Shown here: in pieces, positions 1 through 64,000 of the stretch
Layout: every line of letters begins with the position of its first letter
Numbering within the stretch: the first letter of the stretch is position 1
Origin: Candidatus Nanohalarchaeota archaeon
Lineage (GTDB): Archaea > Nanohalarchaeota > Nanosalinia > Nanosalinales > Nanosalinaceae
DNA length: 64,000 nt
Direction of reading: 5' to 3'
Assembly (NCBI GenBank): GCA_022729235.1
Contig: JALDAJ010000001.1
Location: 160,001 to 224,000, forward strand
Translations under genes and position numbers: made by a program
The notes under the pieces: generated by a model
What the model saw: the letters and a program-made list of their open reading frames with translations, nothing else
Database searches by the model: none
What the model was told of the DNA's origin: nothing

Positions 1-1
1 C

Positions 2-1255
2 GAAATCGGCGACCAGGTAAAAGTCGGAGAACACGAAGGACGTTTAATGCCGAAGCCCGAAACCGGAGACCCCGACACCTACCTCCTCAAACTTGATAAC
101 GGCTACAACATCGGAGTTAAGGGAGAATTAGGGCTTTTAGAGAAACGAACAGAGGAAGAACCTGAAAAACCGGAAGTCAAACACCAGGAAGACAGACCGG
201 ACATCCTGGTACTTCACACCGGAGGAACAATCGCCTCAAGAATATCATACGAGGAAGGTGGTGTCAAGCCCGCTTTCGACCCGGAAGACCTACTAGAGAT
301 GCACCCTGAAGTCGCGGAAGAGGTCAACATTCACTCAGAAGTCGTCGCCCAGATGTACTCAGGAGACATGGAACCCGGGCACTGGTTCCAGATAGCGGAT
401 AAAGTAGACGAGATCAAAGACGACTATGACGGGATAATAATCGGGCACGGAACAGATACAATGGCGTTCACCGGTGCCGCACTCCAGCTGATGCTGCAGA
501 ATATTGACACAGGCGTACTAATGGTGGGCTCACAGAGAAGTAGCGACCGACCGAGTAGCGATTCCTCCATGAACTTCTACTGCGCGACCAGGTTCCTGAA
601 GGAGACAGATTTCCAGGGCGTAGGAATCTGTATGCACGCATCCTCTAGCGATGATACCTGTAACATCTTACCGGCAGCAAAAGCTAGAAAAATGCATACT
701 TCAAGACGCGATGCTTTCAAAGCCATTAACTCTGAGCCTCTAGGGAGTGTAAACTACCAAAAAGGAGAGATCGAGGAAAATTTCGAAAATACAAGAGGCG
801 AATACGAGTTCCGTCCCGAACTAGAGACAGATGTACGGATGCTCAAGGTGAGACCAGGAATGGAAGTCGATGAGATAGAGTTCCTGCTGGAAAAGAATCC
901 GGACGGAGTAGTAATCGAGGGCACCGGTCTCGGTCACGCACCCGTCGATGTGCTGGACGAGAAAACCAAGCACCACGAAGAGATACTGGAAAAGATAGAC
1001 GAACTGGCGGATGACTCTGTAGTGGTGATGAGCTCTCACTGCCTCAACGGCAGAATCAACATGAACGTCTACGAATACGGGATTAAGCTTCAGGGCGCAG
1101 GAGTCATCGGCGCGGAAGACATGCATCCTGAACTCGCCTATGTAAAACTCATGTGGGCGCTCGGACAGGCAGACTCGAAAGAAGAAGCAGAAGAAATATT
1201 CCAGGAAAACATCGCGGGAGAGATAGAGGAAAGGAGTTTATACAAGGATGAATAG
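2..1255 (+). CDS. gatD: Glu-tRNA(Gln) amidotransferase subunit D (5' partial)
   Basis: Asparaginase-like motifs TGGTIAS, HGTDT and GSQRSSDRPSSD, plus KLDNGYNIG. The frame is open from the window start (EIGDQVKVGEHEGRLMP). Confidence 0.96.
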   Translation, partial: EIGDQVKVGEHEGRLMPKPETGDPDTYLLKLDNGYNIGVKGELGLLEKRTEEEPEKPEVKHQEDRPDILVLHTGGTIASRISYEEGGVKPAFDPEDLLEMHPEVAEEVNIHSEVVAQMYSGDMEPGHWFQIADKVDEIKDDYDGIIIGHGTDTMAFTGAALQLMLQNIDTGVLMVGSQRSSDRPSSDSSMNFYCATRFLKETDFQGVGICMHASSSDDTCNILPAAKARKMHTSRRDAFKAINSEPLGSVNYQKGEIEENFENTRGEYEFRPELETDVRMLKVRPGMEVDEIEFLLEKNPDGVVIEGTGLGHAPVDVLDEKTKHHEEILEKIDELADDSVVVMSSHCLNGRINMNVYEYGIKLQGAGVIGAEDMHPELAYVKLMWALGQADSKEEAEEIFQENIAGEIEERSLYKDE

Positions 1256-1514
1256 TATCAAGTACGTCGATGCCTCGTTGCTTGAAGCCCAATACCTAGA
1301 AAGAGGTCAAAATTCCTTCCAAGGCGAAAGATATGAGGCGCTCACTCCGAAAAAACTTATAGAAGAATACGCAAAGGAGGTCGGAGTTGACAAGATGCCG
1401 GCAATAGAACTCGAACCACTGAAGAAACGAGACTTCGATAACTGGGACCACTACAAACAGGCACTTGAAGAAGTCAAACGTACCGCCTTTCTAGAGGTAG
1501 CAGAAAATGACTAA
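1248..1514 (+). CDS. hypothetical protein
   Basis: 88-aa ORF overlapping both neighbours, as in translationally coupled genes. No motif recognised. Confidence 0.6.
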   Translation: MNSIKYVDASLLEAQYLERGQNSFQGERYEALTPKKLIEEYAKEVGVDKMPAIELEPLKKRDFDNWDHYKQALEEVKRTAFLEVAEND

Positions 1515-2043
1515 AATCTACGGAGTAACAGGGATGCCTCTGTCAGGTAAAACCACTGTAGCGGAGATGATGGAGGAACTCGATTACACGTTGCTAGACA
1601 TGGGAGAGGTCGTCCGGATAGAGATGGAGAAACGCGGAATCCCTCCTGGAAACGAGGGCGAGTTCGTGAATGAAATGCGCGAGGAGCACGGGATGGATGC
1701 CATCGCCCAGCTATCGATACCCTACCTGGAAGAGATGATAGATGAACGCGACAAAATCGTCATCACCGGTATGAGGGGCTGGAGCGAGAAAGAAAGGTTC
1801 GAGAAAGAGACAGGAGAAAACCTGGAGATTATCGCAGTATGGGCGTCAAGAGAAACCCGGAAAGATAGGCGTGAGGAACGTAAAAGAGAGGAAGACATGA
1901 AAGGACAGAGCTTCCAAGATCGCGACCTCCGGGAAATCGATAACGGCGTATCCAAACTACTCGCACTATCGGACCACATGATTAAAAACGATCAGACGAC
2001 GATGGAAGAACTAAGAAACGATGTGGAAGGACTTATTCGATAG
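1507..2043 (+). CDS. P-loop nucleotide kinase-like protein (UPF0200 / dephospho-CoA kinase-like)
   Basis: N-terminal GVTGMPLSGKTT Walker A, then LDMGEVVR and RDLRE motifs typical of this archaeal family. Confidence 0.8.
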   Translation: MTKIYGVTGMPLSGKTTVAEMMEELDYTLLDMGEVVRIEMEKRGIPPGNEGEFVNEMREEHGMDAIAQLSIPYLEEMIDERDKIVITGMRGWSEKERFEKETGENLEIIAVWASRETRKDRREERKREEDMKGQSFQDRDLREIDNGVSKLLALSDHMIKNDQTTMEELRNDVEGLIR

Positions 2044-2131
2044 GCCGTCATATAAAAGCGTGGCAATACCGGGGAGCGGGAGTAATAGATATAAAGCAAT
2101 CAGCGCCGCAAACCTGTATGTAGAGAGAGTA

Positions 2132-2422
2132 GTGAGCTCTCAATATGACAGTGAAGAGGACTTACCTAACTACCATCCTGACCGAGGAGCAGAGTTCTGG
2201 CCTGGAAACAAGAACCGTGTAAAAATATATAATCATCAGTATCATGAATGGGCTGAACGTCTCATAGTTAGAGCCAGTATAGAAGTAGAGAGTAGAGATG
2301 TAAGCGATGAATGGCCTATAATAAGGAGAATGCTAAACCCGGTAATGCCTGATGAGTTAAAACCTGAGACAGAGCAAGATACACTGGATAACTACAGAGA
2401 AAGCGAAACAGAAGAGGCATAA
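2132..2422 (+). CDS. hypothetical protein
   Basis: The ORF track gives 2021-2422. A GTG at 2132 downstream of TATA-like GATATAAAG (~2088) is the likelier start. AT-richer than its flanks. Confidence 0.5.
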   Translation: MSSQYDSEEDLPNYHPDRGAEFWPGNKNRVKIYNHQYHEWAERLIVRASIEVESRDVSDEWPIIRRMLNPVMPDELKPETEQDTLDNYRESETEEA

Positions 2423-2424
2423 TA

Positions 2425-4281
2425 ATGAACTACGAAGAACTTGGATTTCGTTGCGGAATAGAAATTCACCAGCAGCTGGCGACAGAGACAAAGCTGTTCT
2501 GTAACTGTCCTATAGATCTAGAGGATGAGGCTGCTGATGCACAGGTAGAGCGCTTCCTTTCCGCGGTCGCCGGCGAGACAGGGGAAAAAGATCTAGCAGC
2601 GAGAGTAGAGGAGACCAAGTCCCGCAAGTACGTATACAACTACTACAAACGAAACAACTGCCTCGTAGAACTGGACGAAGAGCCTCCGCACCCTCTCAAC
2701 CGCGAAGCACTGGACACCGCGTTAACCTTTGTAAGGATGGTAGATGCAGAGGTTCCGGACGAGATACAGGTGATGCGGAAGCTGGTGGTCGACGGATCAA
2801 ATACAAGCGGGTTCCAGAGAACCGCTATGGTCGGGCTCAACGGCGAACTGGAAACGGAATCTGGCAGCGTAAAAATAGAGGATGTTGAACTTGAAGAAGA
2901 GTCGGCAGGAATCCACAAACGCACCGACGGAAAAGCAATCTACGACCTGAACAGGCTAGGAATACCGCTGGTAGAAGTAGGAACTGATGCATCCATAAAG
3001 AACCCGGAACACGCCCGAGAAGTCGCGATGGAAATCGGGATGCTCCTACGCTCGACAGGAAAAGCAAGGAGAGGACTCGGTACTATAAGACAGGACGTAA
3101 ACGTATCGATAGAAGACGGCTCCAGGGTAGAGATCAAAGGATTCCAGGATGTCCAGAACATCGACAAACTAATCGAGCTGGAGGTCAAGAGGCAGAAAAA
3201 ACTTGTCGAACTCGGAGAGGAACTGAACGAGGCAGAAGTTCAGACGGAAAACGTAACAGAAATATTCGAGGACTCGGAAAACGAGATAATATCAACTGTA
3301 ATCGAAAACAACGGTGCCGTCTACGCCCTGAAAATACCGCAACTCGCAGGAAGAATGAAAGAAGAGATATCCGGCGACCGGTACCTCGCGCTCGAACTGG
3401 TTGACTACGCGAAAAGCCGCGGACTCAAAGGAATGATTCATACAGACGAGGATATCGAAAACTATAACCTAGACGAGGAATTCGACCGGCTCGCGGAGAA
3501 ATTTGGAAGCGAGCCTGAAGATGTACTCGCGATACTTGCCGGACCGGAAGAACAGGCAAGAGAAGCGGCGGAAGCAGTCAAACACCGAGCCGAACTTATT
3601 TACAGTGGAGAAGTACCCGAAGAGACCAGGAACGCGGAGCAGGACTTCACCACCTCATATTCAAGACCGCTGCCTGGAGCCGCCCGGATGTATCCTGAGA
3701 CCGATATACCCGCGATACCTGTCAGCGACGAAAAAGTAGAGGAGATAGACGAGAACCTGCCAGAGACCCTGGAAGAACGCGAGGAGAGATACGCGGAAGA
3801 AATCGGGGAAGAACTCGCATCGCAGATAGTCTACGGAGACTATCTGACCCTTTTCGAAGAATTCAACGATAAGATCAACACGAAGCTCGCCGCAAACATC
3901 TTCACCAATACGCTCGCACAGCTCGAAGCCAGCGACGTGCCTGTTGAACAGCTAGAGAGGAAACATTTCGAGGCGCTCTTCGACTCTCTGGATTCAGGAG
4001 ACGCGGAGAAAGGCGACATCGAGAACATACTCGAAGAACTAGCGGAGAAACCTCTTGAACAACCGGAGGAAGTCGTGGAAGAGACCCTGGAAGGAAAGGC
4101 AGACGAAGACGAGATACGAGAAGTTGTGAAGGAAGTCCTTGAAGAAAAAGAGGGGATGGTAGAAGAACAGGGCATGCATGCCCAGGGCGCACTGATGGGA
4201 CTGGTCATGCAACAGGTCGATGCGGACGGCGGGACTGTTTCACAGATACTCCAGGAAGAGCTCCAGGAAAGGGTCGAGTAG
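2425..4281 (+). CDS. gatE: Glu-tRNA(Gln) amidotransferase subunit E
   Basis: GIEIHQQL, KLFC, MRKLVVDGSNTSGFQRT, GLGTIRQDVNVSI and RPLPGAARMYPETD motifs. Confidence 0.97.
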   Translation: MNYEELGFRCGIEIHQQLATETKLFCNCPIDLEDEAADAQVERFLSAVAGETGEKDLAARVEETKSRKYVYNYYKRNNCLVELDEEPPHPLNREALDTALTFVRMVDAEVPDEIQVMRKLVVDGSNTSGFQRTAMVGLNGELETESGSVKIEDVELEEESAGIHKRTDGKAIYDLNRLGIPLVEVGTDASIKNPEHAREVAMEIGMLLRSTGKARRGLGTIRQDVNVSIEDGSRVEIKGFQDVQNIDKLIELEVKRQKKLVELGEELNEAEVQTENVTEIFEDSENEIISTVIENNGAVYALKIPQLAGRMKEEISGDRYLALELVDYAKSRGLKGMIHTDEDIENYNLDEEFDRLAEKFGSEPEDVLAILAGPEEQAREAAEAVKHRAELIYSGEVPEETRNAEQDFTTSYSRPLPGAARMYPETDIPAIPVSDEKVEEIDENLPETLEEREERYAEEIGEELASQIVYGDYLTLFEEFNDKINTKLAANIFTNTLAQLEASDVPVEQLERKHFEALFDSLDSGDAEKGDIENILEELAEKPLEQPEEVVEETLEGKADEDEIREVVKEVLEEKEGMVEEQGMHAQGALMGLVMQQVDADGGTVSQILQEELQERVE

Positions 4282-4307
4282 CGTACTTGTGACCCGTATA
4301 CGATTAG

Positions 4308-4316
4308 TTTTTATAA
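4308..4316 (+). promoter_or_regulatory. TATA box of the thermosome gene
   Basis: TTTTTATAA about 45 nt upstream of the ATG, followed by the SD AGGTGA. Confidence 0.55.
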
Positions 4317-4360
4317 TTTGGTGTTAAGTCTCACAATGTTTCTCAAGGTGAAATCAACTC

Positions 4361-6025
4361 ATGACAGGACTAGGTGGACAACCCGTATTCATCATGTCGG
4401 AAGACGCACAACGACAAACTGGTGAAGACGCACAGGAAAACAATATCTCAGCATGTAAAACAGTAGCAAAAGCTGTTCGAACAACTCTAGGACCGAAAGG
4501 AATGGACAAGATGATGGTCGACTCCATCGGCGACATAGTCGTGACCAACGACGGAGTGACTATCCTGGAAGAGATGGACCTCGAACATCCAGCAGCGAAG
4601 ATGATGGTAGAGGTCGCGCAGACCCAGGAAGAAGAGGTCGGCGACGGGACAACGACCGCGGTCGTCCTCGCAGGAGAACTCCTGAAACAGGCGGAAGACC
4701 TGCTTGACCAGGAAATCCATCCAACAGTTATCACAAACGGATTCAGGCTCGCAAAGGACAGGGCTACTAACGTACTTGACGACCTTGCAGAAGAAGTCAC
4801 AATCAACGACCAGGAAACACTTGAAAAGGTAGCGATGACAGCGATGACAGGAAAATCCGCAGAGGCTGCAAGAGACTACCTCGCAGAAATCGCAGTTGAC
4901 GCAGTCCGATCTGTAGCAGAGGAAGACGGCAACGAATACGTGGTCGACCGCGACATGGTAAAGGTCGAAAAGAGTCAGGGAGCATCCGCAGAGGATACAG
5001 AACTTGTAAAAGGCGTAATCCTTGACAAGGAGAAAGTTCACAGCGGGATGCCTTCAAAGGTCGAAAACGCGAAAATCGCGGTACTTGACTCACCGATCGA
5101 AGTAAGGGAAACTGAGACCGACGCGGAGATCAACATCTCCGACCCATCGCAGATGAAGAACTTCGTCGAACAGGAGGAAGCACAGCTGAAAGAGATGGTC
5201 AACGCTATCGAAGAATCCGGCGCAAACGTCGTCTTCTGCCAGAAAGGAATCGATGACATCGCACAGCACTACCTCGCGAAGAGAGGCATCTTTGCGATCA
5301 GAAGAGTCTCCTCCAGCGACGTAGATAAACTTGCAAAGGCTACAGGAGCCAACATCGTAACCTCTGTAGACGACATAGACTCCAGCGATCTTGGAGAAGC
5401 AGGAGCTGTTGGACAGCGCAGAATCGGCGGAGACGCCATGACGTTCGTCCAGGACTGTCCAGAAGCCAAGAGCGTTTCAATCCTCATCAGAGGCGGAACA
5501 GAACACGTAGTAGATGAAATCGAGAGAGCGATGGAAGATGCGCTCGGAAGCGTATCAAGCGCACTAAGAAACGGTCAAATAGTTGGCGGAGGCGGAGCTA
5601 CAGAAGTAGAACTCGCCCGCGAACTCAGAAACCATGCAGACTCAGTAGGCGGAAGAGAACAGCTCGCGATTAACGCATTCGCAGACGCACTCGAAGTCAT
5701 CCCCCGGACTCTATCCGAAAACGCAGGTTTCGACCCTATCGACACCCTCGTCGAACTGAGAAATCAGCACGAGGACGGAGACCACTGGGCAGGAATCGAC
5801 GTAACCTCCGGCAAGAGCGAGGCGCTCTTCGAACAGGGAGTCGTCGAACCACGGCAGACCAAGACACAGGCAGTACAGTCCGCTAGCGAGGCGGCAGAGA
5901 TGGTTCTCAGAATCGACGACGTTATCGCTGCCTCAGGATTCGACAGCGACGGCGGAGACGCAGGCGGACCACCAGCCGGCGGCGGAATGCCCGGCGGAAT
6001 GGGCGGCATGGGAGGAATGATGTGA
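4361..6025 (+). CDS. ths: thermosome (group II chaperonin) subunit
   Basis: [18 protein letters not shown] and GDGTTT motifs, with a GGM-repeat C-terminal tail. Confidence 0.98.
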
Positions 6026-6195
6026 GGTCGAGAGACCGAGCATCTTCCGACCTTGCAGAAGATCCCTGATCTTCGAATGGGCGGTATGATGTAGGACTCT
6101 CAGACAGAGTTTCATCCGCAGGAATCAGCGATTCCTGTTAAAAGCAGTCTTTACAGAAGACTGCGTCATACCTAAGCCGTTCCTAGAACGGCTTC
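6026..6195 (+). repeat. array of six short palindromes/hairpins 3' of ths
   Basis: GGTC-gaga-GACC, GAAGATC-cct-GATCTTC, ACTCT-cagac-AGAGT, CAGGAATC-agc-GATTCCTG, GCAGTCTT-tacag-AAGACTGC and AAGCCGTTC-cta-GAACGGCTT, followed by a pyrimidine tract. Confidence 0.8.
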
Positions 6196-6286
6196 CTATC
6201 CTTTTTCCCTCCCAACAACTATCGATCTTTAAACACACCTGAAACACCACCAACCTACTTAAGTTTTTACCCTTCAGTAAAAACAT

Positions 6287-7171
6287 ATGACATCTGAGAA
6301 TGGTTTCGAGAACGTAAGAAAGAAACTGGACGAAGAAGAGCTTGAAGGAGACTTAGAGGAAAGACTGGAAACTTTAATGGAATACCGTTCTCAGGCAAGA
6401 GAGGTCGCCTCAGAGAAGAAAAAGGAGATAGAACAAGAAAAAGAACAGATTGAAGATACCATCAACGCTCTTGCAAGGGAAACAGTCAGAGCTTACGATG
6501 GACCGCATATCTACGAACTTTCCGATCAGATAGTCAAGGTACTAGAAAACGTTGATGCCGATATTGCCTCACGAGGAAGCAGAACAATAGGAACGGAAAA
6601 GATGACTGACGACTTATCAGACCTAGGATTGCCCTTCCTAAACACCATGAACTATGAAGATCATCTTGGAAGAAAATCCAAAATGGAGACAATTGGAAAC
6701 GAATCAATCGCTGGAAGAGGCGTACTTGAGAAATCCAAAGAAGGACAGATAGTTAGTGCGGCTGTTCATGGAGACCATCTATTTTACAAAGCTGAGAACC
6801 CTCGTGCTGCAAATATGATCGGTATAGGAGGACATCACTTCCAGAAATCGAAGTCCCCAACTGCTATAAACGGCGTAACTTATGGAGAACATGCCTTCGA
6901 AAAAGCAGATAGTCCTTATCTCGAAAGCTGGCATCTAAGCGGACGTCACGCTCTAGCAAACTCAGAGAACCCTGTAATAGTAGATGCAACGATAGAAGGA
7001 AAACACGCTCTAAGAAATGCCAGATCACCTACATTGATTAACGTTGATGGGACCTATGACGCACCAGATAATAGTATAGTTTACGAGGAAGTTCCAGATG
7101 AGGTAATTGCTGAAATTGGACCAGAAGACGATATAGAAGAACTAGTTTCTGATGAATACAGAGTCACCTGA
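6287..7171 (+). CDS. hypothetical protein: N-terminal coiled coil plus 19-aa repeat solenoid
   Basis: 294-aa ORF with seven repeats of GxH(A/L/H)(F/L)xx(S/A)xxP at a 19-aa period. Confidence 0.8.
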   Translation: MTSENGFENVRKKLDEEELEGDLEERLETLMEYRSQAREVASEKKKEIEQEKEQIEDTINALARETVRAYDGPHIYELSDQIVKVLENVDADIASRGSRTIGTEKMTDDLSDLGLPFLNTMNYEDHLGRKSKMETIGNESIAGRGVLEKSKEGQIVSAAVHGDHLFYKAENPRAANMIGIGGHHFQKSKSPTAINGVTYGEHAFEKADSPYLESWHLSGRHALANSENPVIVDATIEGKHALRNARSPTLINVDGTYDAPDNSIVYEEVPDEVIAEIGPEDDIEELVSDEYRVT

Positions 7172-7199
7172 AAACAATCTTCTAAGCTAACACTTCATT

Positions 7200-7832
7200 A
7201 TGCCCTAATCAAAGAACAAAAATAAACTCTCAGAGGACTTCTTCAATAGAAGAGTCGACAAGGTAGCGGAAGAACTTCCGGGCAAACTTCTAGTATACAA
7301 CAGCGATGGAGGAACTGCTGGCGGCATAATAGTCGAGACCGAGGCCTACCTAGGAAGGGAGGACCATGCATCACACCTTGTGAAGGCGGGAGAGAAACGC
7401 GAGAAAGTTTTCGATAAAGGCGCGGGAACGGTCTACATTTTCAAGATATACCACTGCAACCTGAACTTCATCACTGAACACGCCGGGATTGCGGAAGGCG
7501 TACTTATACGGGCGCTGGAGCCTACAAAAGGAATAGAGTTGATGAAGCAGCAGCGCGGAGTAGAAGAGAAAACAGAGCTAGCCTCGGGACCGGGAAGACT
7601 AACGGAGGCGCTTGGAATCACGAAAGAACAGGAGAACAGGAAACCGGTAGAGGACAGTAATGTCTCAATATACGATACAGGTCTGGAGCCAGAGATTGAG
7701 AAGACAGGTAGAATAGGTATCTCAGAGGCGAAGGACTGGCCGCTGCGGTTTACTGTAAAAGGGAGCGATTATGTTTCCACAGCTTCTAGTACGGAAATAT
7801 CAGAGGACTTTGACATTGGAAAATACTATTGA
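7200..7832 (+). pseudogene. mpg: 3-methyladenine DNA glycosylase (Mpg/AAG), start disrupted
   Basis: The frame upstream of ORF 7380 reads LSEDFFNR...GIIVETEAYLGREDHASH, then GVLIRALEP, SGPGRLTEALGI and RIGIS. The only upstream ATG (7200) is followed by TAA at codon 3. Confidence 0.75.
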
Positions 7833-7941
7833 TTTTTCCGGCACCCACTGGAGCCTTAACACATGATCCAACTTTGTGAAGTTGGGTGGGTTATAAATAC
7901 GGGCGTCAGGAATTTTGACCTGTATAACCGGTGTCACAATC

Positions 7942-8601
7942 ATGTCGGAGGAAGAAGTTGATTTAGGTGAAGAAACAGACGACTACGAAGTCGTACCTGT
8001 AGGTCCTATCAGGCGACTTGAGAAAAGGATAGATAATATTGAAACAAAGGCTCAGGGTGGCGGTCCGAGTGATGATGTCGTACGTGACGTTCTCGACATC
8101 ATGAAATCTAACCAGAAAATCGTCAACGACATGACCCAGTCCACCCACGAACTGAAGAACGAAGTAGAAGACCTGACCCACAAGATGGACGAGGTAGTTG
8201 ACAACATGAACTCGTTCATGGACTTACTGAAGGACGCCTCGGAGATGGATATGGAAGGTGAAGTGGTCGGAGACATGCAGTCAAGAATAGCCGATGCTGT
8301 AGGGAACCGGATGGAAGATATAGTTACAGACATGCAGGAGTCCAACCGGCAGCTTGTTGACTCCCTGGAAGACATAAACCAGAGTATAAAGCGCTCATAC
8401 GCCGCCCAGAACAAAGATGAAATTCTCGAGAGAGGTGACCGAAGACAGAGGCGTTCAGGCAACCGTCAGAGTCAGCAGCAAAGAGGTGCAAATGACGGAG
8501 GTCAAGGGCAGAGACAGACCCAACAGCCTGAAGACGAACGAGGTCAGGAGCGGATGAGAAAACTTAGAGAACGTTTCAACGATATGAATGAAGAATCGTG
8601 A
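7942..8601 (+). CDS. coiled-coil protein heading the pilus locus
   Basis: ATG at 7942 downstream of TTATAAAT (7891). Heptad-rich with a Q/R/G-rich tail. The stop overlaps the first pilin start. Confidence 0.8.
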   Translation: MSEEEVDLGEETDDYEVVPVGPIRRLEKRIDNIETKAQGGGPSDDVVRDVLDIMKSNQKIVNDMTQSTHELKNEVEDLTHKMDEVVDNMNSFMDLLKDASEMDMEGEVVGDMQSRIADAVGNRMEDIVTDMQESNRQLVDSLEDINQSIKRSYAAQNKDEILERGDRRQRRSGNRQSQQQRGANDGGQGQRQTQQPEDERGQERMRKLRERFNDMNEES

Positions 8602-9119
8602 GCCCGGTAAGCAAAGGCATAACACCTGTTGTCGCAACAGTTCTTCTTTTGACCATCAGTGTAGCCGCCACCGCGACAGCATATAACTTCATAATAGATA
8701 CACAGGAAAGAGTCGCCCAGGGCCTAGAGGAAGATCTCACCACCCAGGAGCTAAAACAGCAGTCAGATATCAGTATAGACTTCGCTTACAACAGCACTGG
8801 TAACTTCACATTGATCAACCTCAGGAACAGCGGTTCTATAAGCATACCTATCAACGAGAGCGGGATGAAACCGCTCCGGCTTTACGCGGACGGCAGACCA
8901 GTAGAATCAGAGGTAGGTGGGCCAGGAGAAGGATGGAAGTATGGCGACTCCGATGACCAGGCACCGGAAGAAAGAATCCTGATAGACCCTGACGAAACAC
9001 GGACTATAAACACCACCGTACAGTACCCCGTAAGAGGCGAAAGTAAGGCTTTCAGGTTCGTAGGACCTTATGACAGCGTGGCATCGAAAACCTGCTACAA
9101 CTCAGGATCCTCCTGTTAA
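8598..9119 (+). CDS. type IV pilin/archaellin-like protein
   Basis: Class III signal peptide SKG|ITPVVATVLLL and a C-terminal Cys pair. Confidence 0.88.
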   Translation: MSPVSKGITPVVATVLLLTISVAATATAYNFIIDTQERVAQGLEEDLTTQELKQQSDISIDFAYNSTGNFTLINLRNSGSISIPINESGMKPLRLYADGRPVESEVGGPGEGWKYGDSDDQAPEERILIDPDETRTINTTVQYPVRGESKAFRFVGPYDSVASKTCYNSGSSC

Positions 9120-9164
9120 CTTATTTAAAGAAATAATAGGAAAACACTTCTAGAGACAGGTAAT

Positions 9165-9674
9165 ATGAAGAGAAAAGGTATCACCCCTGTAATCGCCATC
9201 GTACTTCTAATGCTGATAACAGTCGGAGCTGTAGGTGTCGTCTACACACAGTTCGAAGAGATAACAGACAGACAGGCCGACCTGGACTTTCTAGAAGACA
9301 TGGACATCAGAGTACAGAGTACGGTACTCGAAAGCGATGGGAACATGGAAATAACGCTTGAAAACAATGATAACGAACAGGTTAACCTTACAGAGACTGC
9401 AAGGCTCGAATACAGTGTAGAAGGTGAAGGCAGAGTTGGACCTACCACATTCGAAACAGTATCCGGATACGCGTATGAAGGTGGAGAATGTCTCGAACAA
9501 GGTAATGCTGATTATGGAGCATTTGAACCAGGAGATATAGTAACTTGCGATACCGGCGTTGAGATGGCTGATCCCGGGGACCCTATCACAGTTTACCTCA
9601 TAGAAACAGGTTCCGGAGATGTAGTGGATTCAACCACCTGTTCGCCTTCGACATCCAGCAGTTCAACCTGTTGA
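9165..9674 (+). CDS. type IV pilin (probable major pilin)
   Basis: MKRKG|ITPVIAIVLLMLIT, with its own TATA-like TTTAAAG at ~9124 and four Cys. Confidence 0.9.
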   Translation: MKRKGITPVIAIVLLMLITVGAVGVVYTQFEEITDRQADLDFLEDMDIRVQSTVLESDGNMEITLENNDNEQVNLTETARLEYSVEGEGRVGPTTFETVSGYAYEGGECLEQGNADYGAFEPGDIVTCDTGVEMADPGDPITVYLIETGSGDVVDSTTCSPSTSSSSTC

Positions 9675-9724
9675 ATCTATTCTCTTCCACTTATTTTATA
9701 TTCGAGCAAGGAGCTTTTTGAGAT

Positions 9725-10369
9725 ATGAAAGGGCAGACCCAGGCGCTTACTGCTGTCATGATAACGACTGTGACTATAGGGGCGATAGCTACTGCCTATG
9801 TCTGGGGAACACCGCTTCTGGAGAAGCAGCAGAGCCAGGCACAGCTCCAGGAGGTTGAGAGATCGGTGATAAATCTTAAAGATGATATACTCTCCATCTC
9901 GAACAGCGGTGAAGGAACTACAACTGAAGTAGAGATAGATGTTGACAGTGGCAGGGTCGAAGTAAATCCTGAAGAAAACTATATCGACATCACCACTAAC
10001 ACTAGAAGACCGCCTTACCCGCCAGGACGGTGGACGCTGATCGAAGGTGAAAGACTGCAGAACCTTAGTATCGGTGAGGGAAGTTATGCTCTGAAAGAAT
10101 CCGACCTGCCCGGCGTGGTAGCAGTCAGGGCTGCATCAGGCACTGGTGATACAGTCATCACCTACCGTGTAGAGTTCAGGAACATGTATACTGAAACACC
10201 AGCCGGTCCTGAACTGGAGCTTGTTGATTTGCAGACAATAGGTGCGGAGACTGCTACAGACACAGTCAGGGTTCTTATATCCAATGATGGAGAAAGAAAG
10301 GACAGTATAGACGTGAACGGAGAAAACCTGCAGAGAACAAGTACGGAAATAGAGATAGATCTTAGGTGA
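9725..10369 (+). CDS. minor pilin-like protein
   Basis: MKG|QTQALTAVMIT followed by a hydrophobic helix and AYVWGTPLLEK. Confidence 0.8.
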   Translation: MKGQTQALTAVMITTVTIGAIATAYVWGTPLLEKQQSQAQLQEVERSVINLKDDILSISNSGEGTTTEVEIDVDSGRVEVNPEENYIDITTNTRRPPYPPGRWTLIEGERLQNLSIGEGSYALKESDLPGVVAVRAASGTGDTVITYRVEFRNMYTETPAGPELELVDLQTIGAETATDTVRVLISNDGERKDSIDVNGENLQRTSTEIEIDLR

Positions 10370-10375
10370 GCAAAT

Positions 10376-10771
10376 TTGAAAGGACAGTACCTTGCAGTGG
10401 AAAGCGTATTAACCCTGGGGATGGGTCTGGTAGTTGCTATCGGAACAGTATCCGCATTCTCAAGTTACAGGAGCGGAGTGCTGGATATGGCAGGAGAAAG
10501 ACAGGTAGACATCATAGAAGCGGAACTCGCCTCGGCGGTATACAGTCTAGAAGGCGTTGAATCAGGCGAACTGGAAGTTAAGCTCCCTGAAGACATCGGC
10601 GGGCAGGGATACCAGATAGTATTTGACGACGGTATAAAGATACTTGTGAACAACCAGGAATATGTTACGGAACTCGAACACTTCAGTGATAAGGAGTTCC
10701 AGGGTTCGGTTGAAGGCGGTCCAGTAAAAGTATTCAAAAGCGGAGACCAATTTACACTGGGTGCTGACTGA
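10376..10771 (+). CDS. minor pilin-like protein
   Basis: TTG start after SD AGGTGA; MKG|QYLAVESVL with Glu near +5/+6 and a hydrophobic helix. Confidence 0.78.
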   Translation: MKGQYLAVESVLTLGMGLVVAIGTVSAFSSYRSGVLDMAGERQVDIIEAELASAVYSLEGVESGELEVKLPEDIGGQGYQIVFDDGIKILVNNQEYVTELEHFSDKEFQGSVEGGPVKVFKSGDQFTLGAD

Positions 10772-12486
10772 TGAGCATGAACTTTGCCGGTCTTGTGAAA
10801 CGCCTGCAAAAGGCTAACCATCCTGAATTATACGAGAAGGATGAAGAGGAAACAGAAGAGATATCAGAGGAAGGAGTGAAGCTTCCGGCTCCAGGAAGTT
10901 TCCAGCCAGAGATGGTGACGGAAGAGGAGGAAGACGGGGAATCCATGACCGACGTAGATGTGTCATATCCCTTGATACCCAAGAACCCTGAATCAGGGGA
11001 TATAGTGTATGCGTGGGCTCACATAAGCTGGGATGAAAAAAACGGGGAACTACGATACAGGGTCATAGAACCCGAACTGAACCCTGAAACAGAGAGGATA
11101 CTTGAGAAGATAAAGAGTATACTGGAGAGAAGCTTCGATGTAAACTTCACCGAGCTCGAAACAGAGGAGGCTGACAGGTACCTGTCCGAGAAAATCGATA
11201 TGATTGTAGACAAATACAACATATCCCTTACAGATCAGCAGAGAGATGTAATCCGGTACTACTCTTACCGTGACTTCGCCGGACTGGGCAGGCTACAGCC
11301 ATTGATGAACGACAAGGAAGTGGAGGATATATCCTGCGACGGAAACGGCATACCGGTCTATGTCTACCACCGTAACCCACGATTCGGTTCTATCAAGACC
11401 AATGTAACCTGGGATGAAGAAGAGGTGCTCGACAGTTTCGTTATGAAACTGGCGCAGAGGTGCGGTCGTTCCATATCCGTATCAGAACCTCTGCTCGACG
11501 GTTCACTTCCCGATGGTTCACGTGTCCAGGCTACCCTCGCAACAGATATCGCCAGGAAAGGAAGCAACTTTACGATAAGACGTTTCACAGAGGATCCATT
11601 AACCCCTATACATATGATGGACTTCGAGACGGAGAACGCGCAGATGCTGAGCTATCTCTGGACTCTCGTAGAACACGGCAAGTCGATACTGGTAGCAGGA
11701 ACCACCGGAGCGGGTAAAACATCGCAGTTGAACGCACTATCACTTTTCATACGACCGGAGAAGAAAATCGTCTCCATCGAGGACACGCCGGAACTCCGGT
11801 TGCCGCACGACCACTGGGTGCCAGAGGTCGCAAGAAGCGGGTTCGGTTCCAGCGCGGAGGAAGGTGGAGAGGTATCAATGGACGACCTGCTGAAAGAGTC
11901 GCTGCGCCAGCGCCCGGAGTACATCATAGTCGGTGAGGTCAGGGGTGAAGAAGCATACATCCTGTTCCAGCAGATGGCAACTGGACACACAGGATTATCG
12001 ACAATCCACGCTGACTCCCTTGGCATGCTTATGGACCGCCTGACAACTAACCCTATCAACCTGTCACCAAGCCTTATAGAGACCCTGGACGCGGTAATGC
12101 TGATATCGAGAATCCGTCGTGGCGATACGTATGTCAGGCGTATCAAGGGCTTATACGAGGTTGAAGGATATGACAAGAGAAAAGGTATAGACGCAAACAA
12201 GGTCTTTGAATGGGACCCGAAAGAGGATACGTACGAAGTAGCTAACAATTCCATGCTCCTGAAAGAGATAGTCCATGAGACAGGGATGAGTGAAAAAGAA
12301 ATCCAGAAAGAACTTGTGAACCGTCAGCACGTACTTGAATGGATGCAGGAAGAGCAACACAAGCATTACAGGAAGGTCGGAGACATAATATCCCGCTACT
12401 ACTCGAACCCGCGGTCGGTACTGGAGAAAGTCGGGCAAAGCTTAAACTCGGAGCAAGACCAAATCAAAGTACAGGAGAATGCTTGA
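10771..12486 (+). CDS. type IV pilus assembly ATPase (TadA/VirB11/ArlI family)
   Basis: EDISCDG, GTTGAGKT, SIEDTPEL, LRQRPEYIIVGEVRG and TGH...TIHA motifs. Confidence 0.96.
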   Translation: MSMNFAGLVKRLQKANHPELYEKDEEETEEISEEGVKLPAPGSFQPEMVTEEEEDGESMTDVDVSYPLIPKNPESGDIVYAWAHISWDEKNGELRYRVIEPELNPETERILEKIKSILERSFDVNFTELETEEADRYLSEKIDMIVDKYNISLTDQQRDVIRYYSYRDFAGLGRLQPLMNDKEVEDISCDGNGIPVYVYHRNPRFGSIKTNVTWDEEEVLDSFVMKLAQRCGRSISVSEPLLDGSLPDGSRVQATLATDIARKGSNFTIRRFTEDPLTPIHMMDFETENAQMLSYLWTLVEHGKSILVAGTTGAGKTSQLNALSLFIRPEKKIVSIEDTPELRLPHDHWVPEVARSGFGSSAEEGGEVSMDDLLKESLRQRPEYIIVGEVRGEEAYILFQQMATGHTGLSTIHADSLGMLMDRLTTNPINLSPSLIETLDAVMLISRIRRGDTYVRRIKGLYEVEGYDKRKGIDANKVFEWDPKEDTYEVANNSMLLKEIVHETGMSEKEIQKELVNRQHVLEWMQEEQHKHYRKVGDIISRYYSNPRSVLEKVGQSLNSEQDQIKVQENA

Positions 12487-13351
12487 GGAGTATGCAGAGT
12501 TCTGCTACGATCAGATCGGTAGCTACGTGCTCGACTATCTTAACTACTTTGAAGACCTTAGACCGCAGATATCAAAGGCTAACATAGGTGTATCGCTGCC
12601 AGAGTACGTGGCGATGCTGGTATTCTCGACCATGGTAAGCACCGTCTTCAGTCTTTTCGTTATCGGCGGCATACTTACCCTGGGGTCCGGGATTACAGGA
12701 GGCATCATGGCAGTGGCGGTCTCACTTGTCATAGGAGTTGCGACCATGCTGATGTTCTACCTCTACCCCTCCCTGGTGATAAGGAACAGGGCGACCAAGA
12801 TACGCGATAAACTACCCTTTGCAACCATGTACATGTCAACTCTCGCAGGGACCGGGACCTCTCTATCAGAACTGTTCTCTATCCTGGCAGAACAGGAAGA
12901 ATACGGAGAAGTCGCCCAGGAGGCGGAAAAAATCAGTCGTGACATCGAAACATTCGGTATGGACATAAGCGAGGCTCTGAAAAACGCCGCTGATAGGACA
13001 CCGAGCAAGGAATTCAAGGAGCTCATGTGGGGGATGAACCACGTCATAACCTCCGGCGGATCGCTCAGAGAGTTCTTGCAGGAGCGCTCAAGGACACTGA
13101 TGAACGACTACCAGCGCAGGGTCGAAGAATTCGCCGAACAGCTGGGTCTCCTGGTAGAGATGTATATCACACTTGTTATCGTCGGATCCATCATCTTCAC
13201 CTCAATGAGCGCAGTGATGAGCTCGTTCACCACTTACCCTCCTGAATTCATAGTAGGTATCCAGATTCTGTCCATCTTCTTCGGACTACCTCTTATATCC
13301 GCGATGTTCATAATACTCGTAAAAGGCATGGCTCCCGGAGGCGTTAGATAG
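12479..13351 (+). CDS. type IV pilus membrane platform protein (TadC/T2SSF)
   Basis: TM helices plus LPFATMYMSTLA, YGEVAQE and RTPSKEF; follows the ATPase. Confidence 0.92.
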   Translation: MLEEYAEFCYDQIGSYVLDYLNYFEDLRPQISKANIGVSLPEYVAMLVFSTMVSTVFSLFVIGGILTLGSGITGGIMAVAVSLVIGVATMLMFYLYPSLVIRNRATKIRDKLPFATMYMSTLAGTGTSLSELFSILAEQEEYGEVAQEAEKISRDIETFGMDISEALKNAADRTPSKEFKELMWGMNHVITSGGSLREFLQERSRTLMNDYQRRVEEFAEQLGLLVEMYITLVIVGSIIFTSMSAVMSSFTTYPPEFIVGIQILSIFFGLPLISAMFIILVKGMAPGGVR

Positions 13352-13370
13352 TGAACAGAGGTGATAACCT

Positions 13371-14402
13371 ATTATAGACTTCTTCAAGGAAGATGAATAC
13401 GAACACGGATACTCTCCCGAAGATAAAGCTGTACTCGGGTCCATCGCCCTGGGAGCGTTCCTGATAATAACAGGGATCGGGGTATACATCACAGTATCAC
13501 CGCAGACAGGGGGCGCCCTACTGATACTTGGACTGATAGTGGGTATACTACCCTACTCCATCATATCATTCCTGAAGAACCGTGCCATAAGAGAGATGGA
13601 GGACCAGTTTCCTTCCTTCCTTAAAGACCTCGCAGAGTCCAAGAGAGGTGGTATGACTATCCTCCAGGCATTCGGATCCGCCCGAGACACTGATTACGGG
13701 AGATTGAACAGCGAGATAGAGAAGATACACAACGAACTGACCTGGGGAATACCTTTCCCAAGAGTTATGGAAAGGTTCTCGAAGAGGATGAAAGATTCTG
13801 CGGTAATCCAGGAATCAGTCTCCATCCTGCTCCAGAGCTTCAAGAGCGGTGGAAACATAACAAAGACCATCGAGGCAATAGGCGAGGACGCATCTAAATT
13901 AAAGGAGACCATCCAGAAGAAAGATTCGAAGATAAAGCAACAGGTTTTCATAATGTACATCATCTACTTCCTGTTCATCGGCATCACCATAGGAATCTAC
14001 GTGATGCTGGCTCAACTACTCGGCCTTGGAGACCCTGGCGGGGGAGCTCTAGACGGGATCGAAGATGATTTCCTTGGAGAAGGTCAGCAGGAAGCGGTAA
14101 ACTTCTGTAGTGGAGAAATAATCGCCGCAACACCTCTATGTGAGACAGCCAAACTCTTCGGGTTCGTGCCTTCAGAGGTAACCGACTTCACAAGCGAGTT
14201 CGCAGTGGAACACAACTACGGGAACATGGCTTACTACAAATCCTTGCTTTTCTGGATGCTGATGATACAGGGTGTAGCAACCGGGGCAGTAGCAGGGCAG
14301 ATCAGTGAGGGCTCCCCAAGTGCAGGGGTCAAACACGCACTGATAATGCTCCCAGTAGCATTCATAGTATTCATGTACGCGGTAGGACTGGCAGGTGTGT
14401 GA
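13371..14402 (+). CDS. second TadC/T2SSF platform protein, probable ATT start
   Basis: EDQFPSFLKDLAESKRGG, DYGRL and SGGN motifs. The frame is open from 13368 and adds two TM helices. SD GAGGTGA lies 6 nt before ATT at 13371. Confidence 0.88.
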   Translation: MIDFFKEDEYEHGYSPEDKAVLGSIALGAFLIITGIGVYITVSPQTGGALLILGLIVGILPYSIISFLKNRAIREMEDQFPSFLKDLAESKRGGMTILQAFGSARDTDYGRLNSEIEKIHNELTWGIPFPRVMERFSKRMKDSAVIQESVSILLQSFKSGGNITKTIEAIGEDASKLKETIQKKDSKIKQQVFIMYIIYFLFIGITIGIYVMLAQLLGLGDPGGGALDGIEDDFLGEGQQEAVNFCSGEIIAATPLCETAKLFGFVPSEVTDFTSEFAVEHNYGNMAYYKSLLFWMLMIQGVATGAVAGQISEGSPSAGVKHALIMLPVAFIVFMYAVGLAGV

Positions 14403-14427
14403 CAATGGTAACAGGAGGAGGTCCAAG

Positions 14428-15282
14428 TTGAAAGGTCAGATAAACCTTGAATTCCTGGCAGCCGCGTTCATATACATGGCAGCACTTGGAGGGATTGTAC
14501 TTGCAGGTCAGGGCGTCCTACCCGCATTCACGGGTGACGTGAAGGAGGCATCTCTGCACCTGGAAGCTCGACAGGTATCAACCGAGATGCTGACCACACC
14601 AGGGGCGCACTCATTTCCAGAGGTAGACGAACAAGAATGGGAGTACAATGACACGACCATCGAGCAAACAACCTCATTTGGACTCGCCTCCGACTTTCTT
14701 GTCGTTGAGAGAGATAAACTGGAATCTATAAAGACCGTGGACCACCGTGAAGAGGATAACTACTTCAACTACACACAGTTCAGGGATGTCACAGATGCTG
14801 ATCACCAGTACAGGTTTGAATTTACCTGGATGCCTCTCATAAACACCAGCGGCAGCTTTACGCGCGGAGAAGGAGACCAGAACGACCCTGAAATAGATGA
14901 ACCTCTATCAGGAGAAAGAGGGGAATACTACAACACGTCAGGAAACGTTGTCCACTACGGCAAGGAAACTCTCAATAGAAGAGACTACTACTTCCTCGTC
15001 ACTTCCCATGACGGCGTGTTCAACACAACCTACGTATCAGAAACCCGGGACTTCCAGGGTAGAAGCCCGATAGGTGTCGGTGATACTTTCACCCACGGTG
15101 ACGAACCATTCGAAATCGAAAGATTCCAGAACAGAGAGAACAAGCCCGGAACGATGCTAATCGTTTCCAGACACATCAAAACCTTCGGATCAAATCCGGG
15201 AGAGGAGACCCGGGTGGTAAACCTGAACCGGTACGCGGTAATGGATAACGAACCATTGAAGGTGAAAACGCTGGTATGGTAG
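14428..15282 (+). CDS. pilin-like protein
   Basis: TTG start after SD AGGAGGAGGT; MKG|QINLEFLAAAFIY (Glu at +5). Confidence 0.8.
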   Translation: MKGQINLEFLAAAFIYMAALGGIVLAGQGVLPAFTGDVKEASLHLEARQVSTEMLTTPGAHSFPEVDEQEWEYNDTTIEQTTSFGLASDFLVVERDKLESIKTVDHREEDNYFNYTQFRDVTDADHQYRFEFTWMPLINTSGSFTRGEGDQNDPEIDEPLSGERGEYYNTSGNVVHYGKETLNRRDYYFLVTSHDGVFNTTYVSETRDFQGRSPIGVGDTFTHGDEPFEIERFQNRENKPGTMLIVSRHIKTFGSNPGEETRVVNLNRYAVMDNEPLKVKTLVW

Positions 15283-17030
15283 ATACATCTTTGTACCGAA
15301 ACCTGTTTGAGAGGTTCCCTCAACGGGGACGTGACAGAAAAGGACTCGGATACAATATCGAGGCATTCGTCGCAGTCCTGACACTGTTTGTGTTCGCTTT
15401 AGGGAGTCTACAGTCTCCTGCAGACGTTGACTGGACCGAATTCCAGACAGAAGTAGCTGCAAAAGACGCGGGCTATGTGCTGAAAGAAACAGGAACTCTG
15501 GATGAACTACTTGAAAGAGGAGAAACCGGGTCAATACAGACAGCAGCGTCCACGATAACAGGTGACCAACTCCAGGTATCAGGAAACGTTAGAGGTCTTC
15601 CGATCGGAGAGCACAGGATAGGCTTCCACGTGAACGATGACGGGATAGACGACTTCGAGACCGAGCAGGTAAGCGGTAGTTGTGAGGGCGAACTAGAGGA
15701 AATAGAAGAGACTACTGACGAGGACGTAATGAAGACTCAGGAAACGGAACACGGAGTACACCTCTACATCGCAGATGCGGACCCGGAAGTTGTCGGCGAT
15801 TCAGAGCCCGAGGAAAACAGGTACGACTCGGTATGGGTTGACAACGGCACACAGTGCCAGTTCGCCGCGGCAGACGGACCTTACTACATGGACGAATTCT
15901 TCTGGTGGGGTGACGGGGATGAAGGCACATACTACGATATAGAGCATATATCCGAAGACGGGGACTACTTAACCCTCTACGAGGCGGATCAGCCTGTAAG
16001 ATTCAAGAACACTGCCGGCAGTAGCGTGAACAATATAAAAACCGACGTGAGATTCGATACCTTCAACTTCTCCAAACCTGACCTGTCGACATATGACGTA
16101 CTGGTATTCCGCAGGGAAGAAACACTGGAACTTATCGAAAACAATGAGGACAAAGAAACTGAGGTACTGGAATTTCTAGAAGACGGGTCTGTCCTGTTCC
16201 TGGTGGACCTTGAAGAAGATAACTTCGGCGACCCAGGAGACAACTTCATGTCGAGAGCAGGTCTGGAATGGCTGGATCTTGACTGGGAAGGAAACATAGA
16301 AGGCGCAGGTTTTTCCGACACCCGGGACTCAAGAGATGTAAGAAATCTGTTCGAAGGTCAGAACCCAGAGGAAGACGTATCCCTTCTCCCCGGAGGTGAT
16401 ATCTCGTCAGGAGATAGAGAACTGGTGTACGCAGGCAGCGGGTTCTACGACACTACTCCCTGGAACGCAACCAATACTTCTGCAGAAGAGATAGAAGAGG
16501 GAGACCTCCCGGAAGGTGTTCCCGAAAGCGACTGCACCGATGAAAACTGGAACTACTGGAAAGCAGAGTTCATCTTTCCAGACGATGAATACTTCGTATA
16601 CGGTTCACGACTTGAATGCGATGATAACATATGGAGCATGAGTATAGACCTAGACAAAAACGGGCAGATAGAAGACGAACAGGTACTCCTGGAAGGAGAT
16701 ACAGTGGATGTGGATGGGAGAGAACATCACGTGGTCAGCCACCTGTCAAACGGTGCGGACTTCGTATACATCGAAAACCAGCTCATAGAACTGGTGAACC
16801 ACCGCACCGAGTTCCCTGACCGAGACATACATAAATTTGCGCGGGCTGGCTATCAAGAAGAATACGAACCCCAGGACCGGGAACTGCTTTCAGCCGTGAT
16901 TTACTGGCTAGCAATGGAGGAAAAACAGTTTGGTCCCGAACAAACTGCGGCGACAACCACGACCGTAGTAGGAGGTATAAAAAACGAGGTATACATGCCC
17001 TACAGAGTCGACCTGAGGTGGGAGAGATGA
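15276..17030 (+). CDS. large pilin-like / putative adhesin
   Basis: RKG|LGYNIEAFVAVL followed by a TM helix and a ~540-aa acidic extracellular region. Confidence 0.72.
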   Translation: MVDTSLYRNLFERFPQRGRDRKGLGYNIEAFVAVLTLFVFALGSLQSPADVDWTEFQTEVAAKDAGYVLKETGTLDELLERGETGSIQTAASTITGDQLQVSGNVRGLPIGEHRIGFHVNDDGIDDFETEQVSGSCEGELEEIEETTDEDVMKTQETEHGVHLYIADADPEVVGDSEPEENRYDSVWVDNGTQCQFAAADGPYYMDEFFWWGDGDEGTYYDIEHISEDGDYLTLYEADQPVRFKNTAGSSVNNIKTDVRFDTFNFSKPDLSTYDVLVFRREETLELIENNEDKETEVLEFLEDGSVLFLVDLEEDNFGDPGDNFMSRAGLEWLDLDWEGNIEGAGFSDTRDSRDVRNLFEGQNPEEDVSLLPGGDISSGDRELVYAGSGFYDTTPWNATNTSAEEIEEGDLPEGVPESDCTDENWNYWKAEFIFPDDEYFVYGSRLECDDNIWSMSIDLDKNGQIEDEQVLLEGDTVDVDGREHHVVSHLSNGADFVYIENQLIELVNHRTEFPDRDIHKFARAGYQEEYEPQDRELLSAVIYWLAMEEKQFGPEQTAATTTTVVGGIKNEVYMPYRVDLRWER

Positions 17031-17359
17031 CCACCTCCAAGGGACAGTTCTTGCTGATATCCGCCATAATTATAGGTGTCCTGCTGATATCCGCATCATC
17101 AACTATCGCAGAAATCCAGGCACAGGAGTTCACCCATAACCCGCCATCGTACGAAATCAACATGATACACCAGGAAGCAGAAAAAGTAGATCCGGCAAAC
17201 AGAGAGGAACGTGAAAGCTTCAAGGAGTTGGTGGACAGCATACCCGGTTATACCTCCAGAGCGGAAGCATGGGACGGAGACGGCGATGGGATATACAACT
17301 GTTTCAACGTGACCCTGCAAAAACCGGGAGCTGTTCTCCGGATGAACTGTATTGACTAG
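17027..17359 (+). CDS. small pilin-like protein
   Basis: ATGA overlap with the previous gene; MTTSKG|QFLLISAII and a C-terminal Cys pair. Confidence 0.78.
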   Translation: MTTSKGQFLLISAIIIGVLLISASSTIAEIQAQEFTHNPPSYEINMIHQEAEKVDPANREERESFKELVDSIPGYTSRAEAWDGDGDGIYNCFNVTLQKPGAVLRMNCID

Positions 17360-18540
17360 AACTCCTGGATAAATTCTACCTGTTCATCTGAAAGATCGAG
17401 TTGCTCTGCTACCTCAGGATTATGAGCTATAACCCTGGACAGAAACGGCATCATCTGCTTTGAATCCTTTGAGGAGACGTGAAGTCTCTCACCCAGCTTT
17501 TTACCAAGTTCCTGAAGCTTATTCCGTGAAGCCCGGGAAGCACCCATACGCTGTATCTTTGAGGGATACTGGTAGCGCGTCCAGCCCTCGTACTTCTCCT
17601 CCTTGCCGAGAGCCACACCTACCGTCGATAACAGGTAGACATACTTCAAAAGCTTCCAGTTCTGCGTGCTACGAATCCTTCCATTGAAAACATCAGCCTG
17701 TGAAATACGGTTGTACGCCTCCGCAACGTCCCTCTCTTTCTGGTATTCACGCGGAACATTCTCTCTCAACCACTGCATAAACGTGTCCGCGTCCTCGTCA
17801 AGATCATCTGTCGCCTGGCTAGCCGTTCTAGCAGTAGTGGTCTTGAAAACTATCTTCAACGCCTCGAAAACATCTTTCTCAGAGTCACGGTAGCCCAGTG
17901 AACCAAGGTCATCAGTAGTCAGTTCTTCGCGACCCCTCGCCACTGACTCAAGATCGTTTATCGCAGACCTCATCTGTCCTCCAGCCTGCCTCGCGATACG
18001 CTTCACTGCATTCTCCTCATAAGATATTCCCTCCTCCTCAAGCACCTGCTTCAGGTGAGCCGTGATAGAATTAGTGTGGACCGAACCGATTTCAATCATC
18101 TTCGACTTCTCCCGCAGCGAACGTATCTTCGAATCATACGCATCATTAGCAGTCATAACCACGGGGAACCGGGACTCATCTACGATACGGTTCAACTCCT
18201 GCGTCCCACCCCTATCCGAGACGCCCATACCGTCAACCTCATCTATCAATATAAGTTTCTGTGAGCCGAAGAACGATGCCTGACGTGTCGCCTCCTTCAA
18301 TTCAGACTTCAACTTCTTCTTCGTACGGACATCAGAGGCGTTAGTCTCCACCAGCTCGTAGCCCAAATCATTCGCCAGCGCTTCCACCAGCGAAGTCTTA
18401 CCTGTCCCTGCCTGCCCATGGAGCAGTACCGGTCCATCGCCCTGCTCCCACTGCTCTATATGCTCCTTCAACTCCTTCTTCTGCTTCGAAGCACCACGGT
18501 ACTCATCCAGCGATTCAGGTCTGTACTTCTCTGTCCAGAT
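17356..18540 (-). CDS. rfcL: replication factor C large subunit, probable ATC start
   Basis: The frame extends upstream of 18471 to xWTEKYRP. Also GQAGTGKT, ETNASD and LIDEVDG motifs. Confidence 0.94.
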   Translation of the reverse strand: MWTEKYRPESLDEYRGASKQKKELKEHIEQWEQGDGPVLLHGQAGTGKTSLVEALANDLGYELVETNASDVRTKKKLKSELKEATRQASFFGSQKLILIDEVDGMGVSDRGGTQELNRIVDESRFPVVMTANDAYDSKIRSLREKSKMIEIGSVHTNSITAHLKQVLEEEGISYEENAVKRIARQAGGQMRSAINDLESVARGREELTTDDLGSLGYRDSEKDVFEALKIVFKTTTARTASQATDDLDEDADTFMQWLRENVPREYQKERDVAEAYNRISQADVFNGRIRSTQNWKLLKYVYLLSTVGVALGKEEKYEGWTRYQYPSKIQRMGASRASRNKLQELGKKLGERLHVSSKDSKQMMPFLSRVIAHNPEVAEQLDLSDEQVEFIQEF

Positions 18541-18541
18541 C

Positions 18542-19534
18542 CTATTTCACCTCATCAAAGACTTGTCTGTATTTATTTAACTCCTCATCGGGATCTCCCG
18601 TCTTCTCAGCCGCAAGGTAAAAGATTGCTTCAAAACCTTCTCTCACTGACCCAACTCTTATGGTACTCTTGTACTCCTCGTCAACCTCTTCTAGATCTTC
18701 TAGATCTTCTAAATCGATATCACGATCCACGTAACTCCCGAAATCGATTACTTCATCAGTAAACTCTCCATAAGGATCCATGAGAATCTGTGTCTGACCA
18801 TCTCTAAGATTGAAATACTCAGGTGGTTTGTCATCGAAAAACAGACCATATCCATTTTCATGACCTGACTTATCTGCCTCTATCTCAAGTCCTGTGACAA
18901 AAGGATGAGTTAATATCCCCTTCTCTTCAAGATAATCTCTAATCGCCTGCTCTAAACCATCTGAAATACTGTATTCATCTGCTTCAGTCAGAGCGTCCGC
19001 GTCTTTGTCATATATTTCCTCGTTATCCGACCTCGTGGTAACTACGTCGAATAAACCTATATAATCTGGATCCATCTGATTTAAAGCCTCTAACCCGGTT
19101 AAAGTGGCGTCTCTGTCAAGGAGTTCGAACTCCGCATCTCCCATGAACTCGCTGTTTATTACTTCATGGAAACCCGGCCAGTATTCACCTTCAAACTCTT
19201 CCGGTTCATAATCTTTTCTCTCCGCTATAAAATCTTCGCCGTGCATGAAAAGTTCAAATTCAAGACCGTTATCCCAGGACCTGAGTTTGGACAAAAACTT
19301 TATCCACGGATCGAGATCCCAGCCTCTGAAAGACTCCTCCATTATTTCCAGACCTTCAGAACCCTCTTTAACTAGTTCCTTACGTTCATGACCAGTTTCT
19401 TCAGCAGCACGCTCCAGTTCACCGAAAGAATAGTTCTCTTCAACAAATTCTGCAAGGCCTTCCCTGACAACAGCGGTGTTATCCTCAAGAGTCCCTTCCA
19501 GGTCTACCGCCACGTTCACCGCTTCTGCAGACAT
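18542..19534 (-). CDS. acidic HAD-superfamily-like protein
   Basis: VAVDLEGTL (motif I variant), VVTTR (motif II) and FFDD (motif IV). Confidence 0.6.
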   Translation of the reverse strand: MSAEAVNVAVDLEGTLEDNTAVVREGLAEFVEENYSFGELERAAEETGHERKELVKEGSEGLEIMEESFRGWDLDPWIKFLSKLRSWDNGLEFELFMHGEDFIAERKDYEPEEFEGEYWPGFHEVINSEFMGDAEFELLDRDATLTGLEALNQMDPDYIGLFDVVTTRSDNEEIYDKDADALTEADEYSISDGLEQAIRDYLEEKGILTHPFVTGLEIEADKSGHENGYGLFFDDKPPEYFNLRDGQTQILMDPYGEFTDEVIDFGSYVDRDIDLEDLEDLEEVDEEYKSTIRVGSVREGFEAIFYLAAEKTGDPDEELNKYRQVFDEVK

Positions 19535-19539
19535 TCTAG

Positions 19540-20496
19540 CTACCTGCCCCCAAGATCAGCTATTTTAGCCAGAAGGGCCTCTATCTGGATGTCGCTGCTT
19601 CCGCCTTCCGCGATCCTGAACTCGAACTCTCCCAGGTTTTCTATAATCTCGAGCTTGCCTTCCTCGGAGATATCCAGGTCGAACACCTCGCGGTGAATCG
19701 AGTTGATAACGTCCTGACCGTCAAGACCTCTGTCAATCATCAGCTCCGAAAGCTCATCTCTAGCATCCATGAAATTGCCGTCCAGAGCCGATTCAAGTAT
19801 CTCGTTAATCTCCTCCGGTCTCAAGGACGCGGCAGAGTCGTAGATATTCTCTTCCTCTATCTTGTCCCGCTGGATGGCACCGGTCTGTAGTATGTTCGTG
19901 ACTCGCCGGAGGTCGCCGCCAGCGACCCTTATCACGGCATCGACCGCGCCCTGTGTTATCTTGAAATCCTCATTCTCCGCAACCCTCTTAATGTAGTCCT
20001 TCACGTCATCCTCCGCCAACCTGTTAAAGCGGAAGACGGCGCATCGGGACTGGATAGGGTCGATAATCTTGGAGGAGTAATTGCAGGAAAGTATGAAACG
20101 GGTATTCTCCGAGAACTGCTCCATCGTTCTACGCAGTGCCTGCTGGGCGTCAGCTGTTAGAGCATCTGCCTCGTCAAGAAACATTATCTTGTAGTCCGCA
20201 TTGATGGACTTGGTGCGGGCGAAGTTCTTGATGTTCTCCCTGACAACGTCGATACCTCTTTCGTCAGAGGCGTTGGTCTCCATAAAGTTCTGTTTCCAGT
20301 CATCACCGTAAAGATCCTTCGCGAGCGCGATAGCTGAGGTCGTCTTACCAGTTCCCGCTGGACCGGCGAACATCATGTGAGGGACAGAGTCCTCCTCCAC
20401 GAATGCTTTCAGCCGGGACTTTATGTCCTTATGGTTTATAACCTCATCAAGAGTGTCAGGACGGTATTTTTCAGTCCATATATCGATCTCAGCCAT
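19540..20496 (-). CDS. rfcS: replication factor C small subunit
   Basis: WTEKYRP, GPAGTGKT, NASDERGID, LDEADAL and IQSRC motifs. No intein. Confidence 0.97.
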   Translation of the reverse strand: MAEIDIWTEKYRPDTLDEVINHKDIKSRLKAFVEEDSVPHMMFAGPAGTGKTTSAIALAKDLYGDDWKQNFMETNASDERGIDVVRENIKNFARTKSINADYKIMFLDEADALTADAQQALRRTMEQFSENTRFILSCNYSSKIIDPIQSRCAVFRFNRLAEDDVKDYIKRVAENEDFKITQGAVDAVIRVAGGDLRRVTNILQTGAIQRDKIEEENIYDSAASLRPEEINEILESALDGNFMDARDELSELMIDRGLDGQDVINSIHREVFDLDISEEGKLEIIENLGEFEFRIAEGGSSDIQIEALLAKIADLGGR

Positions 20497-20558
20497 TATT
20501 CGACCCTAGTCATCAAGTCGGATACTAAGCTTTTATTCTTTCATCTGAACCCTTCACT

Positions 20559-21059
20559 ATGCAGGTCGTAATAACCGGGACGCCCGGGACAGGGAAATCG
20601 TCCGTTGCCCGTGAATTAGAGGGATGGAACGTAATAGACCTCAAGACCTTCATCGAGGAACAGGACATAGGCTCGGTTAACGGCGGAGAGATAGAGGTTA
20701 GAGTAGAAAAACTAGTAGATAGACTCGAAGAAGAGTTCCGAGACTCGGAAGAAAATCTGGTTATAGAAGGTCACCTCTCCCACCACTACGAGGCGGACTA
20801 CTGTATCGTTCTCAGATGTGAACCTGATACACTGAGAGAAAGGCTCTCAGGACGGAATTACGACAGGCAAAAAGCGGATGAAAACGTTGAAGCAGAATCA
20901 CTGGACATTATCCTCCAGGAAGCGATCCAGCAACAGGAGAACATCATCGAGATTGACACCACCGGAAGAGAAGCAAAAGAAGTCGCGGAAGAAGTAATAG
21001 AAAGGATAGAAAATGAGGAAACCGGTTATGGTGAAATCGACTGGAGCGAGTTTCTCTAA
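20559..21059 (+). CDS. AK6/Fap7-type adenylate kinase
   Basis: ITGTPGTGKS, EGHLSH and ENVEAE motifs. Confidence 0.9.
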   Translation: MQVVITGTPGTGKSSVARELEGWNVIDLKTFIEEQDIGSVNGGEIEVRVEKLVDRLEEEFRDSEENLVIEGHLSHHYEADYCIVLRCEPDTLRERLSGRNYDRQKADENVEAESLDIILQEAIQQQENIIEIDTTGREAKEVAEEVIERIENEETGYGEIDWSEFL

Positions 21060-21367
21060 GCTTTCTCCTCAATCCAGTCTTTCAGCTCGTCTTCTTCCAT
21101 CAGTCCTTCGTTCCGCGCGACCTGGTCACCGCCTCTCACTATCACCGTGGTAGGTAGTGCTCTGACCTGCATCTGCTGCGCCAGCTGTTTGTGCTCGTGC
21201 ACCGGAACCTTTCCGAAGTTGACACTGTCGACTTCTCCGGCGACTTCTTCGAAAATCGGCTTGTACTCCTGGCACGGATTGCACCACTCCGCCCAGAAAT
21301 CCAGTATCCATGTTTCATCCGCGTTTTGAATCTCTTCCATCTTGTCAGGATCAATTGTTTCTGGCAT
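21056..21367 (-). CDS. trxA: thioredoxin
   Basis: DFWAEWCNPC active site and VRALPT cis-Pro loop. Confidence 0.93.
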   Translation of the reverse strand: MPETIDPDKMEEIQNADETWILDFWAEWCNPCQEYKPIFEEVAGEVDSVNFGKVPVHEHKQLAQQMQVRALPTTVIVRGGDQVARNEGLMEEDELKDWIEEKA

Positions 21368-21377
21368 ACCGAACCAT

Positions 21378-21737
21378 TCAAATCGAAAGCTTAAGAATTT
21401 CCGGGTGATTGAAACTATCTTTTTTAATCACTAAAATTTCTTCATCATACTCAAACCCTACCGGCTCATACCACGGACTGAGCGTATAAAGAAATCCTTT
21501 AATAGCCTCTTTTGGATCAGTAAGCCGTTCCTTACCCACTCTTTCACACATTCCCGCATTTAGACCTGCCTGAATGTAGCCATCATAAGCTCCAGTGTTC
21601 TTTACACCCACTTGGCCGTTCTCTATAAGTATATTCTCTAAATCCTCTACTAGCTGCTCTAAATCAGGGTCATCCTCAAGATAGACATAAGGAATTGATT
21701 CATCTGAATCCTCTATTTCATAACCTGCGTCCGTCAT
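21378..21737 (-). CDS. hypothetical protein
   Basis: 119-aa acidic ORF, AT-rich, with GGAGG upstream. Confidence 0.6.
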   Translation of the reverse strand: MTDAGYEIEDSDESIPYVYLEDDPDLEQLVEDLENILIENGQVGVKNTGAYDGYIQAGLNAGMCERVGKERLTDPKEAIKGFLYTLSPWYEPVGFEYDEEILVIKKDSFNHPEILKLSI

Positions 21738-21785
21738 TCGCTTCCCTCCTGCATCAAATACTTCCTTAAAATGTTAAACCCTTAA

Positions 21786-22640
21786 TCACGCCTCATCCAT
21801 GTAGACTGTTCTGATAGGGTAAGGGATGTCTATGCCGGCCTCATCGTACTTCTGCTTGACCAGTTCCGTTACTTCTGAAGATGCTTTTACCGGGCTGGAA
21901 CCTGAATTACGGATCCATCCTCTCAGCTTCAGGTTGACCGCTGAGTCTCCAAGCTCATCAACAAGAACCTCTGGCTCCGGGTCTGACTCAATGTTTTCCG
22001 CCTTCTCCAAGGCGCTCTCCGCCAGCTCTTTCGCCTCCTTGATATCGTCGTCGTATCCGATACCTACCATGACATCGAACCGGCGTTTCTTGTACCCTGT
22101 ATTATTGATAACTGTTTCATTGTACAGCTTGGAGTTCGGTACGATAACCATCCGTCCATCATAAGTCTTGATTTCAGACGCCCGCAACCGTATATCCTTG
22201 AGCGTTCCTTCCTGTTCACCTACTTTTAACCGGTCTCCTATACGGAATGGGCGGTAAACCAGGAGGAATAGTCCTGAGATGAAATTAGCTATCAGTTCTT
22301 TCAGGGCGAATGATATGCCAAGTCCTATGAGACCGACAGCAGCGCCAAGAGCCGAAAAAGGAGCTCCAAAGACTCCTAGGACAGCTACGAACGTTAGAGG
22401 GTAGATGATGTATGCAGTCAGCCTTTTTGCGGACGTGATGGTGTGCTCATCCCCGTTATGCCTTTCTATACCTCGCTCAACGACGACATTAGACAGCCGG
22501 TTGATAGACCATCCAAGAAACGCGACCAGCAACGCTGCTAGAAGAGTATACCTGCTTATATTGTACCGCGCCAGAAAGCTCGATGCCGCCGCAAAAACGT
22601 CCTCTCTTGCCACATTTTCCCTCACAGCTACGACATTCAT
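21786..22640 (-). CDS. mscS: small-conductance mechanosensitive channel
   Basis: GLGISFALKELIANFISG, RPFRIGD, VPNSKL and IDIPYP motifs. Start moved to the ATG at 22640. Confidence 0.93.
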   Translation of the reverse strand: MNVVAVRENVAREDVFAAASSFLARYNISRYTLLAALLVAFLGWSINRLSNVVVERGIERHNGDEHTITSAKRLTAYIIYPLTFVAVLGVFGAPFSALGAAVGLIGLGISFALKELIANFISGLFLLVYRPFRIGDRLKVGEQEGTLKDIRLRASEIKTYDGRMVIVPNSKLYNETVINNTGYKKRRFDVMVGIGYDDDIKEAKELAESALEKAENIESDPEPEVLVDELGDSAVNLKLRGWIRNSGSSPVKASSEVTELVKQKYDEAGIDIPYPIRTVYMDEA

Positions 22641-22665
22641 AAATCTTTCCGGTGCTTCTAATGAC

Positions 22666-23604
22666 GTGTACTCCCGTTTCACAGCCCTAGAAGAATTCGC
22701 AGAAGAAGATCTCGACAGAATCCAGAACTCGACCGCAGTAGTCGTGGGTCTTGGCGCAACAGGTTCCGTTATAGCCGAGCACCTGGCAAGACACGGCGTC
22801 AACCTTATCGTTATCGACCGGGACTACCTGGAGGAAAACGACGTCTACTCCAGCAGCATCTATACGCCGGAGGACTGTCAAAAATTGCTTCCGAAGGCAG
22901 AGGCGGCAGGAAGTCATCTCAAACAGTTTACAGGAGTGGAAACACACGTAGAACATCTCAACTCAGGTAACCTCGAAATCCTCCATGACGCCGATATAAT
23001 ACTTGACGGCACGGATAACCTTGAGACCCGGTTTCTTATCAACGAGTACTCGGAGAAAAACGGAGTTCCGTGGGTATACACCGCGGTCCTCGCCGAGAGA
23101 GGGTACTCCATGCTCTTCGATGATAAATGCTTCAGCTGCGTGTTCGAGGACATAAAGGCAGGCTCACTGGGTACCTGTGAAACAGAAGGAGTCATGAGAG
23201 AGATAGCCTCAATAGCCGCCTCCAAGACCGCTCTTAAGGCAGTCAGGTACCTCGCCGGAAAACCCGCGGAAGAGGACCTCGAGATAGTTCCCGGGGGAGA
23301 AAGATTTGAGGTCGAAAACCCAGGGTGTGAGGTCTGTCAGGGAGAGAACTATCCCTATCTCGAGTCCTCGAGGGATACAGTGGCGGTCTGTGGTGAGGAC
23401 AAGTTCCAGATCGAGAGAGATATCTCGGAAAATGCCTTTGAAAGTCTAAGAGACACAGGAGAAGTCGTAGCGGACAATGACTACCTTACACGGGTAGAAA
23501 TCAACGGCAATAGCTTCACTCTGTTCCGGTCAGGAAGGGCGATAATAGAGGCAGAGGATAGAAAACAGGCAAAAGCAGTATTCGACAAAATTATAGGGAG
23601 TTAA
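22666..23604 (+). CDS. ThiF/MoeB/E1-like adenylyltransferase
   Basis: YSR, VVGLGATG, DRD, DGTDN, CFSC, TCETEG and CEVC motifs. GTG start at 22666. Confidence 0.9.
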   Translation: MYSRFTALEEFAEEDLDRIQNSTAVVVGLGATGSVIAEHLARHGVNLIVIDRDYLEENDVYSSSIYTPEDCQKLLPKAEAAGSHLKQFTGVETHVEHLNSGNLEILHDADIILDGTDNLETRFLINEYSEKNGVPWVYTAVLAERGYSMLFDDKCFSCVFEDIKAGSLGTCETEGVMREIASIAASKTALKAVRYLAGKPAEEDLEIVPGGERFEVENPGCEVCQGENYPYLESSRDTVAVCGEDKFQIERDISENAFESLRDTGEVVADNDYLTRVEINGNSFTLFRSGRAIIEAEDRKQAKAVFDKIIGS

Positions 23605-23641
23605 AGCAGAATTTAAATCCTCCCTGCACAAATGATATCCC

Positions 23642-24502
23642 ATGGATCTCGAACAGGACTACGTAGAGTACGTGGCAGAGTTTTCATTGGCATTACTCGC
23701 CATATCCGCGGCGTACTTCTTTGACCCATATGAACCGCTCTCGTACCTCACATTAGTCCTGATACCGGTGCTGTTCGGGTACACCACATACATTTCTCGG
23801 GACAACTTCTCTCAATCCTCTCTTCTAGCACTTATAGCGCTTATATTCGCAGTTATCAACTACAAACTGGCAATCATAGCCGTAATCATTGCCTTTGGGA
23901 ACATCCTCGTATCCTTATTTGCGGGAGGAGAGCGCTTCCGCGACTTCTACAGCACTACGACTCTCCCGATGCTTATCCTGGGAATCCTGATAGGTCTAGT
24001 AGCGTTCTACGCCGCATCCAGCAACCCTGCAGTAGCAGATGAGATAAGGACTAGTTCGGCATCAGTACTCGGGGATTCCGTAGAGACAGCTATCGAGAAC
24101 GCAGACATCATCGAGAGCCAGGAAGAAGCCCAGAAATACATTGTTGAAGAAACCAGCAGCCAGACCGTTGCCGCTACCAGGCTCTACGTGGTCAACGAGA
24201 CCCACCACATGAATGAATCTGAACGGCAGGAAGTCATCGGTATCATGGAAGACGCAGAGGAAGATATACCAGGGATGATAGCTGACGAGGCAGGAGAGCA
24301 GATAGAAGATAACGATATAGATATCTCGGAGACTATTTCAGAACTTATAGAAGCCAACTTCCAGGGAAGCACAATGGCTGTACTAGTGCCTATAGCCGCA
24401 ATATCGCTCTACAGTCTGCAGCCTGTAGTCGGACTACTGACGGCGGTATTCGCATCCATCTTTGCCTTCGCAGCCAGAAGAGGGAGAGACGACCAGGATT
24501 AG
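23642..24502 (+). CDS. membrane protein
   Basis: Several TM segments around an acidic helical region. Confidence 0.75.
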   Translation: MDLEQDYVEYVAEFSLALLAISAAYFFDPYEPLSYLTLVLIPVLFGYTTYISRDNFSQSSLLALIALIFAVINYKLAIIAVIIAFGNILVSLFAGGERFRDFYSTTTLPMLILGILIGLVAFYAASSNPAVADEIRTSSASVLGDSVETAIENADIIESQEEAQKYIVEETSSQTVAATRLYVVNETHHMNESERQEVIGIMEDAEEDIPGMIADEAGEQIEDNDIDISETISELIEANFQGSTMAVLVPIAAISLYSLQPVVGLLTAVFASIFAFAARRGRDDQD

Positions 24503-24545
24503 TGCGTTCCACCCTCTTAAAGATTTAGCCTTATCCTTCACCATC

Positions 24546-27242
24546 ATGGGAGAAATAAAATTTGCGGACGAGTCGGACGCATCAGAGACTCTGCCAGAGG
24601 ATTTTGAACCATACGTGAAGAACTGGTTTAATTCACAGTTCCCTTCCCTGTCAGAACCGCAGAAGCACTCATTCAACCTCATACATAACGATGAGAACTC
24701 GCTTATATGCGCGCCAACAGGATCAGGTAAGACTCTCAGCGCGTTTCTGTCGACTCTCAACCATCTCTTCCTCATGGGAGACCAGGGCGATCTTGACGAC
24801 GAGGTCTACGTACTCTACATATCACCACTCCGGGCGCTCTCCAACGACATACAGAGAAACCTCGAACAGCCGCTGAAGGGTATAAGGGAAGCAGCTAAAG
24901 GTATGGGGATAGAGATGCCAGAGGTTCGGAGCGCGGTCAGGACCGGCGACACATCCCAGAATGAGAGGTCAAAGATGCTTGAGAAACCTCCGCACATACT
25001 CATAACCACGCCGGAATCGTTAGGGATACTGCTTGACTCGCCGAAGTTCAAGGAGAAGCTGAAGAACCTTGAATACGTAATCGTGGACGAGATACACTCA
25101 CTCAGCGAGAACAAACGGGGAGTCCATCTCTCGCTGTCGCTGGAAAGACTTGAAGAGATGGCTGATACCTCTCCGACCCGTATCGGGTTGAGCGCGACAC
25201 AGGCACCTATCGACGAAATCGCGAAATACCTTGTAGGCTACGAAGCAAACGTGGAAACAGGGGAGAAAGAAACACAGGACGGAGAAACTGTCAGGAGCGG
25301 GAAGCCTGCGGATAGAGAAGAGTTCGGGACCCGTGGATGCACGATTGTCGATGTCGCCGCATCGAAGGAAATCGACCTTGAAACCGTATCTCCTGTAAGA
25401 GATCTTATACATACGCCACCGGAAGAAGTGCGGGAGGTAATGTATGATAAGATGCACGACATGATACAGGAACACGAAACCACCATCATATTCACCAACA
25501 CCCGCTCAGCGACCGAAAGAGTCGTGAACAGCCTGAAGGAGCGCTTTTCGGATTATTACGGCGATAATATAGGTGCTCACCACTCCTCGATGTCACGTGA
25601 GGAACGCCTCAGCGTCGAGGAGAAACTGAAGCAGGGAGAGATGAAGGTCGCGGTCACATCGACCTCTCTCGAACTCGGAGTTGACATCGGGAGTGTAGAC
25701 CTGGTTCTCCAGCTAGGGTCGCCAAAGGGCGTTGCGAGAGGTATACAGAGAGTTGGGCGGTCAGGACACCAGATAGGAGAGGTCGCGAAAGGTAAGATGA
25801 TCGTAACTGATAGGGACGAGGCGATGGAGTGCTCCGTACTTACAAAATGCGCGAAGGAGGACGACCTCGACCGCATACAGATACCGACAAACTCGCTGGA
25901 CGTGCTGGCGCAGCACATAGTCGGGATGGCATGCAACCACCGCTGGGGAATCGACCACGCATTCAACGTTATCAGGCAGAGCTACAACTTCGTGGACATG
26001 GACCGGGAGGACTACGACAATGTACTCAAGTACCTGGGTGGCGAATACGAACTGGAAGACCAGAACGTCTACAGGAAGATATGGCTCGACCACGAAGACG
26101 GGCTTTTCGGGCGTTCGGGGAAGATGACCCGTGTAATCTACATGACCAATATCGGGACGATACCGGATGAAACAGGCTACGAGGTCTTAACACGCGGGAA
26201 CAAGAACTACGTCGGCTCGCTGGAAGAAGAGTTTCTTGACCGTTTAACGAAAGGCGACATATTCACGCTGGGGGGAAAGACCTACCAGTTCTCGTACGCG
26301 AAAGGCATGAAGGTTTACGTCGACCCGAAACCGCAGAAACAACCGACCGTTCCTTCCTGGTACTCGGAACGTCTACCTCTAAGCTACGACCTCGGTGTCC
26401 GTATAGGGGAGTTCAGGCGCGATGTCAAGAAGCAGATAGAGATGGGTGCGCCGGACGACGGGATAGTCGAGTGGATAATGCACAACTACTACCTCGACGA
26501 GAACACCGCGCACTCTATCTACCAGTACGTTAAGGAGCAGAAAGACTACTTCGGCGAGGTCTCCACTCACGAAGGTATAACAGTGGAGCGGTACATCGAC
26601 GAGGAGAACCGGCAGAACCTGATATTCCACACAATCTACGGCAGGAGAACACACGACGCGCTCGCCCGCATCCTGGCGCACCTGTTACAGAAACGGGTCG
26701 GGTCGAACATCGGAATGGTGATAGACGACAACGGGTTCATCCTTGTGACTCCACGCCGCCCTATCGATATAGACACATTGATGAACGAGCTCGCGGAATG
26801 CGACCTTGAAGAAGAGTTGAAGGAAGCAGTCGCGAAGACCGAGCTGATGAAACGCCGTTTCAGACACGTCGCCGGAAGAAGCCTTATGGTGCTGAGGAAC
26901 TACGCCGGTAACTCGAAGACGGTTGGACAACAACAGATGAAGTCCCACTTTTTGATAAGCGTGATACGGAACCGTTACGGGGAAGACTTCCCGATGATAA
27001 AGGAGACCTACCGGGAAATCATGGAGGGCGCGATGGACATAAAACACGTCAAAGAAGTCGTGGACGGCATCGACTCCGGTGAGGTATCGTTCGAGGTGAA
27101 GGACTCGCTGAAAGTGCCGTCACCGTTCTCACATAACCTTCTGCTCCAGGGCTCAACCGACGTGGTCAAGATGGATGACAAGAAGGAGCGCCTGCAGAAA
27201 CTGCATAAGCAGGTCATGGAAAGAATCGAAGCCGAGCACTGA
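24546..27242 (+). CDS. lhr: Lhr-family ATP-dependent helicase (Lhr-Core)
   Basis: APTGSGKT, YISPLRAL, TTPES, DEIH, GLSAT, SLELGVD, QRVGRSGH and TIPD motifs. Confidence 0.95.
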   Translation: MGEIKFADESDASETLPEDFEPYVKNWFNSQFPSLSEPQKHSFNLIHNDENSLICAPTGSGKTLSAFLSTLNHLFLMGDQGDLDDEVYVLYISPLRALSNDIQRNLEQPLKGIREAAKGMGIEMPEVRSAVRTGDTSQNERSKMLEKPPHILITTPESLGILLDSPKFKEKLKNLEYVIVDEIHSLSENKRGVHLSLSLERLEEMADTSPTRIGLSATQAPIDEIAKYLVGYEANVETGEKETQDGETVRSGKPADREEFGTRGCTIVDVAASKEIDLETVSPVRDLIHTPPEEVREVMYDKMHDMIQEHETTIIFTNTRSATERVVNSLKERFSDYYGDNIGAHHSSMSREERLSVEEKLKQGEMKVAVTSTSLELGVDIGSVDLVLQLGSPKGVARGIQRVGRSGHQIGEVAKGKMIVTDRDEAMECSVLTKCAKEDDLDRIQIPTNSLDVLAQHIVGMACNHRWGIDHAFNVIRQSYNFVDMDREDYDNVLKYLGGEYELEDQNVYRKIWLDHEDGLFGRSGKMTRVIYMTNIGTIPDETGYEVLTRGNKNYVGSLEEEFLDRLTKGDIFTLGGKTYQFSYAKGMKVYVDPKPQKQPTVPSWYSERLPLSYDLGVRIGEFRRDVKKQIEMGAPDDGIVEWIMHNYYLDENTAHSIYQYVKEQKDYFGEVSTHEGITVERYIDEENRQNLIFHTIYGRRTHDALARILAHLLQKRVGSNIGMVIDDNGFILVTPRRPIDIDTLMNELAECDLEEELKEAVAKTELMKRRFRHVAGRSLMVLRNYAGNSKTVGQQQMKSHFLISVIRNRYGEDFPMIKETYREIMEGAMDIKHVKEVVDGIDSGEVSFEVKDSLKVPSPFSHNLLLQGSTDVVKMDDKKERLQKLHKQVMERIEAEH

Positions 27243-27274
27243 GCTATAAAATCGGGCGGTACAAACAAAGAGTC

Positions 27275-28969
27275 ATGCCTGTTGATCTTTTATCCCATTA
27301 CTTCCTGAGTCCTACAGGACTCCTCGCGCTTCTAGGACTGGTTCCTCTCATAGCGTTCTACTACTTCAAGCCGGAGCCGGAGGAGAAGGTGATGCCGTCG
27401 ATGCAGTTTTTTGCGAAAGAGGAGAAGTCCGGTGTTATCCACAGGGCGTGGAACCGGCTGATGAAGAATATCCTGCTGCTGGTCCACGTACTAGTGATAC
27501 TTGGATTTGCAGCTGCTCTCGCCGATCTATCCCTAGGTGGCGGAGTACCTGACGATGCGGTTATAGTTCTCGACAGATCCGCAAGTATGTCGAGCAGCAT
27601 GGATGATGCCAAAAGTTTCGTGGAATCTAACCTGGGGAACTCCAACACCCTGATACTGGTGGACGATGATATCGAGATCCCGCTGGAGAAAGCTTCTTCA
27701 GGAGAGGTACGCCGTTACCTGGACTCTGTGGAGTCCCGGGACACTAGGACAGATATCGCTGGCGGTCTCGACGTTGCACAGGGATACGACGGCACAGTTG
27801 TTGTTGCGAGCGACCTGAAGCAGACTGTCAGCGACCGTTCAACAGAGAACATGGTCGAGAGCATGGTAACAGAAGGACGTGATGTAAGACTCATGGACAC
27901 CGCTCCGATCAACTCTTGGGGAATCATAGATGTAAACCCTGGCAGGCACAACACTTCAGTAGATATCAAGAACTTCCGCTCTACCGGTCAGCATATCAGC
28001 GTCGAAGTCAACGGGAACACTGAAGAAGTAAGACTGGATGCGGACGAGGTCAGGACGTTGAAATTCTCATCATCTGACCTTAGCAGAGTATCTCTTCCCC
28101 CTGACGAGATGGACGCCGATGATTCTGCATACGTAAGCGTACCAGGAGAACAGGAGTTTGATGTCTTATTGATCTCTGACGACGGTAACCCTTACCTTGA
28201 GAAAGCTGTAGAACTCGTAGACTTCACAAATATCCGGACAGCCAGACCTCCTGTCAATACCGAGTTAGATGCAGATGTTTACGTGATAGGAGAGACCGAC
28301 CGCATCCTTACAGAGACCGCAGAGGAGATAGACTCACAGGTACAGGAAGGTGCTTCAGTCGTAACGTTCGCCCAGCCCCGTCTCAGGGAACTGGATATGG
28401 AAGCCTTACCCGGAGAGCTAGGGGGTGCCGGGCAGGAGAATGTGGAAATAGAGGAACCGCAGAGGATAAACATAGGTCCGACCACGGTTTACGACTTCAA
28501 CAAGAGCCAGGGAGAATCGTTATCCCACCCCGAAAACGCTGTAATAAGGTCAAGTCACGGACGCGGAGAAGTCCTTTTCTACAACGTCAACGACCAGGAC
28601 TTCCGGTACGACTTCCTCTACCCTATCTTCTGGAAAAACGTGCTTGAAGACCTTACAGGCAGACCTACTGTTGAAGAGCTAAACGTATTTACAGGAGAGA
28701 GCATAAACGATTCCAGGATAGAAACCCCTAGCGGAGAGCATAAACAGGGAGAGATAAAGATAACAGAGACAGGATTCTACAATACCTCCCGCGGCGTGTA
28801 TGCAGCAAACCTCGCCAGTGAAGCGGAATCACAGCCTGAAGAAATAGAACCTGATCTGGAGGTAGAGGATGATGAAGGAGAGAGGAGTCTTCAAAACCTG
28901 TTAGTACTTCTACTTGCGGGTATAGCCCTGACAGAGCTGATCTACCTGCGGCATACTGGTGATATATAG
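27275..28969 (+). CDS. BatA-N / vWA domain membrane protein
   Basis: BatA-like N-terminus (PxGLLAL...PS), MIDAS DRSASM...T...SD and a C-terminal TM. Confidence 0.85.
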   Translation: MPVDLLSHYFLSPTGLLALLGLVPLIAFYYFKPEPEEKVMPSMQFFAKEEKSGVIHRAWNRLMKNILLLVHVLVILGFAAALADLSLGGGVPDDAVIVLDRSASMSSSMDDAKSFVESNLGNSNTLILVDDDIEIPLEKASSGEVRRYLDSVESRDTRTDIAGGLDVAQGYDGTVVVASDLKQTVSDRSTENMVESMVTEGRDVRLMDTAPINSWGIIDVNPGRHNTSVDIKNFRSTGQHISVEVNGNTEEVRLDADEVRTLKFSSSDLSRVSLPPDEMDADDSAYVSVPGEQEFDVLLISDDGNPYLEKAVELVDFTNIRTARPPVNTELDADVYVIGETDRILTETAEEIDSQVQEGASVVTFAQPRLRELDMEALPGELGGAGQENVEIEEPQRINIGPTTVYDFNKSQGESLSHPENAVIRSSHGRGEVLFYNVNDQDFRYDFLYPIFWKNVLEDLTGRPTVEELNVFTGESINDSRIETPSGEHKQGEIKITETGFYNTSRGVYAANLASEAESQPEEIEPDLEVEDDEGERSLQNLLVLLLAGIALTELIYLRHTGDI

Positions 28970-29021
28970 TGGTTAAATCCCGGTCTTCTATTAAAAAGAG
29001 AATACAGGAGGTTTTCGAGCG

Positions 29022-31268
29022 ATGATAGGGTTCGAGAACCCTGAACTCCTTGCACTACTTGTGTTAGCGCTACCCGGTCTCTACTTCACATGGAAAAACA
29101 GCGGGCGCTACAGGACAGTTGTCAGCTTTTCACACTCAATCCTGATAGTTCTACTGGTAATAACCGCAGCAGCACCTTACATAAACGTTGACGAAGAGAG
29201 CCTGGAACAGCAGGAAATCGTGCTTTTGAAGGATGAGTCGACATCAGCGAGCCTTATGGAGGAATACGAGCTTGACCTGGGAGATATCCAGGTGAGGGAG
29301 AAAGTTATCGCATCAGGAAACGAGTCAAATCTCAGGCGCGGATTCGAGAGAAGTCTTGAACCGGACACCATGCACCTCGCGGTAAGTGATTTCCAGTCCC
29401 AGGAATCACTGGACGGTCTGGAAGAGGAGTTCAACGATAGAAACGCAACACTCAACGCGCTCAAACCATCCATGGAGAACGAGGCTTCAGTATCTATAGA
29501 AGGACCTGACTCCACTGTCCCGGGAGCGTCCAACACTTTCCGTGTCAATGTCCACTCCACAGCTGACAAACCCGTACCCCGGGTCTACCTGGACGGGTCA
29601 AGAGTATCACTTGACCAGGTTGAAGACGGTACATGGGAGTTTACCCGTAGCTTCTCGGATAAAGGTAGCTACGAGATAGAGGCGGAGATATACTCACCGG
29701 ACAGATTTGAACAAAACAACAGGTACTACCACGCCGTTGAAGTCATTGAGAAACCAAAGGTGCTTGTATACGGAAGAGAAGGTACTATGGAAGAACAGCT
29801 GGAAGAGTTTTATGACGTTGAAACTAGCGAAACACTTCCAGAAGACCTCTCGGAATACTACACCGTGATAATGAAGGAACAACCTCCTCAGGACCCTGTA
29901 GAATACGTATCACGCGGTAACGGCGTGGTCTACACCGGCGAATACGACGAAGGTATGAGTGTGTTACCGGTAAGGGCGCTACCAGAAGGTGACCAGGACC
30001 AGGGTGCCAAGGTAATGATTGTTTTCGACATCTCGATAGCGGCAGGAGAATGCGTAAGGGAACAGGAAATAGAAGGGTTCACGATATGCGTGGAAAGCGA
30101 GGGAGAAGGAGGAGCAGTCCAGGAATCAAAACAGATAGCATACAACCTCGTAGAACACTTGCCCTACAATAACAGGGTTGGAGCGGTAGCATTCAATGAT
30201 GAAGCAGTACTCATAAGCGAACCTGAGCCACTCTACCTGAACAGAGACCACCTCACTGACAGGATCTCCCGGATAGACACCGGAGGACCTTCTTACTACC
30301 ACACCGGACTGCTTGGAGGAGAAAGAGCTCTGCGCGGAGAGGGTAACATGATATTCATAACCGACGGTAAACGGCACCCTGCAGGAGAAGCAGTCAACAC
30401 TATGTCCCGGGCAGAGGCTATAGCTGAAGACCTGGATGTACAACTGATAACTGTAGGAGTAGGGGATGAGCCAAACGAAGAATTCCTCTCCGACCTCGCA
30501 GAAAAAGGAAACGGATTCTACCTCGACGCAACTGACTCTCCAAGACTCCAGTTCCGGTTTGACGCAGGAGGTGCGGCAGGAGAAACAGTACCACTTGCCG
30601 TAGTCAACCCGAATCACTTCATAACCGACGGGCTTGAACTATCCTCATCCGCAACACATTTTGACTCCGTAGAACCAAAAAGAGGAGCAGATGTGCTTGT
30701 AACCGGTACAGACGGGAGAGAGTTCCTGACAACGTGGAGATACGGACTCGGCAGGACCGCAGCATTCACCGGCGGAACCACAGAACTTTCAGAAATCTCC
30801 GAGTTCGATCCCAGAATGCTTACCAGGACCGTGAGCTGGACAGTAGGAGATCCGAAAAGAAAACAGGAGGAATGGTTGGAAGTAGACTCAGCCAGAAATC
30901 CTGAAACCGTAGAAGTCAGAGCATCTCACAACATGGACGGATTAACAAGACAGGGAGAAGACCTTTACACCACCGAATTAGAGCCAGAAGAAACAGGTTT
31001 CCACGAGTTCAACGGACGGACATACGCGTACAACTACAACTCCGAGATAGAAAAAGTAGGTTACAGCGACGAGATGGAAGAGACCGTCCGGATGACCGGA
31101 GGACAGGTCTACGAACCCGGCGAAGAGACGCGGATAAAAGAGGATTTAGAACAGTTTGGAGAGAAGAGGATAACCACCAAGAAAAACCTTTCAAAATACA
31201 TCCTGGCACTCGCCTTCATACTCTTCCTTGCCGAAGTCGGGTACAGGAAGATGAATGGTAAAAAGTGA
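29022..31268 (+). CDS. vWA domain membrane protein
   Basis: FENPELL N-terminal TMs, DESTSAS, FITDG, TVGVG, WRYGLGR and a C-terminal TM. Confidence 0.85.
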   Translation: MIGFENPELLALLVLALPGLYFTWKNSGRYRTVVSFSHSILIVLLVITAAAPYINVDEESLEQQEIVLLKDESTSASLMEEYELDLGDIQVREKVIASGNESNLRRGFERSLEPDTMHLAVSDFQSQESLDGLEEEFNDRNATLNALKPSMENEASVSIEGPDSTVPGASNTFRVNVHSTADKPVPRVYLDGSRVSLDQVEDGTWEFTRSFSDKGSYEIEAEIYSPDRFEQNNRYYHAVEVIEKPKVLVYGREGTMEEQLEEFYDVETSETLPEDLSEYYTVIMKEQPPQDPVEYVSRGNGVVYTGEYDEGMSVLPVRALPEGDQDQGAKVMIVFDISIAAGECVREQEIEGFTICVESEGEGGAVQESKQIAYNLVEHLPYNNRVGAVAFNDEAVLISEPEPLYLNRDHLTDRISRIDTGGPSYYHTGLLGGERALRGEGNMIFITDGKRHPAGEAVNTMSRAEAIAEDLDVQLITVGVGDEPNEEFLSDLAEKGNGFYLDATDSPRLQFRFDAGGAAGETVPLAVVNPNHFITDGLELSSSATHFDSVEPKRGADVLVTGTDGREFLTTWRYGLGRTAAFTGGTTELSEISEFDPRMLTRTVSWTVGDPKRKQEEWLEVDSARNPETVEVRASHNMDGLTRQGEDLYTTELEPEETGFHEFNGRTYAYNYNSEIEKVGYSDEMEETVRMTGGQVYEPGEETRIKEDLEQFGEKRITTKKNLSKYILALAFILFLAEVGYRKMNGKK

Positions 31269-31299
31269 GGTCGAGAAATATGATAAAGAGGGATAACCA

Positions 31300-31737
31300 G
31301 TGAAGACTCCGATGCTTAAGAGGAGACTGAACCCCTTCCTCCTGATCTCCACAGTTCTCATACTATCACTCCTTGCCGGACTCTCCGTACTCTACCAGGG
31401 ACAGCTCGACAACGTAGTCTCACAGAAGGAAGACCTCAGCGAGGAACTGCAGGAGAAGAACGAACGCATCGCCGAACTCCAGCAGGAAACAACCAACCTG
31501 ACGATGGAACTTGAAGACACGGAAAGCGAACTGGACCGTTACGTGGACCTGTACGAGTCCGAAAACGAACGCAGGGAAGAACTACAACAAGAAGTCGACT
31601 TCCTAGAAGGCGAACTCGGACAGTTCAGCGGAGGCGGAACAGTAAGCGAGATAAACCAGAGCCTGGATATGATGTGCGAACTTCACCTATCGGAAACAGG
31701 GGATAAACCGATTCACTGCACACAGTGGGGTCACTGA
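31300..31737 (+). CDS. membrane-anchored coiled-coil protein
   Basis: N-terminal TM followed by a long heptad repeat. The start may be 31312. Confidence 0.75.
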   Translation: MKTPMLKRRLNPFLLISTVLILSLLAGLSVLYQGQLDNVVSQKEDLSEELQEKNERIAELQQETTNLTMELEDTESELDRYVDLYESENERREELQQEVDFLEGELGQFSGGGTVSEINQSLDMMCELHLSETGDKPIHCTQWGH

Positions 31738-32489
31738 TGAGAGTAGAGAAACTGCTTAAACGGTTGAAAAGAGAGTTCGTGAAGGTCAACCTTTTGCAGG
31801 CATCACTGGACGCGTTACTGTTCTTCCTTTCCGTCAACCTCGTACTATTCCTGTTCTCAATAGAGATAATCCCTGGATTCTCTGATACCAAGGCGCTCGC
31901 AATCCTGACCTTTTTCTTCCTGATCGGCGACCTGTACCACCGCGCCAAAAACTACAACCTGGAAATATACGAGTATGAGAACCCTGAACTAGAAGAAGTT
32001 CTCAGGACTGCAAGAGACAACCTTGACCAGCGTAACATCGTCTCACAGGCACTTTTCGACGACCTGCTTGACCGCGCCAGGAAGGTCACGTCGGAAAGTA
32101 TAATCCCTAACAAGAAGATAATACAGAAGATAATCGTGGTCGGGATACTAAGCTTTCTCACTGTTTTCTCCGGTATCACCGGCTTCCAGATACAGGAAGA
32201 CGGCGTCGAACTCCTACCCAGCGTTGAAAGATTTGAAGAATACATAGGAGGCGGTGAGGACGAGTTCCAGTTCAGGAATACAACACAGATCTACGGAGAC
32301 GCAGAAGATGTAGACGCAGCGGATATGGATATAGACTTCAACATAACCGGTGAAGGAGAACGGCTGGAGGACGAAGGGATGGCAAGCCCTGAACCCGAGG
32401 ACATGACTCTAGACGTCACGGGAGACTCCATTGACGAAGACCTCGAACTCGCAAAGGAATACAGCCTGGCAATAAGAGAAATGCGATAG
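31737..32489 (+). CDS. membrane protein of the MoxR cluster
   Basis: Three TM helices, NPELEEVLRTARD and an acidic C-terminus. The start overlaps the previous stop. Confidence 0.78.
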   Translation: MRVEKLLKRLKREFVKVNLLQASLDALLFFLSVNLVLFLFSIEIIPGFSDTKALAILTFFFLIGDLYHRAKNYNLEIYEYENPELEEVLRTARDNLDQRNIVSQALFDDLLDRARKVTSESIIPNKKIIQKIIVVGILSFLTVFSGITGFQIQEDGVELLPSVERFEEYIGGGEDEFQFRNTTQIYGDAEDVDAADMDIDFNITGEGERLEDEGMASPEPEDMTLDVTGDSIDEDLELAKEYSLAIREMR

Positions 32490-32521
32490 GTTAAAATGGG
32501 ACTTTCACAAAGTAGATACAT

Positions 32522-33499
32522 ATGAAAATACAGGGCATGGACAAGGCAACGGACGATGCCGGAAACTACGGGAAGATAAACCAGAAACTGGCCCAAGCCC
32601 AGGAAGAAGTCAAGAAGGTTATAGTAGGCCAGGAAGAGGTCTTAGAAAAACTCCTTATATCTATCATGTGCGACGGGAACATCCTGGTAGAATCATACCC
32701 CGGGCTCGGAAAGACCAAAATGATACGTACCCTTTCCAGCGTTCTAGGACTGGATTTCTCACGGATACAGAACACGCCCGACCTGATGCCCTCGGACATA
32801 ACCGGGACACACATAATCGATGAAACCGGCGGGGAAACCGATTTCGTCTTCCAGAAAGGACCTATATTCGCGAACATGATTCTCGCAGACGAGATTAATA
32901 GGGCAACACCGAAGACCCAGGCTGCACTGCTCGAGGCAATGGAGGAGAAACAGGTCACCGCCGGAAACAAAAGCTACCAACTAGAAAAACCGTTCTTCCT
33001 CATGGCAACCCAGAACCCTATCGACCAGGAAGGAACCTACCCGTTACCAGAGGCGCAGAGCGACCGGTTTATAATGAAGATAAAGGTTGACTATCCCTCA
33101 GAGAACGAGGAAAACGAAATCGTTAACAGGTTCACATCAGAACTCAACTACGAACCAGAACTGGAAACAGTGCTATCGAAAGGTTCAGTGGTTAAAATAC
33201 AGGAGTTCGTCCGACAGGTACCTATCGCGGACGACATCAGGGAGAGGGCGGTCAGGATGGTGAAAAGAACACGTAACCACGAAGACCTGGACTGGGGTGC
33301 CTCACCGAGAGCATCGCTAAGCCTCGTAACGACCGCAAAGGCACGGGCGCTGATACAGGGAAGGAACCACGTGTCAGAGGATGATATCGAAAACATGGCT
33401 CTCCCTGTTCTCCGGCACAGGATAGGACTCAACTTCCAGGCAGAGAAGAAAGGAAAAACGGCTGAGGATGTGGTAGAGGAGATAGTGGACCAGACATAG
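32522..33499 (+). CDS. moxR: MoxR-family AAA+ ATPase
   Basis: PGLGKT, RIQNTPDLMPSDITG, ADEINRATPKTQAALLEAM, ATQNP and PVLRHR motifs. Confidence 0.96.
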   Translation: MKIQGMDKATDDAGNYGKINQKLAQAQEEVKKVIVGQEEVLEKLLISIMCDGNILVESYPGLGKTKMIRTLSSVLGLDFSRIQNTPDLMPSDITGTHIIDETGGETDFVFQKGPIFANMILADEINRATPKTQAALLEAMEEKQVTAGNKSYQLEKPFFLMATQNPIDQEGTYPLPEAQSDRFIMKIKVDYPSENEENEIVNRFTSELNYEPELETVLSKGSVVKIQEFVRQVPIADDIRERAVRMVKRTRNHEDLDWGASPRASLSLVTTAKARALIQGRNHVSEDDIENMALPVLRHRIGLNFQAEKKGKTAEDVVEEIVDQT

Positions 33500-33503
33500 G
33501 ACG

Positions 33504-34361
33504 ATGATAGAGCTTGACTTTCTCGACGAACTCGACAGATTTCAGCTGGCACTGAAAAAGAACTCCACAGAGCTGCAGCAGGGAGAACAAACATCAGCGT
33601 CGATGGGGCAGGGAATGGTTTTCGAGGACCACAAAAAATACGTCCCAGGAGACGATATCAGGAGGATGGACTGGAACGTCTACGCAAGGACCGAGGAACT
33701 CTTCATCAAGCGCTTCCAGGAAGAGAAAAGTGTTACAGTCCACGTACTAGTAGACCGTTCCTCATCGATGGACTATGGTCGCGTAAACAAGTACGAGTTC
33801 GCCTCAAAGATAGGGCTTGCGATCGCATACATGGTTTCCAATACCAACGACCGGTTCCGGTTCTCAGTATTCTCCGAAACAGTTACAGACATCTCATCCG
33901 CGAGAAGAAACGCTAACATGGGAGAAATCGTCGACACTATGAACGGTTTAAGACACACTCCTGAAAGCTTGATCGGGCGGTGCCTTACAGAATACTCAAA
34001 CCGGATACACAACAAGTCCACGATAGTCGTCCTCAGCGACTTCTTAACTGACATAGAGCAGATAGAAGAAGGAGTAGAACGCTTGAGAGGTGTTGACACG
34101 GTACTCGTTAACACTCTTGACGCCACAGAACTCGACCCGGACTTCGACGGTGACGCAATTTTAAAGGATCCCGAGAGCGATTCCCGGCTAAGAACCTATC
34201 TTTCCCGAAAGACAAAACAGGATTACCAGGACCGGTTAATGCAGCATACCTCACAGATAGAAGAGATAGCAGACAAGAACAACGCGCACTACCTACAGCT
34301 TTCAACAAACGAGGACCTCTTCAACGCATTCCTGAGAGTCTGGCGACAGCTTAACCGGTGA
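33504..34361 (+). CDS. DUF58 protein
   Basis: FEDHKKYVPGDDIRRMDW, DRSSSM and LSDF motifs; follows moxR. Confidence 0.93.
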   Translation: MIELDFLDELDRFQLALKKNSTELQQGEQTSASMGQGMVFEDHKKYVPGDDIRRMDWNVYARTEELFIKRFQEEKSVTVHVLVDRSSSMDYGRVNKYEFASKIGLAIAYMVSNTNDRFRFSVFSETVTDISSARRNANMGEIVDTMNGLRHTPESLIGRCLTEYSNRIHNKSTIVVLSDFLTDIEQIEEGVERLRGVDTVLVNTLDATELDPDFDGDAILKDPESDSRLRTYLSRKTKQDYQDRLMQHTSQIEEIADKNNAHYLQLSTNEDLFNAFLRVWRQLNR

Positions 34362-34400
34362 ACCTCTCTTACTAAAGAATTGCCATCAGAGAATCTTGTC

Positions 34401-35135
34401 ATGGAAATCTTAGGCTTTGAAACCATTGACTCACTGCCCCTACTGTACCGCCCGGAGCTGGACATGATAATCATCAGCGACCTGCATCTCGGGCTGGAGG
34501 GCTCAGTGACTTATGAAGGCGGATACGTTCCGCAGTTCCAGCTGGAAGGACTGATAGAAGACCTCGAACTCGCGAAAGAGGAGACCAACGCCTCAAGAAT
34601 CCTTGTCAATGGCGACCTGAAACACGAGTTCTCCACCACTCGGTACAGCGAGCAGAAAGAAATCGAGAAATTCCTGGGCTTCCTCAGCGATAGTTTTGAA
34701 GAAGTTATAGTCATCCAAGGCAACCACGACACTTTTCTCGAAAATCTCGTGGAAGACGTCGGCGAGTTCAAGGATCACCACCTGGAATCAGGCATCCTGT
34801 TCGTCCACGGGCACCAGGAATTTGACGATATAGAGGCAGAAGATTACGAAACCCTGGTTATCGGACACGAGCATCCCGCACTCGTGCTGAAAGACGAAAT
34901 CGGAGTAAAGGAGAAGGTGGACTGCTTCCTCTACGGCAAAATGCGGAACGGGAAAAATATCGTCGTGATGCCTGCATTTTCGAAAATATCCGGCGGCTCC
35001 AAGGTAAACCAGGTGCCTTCCAGCGAACTCCTGTCACCCGTGCTGAGAAACCAGGCCGATACCGGCGGTCTGAAGGCGGTCGCGGTCTCCAGAGAGGCAG
35101 GTCTCTTCGAATTCCCGGAACTTAATCGGATCTAG
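34401..35135 (+). CDS. calcineurin-like metallophosphoesterase (Lhr-associated type)
   Basis: SDLHLG, NGDLKH, GNHD, HGH, GHEHP and MPAF motifs. Confidence 0.92.
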   Translation: MEILGFETIDSLPLLYRPELDMIIISDLHLGLEGSVTYEGGYVPQFQLEGLIEDLELAKEETNASRILVNGDLKHEFSTTRYSEQKEIEKFLGFLSDSFEEVIVIQGNHDTFLENLVEDVGEFKDHHLESGILFVHGHQEFDDIEAEDYETLVIGHEHPALVLKDEIGVKEKVDCFLYGKMRNGKNIVVMPAFSKISGGSKVNQVPSSELLSPVLRNQADTGGLKAVAVSREAGLFEFPELNRI

Positions 35136-36304
35136 TTCTGCAGGCTGTGGGCAGCCACCAGGAATATAACCGCGGATATCCCTGCGGCAACTATGAAGCT
35201 AGCGTTCAGGCTCCATACCGAGGCGACTGTGCCCGCCATGAAGGGTCCCAGCGCCTGCCCCGAGTGCTTGAAAAGCTCCAGGAAGCCCACCATCTCGCTC
35301 TCAACAGCCTCCGGCACGTTCCTGTCAAAGACTGAGTGGAGTACCGGGGTAAACCCCGAAATCAGTGTCATCGCCACCAGGTAAAACCCGGCGAGGATGT
35401 ACAGCTCTCCGACTATACCCATCACGAAAAGGACTGGTGTCACCAGGAGCGCCAGCACAACCGTTACTTTCAGCTGTCCTACCCTGTCGCCGAGGTCGCC
35501 AAACACGAACTGGAACGTCCTCGGTAACGCAGCGGCTCCAAAGACAAGTCCCATAGTGACGAAGTCCGCACCCATTCTTTCCAGCATCAGCGGTATAGCG
35601 AGCCAGAAGAAGGAGAAAACTATCGAGTGCAGGAATATCAGGGCTATAGGCAGCTTTACGCCGCTCCAGTTCTCTTTCAGGTGCCGGATATCGTTGGAGT
35701 AAGTATTTCTCTCGAACAGGTCGTTCATGGAGTCGAAGAACCCTCTTTTACCTTCAAGACCGATGTAGACGTAGAAAACCAGTAGTGTAAGCATTGAACC
35801 TCCCAGCCAGATAAGTATCGGTAGCTGGAAACCGTGACTCATAATCAGGTAACCGCCTATAACCGGTCCCATAACCGCGGCGAGCTGTAGACCAAGAAGA
35901 AATACCGAGAGCGCCTCGGATTCGTAGTCCTCGTCCGCCGATTTCATAGAGACGCTCCATGATCCGCTCCAGACAAGAGATTTCATAACACCTTCACAAA
36001 CCTTCGCGGCACCTAGAAGCACCGGGACTGCCGTAAGGTAAAGTATAGATGGCAGGACACCGACAACAAAACCTGCAAATATCACTACCCTCTCACCTGA
36101 CCGCTGGACAAGGTTCCCAACAGGGATGTCTATCAGGACGGGTACGAAAGCGAAGAGCGAGGTAAGAACTCCTACCCAGAAAACGCTCATGTGCTGCTCG
36201 AAGTAAATCGGTAGAAAGTTCCAGACTGTATAAGCAGTAATCCAGTAAAGGAAGAACACTACTGACAGGTACTTTGCTATCTCCGGTATCCTGTCAAACT
36301 TCAT
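35132..36304 (-). CDS. MFS transporter
   Basis: About 12 TMs, with GDLGDRVG and GQALGP motifs. Confidence 0.9.
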   Translation of the reverse strand: MKFDRIPEIAKYLSVVFFLYWITAYTVWNFLPIYFEQHMSVFWVGVLTSLFAFVPVLIDIPVGNLVQRSGERVVIFAGFVVGVLPSILYLTAVPVLLGAAKVCEGVMKSLVWSGSWSVSMKSADEDYESEALSVFLLGLQLAAVMGPVIGGYLIMSHGFQLPILIWLGGSMLTLLVFYVYIGLEGKRGFFDSMNDLFERNTYSNDIRHLKENWSGVKLPIALIFLHSIVFSFFWLAIPLMLERMGADFVTMGLVFGAAALPRTFQFVFGDLGDRVGQLKVTVVLALLVTPVLFVMGIVGELYILAGFYLVAMTLISGFTPVLHSVFDRNVPEAVESEMVGFLELFKHSGQALGPFMAGTVASVWSLNASFIVAAGISAVIFLVAAHSLQN

Positions 36305-36353
36305 CGAACTTCTGTAAATCTTTGATAAATCGCCGCGTTAAAAAGGTCTCGAT

Positions 36354-36572
36354 TCAGTGAGTGATGAACGGATCATCTTCCGATTCCTCTTCTTCCTGTT
36401 CTTCTTCCCGCTCTTTCTGACGCTGTATGAACTCCTTTTTCGCCTCTTCCTTCAGCTCCTGGTAGCGCTTCTCCGCCTTGTCCTGGTTCGTCCCTGCTTC
36501 CTCCTTCTTCAACTCCTGGTACCGGGTCTCGGAGTCCTCCTCGCTGTCGTCACTGTTGAACAGGTCAGTCAC
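36354..36572 (-). CDS. small acidic hypothetical protein
   Basis: GTG at 36572 after GGAGG; contains an RYQELK duplication. Confidence 0.6.
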   Translation of the reverse strand: MTDLFNSDDSEEDSETRYQELKKEEAGTNQDKAEKRYQELKEEAKKEFIQRQKEREEEQEEEESEDDPFITH

Positions 36573-36789
36573 GTCTATCCCTCCCGACAAAAGGCAGGTA
36601 TCTTTCAAGCACGAAAAGCTTTCCTATCGTCTTCGACGTTTTCTCGATGGATTCAGCAGATCGCTCAACCGAACGGATGGTTCTATCAAGATTTCTCAGG
36701 ATAAATATCAGATAGACGAATACTCCTAGAAAAACCAGTTTGATGGCAGCGTCCAGCGCCAGATTCAACGTCGCAAGATCTACGGGCAT
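36565..36789 (-). CDS. small membrane protein with coiled coil
   Basis: One TM followed by a heptad segment; overlaps the next gene. Confidence 0.65.
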   Translation of the reverse strand: MPVDLATLNLALDAAIKLVFLGVFVYLIFILRNLDRTIRSVERSAESIEKTSKTIGKLFVLERYLPFVGRDRRD

Positions 36790-36879
36790 ATACAGACTTT
36801 ATAGTCCTCGATTATTATATTCTTGGCTACTTCGAGAAAGTCTTAAAAGCCTGTGAACGGAAATTTCAGGTGTGATAAC

Positions 36880-37221
36880 ATGGTAGAAGTCCCAGAAGAC
36901 ACAAACGTTGCAGATCTTCCTTTCACACACGCCAGGATTAAAAGAATGATAAGAGACAAGGCGTCAGACGGCCAATACGTGCGCTCAAACGTATACTATG
37001 GCCTTAACCTTCTCCTAGGCGAAATCGCGGAAGAAATCATCGACAACATGATGGACACAGAAGCCGCATACGTCGAGAAACATCACCTTGATCACGCAGC
37101 CAGGAAATACGAGAAGGTCGAGAACATCATCCAGGAGAAAGAGAGGGTCTCCCGGAAACTTGACGCGCTAGCGTCAGACATCGAGCGGCTTTCACGCGAG
37201 GTCGAACAGGCCGACCACTAG
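36880..37221 (+). CDS. histone-fold protein with C-terminal coiled coil
   Basis: LPFTHARIKRMIR (helix 1), VRSNV (L1), a long helix 2, YVEKHHLDHA (L2/helix 3), then heptads. Confidence 0.72.
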   Translation: MVEVPEDTNVADLPFTHARIKRMIRDKASDGQYVRSNVYYGLNLLLGEIAEEIIDNMMDTEAAYVEKHHLDHAARKYEKVENIIQEKERVSRKLDALASDIERLSREVEQADH

Positions 37222-37302
37222 ACCATTTCCTCCATCCCTTTTCTTTCTATCTCTATCTGGGACACCGACCCTTTTTGAATCTTATAACATTGTTATACTC
37301 TG

Positions 37303-37644
37303 ATGCGTTTCGAAGCCGAGGTCATAACCGAGGAAATCCTCCCTGCGATAAGGAGTATCATCGCCACTAGACTTCACCAGGAGTACGGTCTGACACAGGA
37401 GGAAATAGCCAACAGGCTCGAAGTCACACAGCCCGCTGTATCTCAATATTTAAGCCAGTCGCGCGCCGACCAGGACGTGGTAGAGAAATTGAGAGATGAC
37501 CCGCAGGTAGACATCATGCTGGACGATGCCTCGGGTAACGCCGCGAAGGGTAAAGAGTTCTCAGGAAATGTCTCGCAGGTAATCGAAACCGTGCGTGACA
37601 AGGGACTGCTCAAAGAGAAGTTTCAGGACACCAAGAAACTCTAG
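37303..37644 (+). CDS. HTH transcriptional regulator (COG2522-like)
   Basis: EILPAIRSIIA and LTQEEIANRLEVTQPAVSQYL motifs. Confidence 0.88.
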   Translation: MRFEAEVITEEILPAIRSIIATRLHQEYGLTQEEIANRLEVTQPAVSQYLSQSRADQDVVEKLRDDPQVDIMLDDASGNAAKGKEFSGNVSQVIETVRDKGLLKEKFQDTKKL

Positions 37645-39698
37645 TTCTCGAAGCCGTCCCACTCGAATTCTTCTGCCTCTTCTTCAGCCCTATCCACTAG
37701 ACCTTTCAGCCTATCCTCGATATCTTCGATAATCCCTGTATCTATGTCATATCCTTCAAGGAGCTCTCCCGTATCATAGTCTTCACTTCTGTAGAGGAAA
37801 CCTCCTACGCCCGCTATAACAAGCAGGGTTAATCCGCCTCCAACCATAAGAAACGTGTTCCTGCGGTCTATCCTGTGCTCTCTTTCAATATCCTCAAGAG
37901 CGTCACTAGCCTTCTGGTAATCCTCTTCTATATTTTCAAGGTAGTCAGAGATTTTATAGTACTCCCCATCTTCCTTTGCATCTCTTGCCCCATCTATCCT
38001 GTTCCTGAAGTCAGAGGTCTCTGATTCCAGTCTCTCCATCCTCTCACCGGATAGCACGCCTTCAAGCCGCGTTATATTTTGCTCTAGAAGTTCGAACCTG
38101 TCCTCGTACCCGGACAGATCAGACTCAAGCCGTTCTTCCTGGTCTCCCGTAGCCCTGACCGCAAGAGTTGTCTCCTCCGATACAAGGTCTCCGGCAGAAA
38201 TCACCAGGTCATAACCCCCGACATCAGCTTCATCAGTCGGTACAGTGAACATGGCTGTTGTCGAGTTGCCAGGTCTGAGTTCATCAATCGTATAAGTATC
38301 GGAGAAAAGTTCGTCAGCAGAGGCAGATATATCAGTTCCGGGAATGAAAACATCACCAGTATTCTCCACCGTTACGCTGAAAGTCGTTGATTCCCCTGCC
38401 TCTACCGAGACGTTTTCAGGGGTTGAAAAGCTGAGGTCAGGATCTGCGTCCGGGTCATAAGTGAACTCACTAGTCTCTGCTTCACTCCACCAGCCTGCAT
38501 TATCCCGGAATCTGACGTAAAGCGTGTGTTCTCCAGCATCGAGACCGGCTACCGAAGCAGTGAACTCGTCCGTGGTATCATTTATTTCAACCGGGGCGCC
38601 ATCACCGGTATCAAGACCATCATCGTTGTAGAAGTATTCCAGCTCATCCAGTCCTGAAGCATCAAATGCATCGAACTCGACAGGGAAGTTATCATTGACC
38701 AGTCCGGAGGGCATCTCAAGAGAAACTACTGTCGGCGGACTCGCGTCAAAGACAAACTCGAAAAATCCTTCCTCCTCACAGTTACCCGCCATGTCACAGA
38801 CCTCAACAGTCAGGTTTACCTCTTGATCAGTGTAGTCGTCATCTATTTCGCAGCTGGTCGTAGTATCAGTTATACCTTCCACGCTATCAATAGTATCTCC
38901 ATCCTCATCCTGGCATTCCAGGTTAACGCCTTCATCCTCACTGTTATCCGCGATTTCTATCGTAAGACTGTCACCATCCTCCCATTTATGGATTCCAGGG
39001 GACGGGGTGAAACTTGGGTCAACCTCGAAGTCAATCGTGGTATCGACCGTGAACTCCCATGTTTCAGAATCACTGTTATAACCTTCATCAAAGGCTGTAG
39101 CTTCGATAGTATACTCTCCGTCATCAAGCCCATCTCCAAGTTCTATAGTACAGGTTTCTGAATCGGAATCCGCGTCGATGCAGTCTTTCTCATCGATTTC
39201 ATCACCGTCACCGTCCTCGATAGATACCGTGATATTCTCTATATTCGACGTCTCATCGGTAGCCTCGACCTCTATTTCGGGTTCATCATCATTGGTGAAT
39301 TCATCCGGTCTCTCGAGAGAAAGCTCCGGGTTATTGTTATCTACCGTGACTTCTATTATCTCCCAGTCCTCCTCACTTTCTGTCTCGTTAGCCCTGAGTT
39401 CGTAAGTCCCTGTACCTGCATCCGACAGATCCCAGTCATAGACCCAGTCGTTATCATCTTCAGACTCGAAATCATACAGTTCGCCCCATTCGTCATCGGA
39501 GTCTTCCCGGTAAGAAAACGCGACAGGACCTGAGTCACTATTCACCGTTAGTGGGTACTCCTCCGCCATCGCATCAGATATAACACCCTCGTCCTCTGGA
39601 TCAACCCATTCAAGCGCTACCGCGGCTCCGACAAGCAGTGCTGTAGCAGAAACCAGTACTGTTAATTTGGAGACCGGGTTTTTGGTGGCGGAGAACAC
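37641..39698 (-). CDS. large acidic cell-surface protein (Ig-like repeats, coiled coil, C-terminal TM)
   Basis: Signal peptide, beta-sandwich-like repeats (GTYEL, GEYTIEATAFD, GEHTLYVRFRDNAG), VTVENTG and a C-terminal TM. Confidence 0.82.
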   Translation of the reverse strand: MFSATKNPVSKLTVLVSATALLVGAAVALEWVDPEDEGVISDAMAEEYPLTVNSDSGPVAFSYREDSDDEWGELYDFESEDDNDWVYDWDLSDAGTGTYELRANETESEEDWEIIEVTVDNNNPELSLERPDEFTNDDEPEIEVEATDETSNIENITVSIEDGDGDEIDEKDCIDADSDSETCTIELGDGLDDGEYTIEATAFDEGYNSDSETWEFTVDTTIDFEVDPSFTPSPGIHKWEDGDSLTIEIADNSEDEGVNLECQDEDGDTIDSVEGITDTTTSCEIDDDYTDQEVNLTVEVCDMAGNCEEEGFFEFVFDASPPTVVSLEMPSGLVNDNFPVEFDAFDASGLDELEYFYNDDGLDTGDGAPVEINDTTDEFTASVAGLDAGEHTLYVRFRDNAGWWSEAETSEFTYDPDADPDLSFSTPENVSVEAGESTTFSVTVENTGDVFIPGTDISASADELFSDTYTIDELRPGNSTTAMFTVPTDEADVGGYDLVISAGDLVSEETTLAVRATGDQEERLESDLSGYEDRFELLEQNITRLEGVLSGERMERLESETSDFRNRIDGARDAKEDGEYYKISDYLENIEEDYQKASDALEDIEREHRIDRRNTFLMVGGGLTLLVIAGVGGFLYRSEDYDTGELLEGYDIDTGIIEDIEDRLKGLVDRAEEEAEEFEWDGFEN

Positions 39699-39747
39699 TG
39701 TTAGACGTTTCCTCTCATACGTTTAAGTAATATTTGTCGTCAAGGCA

Positions 39748-40407
39748 CTACTGTCCCTGGAAGAAGTTGTCAAGCTCCTGCTTCTGCTCTGCTGAACCAA
39801 CTAGCAGGAGCTGGTCCTCCTCATCTATACGGATGTTGAGATCTCCTGTAAGCACCTTGTCCGGCTGTACAACAGCCACGACCTTGAACCTGTCCGGGAA
39901 GCTCCCGTCCTCCTGTATCTCCGTAACCGTTGAACCTATAAGATTAGAATCCTCCTTTATCAGCGCCTTCAGAACCTCGCGGTCGTTCTCAAGGTTGGCG
40001 AGCTTCACCAAGTAAGGGTGTTCCACGGTAGAAAGGAACTCACTGATAAGCAGGTCGGTGTGACCGATTGTCTCCGCACCGATGACCTGGAACGCGTCGT
40101 AGTATTCCTCATCCTCTACGCGGGAAACTACCTTCGGTACACCGTATTTCTTCCCGAGAGAGCATATAACCATGTTCTCATTGTCGTCCTTCGAGGTAGA
40201 AATCAGGACGTCAGCCTCGGTGATACCCGCGTCCTCCAGCGCTGATAGCGTGGAAGGTGACTTGTTGATAACCGTCGCACCGGATGACGAATACATCCTC
40301 TTGCACCTGTCCTCGTCCTCGTCGATTATAACAACATCATGCCTGTCTTCAAGCCTGCCAACGAGCCTGCGGGAGAGAGTGTTTATACCAGCTATAACGA
40401 CGTACAT
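39748..40407 (-). CDS. trkA: Trk K+ uptake regulatory subunit
   Basis: RCK-N (LEDAGITEAD, DNEN) and RCK-C domains; adjacent to trkH. The Gly-rich loop is degenerate. Confidence 0.9.
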   Translation of the reverse strand: MYVVIAGINTLSRRLVGRLEDRHDVVIIDEDEDRCKRMYSSSGATVINKSPSTLSALEDAGITEADVLISTSKDDNENMVICSLGKKYGVPKVVSRVEDEEYYDAFQVIGAETIGHTDLLISEFLSTVEHPYLVKLANLENDREVLKALIKEDSNLIGSTVTEIQEDGSFPDRFKVVAVVQPDKVLTGDLNIRIDEEDQLLLVGSAEQKQELDNFFQGQ

Positions 40408-41843
40408 TACGAAGTATCTTTGAACAGGTCGCTATTAAAGATTGCCAGAAGCGGTAGCATCTCAAGACGTCCAGCAAGCATACCCGCCATCCAGGCTACT
40501 TTGACGAGAGGCGACATCGAGACCATGTCCACACCGTCCATGTAGACCGGACCCATGTTACCTATGGAGGACACACTACCAGAGAGCGCAGCCAAGAAAG
40601 ATACATCTTCGAACGCAACCGTGACTAGCGCAAGCAGAAAAACCGCAGTGGTCCAGACAAAGAAGAGCACCGAGATAGTCCTGACCGTCGAGTTCTCCAG
40701 TATCTCACCATCAACTTTCACCTCGTTTACCGCCGTATCAGGAAGAGAATACGACCTTATACGCGTCCTCATCAGCTCTATCATCGTCTTCACACGGAAA
40801 ACCTTCACACCACCGGAGGTCGAACCTAGAGAACCCCCGCAAAACATGACACCTATGAATAAAACCTGGAGCGCAACCGAAAGACTAGCTAAAGACATCG
40901 TTGAGTAACCTGTCGATGAAATAACCGCGGCGGACTGGAATGCTGAATCCAGCAACGACGAACCAGCACCATTACCATTCCTGAAAAGCTCAATTGCCAT
41001 CAAAGCCGTAATCAACAGGAATATCTTGAGGTACAGCTTGAACTCCGAGTTCTTCCTGAGAGAAGAGATATCCCCTCGGATAACCTTGTAGAGCAGAACG
41101 AAGTTTACACCACCAATAAGCATGAAAACAACTGTAGCAGCCTCAATCGACGTGGACTCGAAGCCAGCTATACTTGACCCCATGGTAGAGAAACCACCTG
41201 TCGAAATAGCTGAGAACGCGTGAATAACCGCGTTAAACGGCGTCATCCCCAGGATTATGTAGGTAGATATTATCACCGCAGTAAGGAAACCGTAAACCTT
41301 CCACAGCGTGAAAATCGACTTTGTCAGAGAAGGTCTTATAGAGCCCGCGTCAGTCTTGTGCGCCTCCGCAGAGAAAAGACGTCGGGAGACACCTCCTGAT
41401 TCACGAAGTACCGCGATGAAGAACGTTAGAACCCCGAGACCTCCCAGCCACTGCATGAAGGAGCGCCAGAAAAGTATCGAGTTAGGGAGTTCTTCGGGCG
41501 CAAGAAACATCGAGATACCTGTCGTTGTAAGACCGGCAGCTGCCTCGAAGAACGCGTCAACCATCCCTAGATATGTGATCAGAGGTATAGCTCCGAAACC
41601 TACCGCGAGAACCCATCCCAGCACCGTTGCGAACATAGCCTCGCTGGTTGTCGGCTCCATCTTCTCGCCCCCCATCTTCACCGCGTAACCAAGCACCATC
41701 GCCGATATAGCTGCGACGACAAAACCTGAAGAGATATACAGTGGCTCAGCGTAGTAGACCGCGATCAGCAGCGGTAGCGCTATCATCACCGAGAACACCT
41801 GCAGGAAGTTCCCTACAAACCGCAGAATCACCGGTGTGCGCAT
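40407..41843 (-). CDS. trkH: Trk K+ uptake membrane subunit
   Basis: GLTTTG, QWLGGLG, STGGFS, GSTSGGVK and GRLE motifs. Confidence 0.96.
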   Translation of the reverse strand: MRTPVILRFVGNFLQVFSVMIALPLLIAVYYAEPLYISSGFVVAAISAMVLGYAVKMGGEKMEPTTSEAMFATVLGWVLAVGFGAIPLITYLGMVDAFFEAAAGLTTTGISMFLAPEELPNSILFWRSFMQWLGGLGVLTFFIAVLRESGGVSRRLFSAEAHKTDAGSIRPSLTKSIFTLWKVYGFLTAVIISTYIILGMTPFNAVIHAFSAISTGGFSTMGSSIAGFESTSIEAATVVFMLIGGVNFVLLYKVIRGDISSLRKNSEFKLYLKIFLLITALMAIELFRNGNGAGSSLLDSAFQSAAVISSTGYSTMSLASLSVALQVLFIGVMFCGGSLGSTSGGVKVFRVKTMIELMRTRIRSYSLPDTAVNEVKVDGEILENSTVRTISVLFFVWTTAVFLLALVTVAFEDVSFLAALSGSVSSIGNMGPVYMDGVDMVSMSPLVKVAWMAGMLAGRLEMLPLLAIFNSDLFKDTS

Positions 41844-41949
41844 AGTACCGAGTTACCCGGAACCGGAATAAATAAGCCAGGCTTAGAAGGGATTGAAAAG
41901 GTTTACTTTCCAATCTCAGGATGCTCGGGCAACTGAGCGGTGATACACT

Positions 41950-42324
41950 ATGCAAGTTACAATCGGAACACAGGACGGCGAAACGTTTCAAACCGAAGTA
42001 GACGACGCTTCTCAACTCACAGGAAACAAGATAGGAGACGAGATAGAAGGCGGAATCGTCGGACTCGACGGCTACACCCTCAGAATTACAGGTGGAAGCG
42101 ACAGCGACGGTTTCCCGATGAGAGAAAGCATCGACGGAACCGGCAGAAGACGCGTTCTAATAGGAGAAGGCTCCGGAATCAACGAGGAAGAAGACGGAGT
42201 CAGGAGAAGAAAATCCGTGAGAGGAAACACCATTTCCGAAGACATCCAACAGCTCAACACGCAGGTAGTAGAAGAAGGAAGCAAAAGCGTCGAAGAACTA
42301 CTCGGTGAAGAAGACGAAGAATGA
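41950..42324 (+). CDS. rps6e: 30S ribosomal protein S6e
   Basis: ITGGSDSDGFPMR and RRRKSVRGN motifs. Confidence 0.96.
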   Translation: MQVTIGTQDGETFQTEVDDASQLTGNKIGDEIEGGIVGLDGYTLRITGGSDSDGFPMRESIDGTGRRRVLIGEGSGINEEEDGVRRRKSVRGNTISEDIQQLNTQVVEEGSKSVEELLGEEDEE

Positions 42325-42376
42325 TTCGAAAATCGGAGATTTTCTACATCACACAGAAACAACGAGGTAGTTTCGA
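42325..42376 (+). repeat. two-hairpin intergenic element
   Basis: GAAAATC-gga-GATTTTC, then CAGAAAC...GTTTCGA abutting the ATG. Closely similar to 63022-63070. Confidence 0.75.
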
Positions 42377-43564
42377 ATGACAGGGACACCCGAAGTAAAC
42401 ATCGGACTGGTAGGTCACGTAGACCACGGGAAGACCACCTTGACGCAGGCTTTATCCGGTAAATGGACGGACGAGCACTCTGAAGAACTGAGAAGAGGTA
42501 TCACTATCAGGATTGGTTACGCCGACATAACATACTACGAAAACAGTGACGGCGAACTGAACGTCGACGGAGACGGAGAAGAAGTAAGAACCGTTTCACT
42601 TGTTGACGCACCAGGGCACGAAACGCTGATGGCAAACGTTCTTTCTGGAGCCGCCATAATGGACGGCGCAGTACTGCTTATCGCGGCGGACGAGGAATGC
42701 CCGCAACCACAGACACGGGAGCACCTAGCCGCGCTCGACATGATAGGTATCGACAACATCGTCATAGCGCAGAACAAGATAGACCTCGCCGATGAGGATC
42801 AGGTAAAGGAGAACTACCAGCAGATACAGGAGTTCGTGGAGGGAACGGTCGCGGAGGACGCGCCAGTTATCCCTATAAGCGCCCAGCACGGCGTCAATAT
42901 CGATGCACTACTGGAAGCTATCGACAGGGAAATCCCTACCCCCGAGAGAGAACCTGGCGCGGAGCCGAAGATGCTTGCCGCGCGCTCGTTCGACATCAAC
43001 AAGCCAGGCACGCCTATAGAAGACATCAGCGGAGGCGTAATCGGCGGAAGCCTTGTCCAGGGAGAACTGGAAGAGGGTGAAGAAATCGAGCTGAGACCTG
43101 GTAAAAGAGATGGTAAAAACTGGGAGCCGGTAACGACAACTATAGAAAGCATCATGCAGGGCTCCGAACAGACCGGTAAAGGTGATCCCGGCGGTCTACT
43201 CGCGATAGAGACCGGTCTGGACCCGTCCATGACTAAATCAGACGGTCTCGCAGGCAATGTCCTCGGACGTGAAGGAGAACTTCCGGAGACTACAAATCAG
43301 CTGGAGCTGGACGTTGACCTCATGGAAGCTCTCGTAGGGGCTGAGGAAGAGCAGGAGATAGAGAACATCAAAGAGAAGGAGACTCTGATGCTTAACGTAG
43401 GTACCCAAAAAAGCGCTGGAGCAGTTACACAGGCCGGAAAAGACGTGAGAATACAACTCAAGGTACCTGTCTGCGCAGACGAAGGAGACAGAGTGGCGAT
43501 TTCCCGGCAGATAGGCTCTCGATGGCGTTTAATCGGTCATGCGCAGATAAAGAGCCTTGAATAA
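42377..43564 (+). CDS. eif2g: translation initiation factor 2 gamma subunit
   Basis: GHVDHGKT, RGITIRIGY, DAPGHE, QNKID and RSFDINKPG motifs. Confidence 0.97.
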   Translation: MTGTPEVNIGLVGHVDHGKTTLTQALSGKWTDEHSEELRRGITIRIGYADITYYENSDGELNVDGDGEEVRTVSLVDAPGHETLMANVLSGAAIMDGAVLLIAADEECPQPQTREHLAALDMIGIDNIVIAQNKIDLADEDQVKENYQQIQEFVEGTVAEDAPVIPISAQHGVNIDALLEAIDREIPTPEREPGAEPKMLAARSFDINKPGTPIEDISGGVIGGSLVQGELEEGEEIELRPGKRDGKNWEPVTTTIESIMQGSEQTGKGDPGGLLAIETGLDPSMTKSDGLAGNVLGREGELPETTNQLELDVDLMEALVGAEEEQEIENIKEKETLMLNVGTQKSAGAVTQAGKDVRIQLKVPVCADEGDRVAISRQIGSRWRLIGHAQIKSLE

Positions 43565-43606
43565 CCACGCGGTTTTTTATAACCCAAGTATCTAGTTGAT
43601 GGTTAT

Positions 43607-45124
43607 ATGGTCCTCGACACCGCTCTGCTCGCTCCGGCGAGCGGAGAAGACGCCCTGTTAAGGGTGCTTTTTGCCCTTCTGATACTTGTATTTGGACATA
43701 TAGGTGTGAAACTTGTAGGGCTTGCATCGAGAAAGTTATGGATTCAGGGCAGAGACTTGAACAAGAAAGAGGTTAAAGAAAGACATGAAGCCCTGCAGTA
43801 CCTTACGTACCTGTTTGACGGCGCAGTAGTCGTAGTTGCTCTATTGTATCTCAACGCAGGAATTACTACGGATATAACCACGGAATTTGTACAGTTCATG
43901 CCTGAACTCCTATCTGTCATCCTACTTGGTATACTCGGAATCATACTCATCAACCTCGGTGTAAAGCTAGGGGCAGAATTCCTCGAAATCCTCGGTATGA
44001 AAAGCTACCTCCGGGAAGTAGGTCTCTCGGGAAGCGCACTAAATGTTATCGCAGGACTGGTCAAGGCGTTCCTATACCTTATCCTCCTCCAGATAGCTCT
44101 CGAACAGCTCGGTGTAGGAGAGACTTTCATCAGCGAGCTCGTGACTGCCTCATCCTGGGCTGCCGCACTACTGGCTGCAGGGCTACTTTTCTACGGGTTT
44201 AAGGATTTGTTCCAGAACTTTGCTGCAGGGATTTACCTCAAAAACTCAAGGCTAGTGAGACCTGGAGAAGAGATTAACATGGGTGATGAAACCGGAGAGA
44301 TAAAAGAGATCTCGCTCTTCAGCGCCACAGTTAATACTGACACAGGTTATACCCTGCTAACCCCTAACAAGGAGGTCATGAACTCAGATATCCGTTTCAA
44401 GAGGACTAAAAGCGACGTGGAGACCCTGGAGGATATGAAGGACTACTTCGTCGCCGAAAAGGAGTCCTACAGCGGACCTGCATCGATGGAGATGGCGCTT
44501 GATATCTTCGGCTACAGGAAAGATCAGGAAGAGATAGACGAAGCAGCGGAAAGCCTTGATCCGGAAGACCTCATCACTGCGGTAGAGGAACTGACAGAAG
44601 AAGAGGTAAGAGGTGCTTTCGTACCTCAAGAGAAGATAACAGACATAGGCGACGAATTCAAGGCATGGTTCAATGACGGGGCGTTGCTAACAACATACTT
44701 CGACCGCGAGAAACTGTTCTCCGAGTCGGGCGGAGAGTACGCTCTCTCAGTAGGCTTTGAATCCGATGAGACGCTCGTGATAGACCCGAGCTCGAAGACA
44801 GGCGGAGTTTACTACGTCAACAGGCAGAAACTCTATGAGGCGATGGAGAACAGAGGCTATCTGGTGCTCGCACCTGAGGGAACAACCGCTTACTGGCGTA
44901 TAAAGAACGATTTGATATACGGAGACAAGAACTACTACGAGGAACTCTCCAAGACCCTGGAAACACGGCTGACAAAGATTCTGAGACAGGGAAGAATACT
45001 GAAGAATGTTATGCCTTCGTCCGTGAAGAGCTACATGGAGAACTGGAGATCAGAGCGATACGTCACACGCATATGGCAACCAGAAAAACAGGGGGGAGAA
45101 AATGAGGCTTCTAAAAATAACTGA
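43607..45124 (+). CDS. MscS-family channel fused to an inactive peptidase C39-like domain
   Basis: TMs plus KDLFQNFAAG...PGEEI...PN (MscS). The C-terminal region has SYSGPASMEMAL, GEYALSVG and LVIDP. Confidence 0.75.
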   Translation: MVLDTALLAPASGEDALLRVLFALLILVFGHIGVKLVGLASRKLWIQGRDLNKKEVKERHEALQYLTYLFDGAVVVVALLYLNAGITTDITTEFVQFMPELLSVILLGILGIILINLGVKLGAEFLEILGMKSYLREVGLSGSALNVIAGLVKAFLYLILLQIALEQLGVGETFISELVTASSWAAALLAAGLLFYGFKDLFQNFAAGIYLKNSRLVRPGEEINMGDETGEIKEISLFSATVNTDTGYTLLTPNKEVMNSDIRFKRTKSDVETLEDMKDYFVAEKESYSGPASMEMALDIFGYRKDQEEIDEAAESLDPEDLITAVEELTEEEVRGAFVPQEKITDIGDEFKAWFNDGALLTTYFDREKLFSESGGEYALSVGFESDETLVIDPSSKTGGVYYVNRQKLYEAMENRGYLVLAPEGTTAYWRIKNDLIYGDKNYYEELSKTLETRLTKILRQGRILKNVMPSSVKSYMENWRSERYVTRIWQPEKQGGENEASKNN

Positions 45125-45905
45125 CCAGGAGCACGGTCAACTCGATAGAGAGTTCGATGAGGTAGAATCGGCCGGAATCGATGATATATCACCCCAGATA
45201 ATAAACGGGGAGAAAAGCGTAGTTGTCAATGGTAGTTCGATATCAGATTACAACTCGGCCTTCCTTGAGATACCCTCGAAAAATGCGATATTCGGGCGTG
45301 TGCTGCTAGAAGCTATAGAGGAGGAGAATGTTACAGTCAACTATCCTTCGATAGCCTTTTTCGTAATGGCCAAGAAAAACTATCTCTACTACGTCCTACA
45401 CCAGAAAGACATTCCTGCCCCGAGGACAGTAGCAGTTGCATCAGAGAAGGCAGCCAGAAATGTAGAGAAAGAGTTGAAAGGACCGCTAGTTGCCAGGCGG
45501 ATAGAAGACATGGAAGAGGTAGAAAGGAAAAAACTGGAGACGGTTGACGGGATACACGATTTCGCGGAAGGATCGGAATACGAGGAAGATATACTCCTCT
45601 TCCACGAGTACAGCAACGGGGATAAATACAAGTGCCTCGTAATCGGGGACAGTATCTTATCTCTCCAGGACACCTCAGACAACTGGAGGTTTGATAATAG
45701 CAGTCTCCAGTACTCCAACCTTTCCAGCGACCGGAAGGAGACTGTTAAAAAGGCGGCAAGAGCTGTCGGAACCAGGTACGCAGAAGTGATACTTAGAGGA
45801 GACGAGATAACCGATATCAACCCCAACCCCGACCTCCAGATGTACTCAGATCTCTCAGGTAAAAACATCTACGGCAGTGTCGCGGAGGTCCTGAAAAATG
45901 AGTGA
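45102..45905 (+). CDS. RimK-like ATP-grasp protein, degenerate active site
   Basis: VNYPS...AKKNY...IPAPRT pattern, but lacks the K-x-x-x-G-x-x-G loop and has TDINPNP in place of EVN. Confidence 0.72.
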   Translation: MRLLKITDQEHGQLDREFDEVESAGIDDISPQIINGEKSVVVNGSSISDYNSAFLEIPSKNAIFGRVLLEAIEEENVTVNYPSIAFFVMAKKNYLYYVLHQKDIPAPRTVAVASEKAARNVEKELKGPLVARRIEDMEEVERKKLETVDGIHDFAEGSEYEEDILLFHEYSNGDKYKCLVIGDSILSLQDTSDNWRFDNSSLQYSNLSSDRKETVKKAARAVGTRYAEVILRGDEITDINPNPDLQMYSDLSGKNIYGSVAEVLKNE

Positions 45906-46788
45906 CACAAGGCTCGCAATAGTATACGGGGAAATCTCGACCAAGCACCAGCTAATTATGGAACGGGCAGAAGACATCTTCGACTCCGTTCTCGCAGCAC
46001 CGGTAGACGGATTAAAATACATCTACGGCAAGGACGAGACAAAAGTGCTTTACAAAGATATCGACCTCACCGAGTTCGACGCGGTCTACATAAGAATAGA
46101 TGACCGAGACGCTATGTTTGCGGAGCACCTTGTAGAAGTACTGAATGAGGAAGAAGTTATCACCCAGGCTGAGAACGACACATTTGCGTATGACTCCAAC
46201 AAGTTCTACAACATGAAAGTGCTTGCAGAAAACGGGGTGAACGTACCCGACTCCGTATACACTCTATCACCTGATGTAGCCGTTGAAGCAGCGGAGAAAC
46301 TTGGATACCCGGTTATAATGAAGACTGTCAAAGGCGCAGGCGGGGAAGGCGTTATGCGCGCAACATCCGAGAACGAACTAAAACCTGTGATGGATACGAT
46401 GAAATCACTGGAGCAAGAGATCTGTCTCCAGGAGTACAAGGAGCACGACGGCAGTGACACCCGGATGGTCGTGATAGGCAATCACGTAACAGGATACGGT
46501 CGTACCTCAGGCGGAGACGACTGGAGGTCAAATATATCTGCAGGAGGAGAACGAACAGAAGCAGAAATAGATGAGGAGAAAAGAGAGATAGCACTGAAAG
46601 CAGCCCGGTCAACCGGTTTCGATATATGCGGATGCGACATGATAGATACGGAAGAAGGCTTCTACGTCCTGGAAGTCAACGGAGCCTTCGCAGTTAACGA
46701 AAAAATGAACGAGATAATAGGCGATGACGTTATACTACGCCTAGTTGAAAGGATGCACGAGAAGGCTATTGAAAAGAATCGTGACTAA
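45898..46788 (+). CDS. RimK/LysX-family ATP-grasp ligase
   Basis: NKFY, LGYPVIMKTVKGAGGEGV, LQEY, DTR, DWRSNISAGG, GCD and LEVN motifs. Confidence 0.93.
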   Translation: MSDTRLAIVYGEISTKHQLIMERAEDIFDSVLAAPVDGLKYIYGKDETKVLYKDIDLTEFDAVYIRIDDRDAMFAEHLVEVLNEEEVITQAENDTFAYDSNKFYNMKVLAENGVNVPDSVYTLSPDVAVEAAEKLGYPVIMKTVKGAGGEGVMRATSENELKPVMDTMKSLEQEICLQEYKEHDGSDTRMVVIGNHVTGYGRTSGGDDWRSNISAGGERTEAEIDEEKREIALKAARSTGFDICGCDMIDTEEGFYVLEVNGAFAVNEKMNEIIGDDVILRLVERMHEKAIEKNRD

Positions 46789-47717
46789 CCCATAGATACC
46801 AGAGTTTCAACAAGCCCTTCTACAGTCGGAAGCTTCCGCTTCTTAATCTCTTCATCTTCATAGAAAGCGAGACCTGGCTTCGAATTGAATTCCAGAACCC
46901 ACGGCTTACCATCACTATCGATCATCATATCGACCGAGTATAGACAGGGCTCGTATTTACTGAATTTCTCTTTGACACCCTGAACAGTATCCAGAGCTGT
47001 CTCAGGAACTTCCTCAAGATCAACAAAAGTGATTTCACCCCCAAGATGCACATTACTCAGGAGCCCTTCATCCGGCGTCCTTATATAGGCGAGAGTGTTC
47101 TCCCCGTTCAAAACATAGACCCTTAGATCGTGGACTCCCTCGATACCCAGCTCTTCGATACCTTCAGTCTCTATGAAGCGTTGTACGAGCAGATCTTCTT
47201 CAGGTTCGAACTCTGAGATGTCCTCTATGACCTCTATACCTTTCCCTCCAAAATCGTATCTAGGCTTCACGATAACACGGTCATACTTCTCCAGCATATC
47301 TTTGACCGTCTTCCTATCCGCCTTCTTTGTCTCAGGAATAATACCAGGAAACTCTTGATAGGTTAGAAGCTTATCCTTGCATATCTCCTCAAGATCAAAG
47401 CGGTTCAATACCGGGAGAGCTCTGTTCAACTTTTTCTTCAGCGGAACTGTTTCATCATCAAATTTGAACTTATCGAAAACCACGTCTAACTCAACATCTT
47501 CGACCTCTCTCCAGCCCCCGTCTCTATAAGTAAACCCCTTTCTCAGCCCTGTATCTTCTATCCAGTTAAAATTAGCGATAAAGACCTTACCTCCTCTCTC
47601 TTCAGCAATCTCTGAGAAAATAGCGTAAGACGAGTTCATGTGATCTATATCTTCCCGAAACGGTCTACCTTCCTCACCATTAACCTCATCATCCCAGAGA
47701 ACACTGATTTTCTTCAT
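46785..47717 (-). CDS. ATP-grasp ligase
   Basis: CKDKLLTY, VKPRYDFGGKGI, LVQRFI, HDLR, SNVHLGG, SVD and LEFNSKPG motifs. ATG at 47717. Confidence 0.9.
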   Translation of the reverse strand: MKKISVLWDDEVNGEEGRPFREDIDHMNSSYAIFSEIAEERGGKVFIANFNWIEDTGLRKGFTYRDGGWREVEDVELDVVFDKFKFDDETVPLKKKLNRALPVLNRFDLEEICKDKLLTYQEFPGIIPETKKADRKTVKDMLEKYDRVIVKPRYDFGGKGIEVIEDISEFEPEEDLLVQRFIETEGIEELGIEGVHDLRVYVLNGENTLAYIRTPDEGLLSNVHLGGEITFVDLEEVPETALDTVQGVKEKFSKYEPCLYSVDMMIDSDGKPWVLEFNSKPGLAFYEDEEIKKRKLPTVEGLVETLVSMG

Positions 47718-47778
47718 AGAACAATCCGGTACTTCACCGCTTAAGTCACTTTTTAACAAGCGATAGGCAAGATATATT

Positions 47779-48999
47779 ATGGAAATCGATTTCTCCAGTG
47801 CGGGCGAAGAAACACTGGAAGAGGCGCTCTCAAACAACTCAGACCCGAGTGTGCACGTGTCAAGCGATAGACCCTTAGAAGACCTTTACAACGCCACGCT
47901 ACTCCTGAAGGACAAGGTAAGCGTCGTCAAGAACGCCGGCATCTCCAACCGCGTAGAAGAAAGAGAGCGGTTCATGGATGCATGGGACAACGGAAAAGGC
48001 TTTGAGCCTGACTTCGAGTTCCAGAACTTTCCCTATAACGCAGAAACCACGCTAATGGTGCTTGAGAAACTAAAACAGGAACTGGAAAAAATAGATCAGG
48101 AAACAATGAAGAAGTACGGCGCCAGAGAACTCGGAGCCCAAGACGTCAGAGATCTGTTTAAAGGACTCTTCCAGGAGTACAGGCTGTACGTCCAGCTGGT
48201 CGACTCTATAGACGACCGCGAAAGGTGGAAGAAGAACTCGCTGGAGATCTGGCCGATGATAGATCAGGGTCACGTAGATAAATGCCGGAAAAAGCTGGAG
48301 AAAGGCTTCAAAGTCGAAGAAAAAGACAAAGACTTGGACTCTCACGACCTCAAGTCGATGTGGAAGGAGGAATTAGAGTGTTTGGGCGTGGAATGGAACA
48401 TTGAAGTACGTGAAGTAGGAGGATGCTTCAACATACCAGAGGAGAGAACAGTTGTAGTCGCTGACGGAAGCAACGAGAAACGATATTATTCACGAGAAGA
48501 AGCTCGCATGTTGACTATGCACGAGCTCTTCCACGTGACAAGAGCTTACAACGGAATCAAAGCCGGTGAGAGCGCAGGACTACCTCCCATCCTCGGACTT
48601 CACACCCCTTTTTATGACATGACAGAGGAGGGCGGCGCCATCTACCGCGAAAAGCAGACTAACGTAGACTACCCGGAGAAAGGAAAAGACTACTACCTGA
48701 GGGCATTGGCAGCATACTACCAGCATCAAGATATCGAGTTCCAGGAGATAGTAGAGAAACTGGTCGACCTAGGAGGTAGCGTCGAAAGAAGCTTCTACTT
48801 AGCCGCGAGAAACCGCGAGATGCTCCGGCACCACATCTACCTCGGCGGCTACTGGAAACAGTGGAAGCAGAGGGAAAACGTGGAACCATTACTTCTAGGA
48901 AAAGTCAACCCGGAATGGGCGGAGAGGTTATGGAGTGAAGTAGAAGCAGAAGGTATGCTGGAGAAACCACCGGTTACTTCCAACGACCTTTTCGACTAG
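47779..48999 (+). CDS. DUF1704 / MATCAP-like zinc carboxypeptidase
   Basis: P-x-F-x-F/Y N-terminal motif, HELFHVTRAYNG (HExxH), TEEGGA, IYLGGY and LLLGKV. Confidence 0.75.
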   Translation: MEIDFSSAGEETLEEALSNNSDPSVHVSSDRPLEDLYNATLLLKDKVSVVKNAGISNRVEERERFMDAWDNGKGFEPDFEFQNFPYNAETTLMVLEKLKQELEKIDQETMKKYGARELGAQDVRDLFKGLFQEYRLYVQLVDSIDDRERWKKNSLEIWPMIDQGHVDKCRKKLEKGFKVEEKDKDLDSHDLKSMWKEELECLGVEWNIEVREVGGCFNIPEERTVVVADGSNEKRYYSREEARMLTMHELFHVTRAYNGIKAGESAGLPPILGLHTPFYDMTEEGGAIYREKQTNVDYPEKGKDYYLRALAAYYQHQDIEFQEIVEKLVDLGGSVERSFYLAARNREMLRHHIYLGGYWKQWKQRENVEPLLLGKVNPEWAERLWSEVEAEGMLEKPPVTSNDLFD

Positions 49000-49085
49000 A
49001 CGCTTTTTCTTCGGTTTCAAGAAGATTCTGGAGATACGTCCACAAGACTAATTTAATTTCAGCCCGTTAATTCGTTCTAGATAGA

Positions 49086-49577
49086 ATGGACTTCGTTGTA
49101 AGAGTCGATTATTCAACTGGTTTGGAGGATAAAATCGGATCAAAAGCTGACAGTAGACAAGAACTTTCTGAAATACGAGACCAGTTCTATAAGCCCAACG
49201 GAACGAAGTTGTCAGATTTCAGTCCGCGAGATGTAATCGTTAGAAAACGTACATTTCCAGAGAAAAAGACGCTGGTCAAAATAAACATTATCCAAAAGCC
49301 CCTGGGATACACAGACACAAAAGAGGATGTTGAGAACATTGAAGACTATGAAAAATGGGGAGAATTTACCTCTTACGCCGTCGAATACAGGCTGACCGTA
49401 GAGAACAAGAAAATTCCGATCCTGATAGAAACATTTGACTTCGGCAAATTTATCAAGATAGAATCTCCGTCACCAGAGATACTAGACAGTATTCTCCAAG
49501 AACTTAACCTAGATAGAAGCGAGATAATTGAAAAGAACTCGGCCGAACTACTCGCAGAAGAGAGGGATATGATTTAG
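49086..49577 (+). CDS. degenerate CYTH-like protein
   Basis: RDQFYK and FGKFIKIES...LNL...I...AELL resemble a CYTH C-terminus. The ExExK motif is missing. Confidence 0.5.
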   Translation: MDFVVRVDYSTGLEDKIGSKADSRQELSEIRDQFYKPNGTKLSDFSPRDVIVRKRTFPEKKTLVKINIIQKPLGYTDTKEDVENIEDYEKWGEFTSYAVEYRLTVENKKIPILIETFDFGKFIKIESPSPEILDSILQELNLDRSEIIEKNSAELLAEERDMI

Positions 49578-49627
49578 TATTTCTCAACCAAGAGGCTCCT
49601 TTAAATCTCCCTCTCCAAGAAAAGTTT

Positions 49628-50008
49628 ATGGAAAAGAAAATCCTGCTTGACACAAATTTCCTTGTAGCACCTTTCCAGCTCTCGCTCGACGTTTTCGATG
49701 AACTGGAGCGCATCTATCCGCACGCCGACATCTACACGCTGGACGATGTTATCCAGGAGGCGAAGAGCATTGAATCCGGCCGCTACATATCTCTGGTGGA
49801 GAAACTCATTGAGACACAGGACGTAGAAGTACTTGAAACAGAGGGCGAGGGAGACGTCGACGACCTGCTAGTACAGCTCTGCGATGAGTACGTGGTCGCG
49901 ACCAACGACCGCGAACTAAAGGAGCGTTTACTGGACAGAGACGCCGAAGTCATCATTATCAGAGGCAAGAACCATCTGGAAGTCAAGAACCAGCAGGACT
50001 ACCTGTAG
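49628..50008 (+). CDS. PIN-domain protein (Fcf1/Utp24-like)
   Basis: LLDTNFL, VDD and VATNDRELK motifs; conserved position before rpoE. Confidence 0.92.
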   Translation: MEKKILLDTNFLVAPFQLSLDVFDELERIYPHADIYTLDDVIQEAKSIESGRYISLVEKLIETQDVEVLETEGEGDVDDLLVQLCDEYVVATNDRELKERLLDRDAEVIIIRGKNHLEVKNQQDYL

Positions 50009-50067
50009 TAGGAAACACCATTTAAAAGTTGCGTCAAATCCTCTACTTGTTCTGAGGTATAAAACAG

Positions 50068-50640
50068 ATGTACAAGAGGCTGACAGTGGAAGATTCCGTT
50101 AGGGTACCTCCCGAGCACCTGGGAGATGACCTCGAAGAAAGCGTCCAGGCAGGACTAAAAGAAGAAGTAGAAGGAGAGATCCAGGAAGGACTCGGTGTCG
50201 TGATCGGCGTTGAAGAAGTGAACTCTATCGAAGGCGGCGATATCAAACCGGAGGACGCGGGAGTACACTACGATGTCGAGTACCAGGCGATAGTTTACGA
50301 GCCTGAACTGCATGAGGTAGTGCACGGCGAGGTTGTTGACGTAACAGGATTCGGAGCATTCGTAAGGATAGGTCCTTTCGACGGACTGTGCCACGTAAGC
50401 CAGGTCATGGATGAGTACGTCAACTACGATGAAGAGAACGAGATGCTGGTCGCCGAGGAAGAAAACTTCTCTGTAAGCGTAGGAGATGTATTGATTTCAA
50501 GAATAATCGCAGTTTCACTCGAGAACCAGGAATCCAACAAGATCAACCTGACTATGAGACAGCCCGGACTCGGGAAGGACGAGTGGATCGAAAAATACGA
50601 AGAAGAACAGATAAGTGAAGAGGAAGAAGCCGAGGCATAG
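50068..50640 (+). CDS. rpoE1: RNA polymerase subunit E' (Rpo7)
   Basis: VRVPP, FGAFVRIGPFDGLCHVSQV and LTMRQPGLGK motifs. Confidence 0.97.
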   Translation: MYKRLTVEDSVRVPPEHLGDDLEESVQAGLKEEVEGEIQEGLGVVIGVEEVNSIEGGDIKPEDAGVHYDVEYQAIVYEPELHEVVHGEVVDVTGFGAFVRIGPFDGLCHVSQVMDEYVNYDEENEMLVAEEENFSVSVGDVLISRIIAVSLENQESNKINLTMRQPGLGKDEWIEKYEEEQISEEEEAEA

Positions 50641-50650
50641 GTGATCATCG

Positions 50651-50836
50651 ATGGCAGAGAAAGCGTGCAAAAACTGCAATAGAATAGTAGATGGCGCCGA
50701 TGAGTGCCCAGTGTGCAAGAACAACGATCTCTCCAACTCGTGGAGCGGACTTGTTGTCATATACGACCCTGAATCTGAAATCGCGGAAAAACTCGGAATC
50801 CAGACCCCTGGTCGGTACGCCATTCGTGTTAAATAA
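50651..50836 (+). CDS. spt4: transcription elongation factor Spt4 (RpoE'')
   Basis: ACKNC...CPVC, WSGLV and SEIAEKLGI..PGRYA motifs. Confidence 0.96.
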   Translation: MAEKACKNCNRIVDGADECPVCKNNDLSNSWSGLVVIYDPESEIAEKLGIQTPGRYAIRVK

Positions 50837-50868
50837 AAAGCTTTCTCCAACTGTTGAGGATACAAACC

Positions 50869-51369
50869 ATGGAAGCAAGAATTGAATCAGTACGTGAAAA
50901 CCCTCTGCTCGACAGGTTCGAGGTAGAGGTAACACTTGAACACGAAGGAGAATCGACACCGAGCGAAGAAGATGTAGTTTCAAGAATCGCAGCGGAAAAC
51001 AACCTCGACGAAGGCAACATCGAAGTAAACGGCATCTACACAGGCTTCGGTTCACAGACCTCAAGAGCAGAACTGAAAATCCGTGAAGAGTTCGACTATG
51101 ATGAAAACCTCGAGGAAGAAGCCGAGGATCGTGAAGAAGTCGGTGGTGTCGAAGAAACTAGTGAACCAGAAACCGAGGATGAAGAGGAAACAGAAGACGA
51201 AGATGCTTCCGAAGCCGACTACGAGGAACTCGTCGACAACACAATCAGCGACGCCAAAGACGCGCTCGAAGAACTCGAAGAACCAGACTACCAGGCAGCA
51301 CTCGAAGCAGAAAAAGACAACAAAAACCGCACAACATTCACAGACTGGCTGGAAAACCAGACTGAATAA
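50869..51369 (+). CDS. rps24e: 30S ribosomal protein S24e with acidic linker and appended C-terminal domain
   Basis: ENPLLDR, TPS and TGFG core motifs, conserved position after spt4, and a ~90-aa extension. Confidence 0.9.
   Translation: MEARIESVRENPLLDRFEVEVTLEHEGESTPSEEDVVSRIAAENNLDEGNIEVNGIYTGFGSQTSRAELKIREEFDYDENLEEEAEDREEVGGVEETSEPETEDEEETEDEDASEADYEELVDNTISDAKDALEELEEPDYQAALEAEKDNKNRTTFTDWLENQTE
51172..51366 (+). repeat. copy 1 of a coding repeat shared by rps24e and rpl24
   Basis: Identical blocks: 51172-51202 = 58406-58436, 51191-51211 = 58467-58487, 51271-51308 = 58547-58584. Confidence 0.92.
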
Positions 51370-51407
51370 AAGCTTAAAAGCACAGAGCGGAACAGGTGAA
51401 TTATCAG

Positions 51408-51605
51408 ATGGCGATTCTACGTAACGATGAAATACGAGACATGGACACCGGTGAACTCGAGGAGAAAATGAATGATTTACAGAAAGAGCTTGTCGAGGAA
51501 CGCGGTCAAATCGAAGTCGGAGGTTTTGCAGATAACCCTGGACGTATCAAAGAGATGAAGAAAACCGTTGCAAGGATTAAAACAGTTCTCAACGAACGCG
51601 AGTAA
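51408..51605 (+). CDS. rpl29: 50S ribosomal protein L29
   Basis: MAILRNDEIRDM and NPGRIKEMKKTVARIKT. Confidence 0.95.
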   Translation: MAILRNDEIRDMDTGELEEKMNDLQKELVEERGQIEVGGFADNPGRIKEMKKTVARIKTVLNERE

Positions 51606-51614
51606 AAAATACTG

Positions 51615-51926
51615 ATGTCAGAGACTTGTCCTAAATGTGGAATGCCTGAGGATCTTTGTGTATGTGATTCTATAGCCAAAGGCGAACAGACTATAACCGT
51701 TAAACTCGATACCAGAAGTTTCGGCAAGGAGATGACCGTTGTCGAAGGGCTTGACGATGGAGAAGTAGACCTGGGAGATCTCGCATCGACGCTCAAGTCG
51801 AAACTCGCCTGCGGAGGAACCGCCAAGAACGGTCAAATCCAGTTACAGGGCGACCACACCAGGAGAATCACGGAAGTACTAGTCGAGGAAGGCTTCGACG
51901 AAAGCCAGATAGAAGTGAACGCGTAG
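51615..51926 (+). CDS. sui1: translation initiation factor aIF1/SUI1
   Basis: CPKCGMPEDLCVC, LKSKLACGGT and LQGDH motifs. Confidence 0.96.
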   Translation: MSETCPKCGMPEDLCVCDSIAKGEQTITVKLDTRSFGKEMTVVEGLDDGEVDLGDLASTLKSKLACGGTAKNGQIQLQGDHTRRITEVLVEEGFDESQIEVNA

Positions 51927-51937
51927 CCGCATCAGCT

Positions 51938-52279
51938 CTATAACATACCTATCTCGGCATCACTGTAGTCAGTATCAAGAACCCTGACAACAGCTTCAAC
52001 CTCTGCCAAGTCGTTGAATTTATAGGACTTCTTTTCCCACGCCCTGTATACCTCATCGTCTTTCCAGCTTGAGGCGTATAGAAAGATGTCTGCAGACACA
52101 CCGTCTTCCTCCAGTTCAGTAACTACCTCTATCTCCAGTTCGGATCCCTCATACACATCGTTCTCCTCCATAAATCCTCTTACAGCCATTTCTACTTCCT
52201 CATCCTGAAATCCATATTCAGGCAGGTTACCCTGCGAGAAGTCTTCCTGTCCCCCCGGGCTCTCTTTATCGGTACTCAT
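51938..52279 (-). CDS. hypothetical protein
   Basis: 113-aa acidic ORF with TATA-like TTTATAA upstream. Confidence 0.65.
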   Translation of the reverse strand: MSTDKESPGGQEDFSQGNLPEYGFQDEEVEMAVRGFMEENDVYEGSELEIEVVTELEEDGVSADIFLYASSWKDDEVYRAWEKKSYKFNDLAEVEAVVRVLDTDYSDAEIGML

Positions 52280-52370
52280 AATGTCTTCATAAAGTAAGCT
52301 CGCCTTATAAACAAGAGTTCACAGCGCCGTAAACAATATTATAATAGGTCTCAAATCCCTGCCCGAGAAC

Positions 52371-52682
52371 ATGCCCGGCGCAGTATTTCTTGAAGGCGAC
52401 AGCATCAACCTACGGACAGTCGAAGAAGGAGACCTTGAGAGGATAAGAGACATCTACAACCATCCTGAAGTAAGGAGATTCATTACTAACGACCGACCTG
52501 CAAACCTCGAACAGGAACGCGACTTAGTCGCCCGTGTAATAGAATCCAACGAAGCGTCACAGCAGGTCTGGGAGAAACTCGGGTTCACGCAAGAAGGAGA
52601 GCTCCGGGAAGAAATCTTCAGGAACGGAGAATACGAGAACGCATATATCTACGGACTTCTAAAGGAAGAGTGGGGCGGATGA
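52371..52682 (+). pseudogene. RimJ/RimL-type GNAT with in-frame internal deletion
   Basis: The N-terminus (MPGAVFLEG...LRTVEE) joins directly to the C-terminus (ARV..SNEAS...EKLGF..EG). The acetyl-CoA motif A is absent. Confidence 0.7.
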
Positions 52683-53401
52683 GCGAGAATCTTTACGAAA
52701 ATCGGGCGAAGTACTACGACATCCTCTACCGTGACAAAAACTATGAAGGAGAAGTCGAGTTCATAGTCGAGAAGTTCGAGGAACACGCTGAAACGGATAG
52801 TAGAAGACTACTGGTGCTCGGGTGCGGAACAGGAAACCACTCGAAACACATCCAGGACCACGGTTTCGAGGTAACCGGTCTCGACCTTTACGAAGACATG
52901 CTTGAACACGCCAGAGAGAAATGTGATGGAGATTTCAGGCAGACCAATCTACCTGAGATAAACGCGGCGGGCGAATACGACCTGATCCTGATGCCGTTCA
53001 CTATTATCAACCATCTACCGGAAGAAAAAGCCAGGGAAACGTTGGAAAACGTGAAAGATATGCTTGCAGACGGCGGAGCCCTGATATTTGACAACGGAGG
53101 TTTCTCGCTTGATGAGGACGAGACCGTTTCAAAACCCTTTATAGAAACAGTATCTAAAGAAGAAGATGTCGGCAGGATTGGACAGGTACGGGATTCTGGA
53201 GAAAACCAGGTTACATTCAACTCCATGATTTTCACCCGCGAAGGTTTCTTCGTTGACGAACATGAACTCTGGAACTACGACGACACGGAGATAGAGAATA
53301 TCCTTGAGGAACAAGGATACAGGTACGAGAAAAACAAGGACGGCTACGGGACAGATTCACCGAAAGACCACGGAACAGCCTTCATAGCATGGAGGAGCTA
53401 G
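52679..53401 (+). CDS. class I SAM-dependent methyltransferase
   Basis: YYD..Y..KNY..E, LGCGTGNH, GLD and GGALIFD motifs. Confidence 0.9.
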   Translation: MSENLYENRAKYYDILYRDKNYEGEVEFIVEKFEEHAETDSRRLLVLGCGTGNHSKHIQDHGFEVTGLDLYEDMLEHAREKCDGDFRQTNLPEINAAGEYDLILMPFTIINHLPEEKARETLENVKDMLADGGALIFDNGGFSLDEDETVSKPFIETVSKEEDVGRIGQVRDSGENQVTFNSMIFTREGFFVDEHELWNYDDTEIENILEEQGYRYEKNKDGYGTDSPKDHGTAFIAWRS

Positions 53402-53402
53402 A

Positions 53403-53687
53403 ATGCCTATAACACCTGAAAACCTGCCGCGCCACGAACTTATCGGACTCAAAGCAGAGGTCGTGGAGAGCGAGGACGAGAACCAGACAGGTATCAAGGG
53501 AGAAGTGCTCGACGAGACACAGAACACGCTGAGAATCAGGGACAAACAGGTCGAGAAGAAGATCTCCGTGTTCCGTTTTACGCTTCCATCAGGAGAAAAA
53601 GTAAAGGTCGATGGCGAACTCATCGCGAAACGACCAGAGGAACGCGTAGACATGAAACTGCCCGGTAAATGGGAGCATCCAGACTGA
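53403..53687 (+). CDS. rnp1: RNase P protein Rpp29
   Basis: ITPENLPRHELIGL, DETQNT and RPEER motifs. Confidence 0.95.
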   Translation: MPITPENLPRHELIGLKAEVVESEDENQTGIKGEVLDETQNTLRIRDKQVEKKISVFRFTLPSGEKVKVDGELIAKRPEERVDMKLPGKWEHPD

Positions 53688-53703
53688 AAAAAGGATATAC
53701 TAC

Positions 53704-54012
53704 CTACAGACCTATATTTCCGCCTGAATTATCCTCTATCGAATATACAAAACCGTTCTCTTCGACCTGTTTACCTATACTTGGACTTGAGATACCAGCT
53801 CTCTTACAAAACCTCTTCACATCTCTTCGAATCCCGGGCTTGACAGAACCCTCATCCCAGCATATAGAAACCCACATACGGTCATCTGTAGTGCCTACAG
53901 AAACGCCGTATCGTCCATCAAAATTATCGTCTAGGAAATCTCGGAGTTCTTCCTCATACTCTTCACAAGAACCTATTTCCTCATAGACGGAGTTGGATGA
54001 ATCGCCAAACAC
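53704..54012 (-). CDS. hypothetical protein
   Basis: 102-aa AT-rich ORF. Confidence 0.5.
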   Translation of the reverse strand: MFGDSSNSVYEEIGSCEEYEEELRDFLDDNFDGRYGVSVGTTDDRMWVSICWDEGSVKPGIRRDVKRFCKRAGISSPSIGKQVEENGFVYSIEDNSGGNIGL

Positions 54013-54040
54013 TAACGAAAGGTTGAACTAGAACAGTTTT

Positions 54041-54583
54041 ATGGCTGATCGAGAAACACAGTATATGAACCTGGAGATAGACAACGAGAACTACAGCGCG
54101 ATGCAGATTGAAGGCAGGATAAGAGAGCTTGTGGAAGAAAACGAGCTCTGCTCACTCGCCACCGTACAAGAAAACAATAATCGCGATCCTTCAGCACATA
54201 TCGCCACCGCATGGTACGCATATGATGACGAACTCCGGCTCTACGTTCTGACGCCGCCCGACACCGATCACGCGAAGAACCTGGAAGAGAACGACTCCAT
54301 CGCACTCACCATTTTCGACAGTCACCAGGACTGGAGCGCCAAGAAGAAAGGGCTACAGGTGTTCGGGACCGCGGAAAAGATACCGGACGAAGACGCGGAA
54401 GAAGCGCTCGAACTCTACAACCAGCGTTTCCCGGGACTGGAGGAGCACGCGTCCACGACGGAAGAACTACAGGACCTCGACTCCAGCTTCTACGTGATAA
54501 CACCGGAGCGTATCAAACTTTTCGACGAGCCTGCCTTTGGAAATGAGACATGGATAACCGCCGAGCTCTACTACAGGGACTAG
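54041..54583 (+). CDS. pyridoxamine 5'-phosphate oxidase-like FMN-binding protein
   Basis: SLAT, TDHAKNL, GLQVFGTA and IKLFDE motifs. Confidence 0.85.
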   Translation: MADRETQYMNLEIDNENYSAMQIEGRIRELVEENELCSLATVQENNNRDPSAHIATAWYAYDDELRLYVLTPPDTDHAKNLEENDSIALTIFDSHQDWSAKKKGLQVFGTAEKIPDEDAEEALELYNQRFPGLEEHASTTEELQDLDSSFYVITPERIKLFDEPAFGNETWITAELYYRD

Positions 54584-54927
54584 ACTGATTCGTACCGGAA
54601 ATGTACTTCTAACTCGTCTTCATGAACAGCATCGACATACCAGTACGAACCCGAAGAAAGGAAAGTCGGCTCATATTTCTGACCGTATATCTCTCCTTCC
54701 TCTGCCATAACCTCCAACACACCTATCCACTCCTCTAGCTCTCTATCCCTATACGTTACAGGCTCTCCATACCTAAAATCATCGATTTCTCCACCAACAG
54801 ATTCTTCTCTAGCCGGGTAATCTAGTACGTCGAAATCATCCAGGTAGCCGTTATAACCCAATCTGTGAAAAGGATGGTTCAGCTGCCTCCACAACCTCTC
54901 TCTAAAAACAGGTCGAGCACCAGCCAT
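54580..54927 (-). CDS. hypothetical protein
   Basis: 115-aa ORF, convergent with and overlapping the previous stop. Confidence 0.55.
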   Translation of the reverse strand: MAGARPVFRERLWRQLNHPFHRLGYNGYLDDFDVLDYPAREESVGGEIDDFRYGEPVTYRDRELEEWIGVLEVMAEEGEIYGQKYEPTFLSSGSYWYVDAVHEDELEVHFRYESV

Positions 54928-54949
54928 ATTGTATTAAGACCGTGAGCGA

Positions 54950-55516
54950 TTAAATGCTGACATTCAGAACAGTATCTAAAAGCTCCGGGAACTCCTCATA
55001 GCCCGCGTCCTGGTTCAGGTGCTTCCCGCCCTCGATAACCTCCAGTTCCGCGTCAAGCTTCTCTTCAAGCTCTTCTGCTTTCTCCAGCGACACGTACGGA
55101 TCGTTGTCGGAATGGAAAATATAGAACTCGCCACAGCTCTCTCGGATATTTTCCCAGTTGAAATCGCGCTCTGCGAACGACTCGTTCAGTGGGTCGAACT
55201 TCTCTAGCCCTAGCGGACCGACGAAACCCGCGACCAGAAACGCCGCTTCGATTTCGAAATCCTTGATATCCAGTAAATCCAGTACGAACACTGCGCCCGT
55301 GCTGTGACCAATCATGATAGAATCTTCATTGATCTCATCCTCGTACTCTTCGAAAACTTCCAGCCAGTTCTCCAAGCTCTGACCGTCCATCGTCGGAAAC
55401 TCCGGCACAAACACCTCGAACCCGCGCTCCTCCAGCTCCTCCTTCAGCCATCGGAACCAGTGCTGACCCGGATTACTACCGGTGCCGTGGAAGATGAATG
55501 CTGTTCGGTTGGGCAT
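54950..55516 (-). CDS. RBBP9/YdeN-family alpha/beta hydrolase
   Basis: HG...HWF.WL, GHSTG, HSDNDPYV and GKHLN motifs. Confidence 0.92.
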   Translation of the reverse strand: MPNRTAFIFHGTGSNPGQHWFRWLKEELEERGFEVFVPEFPTMDGQSLENWLEVFEEYEDEINEDSIMIGHSTGAVFVLDLLDIKDFEIEAAFLVAGFVGPLGLEKFDPLNESFAERDFNWENIRESCGEFYIFHSDNDPYVSLEKAEELEEKLDAELEVIEGGKHLNQDAGYEEFPELLDTVLNVSI

Positions 55517-55602
55517 AAGACGAAATAGCTAAATACACAAAAAAATCTAACGGAACTGAGTTGTAACTATATAATAAATATTTTTCTGAGAAACTTCTCT
55601 CT

Positions 55603-56811
55603 ATGACCGACGTTGATTACGATGTAATAGTTGCTGGCTCTGGACCATCAGGAGGGCAGTTCGCTAGATACTTTACAAGAGAATCTGACTACTCTCTTGC
55701 TCTTCTGGAAAGAGATGAAAACCTAGGAGATAACGATAAATCAACGGCAGGGAGTTTTCCCGAGGTCGTAGACGAAAGAAATATCCCTGACTGGGTCGTT
55801 ATGGATGAAAACGAAGAAGTTATTTTGGAGAGTCCAAACGAGCAAGCTACTCTACCTATACATAACTACGTGCTAGACTTCCCTGCTCTGCAGGAATTCC
55901 TAGGACAAGAAACGGAAGAATACGGGGGAGATATCTACACTGATGCGAGAGTTGTCGGCCCTATAAGAGAAAATAACAGAGTTAAAGGAGTAGAATACGC
56001 GAACGGCTCTGGCGAGACGAAAGAAATGACAGCTCAAATAGTAGTAGATGCTACAGGACCTGCCTCAGTTATTGCATCGGAACTAGGATTATTCGATAAA
56101 GAACGGGCTCAGAATGCAGTGGGTCTAGAGTATGAGGCAAGAGGAAACTATGAGCCGGAAGACGCGATGGTTTTCAGCTTTGACCATGAAGACGCTCCTG
56201 GCGGATATGCATGGACATTTCCCTCCGGTGATGATGTCTTTAAAGCAGGAGTGTGCTATGTAGACGACTTTAGAGAAAAACACGGAGACGGACGTAACCT
56301 ACGGGAACTTGTCGATGACTGGGTCGAAGATGACAGATGGGAAATAGATGAAGTACGAGCAGAACATGGAGGAAGAGCTCTTTCTGACAACTCAATTAAT
56401 CAAAGAGCTACAGATGGCTTCATGGCGATAGGCGACTCCGTCTCCAGCATAAACCCTCTATTCGGTGAAGGTATTAGACCCGGAATGGAGTCTGCAGACA
56501 TGGCAGCCCAAGTAGCAATAGAGTCTCTTAAAGAAGATGACATCAGTGAGGAGAGCTTGAGAAGATATGACCAAAGATGGAATCAAGAAAAAGGTCGAGG
56601 CTGGAGAATCCAGAAGATTTTTGGTGAGCTGATATACGACTTCAATGAAAATCAACAAGATGAGTTTGTTAGAAGATCAGACCAGCTTTCAGAAGAAGAA
56701 ATAGAAGATTTCATGAGCTATGAAATCCCTCTAAGAACCTTAGCAAGGCTCTATCCCTTTGAGATCAAGGATCTAAAGAAAGCACCAGAACTTGGAAGAC
56801 ATCTGATTTGA
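55603..56811 (+). CDS. geranylgeranyl reductase-family flavoprotein
   Basis: GSGPSG, DKSTAGSFP, VDATG, PGGYAWTFP and GD...NPLFGEGI motifs. Confidence 0.88.
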   Translation: MTDVDYDVIVAGSGPSGGQFARYFTRESDYSLALLERDENLGDNDKSTAGSFPEVVDERNIPDWVVMDENEEVILESPNEQATLPIHNYVLDFPALQEFLGQETEEYGGDIYTDARVVGPIRENNRVKGVEYANGSGETKEMTAQIVVDATGPASVIASELGLFDKERAQNAVGLEYEARGNYEPEDAMVFSFDHEDAPGGYAWTFPSGDDVFKAGVCYVDDFREKHGDGRNLRELVDDWVEDDRWEIDEVRAEHGGRALSDNSINQRATDGFMAIGDSVSSINPLFGEGIRPGMESADMAAQVAIESLKEDDISEESLRRYDQRWNQEKGRGWRIQKIFGELIYDFNENQQDEFVRRSDQLSEEEIEDFMSYEIPLRTLARLYPFEIKDLKKAPELGRHLI

Positions 56812-56861
56812 GCAAGACAGACAAAACCCCTTTTAAAGTTTACTTTCTCTTGCGTAGTTAC

Positions 56862-56995
56862 GAGCTTTGTCCGCTTGGAGTCGGTTGATGACCGGATGCC
56901 TGTTGTCTGGGCGTCGGGTCTGAGGACGATACTCTGGGCGACCCAGTAGGAAAAACCTACCTGTCAGGTCGCTTTCTAGAAGACTTCAAGCGGAG
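56862..56995 (+). ncRNA. putative structured ncRNA with a C/D-type k-turn
   Basis: TATA TTTTAAAG at 56831, a 13-bp closing helix (56870-82 with 56982-94) containing a G-U pair, and TGATGA/CTGA boxes flanking a stem. Confidence 0.55.
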
Positions 56996-57081
56996 TATAA
57001 ACCCTCGCGGGTTTAATGGCCGAGAAACCGTTAACGGTTTCGTTCGGTTTAAAAGAGTTCGTTTCGAGGATTGAACACACG

Positions 57082-57378
57082 ATGTCAGACGGAAACAAGT
57101 CACAGAAAGCGGAAGAATTCCCGAAGAGAGGGAACTCCTTCGAGGGAGAGGTAGAGTCCACGAAGATGGACAAGTCCGCGACAGTAAGATGGGCGTATTC
57201 TGAAGAAGTCCCGAAGTATGAGCGTTACGAGAGAAGAAATACCAAGATAACCGTTCACGTCCCGGAAGATATCGAAGTAAGCGAGGGCGACCATGTAAAA
57301 GTTGTCGAGACCCGCCCGATTTCCAAGACCAAAAGCGCCGTGATAACAGAAATAATTCAAAACGGTGACGAGCAATGA
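57082..57378 (+). CDS. rps17: 30S ribosomal protein S17
   Basis: KMDKS, PKYERYERR and ETRPISKTK motifs; TATA at ~57048. Confidence 0.95.
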   Translation: MSDGNKSQKAEEFPKRGNSFEGEVESTKMDKSATVRWAYSEEVPKYERYERRNTKITVHVPEDIEVSEGDHVKVVETRPISKTKSAVITEIIQNGDEQ

Positions 57379-57431
57379 AGCTTTCCGCAGGAAAGACTTC
57401 TCGCAGAAATCACCCGAAAGGTGATTTCGAG
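57377..57431 (+). repeat. two-hairpin element with the SD in the stem
   Basis: CTTTCC-gca-GGAAAG, then TCGCA-GAAATCACC-cgaaa-GGTGATTTC-GA-GTG. Confidence 0.8.
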
Positions 57432-57829
57432 TGAAACCGGTAGGAGCAAATATTACAAGGACTCTGGACAAGGAAGCTGTTCTCACATGCGCTGACAACT
57501 CTGGCGCCCAGAAACTGCAAATAATCGGTGTCAAGCACACACAGGGCAGGCGTTCAAGAAGAGAGTCAGCTGGTGTAGGCGACATCGTAAAGGTCAAGGT
57601 TCTGAAGGGAGACCAGGAAGTCATGCACCAGGTCTTCGACGCAGTTATCGTGAGACAGGCAAAAGAATACCAGAGAGCCAACGGCATGAGGATTTCGTTT
57701 GAAGATAACGCAGCTGTACTTGTAGAGGAAAACATGCTACCAAAAGGATCTGAAACCCGTGGACCGATCGCGAAAGAAGTAGTTCAACGCTTCAGCCCGA
57801 TCGGAAAAATTGCTTCACAGGTGGTGTAA
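57431..57829 (+). CDS. rpl14: 50S ribosomal protein L14
   Basis: ADNSGA, AGVGD, FEDNAAV and GPIAKE motifs. Confidence 0.97.
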   Translation: MKPVGANITRTLDKEAVLTCADNSGAQKLQIIGVKHTQGRRSRRESAGVGDIVKVKVLKGDQEVMHQVFDAVIVRQAKEYQRANGMRISFEDNAAVLVEENMLPKGSETRGPIAKEVVQRFSPIGKIASQVV

Positions 57830-57878
57830 AATCATGACAAATGATTTTACGGCTCGCAGAAAATCTCTGATTTTCGAG
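57826..57878 (+). repeat. two-hairpin element
   Basis: GTAAAATCAT-gacaa-ATGATTTTAC, then CTCGCA-GAAAATC-tct-GATTTTC-GAG. Confidence 0.8.
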
Positions 57879-57889
57879 TGGTGTAAAAA

Positions 57890-58645
57890 ATGAGCGAAAC
57901 AGAGAACTGGAGCAGGGAATGGAACTCAAGCACGGATCCTTCCAAACAGCGCAAGTACAGGGATAACGCGCCGCTCCACGTAAAAGACAAGATGATTTCA
58001 GCTAACACCTCCGAAGTTATCAGGGAAGAACTCGGCACACGTTCGATCCAACTGAAAGTGGGTGACCGGGTAAGAGTCATGAGAGGCGATGAGAAAGGTA
58101 AGGAAGGAATCGTCAGCGACATCGACAGGGAGGAAGAAAAAGTATACGTACACGGCATAATTGTTGAACGAACAGATGGTACTGAAAGAGAAATCGCACT
58201 GAGACCGTCAAACCTGCAAGTCCAGGCGATGAATATCGAAGACGACATGAGGATGGAGAAATACGATATCGATGACTTCGAAGCTATCCGCGTTGAGGAA
58301 GAAGAGATGGAAGAAGCCCTCGAAGAAGACGAGGAAGGAGAGATGATGGAGCAGATGCAGACCGGAGAAAGCTCCCTGGAAGCAGGCGAAGACGAGGAAG
58401 AAGACACCGAGGATGAAGAGGAAACAGAAGACGAAGTAGACGAGGAGACATCCGAGGAAGAAACAGCAGAAGACGAAGATGCTTCCGGAACCGACTACGA
58501 TGACATCGTTGACAACACGATCAGCGACGCCAAAGAACAACTACAGGAACTCGAAGAACCAGACTACCAGGCAGCACTCGAAGCGGAAGAAAATAATAAA
58601 GATCGTAAAACCTTCAAAGAATGGCTTGAGAACAAAGCAGAGTGA
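57890..58645 (+). CDS. rpl24: 50S ribosomal protein L24 with acidic linker and appended C-terminal domain
   Basis: PSKQRK, APLH, GDRVRVMRG and PSN core motifs, plus a ~125-aa extension. Confidence 0.95.
   Translation: MSETENWSREWNSSTDPSKQRKYRDNAPLHVKDKMISANTSEVIREELGTRSIQLKVGDRVRVMRGDEKGKEGIVSDIDREEEKVYVHGIIVERTDGTEREIALRPSNLQVQAMNIEDDMRMEKYDIDDFEAIRVEEEEMEEALEEDEEGEMMEQMQTGESSLEAGEDEEEDTEDEEETEDEVDEETSEEETAEDEDASGTDYDDIVDNTISDAKEQLQELEEPDYQAALEAEENNKDRKTFKEWLENKAE
58406..58642 (+). repeat. copy 2 of the coding repeat shared with rps24e
   Basis: See 51172-51366. Confidence 0.92.
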
Positions 58646-58651
58646 TAATAT

Positions 58652-59314
58652 ATGGCACACGATAAACGACTCCCGGCACCAAAGCATTACCCTATCAAGA
58701 GGAAGGAGACTAAGTACATCTCCACTATAGAGGGTTCAAGAAGCCGTGAAAACGCTGTTCCCGCGGTAGTAGTGCTGAGAGAGATTCTGGGATACGCAGA
58801 GAACGAAACAGACGCGAAAAAGATAGTACAGGACCGCGAACTACTTAGAAACGGAGAACCGGTAACCGACATCAGGCAGGGTATCGGAATCCTTGATACC
58901 GTGGAGCTTCCAAAAACGGAGGAGGCTTACCGCGTACTGAGAAGCGGTCAAGACCTGAGATTTGTACCTGTAACAGATGAAGAGAAAGTCGTCACAAAAA
59001 TAGTAGGTAAAGATTCTGAAGGCGACGGTTACGTCTACCGGCTTCATAACGGAGAGAATTACAGGACGGATGACGAATACGCGACAGGTAACACGCTCAT
59101 CTTCAACTCCTCGGTAACCGAAGTAGAACTGGAAGAAGGAGCGCAGGTAGTAGTTATAGACGGTAAACACGCCGGTCAGATAGCAGAGCTTAAAGAGATA
59201 AGCGAACACCGCATGAACCCGGACATCGGCGTTATAGAAGCTGATACAGAGTTTGAGACACAGCTTAAAAACCTTGTAGCAGTGGAAAAGGTCCAGCTAG
59301 GTGAAGAACAGTGA
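58652..59314 (+). CDS. rps4e: 30S ribosomal protein S4e
   Basis: HDKRLPAPKHYPIKRK, LREILGYA, LHNGEN and GKHAG motifs. Confidence 0.95.
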   Translation: MAHDKRLPAPKHYPIKRKETKYISTIEGSRSRENAVPAVVVLREILGYAENETDAKKIVQDRELLRNGEPVTDIRQGIGILDTVELPKTEEAYRVLRSGQDLRFVPVTDEEKVVTKIVGKDSEGDGYVYRLHNGENYRTDDEYATGNTLIFNSSVTEVELEEGAQVVVIDGKHAGQIAELKEISEHRMNPDIGVIEADTEFETQLKNLVAVEKVQLGEEQ

Positions 59315-59361
59315 ATGCTGAAAGCGTTCACTTCGCAGAGAATCACAGGGTGATTTTCGAA
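59311..59361 (+). repeat. two-hairpin element with the SD in the stem
   Basis: GTGAATGCT-gaa-AGCGTTCAC, then TTCGCAG-AGAATCAC-agg-GTGATTTT-CGA-ATG. Confidence 0.8.
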
Positions 59362-59870
59362 TGCAGGAGATGAAGGAAATCCAGATCGAAAAAATAGTAG
59401 TTAACGCAGGGGCAGGAGAAGTAGGAGATGAGGTCGAGAAATCAGTAAGGCTCCTGGAAAAGCTTACCGGCAAACAGCCAGTAAAGACAGAGTCCCGTCG
59501 GGAAGCCAAGACTTTCGGTCTTAGAGGCGGACTCGAGATAGGTGTTAAGATAACTCTTAGAGGAGAAGAGGCAAGAGAATTCCTGGAAAAAGTACTTCCA
59601 GCTGCTGACAACGAAATCGATGCCTCAAGCTTTGACGGCAACGGCAACTTCGCGTTCGGTATCTCAGAGTACATCGACGTACCAGGAGTAGACTATGACG
59701 GAGATATCGGTATGAGAGGGTTCGAAGTAGTTGTAAACCTTGAAAGACCAGGATACCGTGTAAAGCGGCGCGACTACAAGCCTTCAGAAGTCGGAAAAGA
59801 CCACGAGGTCTCCGATGAAGAAGCAAAGGAGTTCGTTGAAGAGGAACTTGGTGCAGAGGTGACAAACTAG
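59361..59870 (+). CDS. rpl5: 50S ribosomal protein L5
   Basis: [22 protein letters not shown] and RPGYRV motifs. Confidence 0.97.
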
Positions 59871-59872
59871 AT

Positions 59873-60097
59873 ATGGGATACGAAGACGTACTAGACCAGA
59901 TCAAGCATAAGGAAGGTGACCGGAAAGCCTTCGAGAAACATAATACTCCAAAGGAGAGAGATTACGGAAAATCCAAGAAAGAATGCCGGCGCTGTGGAAG
60001 GACAGGAAGAGGAGTCATCTCAAAATACGGACTCAACTACTGTCGACAGTGCTTCCGCGAGATTGCGGAAGAGCTCGGCTTTAAACAGCTCAAGTAA
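59873..60097 (+). CDS. rps14: 30S ribosomal protein S14
   Basis: CRRCG...[16 protein letters not shown] motif. Confidence 0.96.
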
Positions 60098-60108
60098 GGT
60101 AGATAACA

Positions 60109-60498
60109 ATGCAGCAAGACACACTCAGCGACGCACTGTCCTCAATCAACAACGCAGCGAGGACGGGTAACGAATACGCAACGGTCGCACCCACAAGCAA
60201 CCTGGTAAAGAACGTACTTGTCAAGCTACAGGAAGAGAATTACATAGGAGTATTCGAACTTGTAGAAGACGGTAAGGGCGGAAAATTCAAGGTAGAGGTC
60301 AAGCCAGAGATCAACGAATGCAAGCCTGTAAAGCCAAACTTCTACGTAGGGAACGATGAATACACGAAGTGGTCCAAGAGATACTTACCGGCAAGAAACT
60401 TCGGAAAACTACTCGTAACAACACCTGAAGGCGTACTAACCCATGAAGAGGCTCACGAGAAAGGAGTGGGTGGAAAACTACTCGGATACGTCTACTAA
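60109..60498 (+). CDS. rps8: 30S ribosomal protein S8
   Basis: YIGVFE, YLPARNFG and GGKLLGYVY motifs. Confidence 0.97.
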   Translation: MQQDTLSDALSSINNAARTGNEYATVAPTSNLVKNVLVKLQEENYIGVFELVEDGKGGKFKVEVKPEINECKPVKPNFYVGNDEYTKWSKRYLPARNFGKLLVTTPEGVLTHEEAHEKGVGGKLLGYVY

Positions 60499-60507
60499 GT
60501 GATACAG

Positions 60508-61041
60508 ATGGAACTCAAAACCGAACTCGGAGACGCGGAAGCAGAATACGAAGACGGAGTGCTTAGAGTCAGCGATAACGATGGAGAAGTCGAAAAGAAG
60601 CTGGAGCACGCACAGATCGATGTAGAAGTGACAGACGAGGAAGTAGTTTTCTCCACCGAGAGCGATAGAAAGGACATGGAGAGTATAGTCAAGACTTTCC
60701 AGAGACACCTGGAGAACATGCTCAAAGGACTGGAAAGCGACCACGTATACCGGATGAAAGGTGTCTACGCACACTTCCCGATGACTATCAAACAACAGGG
60801 AGAAGAGATCCATCTCGAGAACTTCATGGGAGAAAGAGCACCCAGAGTCATAGAGATAATGGACGGTGTAGACGTCTCCATCAACGGCGAAGATCTTGAA
60901 CTAAGAGGTCCAGACAAGGACAAAGTTTCACAGACTGCAGCCCGTATAGAACAGGTATGCAAGAAAGGAAACCGCGATCCCAGGACATTCCAGGACGGAG
61001 TATACATAACAGAAGCCGAAGAAGGTGGTTCAGATGAGTAA
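60508..61041 (+). CDS. rpl6: 50S ribosomal protein L6
   Basis: [18 protein letters not shown] and [11 protein letters not shown] motifs. Confidence 0.96.
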
Positions 61042-61381
61042 AGACAAAGATTTCAAGAAAGAGGATAGCCACAAGAAGAAGGGATATCCTGGCAAATGGA
61101 GGAGACCGAGAGGGCGACACTCCCGCATCCGGCTGGAGAAGAAAGGCGCTCCTGCAAAGCCAAAAGCAGGATACAGGACAGAAAAAAATGCTAGAGGGAA
61201 ACATCCTTCCGGGTACGAGGAAGTACTCGTACACAATACTGGCGACCTTGAAGAGATCGATACCGAGACAGAGGCAGCAAGAATCGCCTCAAAGGTCGGC
61301 GCAAGAAAAAGAGAGACTATACTTGAAAAAGCTGACGAACTCGAAATAGAAGTACTGAACCCAGGTGATAATGATGAGTGA
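61034..61381 (+). CDS. rpl32e: 50S ribosomal protein L32e
   Basis: WRRPRGRHS and [13 protein letters not shown] motifs. Confidence 0.96.
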
Positions 61382-61820
61382 TTTGAAGAGCCAGAGACGG
61401 ATGGCTGCAGAAGTAATGGACATAGGAGAGAACCGTGTATGGATCGATCCTGAACAGACAGAAAGAGTCGAAGAAGCTATCACACGACAGGATATCAGGA
61501 ACCTGATTGAAGGCGGTGCAATCCAGAAGAAAAAGGTGAAAGGAACCTCCCGGGGTCGCACAAGAGAGAACAGGAAGCAGAAAACAAAAGGACGTAGAAA
61601 AGGACATGGGTCTCGGAAAGGAAAGAAGACAGCGAGAAAAGAGAATAAGAAACGATGGATGGAAAAAATCCGTGCGATCCGATCCAGGCTTAAAGAGATG
61701 AGAGACGAAGGAGAAATCTCACAGGAACAGTACAGGACGCTCTATGACAAATCAAAAGGCGGATTCTTCCGGGACATAAAACACCTTGAAAACCACATAG
61801 AAGAAGAAATGGAGGTATAA
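61374..61820 (+). CDS. rpl19e: 50S ribosomal protein L19e
   Basis: QRRMAA, RVWIDP, ITRQDIR and GHGSRKG motifs. Confidence 0.97.
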
Positions 61821-61828
61821 CGATAAAC

Positions 61829-62341
61829 ATGGCAGATTCATCAAACTACCACGTACCGTTCAGGCGGAGAAGAGACCAGAAGACAGACTACGACCAGAGA
61901 CTGGACCTGTTAAAGTCAGGTAAACCGAGAGCAGTTGTAAGACTCTCAAACAACCATACTAGAGTCCATATAGCTGAATACAGTCAGAAAGGAGATGAAA
62001 ACAGAGTTCAGACAGTTTCCGGAGATCTAGAAGAGTACGGATGGGATGGGCACTCAGGCAACATCCCTGCAGCATACCTAACCGGATACCTAGCAGGTAT
62101 GAAAGCAGACATCAGTGAAGCAGTACTCGATGTAGGACTTAAAAATGTCAAGAAAGGAGGAAGAATATTCGCCGCAGTACAGGGACTTAGAGATGCAGGC
62201 GTAGAAGTACCTGTAGGAGAAGACATGGTACCGGAAGAAAGCCGGTTAAGAGGAGAGCACATCGAAGAGATGCGGGAAACAGATACTACTGAAAACTTTG
62301 AAAAAGTCAAAGAAAACATCAACGAGGAAAACGACGGCTGA
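61829..62341 (+). CDS. rpl18: 50S ribosomal protein L18
   Basis: RRRR..KTDY, NIPAAYLTG and GEHI motifs. Confidence 0.96.
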   Translation: MADSSNYHVPFRRRRDQKTDYDQRLDLLKSGKPRAVVRLSNNHTRVHIAEYSQKGDENRVQTVSGDLEEYGWDGHSGNIPAAYLTGYLAGMKADISEAVLDVGLKNVKKGGRIFAAVQGLRDAGVEVPVGEDMVPEESRLRGEHIEEMRETDTTENFEKVKENINEENDG

Positions 62342-62347
62342 TACACG

Positions 62348-63016
62348 ATGGCGCAGGAAGAAGTAGAAGAGGAAATATGGAACCCGAAGACCGAACTCGG
62401 TAGAAAAGTCGCAAACGGGGAAATCACACGGATAGATGAAGCACTGCACGCAGACGAGAAAATAATGGAGCCTGAGATAGTTGACCACCTCGTCAACCTG
62501 GACGAAGAAGTAATGCTTATCGGAGGAACACCAGGCAAGGGAGGTGGTAAAAGACGTACTGTATCCAAGAGAACCGCAAGGATGCACAAGTCAGGCGCAC
62601 GTTACAGGACAAAAGCTATGTCCGTACTTGGAGACAGGAACGGCACCATAGGACTCGGAAACGGGGAAGCAAACGATACTAGAGCAGCGATTGAGAACGC
62701 AGCAAGGGAGGCAAAACTTAACCTGGTATCTGTGGACAGAGGATGTGGTTCATGGGAATGCGCCTGCGGAACTGAACACAGCGTGCCTTTCGAAGTGGAA
62801 GGTAAGTCAGGGAGCGTAACGGTAACCCTGAAACCTGCACCGAAAGGTATCGGTCTTGCAGCAAGCGATGACATGGCAAAGATGCTCGAACTTGCGGGAT
62901 ACCAGGATGTATGGGTACAGTCCCGCGGAAAGACAAGGACACGTGAAAACCTTATCCGCGCAGGATTTAACGCGCTGAAGAAAATCAACGAGATGAAGAG
63001 AACAGAGGATAAATAA
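62348..63016 (+). CDS. rps5: 30S ribosomal protein S5
   Basis: W.PKTELG, RGCGSWEC and PAPKGIGL motifs. Confidence 0.97.
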   Translation: MAQEEVEEEIWNPKTELGRKVANGEITRIDEALHADEKIMEPEIVDHLVNLDEEVMLIGGTPGKGGGKRRTVSKRTARMHKSGARYRTKAMSVLGDRNGTIGLGNGEANDTRAAIENAAREAKLNLVSVDRGCGSWECACGTEHSVPFEVEGKSGSVTVTLKPAPKGIGLAASDDMAKMLELAGYQDVWVQSRGKTRTRENLIRAGFNALKKINEMKRTEDK

Positions 63017-63021
63017 GATGA

Positions 63022-63070
63022 CGAAAATCAGAGATTTTCTAAATCACCAGGAACTCAAAGGTGAGTTTCG
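63022..63070 (+). repeat. two-hairpin element with the SD in the stem
   Basis: GAAAATC-aga-GATTTTC, then CAG-GAACTCA-aagg-TGAGTTT-CG. Confidence 0.75.
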
Positions 63071-63073
63071 GTA

Positions 63074-63421
63074 ATGATAGCAGCTGTAAGAATAAGGAGC
63101 GATACTGACGCGAGACAGAAAGTGGCAAGGACGCTGGACAACCTCGGATTGAGGAGGAATAACCAGTGCGTGGTTCACGAGGACTCGGAATCTATCAGGG
63201 GTATGCTTAACGTTGTAAAAGACTACGTTGCCTACGGAGAGATAGACGAAGAAACAGTAGAGAAACTAGAGGAAAGAAGAGGAGAAATCCTTGAAAACGG
63301 TGATACAGTAAACCTGTCACCTCCTAGCAAGGGATACAGGAGTACAAAGAAAAACCACGGACAGGGCGGCTCCCTAGGTGAGCGGCCGGACATGAACGAA
63401 CTTATCTCCAGGATGGTATAA
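63074..63421 (+). CDS. rpl30: 50S ribosomal protein L30 (short form)
   Basis: AVRIR, GML..VKDYVAYGE, LSPP.KG and GGSLG motifs. Confidence 0.95.
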   Translation: MIAAVRIRSDTDARQKVARTLDNLGLRRNNQCVVHEDSESIRGMLNVVKDYVAYGEIDEETVEKLEERRGEILENGDTVNLSPPSKGYRSTKKNHGQGGSLGERPDMNELISRMV

Positions 63422-63435
63422 GCAGGTGATTGATA

Positions 63436-63861
63436 ATGGTAAAACGTAGAAAGAAGAAAAAGAAATCCGGATCATACGGCAAAGGCTCTTCCAAGAAGGG
63501 TCGCGGAGCAGGAAGTAGAGGTGGTCGCGGAGCTGCAGGACAGGGAAAGAAAGGGATGCAGAAGAAGATGACTAAAGACGGCATCCACGAACTCGGAGAG
63601 AAAGGATTCTCAAGCCAGACAGAGCAGAACGGGATTAACTTGAGAGATATCGACCAGAGAATAGAAAGTTTCGTGGAACAAGGTCTTGCAGAAGAAACAG
63701 ATTCAGGGTACGTTTTCCACGCAGATGAGGCAGGTTACGAAAAGATACTTGGATCAGGAAAGCTGACAAAGGAAATAGAGGTTCATGCTGAAAAGTTTTC
63801 CTCAACCGCGGAGAAAAAGATTGAAGAAGCGGGAGGAGAAGCTGTAAAAGTAGAGGAATAA
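63436..63861 (+). CDS. rpl15: 50S ribosomal protein L15
   Basis: RGAGSRGGRGAAG, KILGSG and KIEEAGG motifs. Confidence 0.96.
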   Translation: MVKRRKKKKKSGSYGKGSSKKGRGAGSRGGRGAAGQGKKGMQKKMTKDGIHELGEKGFSSQTEQNGINLRDIDQRIESFVEQGLAEETDSGYVFHADEAGYEKILGSGKLTKEIEVHAEKFSSTAEKKIEEAGGEAVKVEE

Positions 63862-63865
63862 GGTA

Positions 63866-64000
63866 ATGTCCTACATAGTAAAAGCCGCAGGATATCTTCC
63901 AAGCGTAAAGGAGCCGGAGAAAGAGCAGTCTCTCAAACAGATGCTGACATGGACCGGTATCGTACTTCTACTATACTTCACGCTTGCAGAAATCAGCATT
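63866..64000 (+). CDS. secY: preprotein translocase SecY (3' partial)
   Basis: Translates as MSYIVKAAGYLPSVKEPEKEQSLKQMLTWTGIVLLLYFTLAEISI; follows rpl15. Confidence 0.9.
   Translation, partial: MSYIVKAAGYLPSVKEPEKEQSLKQMLTWTGIVLLLYFTLAEISI

Follow-up and report, generated by a model that had tools for sequence, protein, structure and literature searches.

What may a channel fused to a peptidase-like domain, three ATP-grasp proteins and a metallopeptidase do together in a Nanohaloarchaeota genome? This question is raised by five genes (P1 to P5) found in the window, by which we mean the whole 64,000-nucleotide stretch of DNA analysed here, and all five ORFs were verified at the coordinates given below. 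An earlier note on this DNA had read them as one system, in which a peptide tag or polymer is written by ligases and erased by a peptidase at the channel. This interpretation was partly supported: instead of one fixed five-gene system, we found a three-gene core followed by a variable slot.

Organization of the cluster and its products

P1 (43607..45124), P2 (45102..45905) and P3 (45898..46788) are encoded on the plus strand, and consecutive genes overlap by 23 nt (P1/P2) and 8 nt (P2/P3). A TATA-like, A/T-rich element, TTTTTTATAA (43574..43583, plus strand), was read from the sequence approximately 25 nt before the ATG of P1 and may be P1's own promoter, giving a leaderless P1-P2-P3 transcript. 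The full ORF of P4 spans 46785-47837 on the minus strand, and its relatives can be aligned only from residue ~41. Therefore, the start is probably Met41 (47717), which places P4 at 46785..47717, with a 4-nt convergent overlap with P3 and a divergent spacer of 61 nt (47718..47778) to P5 (47779..48999, plus strand). This spacer contains the A/T-rich element CTTTTTAACA and is a candidate promoter region. A second ligase is divergent from P5, with a spacer of 35-68 nt, in 10 loci including that of the window (P4 in six and a RimK-like second ligase in four). The overlapping operon, the convergence of P4 on P3 and the 61-nt spacer described in the earlier note are thus confirmed, the spacer with P4 starting at Met41.

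P1 (505 aa) was identified as an MscS-type channel with a cytoplasmic papain-fold domain from Pfam and PDB matches, the predicted fold and alignments; its three parts follow one another on the plus strand. The MscS part (43607..44404; residues 1-266) matches the MscS beta-domain PF00924 (32.8 bits, cut-off 20.2; residues 200-262) and solved MscS/YnaI chains (E 2e-6 to 6e-6; residues 93/143-266). Hydropathy, K/R distribution and AF2 secondary structure indicate that the chain begins outside and, after five hydrophobic helices, ends inside, the fifth helix being long and TM3-like (172-213) and leading into the beta domain (222-253); no sign of the MscS alpha/beta (third) domain was found in this part. 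The C-terminal domain is predicted from this topology to face the cytoplasm.

The papain-like domain (44408..44905; residues ~268-433) was delimited by alignments, the predicted fold and the Pfam matches of relatives. An AF2 model of the C-terminal 236 aa (pLDDT 80.8) shows a papain-like fold of the C39/phytochelatin-synthase-like type, and 27 P1 family members match Peptidase_C39_2 (22/27), C39 (17/27) and Phytochelatin (10/27). The ancestral domain is an intact thiol peptidase. In the window, Ser289 (44471-44473) occupies the Cys position and Glu377 (44735-44737) the His position, so the term 'pseudopeptidase' used in the earlier note is correct for this genome; Asp393 (44783-44785) is retained. 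The C-terminal extension (44906..45121; residues 434-505), defined by low pLDDT, conservation and tails, comprises conserved basic helices, with nine K/R between residues 434 and 482, and then an acidic tail that is disordered (484-505). In family f1, conservation of the dead papain domain has dropped from 0.69 to 0.48 and still equals that of the channel part (0.49), and conservation of the C-terminal helices is 0.62 in intact-dyad and broken-dyad groups alike, indicating that the dead domain has been retained. The MscS-papain-fold fusion was not found beyond Nanohaloarchaeota.

P2 has no Pfam match and only weak NCBIfam matches to RimK and MptN. Nevertheless, its family aligns with that of P3 from end to end in hhalign (probability 99.6%, E 4e-24), identifying P2 as a full-length paralogue of P3, a pseudo-RimK. 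Its ATP/Mg-site residues carry the replacements K142R, G146D, G148E, G149E, G151E, D187K, R189K, R202D and D247I (P3 numbering); thus, with both the Gly-rich loop and a Mg-binding Asp replaced, P2 is a degenerate ATP-grasp protein. P3 is an intact RimK-type amino-acid ligase (PF08443, 122 bits), in which K142, G146/G148/G149/G151, D247, E259 and N261 do not vary across 35 sequences. Its nearest solved structures are RimK (5zct and 4iwx, E 1e-43), followed by LysX/ArgX (1e-26 to 1e-18) and GshB (2e-8). Because P3 scores only at the cut-off of the general rimK_fam model TIGR00768 (144.5, cut-off 143.4) and far below every equivalog cut-off, its specificity for glutamate is presumptive. Assignment of P3 as a LysX, CofF, MptN, GshB or RimK-S6 orthologue was rejected by the same cut-offs, and the small-molecule orthology that the earlier note had named as fatal to its idea does not apply to P3. 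A true LysX cluster is located elsewhere in the window's genome.

P4 is a YheC/D/ATPgrasp_ST/TTL-like ATP-grasp ligase, whose catalytic K151, D263 and E276 do not vary among 26 family members. Accordingly, the 'three ATP-grasp ligases' of the earlier note are indeed three ATP-grasp proteins, of which P2 is gutted and only two, P3 and P4, look active and are predicted ligases. P5 is, as proposed, a MATCAP/DUF1704-like zinc metallopeptidase (PF08014, 36.3 bits, cut-off 27; family profile against human MATCAP 7z5g, E 6e-14). Its HExxH (residues 248-252; 48520-48534) and EEG (283-285; 48625-48633) motif columns are invariant in 18 sequences.

Channel dyad and content of the variable slot

The triad P1-P2-P3 is contiguous in 38 of the 41 related genomes. 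The P2 family is present in 65 of the 70 Nanohaloarchaeota genomes and in 27 of the 28 high-quality ones, invariably between aIF2-gamma and PIN/Rpo7; it was not found in the remaining 5 of the 70, one of which is 93% complete. The triad is therefore a unit, as judged from the gene overlaps, contiguity and phylum-wide presence, and comes near to being a core module of the phylum. The genes do co-occur in other genomes, the check by which the earlier note was prepared to be refuted, P4 and P5 adjoining the triad in a subset of them. The cluster is confined to Nanohaloarchaeota, however, and does not extend across DPANN and CPR genomes. Downstream of the triad lies a slot whose contents differ among genomes: a MobB-like P-loop protein, a GCS2-like ligase, one to three YheC/D-TTL-like ATP-grasp ligases (P4), a second RimK-like ligase, AstE/AspA-like enzymes and MATCAP-like metallopeptidases (P5). 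The accessory families P4, P5, GCS2-like and MobB-like are ligases, peptidases or NTPases and are nearly confined to this slot.

The catalytic state of P1 goes together with the content of the slot. Among the 34 P1 orthologues in which both catalytic positions are readable, the Cys/His dyad is kept in 15 and lost in 19, that of the window included. P5 is present in the slot at none of the 15 intact-dyad loci, all of which carry a MobB-like (8) or GCS2-like (7) gene. At the 19 dyad-lost loci, P5 occupies the slot in 16 and is found elsewhere in the genome in two more, and neither a MobB-like nor a GCS2-like gene is present (0/19). In a tree built from concatenated neighbouring genes, P2 and P3 columns among them, the dyad state changed four times, and at least three changes are forced by well-supported branches. 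P5 shifts together with the dyad in all three independent contrasts (sign test p 0.25, a test that cannot reach significance with only three contrasts), and the dyad-loss loci involve two distinct P5 subtypes, each alongside a different ligase family. This pairing of dyad loss in P1 with P5 in the slot, which is new here, has thus arisen at least three times.

Some loci depart from the simple pattern. In one 99% complete genome (G017), a broken dyad and P4 are present but P5 was not found; three genomes (G022, G031 and G035) have an intact dyad, yet contain weak, unlinked P5-like matches. P4 occurs alongside an intact dyad in three loci, and AstE/AspA-like enzymes occur with either dyad state. 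Because dyad loss and P5 presence are complementary, the MATCAP-like enzyme appears to substitute for the lost peptidase activity of P1. This lends the writer-eraser idea independent support, in the form of a ligase-peptidase system at the channel.

Possible functions of the cluster

The reading that we tentatively prefer, and hold to be nearly an even chance, is a lineage-specific peptide 'writer-eraser' system on the MscS-type channel of Nanohaloarchaeota. Cytoplasmic P3, probably complexed with its dead paralogue P2, would build a short acidic peptide with ATP, and a second, interchangeable ligase (P4 in the window) would join in the writing. The product would most likely be a chain of the alpha-linked oligo- or poly-glutamate type, which could be free or attached to a carrier or to the C-terminus of a protein, glutamate being the residue added; against this reading, the cluster encodes neither a carrier nor a precursor. 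The papain-fold domain under the channel pore would bind the peptide and, in its ancestral form, also cleave it. In the window's genome, P1 without Cys/His would be a binding or structural module only, hydrolysis having been handed to the carboxypeptidase P5, divergent from P4. Ligases and peptidases would then share a common substrate, and the cluster proteins may form a physical complex. RimK/RimB and RloABC are known systems resembling this channel-linked cluster. The available text of one source describes RimK as partnered by a dedicated glutamate-specific peptidase, RimB (PMC11957791).

Alternatively, in line with the first option of the earlier note, P3 and P4 may add residues to the C-terminal tail of P1, which is acidic and disordered, or to that of P2, the tail length tuning MscS gating and the P1 thiol peptidase or P5 trimming the tail. 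MATCAP acts on acidic protein C-termini, as does RimK, and such ends exist: Glu is the last residue of 12 of the 33 P1 orthologues, families f3 and f4 have a conserved KLDEFTxxDE-type end, and 18 of 36 P2 tails finish with Asp or Glu. For RimK, acidic C-termini are the substrate sites in the portion of PMC11957051 available. However, the last residue of P1 is of nine kinds in 33 sequences (E 12, N 9, S 3, R, G and Q 2 each, T, D and I 1 each), the window's tail ends in KNN, and acidic tails are ordinary in an acidic proteome, neighbouring proteins containing 15-26% Asp+Glu. We therefore regard self-tagging of the channel as unlikely.

Small-molecule gamma-glutamyl or thiol peptide metabolism, resembling that of glutathione, gamma-Glu-Cys or phytochelatin, is quite unlikely. 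The compound would be synthesised by a GCS2-type ligase together with a GshB-like ATP-grasp enzyme, processed by P1's phytochelatin-synthase-like domain and released through the channel. The best Foldseek match of the P1 C-domain is the phytochelatin-synthase-like Alr0975 of Nostoc as a glutathione acyl-enzyme (2bu3, E 1e-6), the Phytochelatin matches in 10 of the 27 P1 family members agree with this, and 7 of the 41 genomes, all with an intact dyad, have a GCS2/YbdK-like ligase as the fourth gene of the operon. However, in VIA the domain fits PeiR (Z 17.4), ComA (15.6), PCAT1 and Alr0975 about equally (Z 15.5-17.4). The GCS2-like gene is missing from the other 34 genomes, most of which keep the triad, that of the window included; P3 is far nearer RimK than GshB and scores 61.5 against glutathione synthase models (cut-off 272); and the thiol nucleophile is lost in the window's P1.

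Further Foldseek matches to the peptidase domains of ComA and PCAT1 and to a C39-like domain that is inactive in a haemolysin exporter (3zua), the last implying that dead C39 domains can persist as substrate binders, suggest a parallel to ABC exporters with a C39 peptidase and to graspetide clusters. A peptide made or modified by the ATP-grasp enzymes would be recognised or cut by the C39-like domain and pass out by way of the MscS-like pore, perhaps to interact with the haloarchaeal host. Some slot ligases weakly match graspetide maturases, at E 1e-12 to 1e-13 and far short of the cut-off, but the RimK matches of P3 far outscore any maturase match. The cluster has no space for a precursor gene: no carrier or precursor gene was found within it, its gaps being only 42, 61 and 86 nt. 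Near-universal single-copy conservation in ~1-Mb genomes, within a block of translation genes, suggests housekeeping rather than a bacteriocin-type trait, and MscS pores are not known to pass folded or long peptides. Peptide export is thus very unlikely.

That the genes form no joint system, being neighbours through inherited order, with the channel-peptidase in osmotic or proteolytic housekeeping and the ligases modifying an unrelated target such as a translation component (aIF2-gamma and Rpo7 flank the cluster), agrees with phylum-wide synteny of the whole 10-kb neighbourhood and with the ATP-grasp protein CDC123, an eIF2-gamma binder in eukaryotes in the available part of PMC4431377, but is highly improbable, because the triad's start and stop codons overlap, slot turnover only ever brings ligase, peptidase or NTPase genes nearly absent elsewhere in the genomes, and the catalytic state of P1 follows slot content.

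Returning to the writer-eraser system, its physiological role would be to couple peptide amount or length to solute release through the channel, in glutamate/K+ osmotic homeostasis. Osmotic buffering by poly-Glu, the other option in the earlier note, is likewise a hypothesis. A precedent system governs hypo-osmotic stress tolerance, according to the accessible part of PMC11957051. The trkH and trkA genes do lie 1.8 kb upstream, close to the ~2 kb noted earlier; as an osmotic hint this is weak evidence, because the region from trkA to rpo7 is syntenic throughout Nanohaloarchaeota, so that inherited order partly explains why the cluster stands close to trkAH and even why the triad genes adjoin one another. 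An inactive peptidase domain fused to the channel, with ligases and a substitute peptidase beside it, suggests that a peptide is built and trimmed at the pressure-relief channel of a tiny salt-loving archaeon.

Gene order and distribution of the P1-P5 cluster

The five genes that had been reported at 43607-48999 are all present, as confirmed with the ORF list and with Pfam and NCBIfam scans. The gene for P1, an MscS-type channel of 505 aa with a C-terminal papain-fold domain (43607-45124, plus strand), overlaps by 23 nt with that for P2, a degenerate RimK paralogue (45102-45905, plus strand), which in turn overlaps by 8 nt with that for P3, an intact RimK-type ligase (45898-46788, plus strand). 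From these gene overlaps alone, we infer an operon structure and a putative physical association of P1-P2-P3 (hereafter, the triad), and a TATA-like element located ~25 nt upstream of the P1 start hints at what may be a separate, leaderless transcript of the three genes. P4, a YheC/D-TTL-like ATP-grasp ligase encoded on the minus strand, is convergent on P3 with an overlap of 4 nt. Its start is probably Met41 at 47717, because the alignments of its relatives begin only at residue ~41, and with this start the proposed 61-nt divergent spacer between P4 and P5, a MATCAP-like metallopeptidase (47779-48999, plus strand), holds. Across the 10 loci measured, including the window, 35-68 nt separate P5 from the divergent ligase gene, which is P4 in six loci and a RimK-like second ligase in four. 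A sigma-70 promoter/terminator scan, whose model is ill-suited to an archaeon, yielded counts no higher than those obtained with shuffled sequence, and no matches were detected in tRNA and Rfam scans of the window.

Locus maps were drawn for 37 stretches from 35 relatives, with ORFs labelled by phmmer. In every mapped locus, trkA and trkH on the reverse strand are followed by aIF2-gamma, P1, P2, P3, a slot, a PIN gene and rpo7 on the forward strand, and the slot after P3 is the sole variable part. The adjacency of trkAH to which the earlier note drew attention is therefore real, but it carries little functional weight, because trkAH belongs to a phylum-wide synteny. The interval between aIF2-gamma and trkH contains, in families f3 and f4, a canonical MscS gene of small size (285-330 aa; loci L034, L036-L040, L042 and L044). 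It lies directly upstream of trkH-trkA on the same strand and is divergent from aIF2-gamma-P1-P2-P3, forming an osmoregulatory block beside the triad; it is absent at that place in the window.

Several other features of the window were recorded. A 163-aa ORF between P5 and the PIN gene (49086-49577, plus strand), which has no Pfam or NCBIfam match, was rejected as a conserved precursor or substrate, as no counterpart was detected by phmmer in the 37 related loci; within a gene order that is otherwise rigid, it represents an orphan or an insertion that evolves fast. Beside trkA, a 685-aa protein with the Ig-fold domains Big_13, CARDB, Big_7 and SpaA-like (37641-39698, minus strand) is probably a surface protein. 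The GC skew is negative over 16001-42000, reaching -0.28 at 18001-20000, a pattern that probably reflects gene strand, and the cumulative skew drops until ~42 kb and then climbs.

The window's genome consists of a single 1.03-Mb contig. Together with 40 relatives, it forms a set of 41 genomes; these belong to a single order, in which they represent 31 genera and 5 coded families. The P1 fusion was found in 37 of the 41 genomes (split at contig ends in two of them), and P2 and P3, which are always adjacent, were each found in 38. A P2 profile matched 65 of the 70 genomes of the phylum (27 of the 28 high-quality genomes and 29 of the 32 genera); the five genomes without a match are 61-93% complete. 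A pattern scan of one genome each of 185,579 prokaryote species yielded 54 loci, comprising a single weak match in a bacterium (26% identity, E 1e-4) and 53 whose titles read Nanohaloarchaeota-type, uncultured archaeon or euryarchaeote, some soda-lake MAGs among them being titled Aenigmatarchaeota, Nanobdellati or Asbonarchaeum. A profile search of 1.84 billion representative proteins gave 93 matches at E <= 1e-3. The best 62 of these 93 (E <= 1e-10) are nearly all proteins of 480-545 aa with the domain at ~250-500, or fragments thereof, and the weaker matches are small stand-alone C39-like proteins. Because of these wide pattern and profile searches, the MscS-C39 fusion looks lineage-specific.

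Protein families of the ligases, channel and metallopeptidase

P3 scores 122 bits against the RimK ATP-grasp domain and marginally passes rimK_fam (TIGR00768; 144.5 bits, cut-off 143.4). It falls below the equivalog cut-offs for the S6 ligase (PRK10446; 107.3 bits against 331), LysX (111.8 against 275.6), MptN (114.8 against 350), CofF (82.6 against 300) and glutathione synthase GshB (61.5 against 272), which excludes for P3 the alternative, considered in the earlier note, that the ligases are LysX, CofF or GshB orthologues. Among solved structures, the P3 family profile is closest to RimK (1e-43), followed by ArgX/LysX (1e-26 to 1e-18) and GshB (2e-8). Among 35 P3 orthologues, no variation is seen at the ATP-binding Lys142, the glycines G146/G148/G149/G151, R189, R202 and R210-S211-N212, or at D247, E259 and N261, which bind Mg. 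P3 is not a lysine/arginine enzyme, because the true LysX, which has a pre-ATP-grasp domain and LysY/K/J/Z neighbours, is located ~750 kb away; its identification as LysX or ArgX was rejected on this ground. The window's genome contains a complete LysW-type lysine/arginine cluster (locus L050, G000:C1 ~951800-959700) encoding LysX, a semialdehyde dehydrogenase, an M20 peptidase, a class-III aminotransferase and an amino-acid kinase, with DapA, DapB-like genes and an AsnC-type regulator beside it, which is notable for a 1-Mb symbiont genome.

P2 has no Pfam match and scores 26.7 bits against rimK_fam (cut-off 143.4). The P2 and P3 families can be aligned over 276 columns (hhalign probability 99.6%, E 4e-24, 18% identity), and residues of the ATP/Mg site are replaced in P2 (in P3 numbering, K142R, G146D, G148E, G149E, G151E, D187K, R189K, R202D, S211F, N212D and D247I), in agreement with its previous description as a degenerate ATP-grasp protein. 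With a mean column identity of 46% among 36 sequences, P2 is a predicted pseudo-enzyme that has been conserved. P4 matches YheC/D (PF14398) at 58.0 bits (cut-off 26.8), ATPgrasp_ST at 52 bits and TTL (PF03133) at 41.7 bits (cut-off 20.1), the last over a short stretch only (residues 172-224). It is distantly related to ArgX, GshB, RimK and TTLL6/7, and its K151, D263 and E276 are invariant in 26 sequences, all tandem copies included.

P5 scores 36.3 bits against MATCAP/DUF1704 (PF08014; cut-off 27) and fails the QEGLA equivalog TIGR02421 (49.9 versus 338.65 bits). The HExxH motif (H248, E249, H252), R255, N258-G259, Y279 and E283-E284-G285 are invariant in 18 sequences, and human MATCAP (KIAA0895-like, 7z5g) is matched by the P5 profile at E 6e-14 in an alignment that superposes the two motifs. 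The named close homologues of P5 are all nanohaloarchaeal. Searches of the window's genome gave no matches to TIGR02421, for which the controls were likewise without matches, or to PF11814 (DUF3335), for which the control was positive in 1 of 14 genomes.

The channel part of P1 matches the MscS beta-domain (PF00924, MS_channel_2nd) at 32.8 bits (cut-off 20.2), and residues 93/143-266 match solved MscS/YnaI chains at E 2e-6 to 6e-6. Hydropathy and the Lys/Arg distribution indicate that P1 crosses the membrane with five helices, its N-terminus lying outside and its C-terminus inside. A full-length AlphaFold model (pLDDT 73.2) is consistent with this topology, placing helices at 16-46, 53-84, 88-128, 144-167 and 172-213, followed by beta strands at 222-253. 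P1 is thus predicted to be a member of the MscS family by a TM3-like pore helix (172-213) and a beta domain. The canonical alpha/beta vestibule domain of MscS was undetected in P1, for which PF00924 is the sole Pfam match; across 27 P1 family members, only PF00924 and PF05552 were matched among the MscS models. In the AF2 model, the papain-like domain starts at around residue 268, directly after the beta domain. Residues ~268-433 form a separate domain, which is followed by low-confidence basic helices (441-481) and a disordered acidic tail (484-505). A second, canonical MscS-type gene is present in the window at ~22071-22349 (minus strand), within a 345-aa open frame, and is 28% identical to P1 across the beta-domain region.

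By its own sequence, the P1 C-domain of the window gives only faint C39_2/Phytochelatin matches (E ~0.15-0.18), and its score against PF05023 (phytochelatin synthase) is 11.7 bits, below the cut-off of 24.9. Among 27 family members, however, Peptidase_C39_2 (PF13529) is matched by 22, Peptidase_C39 (PF03412) by 17 and Phytochelatin at E <= 0.01 by 10. A wider search for the C-domain gave 191 relatives. A search of the PDB sequences with the C-domain profile gave no match at E <= 1, and the fold was reached via a structure model, obtained by AlphaFold with the family alignment (pLDDT 80.8). Foldseek matched this model to the Nostoc phytochelatin-synthase-like Alr0975 (E 1e-6) and to the C39 domains of ComA/PCAT1 (E 1e-6 to 1e-3 for these and Alr0975 together), as well as to PeiR (pseudomurein endoisopeptidase) and papain-like CdiA toxin domains. 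With VIA, an aligner independent of Foldseek, the Z scores were 17.4 for PeiR, 15.6 for ComA, 15.5 for PCAT1, 15.5 for Alr0975 and 12.1 for the inactive C39-like domain 3zua, the match to Alr0975 being no better than that to PeiR or ComA. These family and structure matches place the P1 C-domain in the clan-CA papain fold, in the C39/PCS group, a fold that leaves the substrate unfixed.

Most orthologues contain ..Q..SYCGPAS.., ..GHYVLS.. and ..DPS.., in columns that we take to be the C39 catalytic Gln/Cys/His/Asp on the basis of the family motif and the position of the Pfam match. The corresponding motifs of the window are E..SYSGPAS, GEYALS and DPS: Ser289 is at the Cys position and Glu377 at the His position, Asp393 is retained, and the upstream Gln is lost. 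The P1 of the window therefore lacks the C39 catalytic Cys/His pair, which is kept in 15 of 34 orthologues.

The variable slot and the state of the P1 dyad

The slot after P3 holds one of four sets of genes. In set I, a P-loop protein of 345 aa, weakly similar to MobB, CbiA and DUF1611, is convergent on P3, sometimes with an AstE/AspA-like enzyme fused to a biotinyl/lipoyl-like domain. In set II, a GCS2/YbdK-like carboxylate-amine ligase is the fourth gene on the operon strand, sometimes together with P4. Set III consists of one to three tandem P4 genes, mostly with divergent P5, and set IV of an AstE/AspA-like gene, a second RimK-like ligase (113-120 bits against rimK_fam) and a divergent P5 of a second subtype, which has the motif EEGL in place of EEGG. 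The MobB-like gene is present in 9 of the 41 genomes (L014 9999-11033, minus strand; L038 6474-7514, plus strand; and 7 further genomes) and the GCS2-like gene in 7, the former always directly beside P3 and the latter always directly after it; the window's genome has no GCS2-like gene, and the MobB-like query used gave no match there. At its N-terminus, the MobB-like protein has a barrel-like part, and with 64% identity between two of the coded families it is better conserved than P1-P3. Its look-alikes in the ESM Atlas are strong bacterial clusters of unnamed proteins (score 0.98), and it may be another kind of amidoligase or an NTPase partner. The AstE/AspA-like (succinylglutamate desuccinylase/aspartoacylase) fusions with the biotinyl/lipoyl-like domain, which have weak DoeB similarity, occur in the slot of f3 and f4 (L040 8054-9124, plus strand; L044 6158-7219, minus strand; L037 5767-6858, plus strand; L045 2-1135, plus strand).

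The content of the slot is linked to the state of the dyad, that is, the catalytic Cys/His of the P1 papain-fold domain. Both positions are readable in 34 P1 sequences (the window and 33 loci), with the dyad intact in 15 and broken in 19. The replacements in the broken dyads are heterogeneous (S/E, C/N, T/H, S/G, A/H, C/E, S/R, S/Q, T/Q, T/D, Q/H, Q/S, R/R, A/R and P/Q). All 15 intact dyads are accompanied by a MobB-like (8) or GCS2-like (7) gene and none by P5 in the slot; in the ninth genome with a MobB-like gene, G039, P1 is cut off. Among the 19 broken dyads, none is accompanied by a MobB-like or GCS2-like gene and 16 have P5 in the slot. Two of the remaining three genomes (G006 and G012) contain a strong P5 on another contig, and no P5 was found anywhere in the third (G017, 99% complete). 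The rule is not a clean one: weak, unlinked P5-like matches (E 1e-8 to 6e-12) occur in three genomes whose dyad is intact (G022, G031 and G035), P4 lies beside an intact dyad in three loci, and AstE/AspA-like genes occur with both dyad states. G035 (contigs C16 and C4), a member of f3 with an intact dyad and a MobB-like gene in the slot, has a strong P4-like gene (E 2e-85) and, on another contig, the weak P5-like gene, and is either an exception to the slot rule or a genome with a second copy of the accessory pair.

Because the genomes are related, independent dyad and P5 events were counted on a tree. An aIF2-gamma-only tree, with good support for 7 of its 30 inner branches, was too poorly resolved and gave nine dyad changes, only two of them forced; therefore, seven genes of the neighbourhood were concatenated into an alignment of 33 rows and 1996 columns, from which 5 short loci were dropped and which includes the P2 and P3 columns and excludes those of P1. 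In the tree built from it, 18 of 30 inner branches have good support. On this tree, the dyad state changes four times, at least three of the changes being forced by supported branches, and P5 changes five times. P5 changes in the same way as the dyad in all three independent contrasts (p 0.25, three contrasts being too few to reach significance), and the replicate events involve two P5 subtypes with two partner ligase families. The clade of the window (the window and L013) is nested among intact-dyad genomes.

In f1, the mean pairwise identity of the P1 domain is 0.48 in broken-dyad versus 0.69 in intact sequences, that of the channel part 0.49 versus 0.52, and that of the C-terminal helices 0.62 in both; f3 and f4 follow the same trend. 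These values, from groups that are phylogenetically unmatched and thus indicative only, suggest that the dead P1 domain has not decayed. A precedent for a dead domain that is kept is found among the fold matches, namely the inactive C39-like domain of the haemolysin exporter, which is a substrate binder.

The simplest reading of the link between dyad and slot is that the P1 Cys/His site and the MATCAP-like P5 do equivalent jobs, so that where one is present the other is dispensable. P5 is then tied to the triad functionally and not by position only, and the equivalence implies a product of the adjacent ligases that the two hydrolyse. In all versions of the locus, the RimK-type pair P2/P3 is accompanied by another enzyme that uses ATP (MobB-like P-loop protein, GCS2-like ligase, P4 or second RimK-like ligase) and by a hydrolase (an intact C39-like domain, or P5 with or without the AstE/AspA-like enzyme).

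Comparison with known systems and proposed function

The pairing of a RimK-type alpha-L-amino-acid ligase with a dedicated removing peptidase is shared with the RimK-RimB (RimABK) system of Pseudomonas and E. coli; RimK of Pseudomonas acts with the glutamate-specific peptidase RimB (PMC11957791). P3 differs in that it is not an S6-ligase equivalog (107 versus 331 bits), and an eraser of the RimB type was rejected, since no match to the RimB-type retropepsin PF05618 was found in the window's genome (control positive in 2 of 14 genomes). Instead, the peptidase is a papain-fold domain on the channel or a MATCAP-like metallopeptidase, and the module includes the conserved dead paralogue P2. To our knowledge, archaea also lack the bacterial ribosomal protein bS6.

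In its three-part logic, the cluster resembles RloABC, in which an ATP-grasp ligase of the cytoplasm is combined with a membrane protein and a poly-Glu-cleaving peptidase (PMC11957051). The membrane protein of RloABC carries a (pseudo)thiol-peptidase-fold domain, comparable with that of P1, and the phenotype is osmotic, RloABC being needed for growth in hypo-osmotic medium (PMC11957051). However, the membrane protein of RloABC has 7TM and a periplasmic domain, whereas an MscS channel is fused here to a cytoplasmic, ancestrally active papain-like domain; the peptidase classes differ, and the components are non-homologous apart from the ATP-grasp fold. With no PF05618 in the window's genome, the cluster is not a member of RloABC, and the resemblance is one of logic, not of homology.

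The divergent pairing of the TTL-related P4 with the MATCAP-family P5 is reminiscent of the tubulin TTL/TTLL and MATCAP/TMCP enzymes, and P4 matches TTLL7 and TTLL6 at E 1.5e-5 to 1e-3. MATCAP acts on tubulin tails, and we know of no tubulin-type substrate in the setting of P4 and P5. Furthermore, YheC/D and ATPgrasp_ST fit P4 better than TTL does, and the partner ligase of P5 in f4 is RimK-like. P1 resembles MscS-family channels with extra cytoplasmic domains in its TM3-like pore helix and beta domain, and differs from them by having a papain-fold domain in place of the alpha/beta vestibule domain. An MscS-type channel of Corynebacterium, MscCG, is linked to glutamate efflux.

A survey by Iyer, Abhiman, Burroughs and Aravind in 2009 reportedly predicted gene neighbourhoods in which ATP-grasp and GCS2/GS-like amidoligases occur together with peptidases and with membrane proteins that have inactive transglutaminase or papain-like domains. 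Its predictions probably cover the theme and not the MscS fusion; the genomes concerned post-date the survey. We file the cluster under the known scheme of a RimK-type ligase, a dedicated peptidase and a membrane protein with a papain- or transglutaminase-like domain. The single genes are already annotated publicly as 'mechanosensitive ion channel domain-containing protein' and 'C39 family peptidase', and P5 homologues at NCBI as 'tyrosine/phenylalanine carboxypeptidase domain-containing protein'. In a full-text literature search, neither the MscS-C39 fusion nor its association with a RimK-type ligase nor a DUF1704/MATCAP/QEGLA pairing with ATP-grasp was found to be described, and a system-level description of the cluster was not found in the literature searched. 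A preprint on halophilic archaea reports mechanosensitive channels beside a novel gene in a different lineage (10.1101/2023.07.03.547478).

With slightly less than even confidence, we propose that a channel of the MscS type serves as the docking site of a writer-eraser system for peptides, in which a peptide would be built by P3 and the other ligases and cut by the P1 domain or P5. All of its parts are predicted to lie on the cytoplasmic face. In the window's genome, P1 would serve as a receptor or scaffold and P5 as the eraser. Glutamate is a candidate for the added residue by virtue of the kinship of P3 to RimK only, and the channel, the neighbouring osmoregulatory genes and the Pseudomonas analogy would be consistent with an osmotic role. 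In an extended form, which we regard as unlikely, the cytoplasmic cage of P1 would consist of seven (pseudo-)peptidase domains that read, and ancestrally erased, a polyglutamate-type chain. The channel would then be under a non-ribosomal 'peptide code', for which RimK-/TTL-like ligases would be the writers and a MATCAP-like carboxypeptidase the eraser. Such a code would parallel the tubulin code in a prokaryote and serve as an osmotic glutamate/K+ capacitor in cells with ~1-Mb genomes.

The substrate might instead be the acidic tail of P1 itself, or that of P2, with tail length gating the channel. These tails, which are acidic and disordered, show partial conservation in f3 and f4, but the last residue varies and the P1 tail of the window ends in KNN, and we find such self-tagging quite unlikely. 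The phytochelatin-synthase-like fold and the GCS2-like gene of 7 genomes would suit gamma-glutamyl or thiol peptide metabolism; however, P3 is much nearer to RimK than to GshB, GCS2 is missing from most of the genomes that keep the triad, and the thiol is lost in the window, which makes this reading very unlikely in our judgement. The C39 domains of ComA/PCAT1 and the inactive C39-like domain of HlyB have the same fold as the P1 domain (Z 12-15.6), and in C39-ABC exporters a membrane conduit likewise has a (pseudo-)peptidase domain fused to it on the cytoplasmic side. Here, however, a channel of the MscS type is the conduit, with RimK-type ligases as partners, and neither an ABC transporter nor an ORF for a double-glycine precursor was found in the cluster, which moreover behaves as a core trait; peptide export in the manner of such exporters thus has only a slight probability. 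Mere synteny of genes that form no joint system is hardly credible, given that the frames overlap, that the gene families are specific to the slot and that slot content is linked to the dyad.

If the writer-eraser reading is correct, the cluster would exemplify a mode of regulating or using mechanosensitive channels that is new, in which a peptidase or peptide-receptor domain replaces the canonical vestibule. It would also constitute a natural experiment, in which a thiol peptidase and a MATCAP-type metallopeptidase are interchangeable, as are four kinds of second ligase or NTPase. Such interchangeable parts would indicate a shared peptide product, which can be tested in vitro. In addition, a prokaryotic pairing of TTL-like and MATCAP-like enzymes would bear on the origin of the eukaryotic enzymes that act on tubulin tails. 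Nanohaloarchaeota are obligate symbionts with minimal genomes that live in saturating salt, and the module is among the few features that are nearly universal in this group and found in no other. Therefore, it is likely that the module matters for coping with osmotic change or for solute exchange.

Follow-up and report, generated by a model that had tools for sequence, protein, structure and literature searches.

A four-helix tail domain shared by ribosomal proteins eS24 and uL24 of a nanohaloarchaeon and by many non-ribosomal carriers

Two ribosomal protein genes in the window, the whole 64,000-nucleotide stretch of DNA analysed here, end in the same appended domain. The eS24 gene lies on the forward strand at 50869..51369 (stop included) and encodes 166 amino acids from ATG, according to the open reading frame list and the Pfam Ribosomal_S24e match. 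Entry P0165 of the protein collection is this 166-aa form, and a TTG at 50854, 15 nt upstream of the ATG, is listed as an alternative start that gives 171 amino acids. The canonical S24e core occupies 50878..51117 (residues 9-88 in TTG numbering; PF01282) and is followed by a D/E-rich linker of 30 amino acids at 51118..51207, with 18 D/E and 1 K/R, and by a tail domain of 53 amino acids at 51208..51366, with a net charge of -14. The uL24 gene lies on the same strand at 57890..58645 (251 amino acids, stop included; open reading frame list, Pfam Ribosomal_L26 and KOW). Its canonical L26/L24P and KOW core occupies 57929..58258 (residues 14-123), its D/E-rich linker of 75 amino acids, with 43 D/E and 2 K/R, 58259..58483, and its tail domain, again of 53 amino acids and with a net charge of -11, 58484..58642.

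Only the last 53 residues of eS24 and uL24 can be aligned by BLASTP, the remainder of the two proteins being unrelated. Within these residues 37 of 53 (70%) are identical and 47 of 53 are positives, with no gaps and an E-value of 4e-23, and the tails terminate in ...WLENQTE and ...WLENKAE. The domain profile matches them at E 2.3e-26 (eS24) and 2.7e-27 (uL24). The Pfam scan assigned Ribosomal_S24e (51.4 bits against a gathering cut-off of 24.5, E 1.2e-13) to eS24, and Ribosomal_L26 (PF16906; 54.1 bits against 28.8, E 2.2e-14) and KOW (PF00467; 31.6 bits against 22.3, E 1.3e-7) to uL24, both of the latter within residues 14-123; no family was found over either tail. Because the Pfam matches stop short of the tails, these lie outside the canonical cores. 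The initial annotation had proposed that the two proteins share an end domain of about 50 amino acids, foreign to canonical eS24 and uL24 and preceded in each by a long D/E linker. All of this is borne out: the ends that it quoted are present in both reading frames, and D/E make up 60% of the linker in eS24 and 57% in uL24.

The same annotation saw in the tails a patterned helical domain and not low-complexity sequence, and structure prediction agrees. AlphaFold2 places four helices at residues 5-10, 13-22, 28-37 and 42-52 of the uL24 tail, which was the sequence modelled and is also the first row of alignments A1, A4 and A8; pLDDT was 84 from a 7-row alignment and 94.8, with a pTM of 0.76, on 116 rows. 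According to this model, the tail of about 53 amino acids forms a compact, autonomous unit of four helices. It belongs to an undescribed family. Searches of seven copies against Pfam-A (2025 copy) and NCBIfam at E up to 10 gave best scores of no more than 17.9 bits, all under the cut-offs, and these matches differ from copy to copy. The best match in PHROGs reached only E 0.011, and no relative of the domain was found among PDB sequences or by Foldseek. The sole lead from the ESM Atlas was a cluster of viral proteins 56 aa long, in which 12% of the members have DUF8129 (PF26450, Pfam 38.1); its score of 0.80 is at a level attained by shuffled proteins in a third of cases. DUF8129 is absent from the newer precomputed Pfam annotation of the 120 carriers listed and of a Haloferax stand-alone protein.

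Across 116 copies, E35 and R41 are invariant and K17 is almost invariant. A conserved basic loop, (G/N)K-x-R-(K/T)-T, lies between helices 3 and 4, and in each of the three subfamilies, namely the nanohaloarchaeal, the haloarchaeal ETF-type and the repeats of genome G121, conservation is highest over the loop E-x(3-5)-K-x-R-x-T. Such conservation would suit a nucleic-acid- or phosphate-binding module whose basic loop contacts RNA, DNA or another phosphate-bearing ligand and supplies the carriers with an additional grip on nucleic acid, a reading that we consider quite improbable. Many carriers are indeed nucleic-acid machines (ribosomal proteins, RNA polymerase, GINS, OapC, zinc-finger and wHTH proteins), and copies from less acidic proteomes are net basic, the net charge over all copies ranging from -14 to +10. 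However, the nanohaloarchaeal copies carry -11 to -14 over 53 residues and sit on strongly acidic linkers, Rho_N/HeH-type modules show no similarity to the domain (hmmscan at E up to 10; hhalign 0.1%), Foldseek gave no match to a nucleic-acid-binding fold, and the ETF-alpha, FlaI-like, KaiC-like, GvpO-like and membrane carriers are not nucleic-acid proteins.

Given how small the domain is, a structural role is conceivable for every one of the invariant residues (E, R, K, Thr N-caps, Trp/Tyr). Conservation is highest where a mini-bundle would be expected to need stabilising, at the Thr helix caps, at Trp/Tyr, and at E35/R41 and K17, which are possible salt bridges. These features would be expected of a passive cap or in-cis helper, which has no target and in which the folded knob and the charged linker aid folding, solubility or assembly of the host; in a variant of this explanation, the knob shields the long disordered terminus from proteolysis and may be removed or become irrelevant after assembly. 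We regard a passive cap as unlikely. The pairing of basic ribosomal proteins with acidic linkers in nanohaloarchaea speaks in its favor, as do the extremely broad host range and the established precedent of ubiquitin on eS31 and eL40. On the other hand, charge neutralisation is not general, as the motif survives in lysine-rich genomes with K/E-rich linkers, and a cleavage motif of the Gly-Gly type is absent around the domain.

The domain is not confined to eS24 and uL24. A profile search of the whole 1.03-Mb genome found seven strong copies, with E-values from 1e-17 to 1e-27, and a further protein with two weak copies; the carriers besides eS24 and uL24 are uS3, eL31, a membrane protein, a winged-helix coiled-coil protein and two further proteins. 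Four ribosomal proteins are thus involved, eS24 and uS3 of the small subunit and uL24 and eL31 of the large subunit, and the linkers between Pfam core and domain measure 30 residues in eS24, 75 in uL24, 125 in uS3 and 52 in eL31, with 46-60% D/E. The initial proposal of a tethered module displayed on both subunits fits this anatomy, with eS24/uS3 and uL24/eL31 on the solvent side, but the domain is not ribosome-specific.

The breadth of the host range became evident from 14 fully surveyed genomes, in which ribosomal proteins make up about 41 of 87 carriers. The domain is found on uS3 in 14 of the 14 genomes, on eS24 in 10, on uL24 in 9 and on eL31 in at least 7, and a uL10 homologue in G011 also ends in it. 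RNA polymerase subunit A'' carries one or two copies in all 4 surveyed genomes of families f3 and f4, and a FlaI-like ATPase in G027 carries two. Among the best 150 representative clusters, Pfam identified S24e in 13, L31e in 9, KOW in 4 and zf-C2H2 in 3, among others, and RNA_pol_Rpb1_5, KaiC, AAA_3, OapC and Gins51_C in 1 each. KaiC-like ATPases, zinc-finger proteins, haloarchaeal ETF-alpha and halovirus proteins are further carriers. Tandem arrays of 3, 4 and 5 copies separated by acidic spacers occur in P0003, P0001 and P0002, respectively; a passive cap hardly accounts for such arrays, nor for the copies on the cytoplasmic ends of membrane proteins. All carriers appear to face the cytoplasm. 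The initial annotation had named, as a finding that would count against it, a known module present on many unrelated proteins and lacking ribosomal enrichment. Unrelated hosts were found, but the module is not a known one, and the ribosomal enrichment among carriers is strong.

Many carriers act at or in the membrane. N-terminal copies precede a transmembrane helix in L005, L032, L035, L046 and L056, small two-helix membrane proteins (L042, L044 and L122) bear C-terminal copies, and an MCP-like protein (L059) is also among the carriers. Together with a FlaI-like ATPase (L063) and haloarchaeal ETF-alpha, these proteins could point to a peripheral anchor that binds the cytoplasmic face of the membrane and holds ribosomes, ETF-alpha, FlaI-like and KaiC-like ATPases, receptor-like proteins and the origin-associated protein there in a very small cell. 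It is established that uL24 and eL31 lie near the tunnel exit, in keeping with an anchor; uS3 and eS24, however, face away from the exit side, and so would point away from it on a membrane-bound ribosome. Moreover, contact with anionic archaeal lipids is disfavoured by a net charge between -11 and -14, all hydrophobic residues appear to be taken up by the core of the 53-residue bundle, and integral membrane proteins would need no anchor. We consider the anchor very unlikely.

Within the phylum, for which the public name is Nanohaloarchaea, a search with profile A1 located the domain in 69 of 70 genomes. With the broader profile A8, every one of the 52 genomes that are at least 80% complete gave a match, among them the genome missed by A1. 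Outside the phylum it was found in 6 of 209 other archaeal genomes, mostly on ribosomal proteins: in other phyla, G097 carries it on eS24, eL31 and uS3, G406 on eL31, G422 on uS3, G482 on uS3 and an eS6-like protein, and G395 at the N-terminus of an eL32-like protein. The G406 copy is about 60% identical to the copies in the window, which is high for a passive bristle given the distance across phyla. The genome-wide and haloarchaeal profile search suggested at the outset has returned seven strong copies here and divergent copies in Halobacteria, the latter mainly at the N-terminus of ETF-alpha. By hhalign, the domain matches the haloarchaeal ETF-alpha N-terminal repeats at 98.1% (E 1.1e-13, 48 columns) and the G121 repeats at 95.9% (E 6.4e-9, 50 columns), and these alignments place all three in one superfamily. 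A tblastn match in halovirus HCTV-1 has an E-value of 1e-2, and the best fold match in BFVD is a Halorubrum virus protein. Among 1.84 billion proteins, 360 representative clusters at 50% identity matched at E up to 0.001. The domain is not a halophily device, because lysine-rich or neutral copies with the same motif are present on ribosomal proteins of low-GC, non-acidic genomes (uS3 in G028, and the carriers in G406, G482 and G395).

Tails of different proteins within one genome can be closely related. The eS24 and uS3 tails of G000 show 88% DNA identity, and among their 44 codons for identical residues only 3 differ, compared with 17-23 of 36-40 such codons between orthologues of G000 and G001; identity between the uL24 and uS3 tails of G005 is 84%. 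The codon comparison indicates that tail copies within one genome are sometimes homogenised by gene conversion, and the copies therefore appear interchangeable, without specialisation for their hosts. The similarity of tails of different ribosomal proteins averages 58.2% within a genome (37 pairs) and 55.6% between genomes (335 pairs), and that of orthologous tails 60.9% (124 pairs). Since the first value barely exceeds the second and is lower than the third, this pairwise comparison reveals no general tendency of the copies in a cell to co-evolve, apart from sporadic gene conversion.

The explanation that we favor, at about an even chance, is that the domain is a docking or localisation module on a disordered spacer. 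In this 'sticker on a spacer' arrangement, one to five copies are found at the extreme N- or C-terminus of a host, set apart from it by a long disordered linker. In the nanohaloarchaeal lineage the domain is hard-wired onto solvent-exposed ribosomal proteins of both subunits, and each ribosome would show about four copies on tethers of 30-125 residues. The displayed copies would bind one common target, which could bring together or cluster ribosomes with carriers at the membrane, the DNA-bound wHTH protein and RNA polymerase. That the domain binds anything, and what it binds, are points that we infer. Another copy of the domain and a separate hub protein are equally possible as the target, neither being probable in itself; RNA or another phosphate-bearing ligand is an unlikely target, and the membrane a very improbable one. 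Docking is supported by the conserved, folded nature of the domain and its tethers, by the large machines and membrane proteins among the non-ribosomal carriers, by the repeated joining of the domain to one or the other end of various ribosomal proteins in separate lineages, by the multivalency of tandem arrays, by the interchangeability of the copies, by their presence in non-acidic genomes and by retention throughout the phylum. Against it stand the pairwise comparison of tails given above, a diversity of carriers that would also suit a passive role in stability or protection of a disordered end, and the almost exclusive use of ETF-alpha as carrier in Halobacteria, which ribosome- or membrane-centred docking does not obviously explain.

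A bolder form of docking, which we think doubtful, is a homotypic or hub-mediated 'Velcro' that would physically join the gene expression machinery in an ultra-small cell to form a single network. Ribosomes would enter it with about four stickers each and RNA polymerase of sister families through A''; the winged-helix coiled-coil carrier would bring in the chromosome, and the membrane proteins with N-terminal copies the membrane. The domain would have been invented in DPANN-type archaea and spread through domain shuffling and gene conversion. If true, this would mean a hard-wired coupling of transcription, translation and membrane insertion, or a mechanism of ribosome clustering or partitioning.

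Lineage-specific extensions of ribosomal proteins are common. What is unusual here is that at least four ribosomal proteins, belonging to both subunits, present one autonomous folded domain on long tethers, and also that this domain is retained across a phylum and was repeatedly fused to other ribosomal proteins in unrelated small-genome archaea. A domain that docks to itself or to a hub would provide a directly testable handle on the organisation of ribosomes, RNA polymerase, DNA and membrane in ultra-small symbiotic archaea. The domain also represents a new family for databases, in which the tails are now annotated as part of S3, L24, S24e or L31e or as "hypothetical", and its function could be tested in a genetically tractable model, the ETF-alpha copies of haloarchaea.

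Several known systems resemble the tail domain in part. Rho_N/HeH/SAP modules are likewise small and helical (35-55 residues) and occur terminally on a wide range of unrelated proteins of prokaryotes and viruses, and the patterns 'T-V-x-E-[VL]-K' in the first helix and 'R-K-T-[LA]-x-x-x-[IL]' in the last presumably recall theirs. Rho_N/HeH (PF07498) was nevertheless not listed by hmmscan, the 116-row domain alignment, when compared by hhalign with 9 haloarchaeal Rho_N segments, gave the probability of 0.1% cited above, and the four predicted helices differ from the two-helix helix-extended-helix fold, of which Foldseek listed none at E up to 10. In eukaryotes, eS31 and eL40, one small-subunit and one large-subunit protein, are ubiquitin fusions, so that there too a small autonomous domain is fused to proteins of both subunits; the tail domain, by contrast, is C-terminal, stands on long linkers and has no Gly-Gly cleavage site, inspection of the sequence having found no such motif before or after it. 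The domain profile bears a weak patterned likeness to ubiquitin residues 20-58, which is treated as chance. Single ubiquitin chains scored about 12.5 bits (E about 1), low E-values arose only for polyubiquitin through summed repeats, and the high-confidence four-helix model has no strand of a beta-grasp fold.

The P1/uL10(P0) stalk also places several copies per ribosome of a conserved element on flexible, acidic, disordered tethers, with which distant partners are captured. The stalk element, however, is a short peptide at a single large-subunit site and is ribosome-specific, whereas the tail domain is a folded unit of 53 residues on uS3, eS24, uL24, eL31 and many non-ribosomal proteins. The P1 protein of G000 follows the stalk design and ends in EGLGELF; the tails described here lack a GLGxLF-like hydrophobic C-terminal peptide. 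By mode of action only, and with no homology claimed, the domain, a small folded module present one to five times between disordered spacers on many otherwise unrelated proteins of one cell, resembles multivalent dockerin/cohesin or docking-domain scaffolds.

In the window, the eS24 gene (50869-51369, + strand) and the uL24 gene (57890-58645, + strand) of the ORF list encode proteins that share their last 53 residues at 70% identity in an ungapped BLASTP alignment (E 4e-23); no BLASTP alignment between the two was obtained outside this stretch. Pfam places Ribosomal_S24e on residues 9-88 of eS24 and Ribosomal_L26 and KOW on residues 14-123 of uL24, and neither tail has a Pfam match. Core and tail are separated by a linker of 30 residues in eS24 (60% Asp/Glu) and of 75 residues in uL24 (57% Asp/Glu). 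By BLASTP, Pfam and composition, the initial annotation of a tail domain shared by both proteins behind a D/E linker is correct as written. Off-frame ORFs overlapping both tails (51083-51424 and 58479-58730, both on the + strand) encode K/T/Q-rich peptides, which are mutually alike because the underlying DNA is similar; these ORFs are frame artefacts. Between an eS24/uL29/SUI1-like cluster and a uS17-uL14-uL24-eS4-uL5 cluster (window ~51940-56900), both strands have ORFs that look unlike ribosomal proteins; the names uL29, SUI1-like, uS17, uL14, eS4 and uL5 come from reading of the translations only. The ribosomal gene cluster thus appears to be interrupted there.

Four helices were predicted for the tail domain by AlphaFold2 from a 7-row alignment (pLDDT 84). 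With 116 rows, comprising copies from 30-odd genomes, pLDDT was 94.8 and pTM 0.76, and the predicted helices span residues 5-10, 13-22, 28-37 and 42-52. In the larger alignment E35 and R41 show no variation and K17 hardly any, and the consensus of the domain is DY..(I/L)V.GT(I/V).E.K........(P)D(Y)..LLEAE..(G/N)K.RKT(L/F)..WLE. A two-copy complex prediction from the 116 rows gave a score of 0.00 (mark 0.42), which speaks neither for nor against self-association.

No family of Pfam-A (2025 copy), NCBIfam or PHROG matches the seven source-genome copies at a meaningful level. When PDB sequences were searched with the domain profile, nothing credible was found, only a ubiquitin likeness and coiled-coil noise. 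The likeness to ubiquitin residues 20-58 was rejected, a single ubiquitin scoring ~12.5 bits (E ~1), which is chance level; the lower E-values of polyubiquitin arise because repeat scores are summed. With an E cut-off of 0.001, Foldseek gave no structural match from PDB or BFVD. The ESM Atlas provided one lead, a viral 56-aa cluster (score 0.80) partly labelled DUF8129, a name that the literature search found in no paper. A relation to Rho_N / HeH was rejected by hhalign. HVO_A0114 (PF25212), weakly matched by one copy (16.5 bits), was set aside; its sequence looks like that of a regulator with a winged helix and beta wing, and in a survey of 61 haloarchaeal genomes, this family was also matched in all 14 control genomes. 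No description of the tail domain was found in the literature outside supplements. The portion of 10.64898/2026.06.17.729505 covered calls terminal indels in nanohaloarchaeal universal proteins 'difficult to interpret', and the domain is not mentioned in the portions covered of that work and of 10.1101/2025.10.11.676729. The tail domain is an undescribed family.

In the source genome, a single contig of 1,027,595 bases on which the window is C1:160001-224000, a profile built from the copies and run against all six-frame ORFs detected seven proteins with the domain (E 1e-17 to 1e-27) and an eighth whose two N-terminal copies score weakly (E 2.6e-5). Half of these eight proteins are ribosomal, two per subunit: eS24 and uS3, uL24 and eL31. 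The uS3 protein (360 aa) has KH_2 and Ribosomal_S3_C on residues 17-181 and a 125-residue linker, and eL31 (169 aa) has a linker of 52 residues. The others are a membrane protein of 226-241 aa, in which the N-terminal domain is followed by an acidic linker and a transmembrane helix; a 298-aa protein in which an N-terminal winged helix (HTH_34, 28 bits) is followed by a long coiled coil and a C-terminal copy; a 394-aa protein with family unassigned; and a hyper-acidic protein of 544 aa. A small two-helix membrane protein outside the window (contig C1:745318-745692, + strand) ends in a C2H2 finger, and its homologues in genomes G002, G015 and G020 (loci L122, L121 and L150) end in the tail domain; the C-terminal module has therefore been swapped.

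A wider survey covered every copy in 14 genomes, where hosts were classed by BLAST against the source genome with the domain masked. Among its 87 carriers, uS3 was counted 14 times (in 14/14 genomes), eS24 10, uL24 9, eL31 at least 8 (7 classified) and uL10 once. RpoA'' accounts for four carriers, one in each of the four f3/f4-family genomes and each bearing one or two copies, and a FlaI-like ATPase for one; the remaining carriers are membrane or family-unassigned proteins. Tandem arrays also occur: four copies with a winged helix and coiled coil in protein P0001, five with C2H2 in the KaiC-like P0002, and three cytoplasmic copies in the membrane protein P0003. The combination of a winged helix with 1-4 copies recurs in distant lineages (L006 1489-2385 (-); P0001; genome G121, L070 1204-2880 (+)), the winged helix being N-terminal in nanohaloarchaea and C-terminal in G121.

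Searched against 1.84 billion representative proteins, the first profile, A1, matched 360 clusters with E of 0.001 or better, of which 133 reach 1e-10 or better; the family is genuine, though small. Among the best 150 representatives, the ribosomal Pfam hosts are S24e (13), L31e (9), KOW (4), L26 (3), and S3_C, L32e and L22 (1 each). Other Pfam hosts in this set are zf-C2H2 (3), Zn_ribbon (2), and RNA_pol_Rpb1_5, KaiC, AAA_3 (MoxR), OapC, Gins51_C, Thioredoxin_4 and a caudoviral prohead protease (1 each). Most of the remaining hosts are without a Pfam family, and many of these are 190-240 aa long with the domain at residues ~4-56, the architecture of the membrane proteins with an N-terminal copy.

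Within the phylum of the window, A1 matched 69 of 70 genomes, with 1-11 matches each. The carriers come under the source name 'Candidatus Nanohaloarchaea archaeon', and two loci are titled Nanohalarchaeota and Asbonarchaeaceae. In the one genome missed, the lysine-rich G028, uS3 ends in a copy that is basic and divergent, which the broadened 81-row profile A8 detected (E 4.9e-9). This uS3 (L168 1321-2247 (-)) is itself lysine-rich and non-acidic with a K/E-rich linker; G028 belongs to the same order as the source genome, and its composition is unlike that of a salt-in halophile. A8 matched every one of the 52 genomes of the phylum that are at least 80% complete, and 6 of 209 other archaeal genomes sampled. 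The carriers in these six are again mostly ribosomal proteins: eS24, uS3 and eL31 in G097, eL31 in G406, uS3 in G422, uS3, an eS6-like protein and a coiled-coil protein in G482, and an eL32-like protein with an N-terminal copy in G395, the names eS6-like and eL32-like being read from the sequence rather than from a profile search. The eL31 of G097, from another phylum, has two C2H2 zinc fingers inserted between core and tail domain (L065 1000-1650 (+)). In G121 the repeats are divergent; they occur on a KaiC-like ATPase, on a zinc-ribbon protein, on a small membrane protein and, four of them together with a winged helix, on a further protein.

Among the Halobacteria sampled, 85 of 201 genomes gave weak matches, one or two apiece. 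The loci read mostly show 1-3 copies at the N-terminus of ETF-alpha (Pfam ETF, ETF_alpha), and no Pfam family covers these copies. The ETF-alpha proteins (L101-L106, L109, L093) are ~500-560 aa long, with acidic spacers between their divergent copies. Further carriers are an annotated stand-alone protein of 50 aa on Haloferax mediterranei pHM500, a GvpO-like protein of Halocatena and an internal segment of gp106 of halovirus HCTV-1. Profile-profile comparison of nanohaloarchaeal copies gave 98.1% (E 1.1e-13) with the ETF-type copies and 95.9% (E 6.4e-9) with the G121 repeats, which ties the three sets together.

The descent of the copies was compared across ten family-f1 genomes. Between genomes, the tails of one and the same ribosomal protein share 60.9% identity on average (124 pairs); for tails of different ribosomal proteins the mean is 58.2% within one genome (37 pairs) and 55.6% between genomes (335 pairs). 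Tail descent appears to be mostly vertical and within-genome similarity weak, and general concerted evolution of all copies per cell is not supported by 58.2% versus 55.6%. The eS24 and uS3 tails of the source genome (window 51208-51366; L002 1498-1659 (-)) agree at 88.1% of DNA positions, and of 44 identical-residue codons only 3 differ; between the source genome and G001, 17-23 of 36-40 such codons differ in orthologous tails. For the uL24-uS3 tail pair of G005 (L133, L137) the identity is 84.3%. The likeness within these two pairs is the signature of sporadic gene conversion between tails of unrelated genes, and the tails therefore appear functionally interchangeable.

The tail domain may be described as a compact conserved knob at the extreme terminus of its host, held on a disordered spacer of 30-125 residues and present in 1-5 copies; its hosts range from the ribosome, RNA polymerase and ATPases to proteins of DNA-binding type and membrane proteins, the last bearing it on their cytoplasmic ends. 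Together these features favour a tethered sticker, a module of docking or localisation, a reading to which we give about an even chance. Candidates for its target are another copy of the domain, a hub protein, the membrane, and RNA or a different phosphate ligand; contact with RNA or phosphate would run via the conserved K-x-R-K-T loop. A passive role, as an in-cis helper or end cap, is considered unlikely. A halophilic solubility tag was rejected as the main explanation: lysine-rich copies sit on K/E-rich linkers of ribosomal proteins in non-acidic genomes, and the net charge of copies ranges from -14 to +10, so the domain is not a halophily device. The proposal of a tethered module on both subunits holds, with eS24 and uS3 on the small and uL24 and eL31 on the large subunit, all on acidic linkers. 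Ribosome specificity fails, as RpoA'', FlaI-like and KaiC-like ATPases, membrane proteins and ETF-alpha also carry the domain. The domain's repeated attachment to ribosomal proteins, in nanohaloarchaea as in other archaea with small genomes, is striking. The tail is both a ribosomal-protein extension specific to its lineage and a promiscuous adaptor domain.

Among known systems, Rho_N/HeH-type modules are likewise small terminal helical modules, and no relation to the tail domain was found. Ubiquitin on eS31 and eL40 is the nearest genetic precedent for one domain on a small- and a large-subunit protein, but its fold, position and sequence do not fit. The source-genome uL10/P0 homologue, outside the window (C1:485597-486622, - strand), has a plain D/E-run end without a GLGxLF-type stalk tail, and P1 keeps its stalk tail, ending EGLGELF; the P0 homologue of G011 ends in the tail domain instead (loci L158 1498-1812 (-); L120 1501-2679 (-)). 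The P1/P0 stalk element, unlike the tail domain, is a short, ribosome-specific peptide. On the ribosome the stalk tail is the nearest functional analogue, as in both cases a single element is displayed several times over on acidic, flexible tethers.
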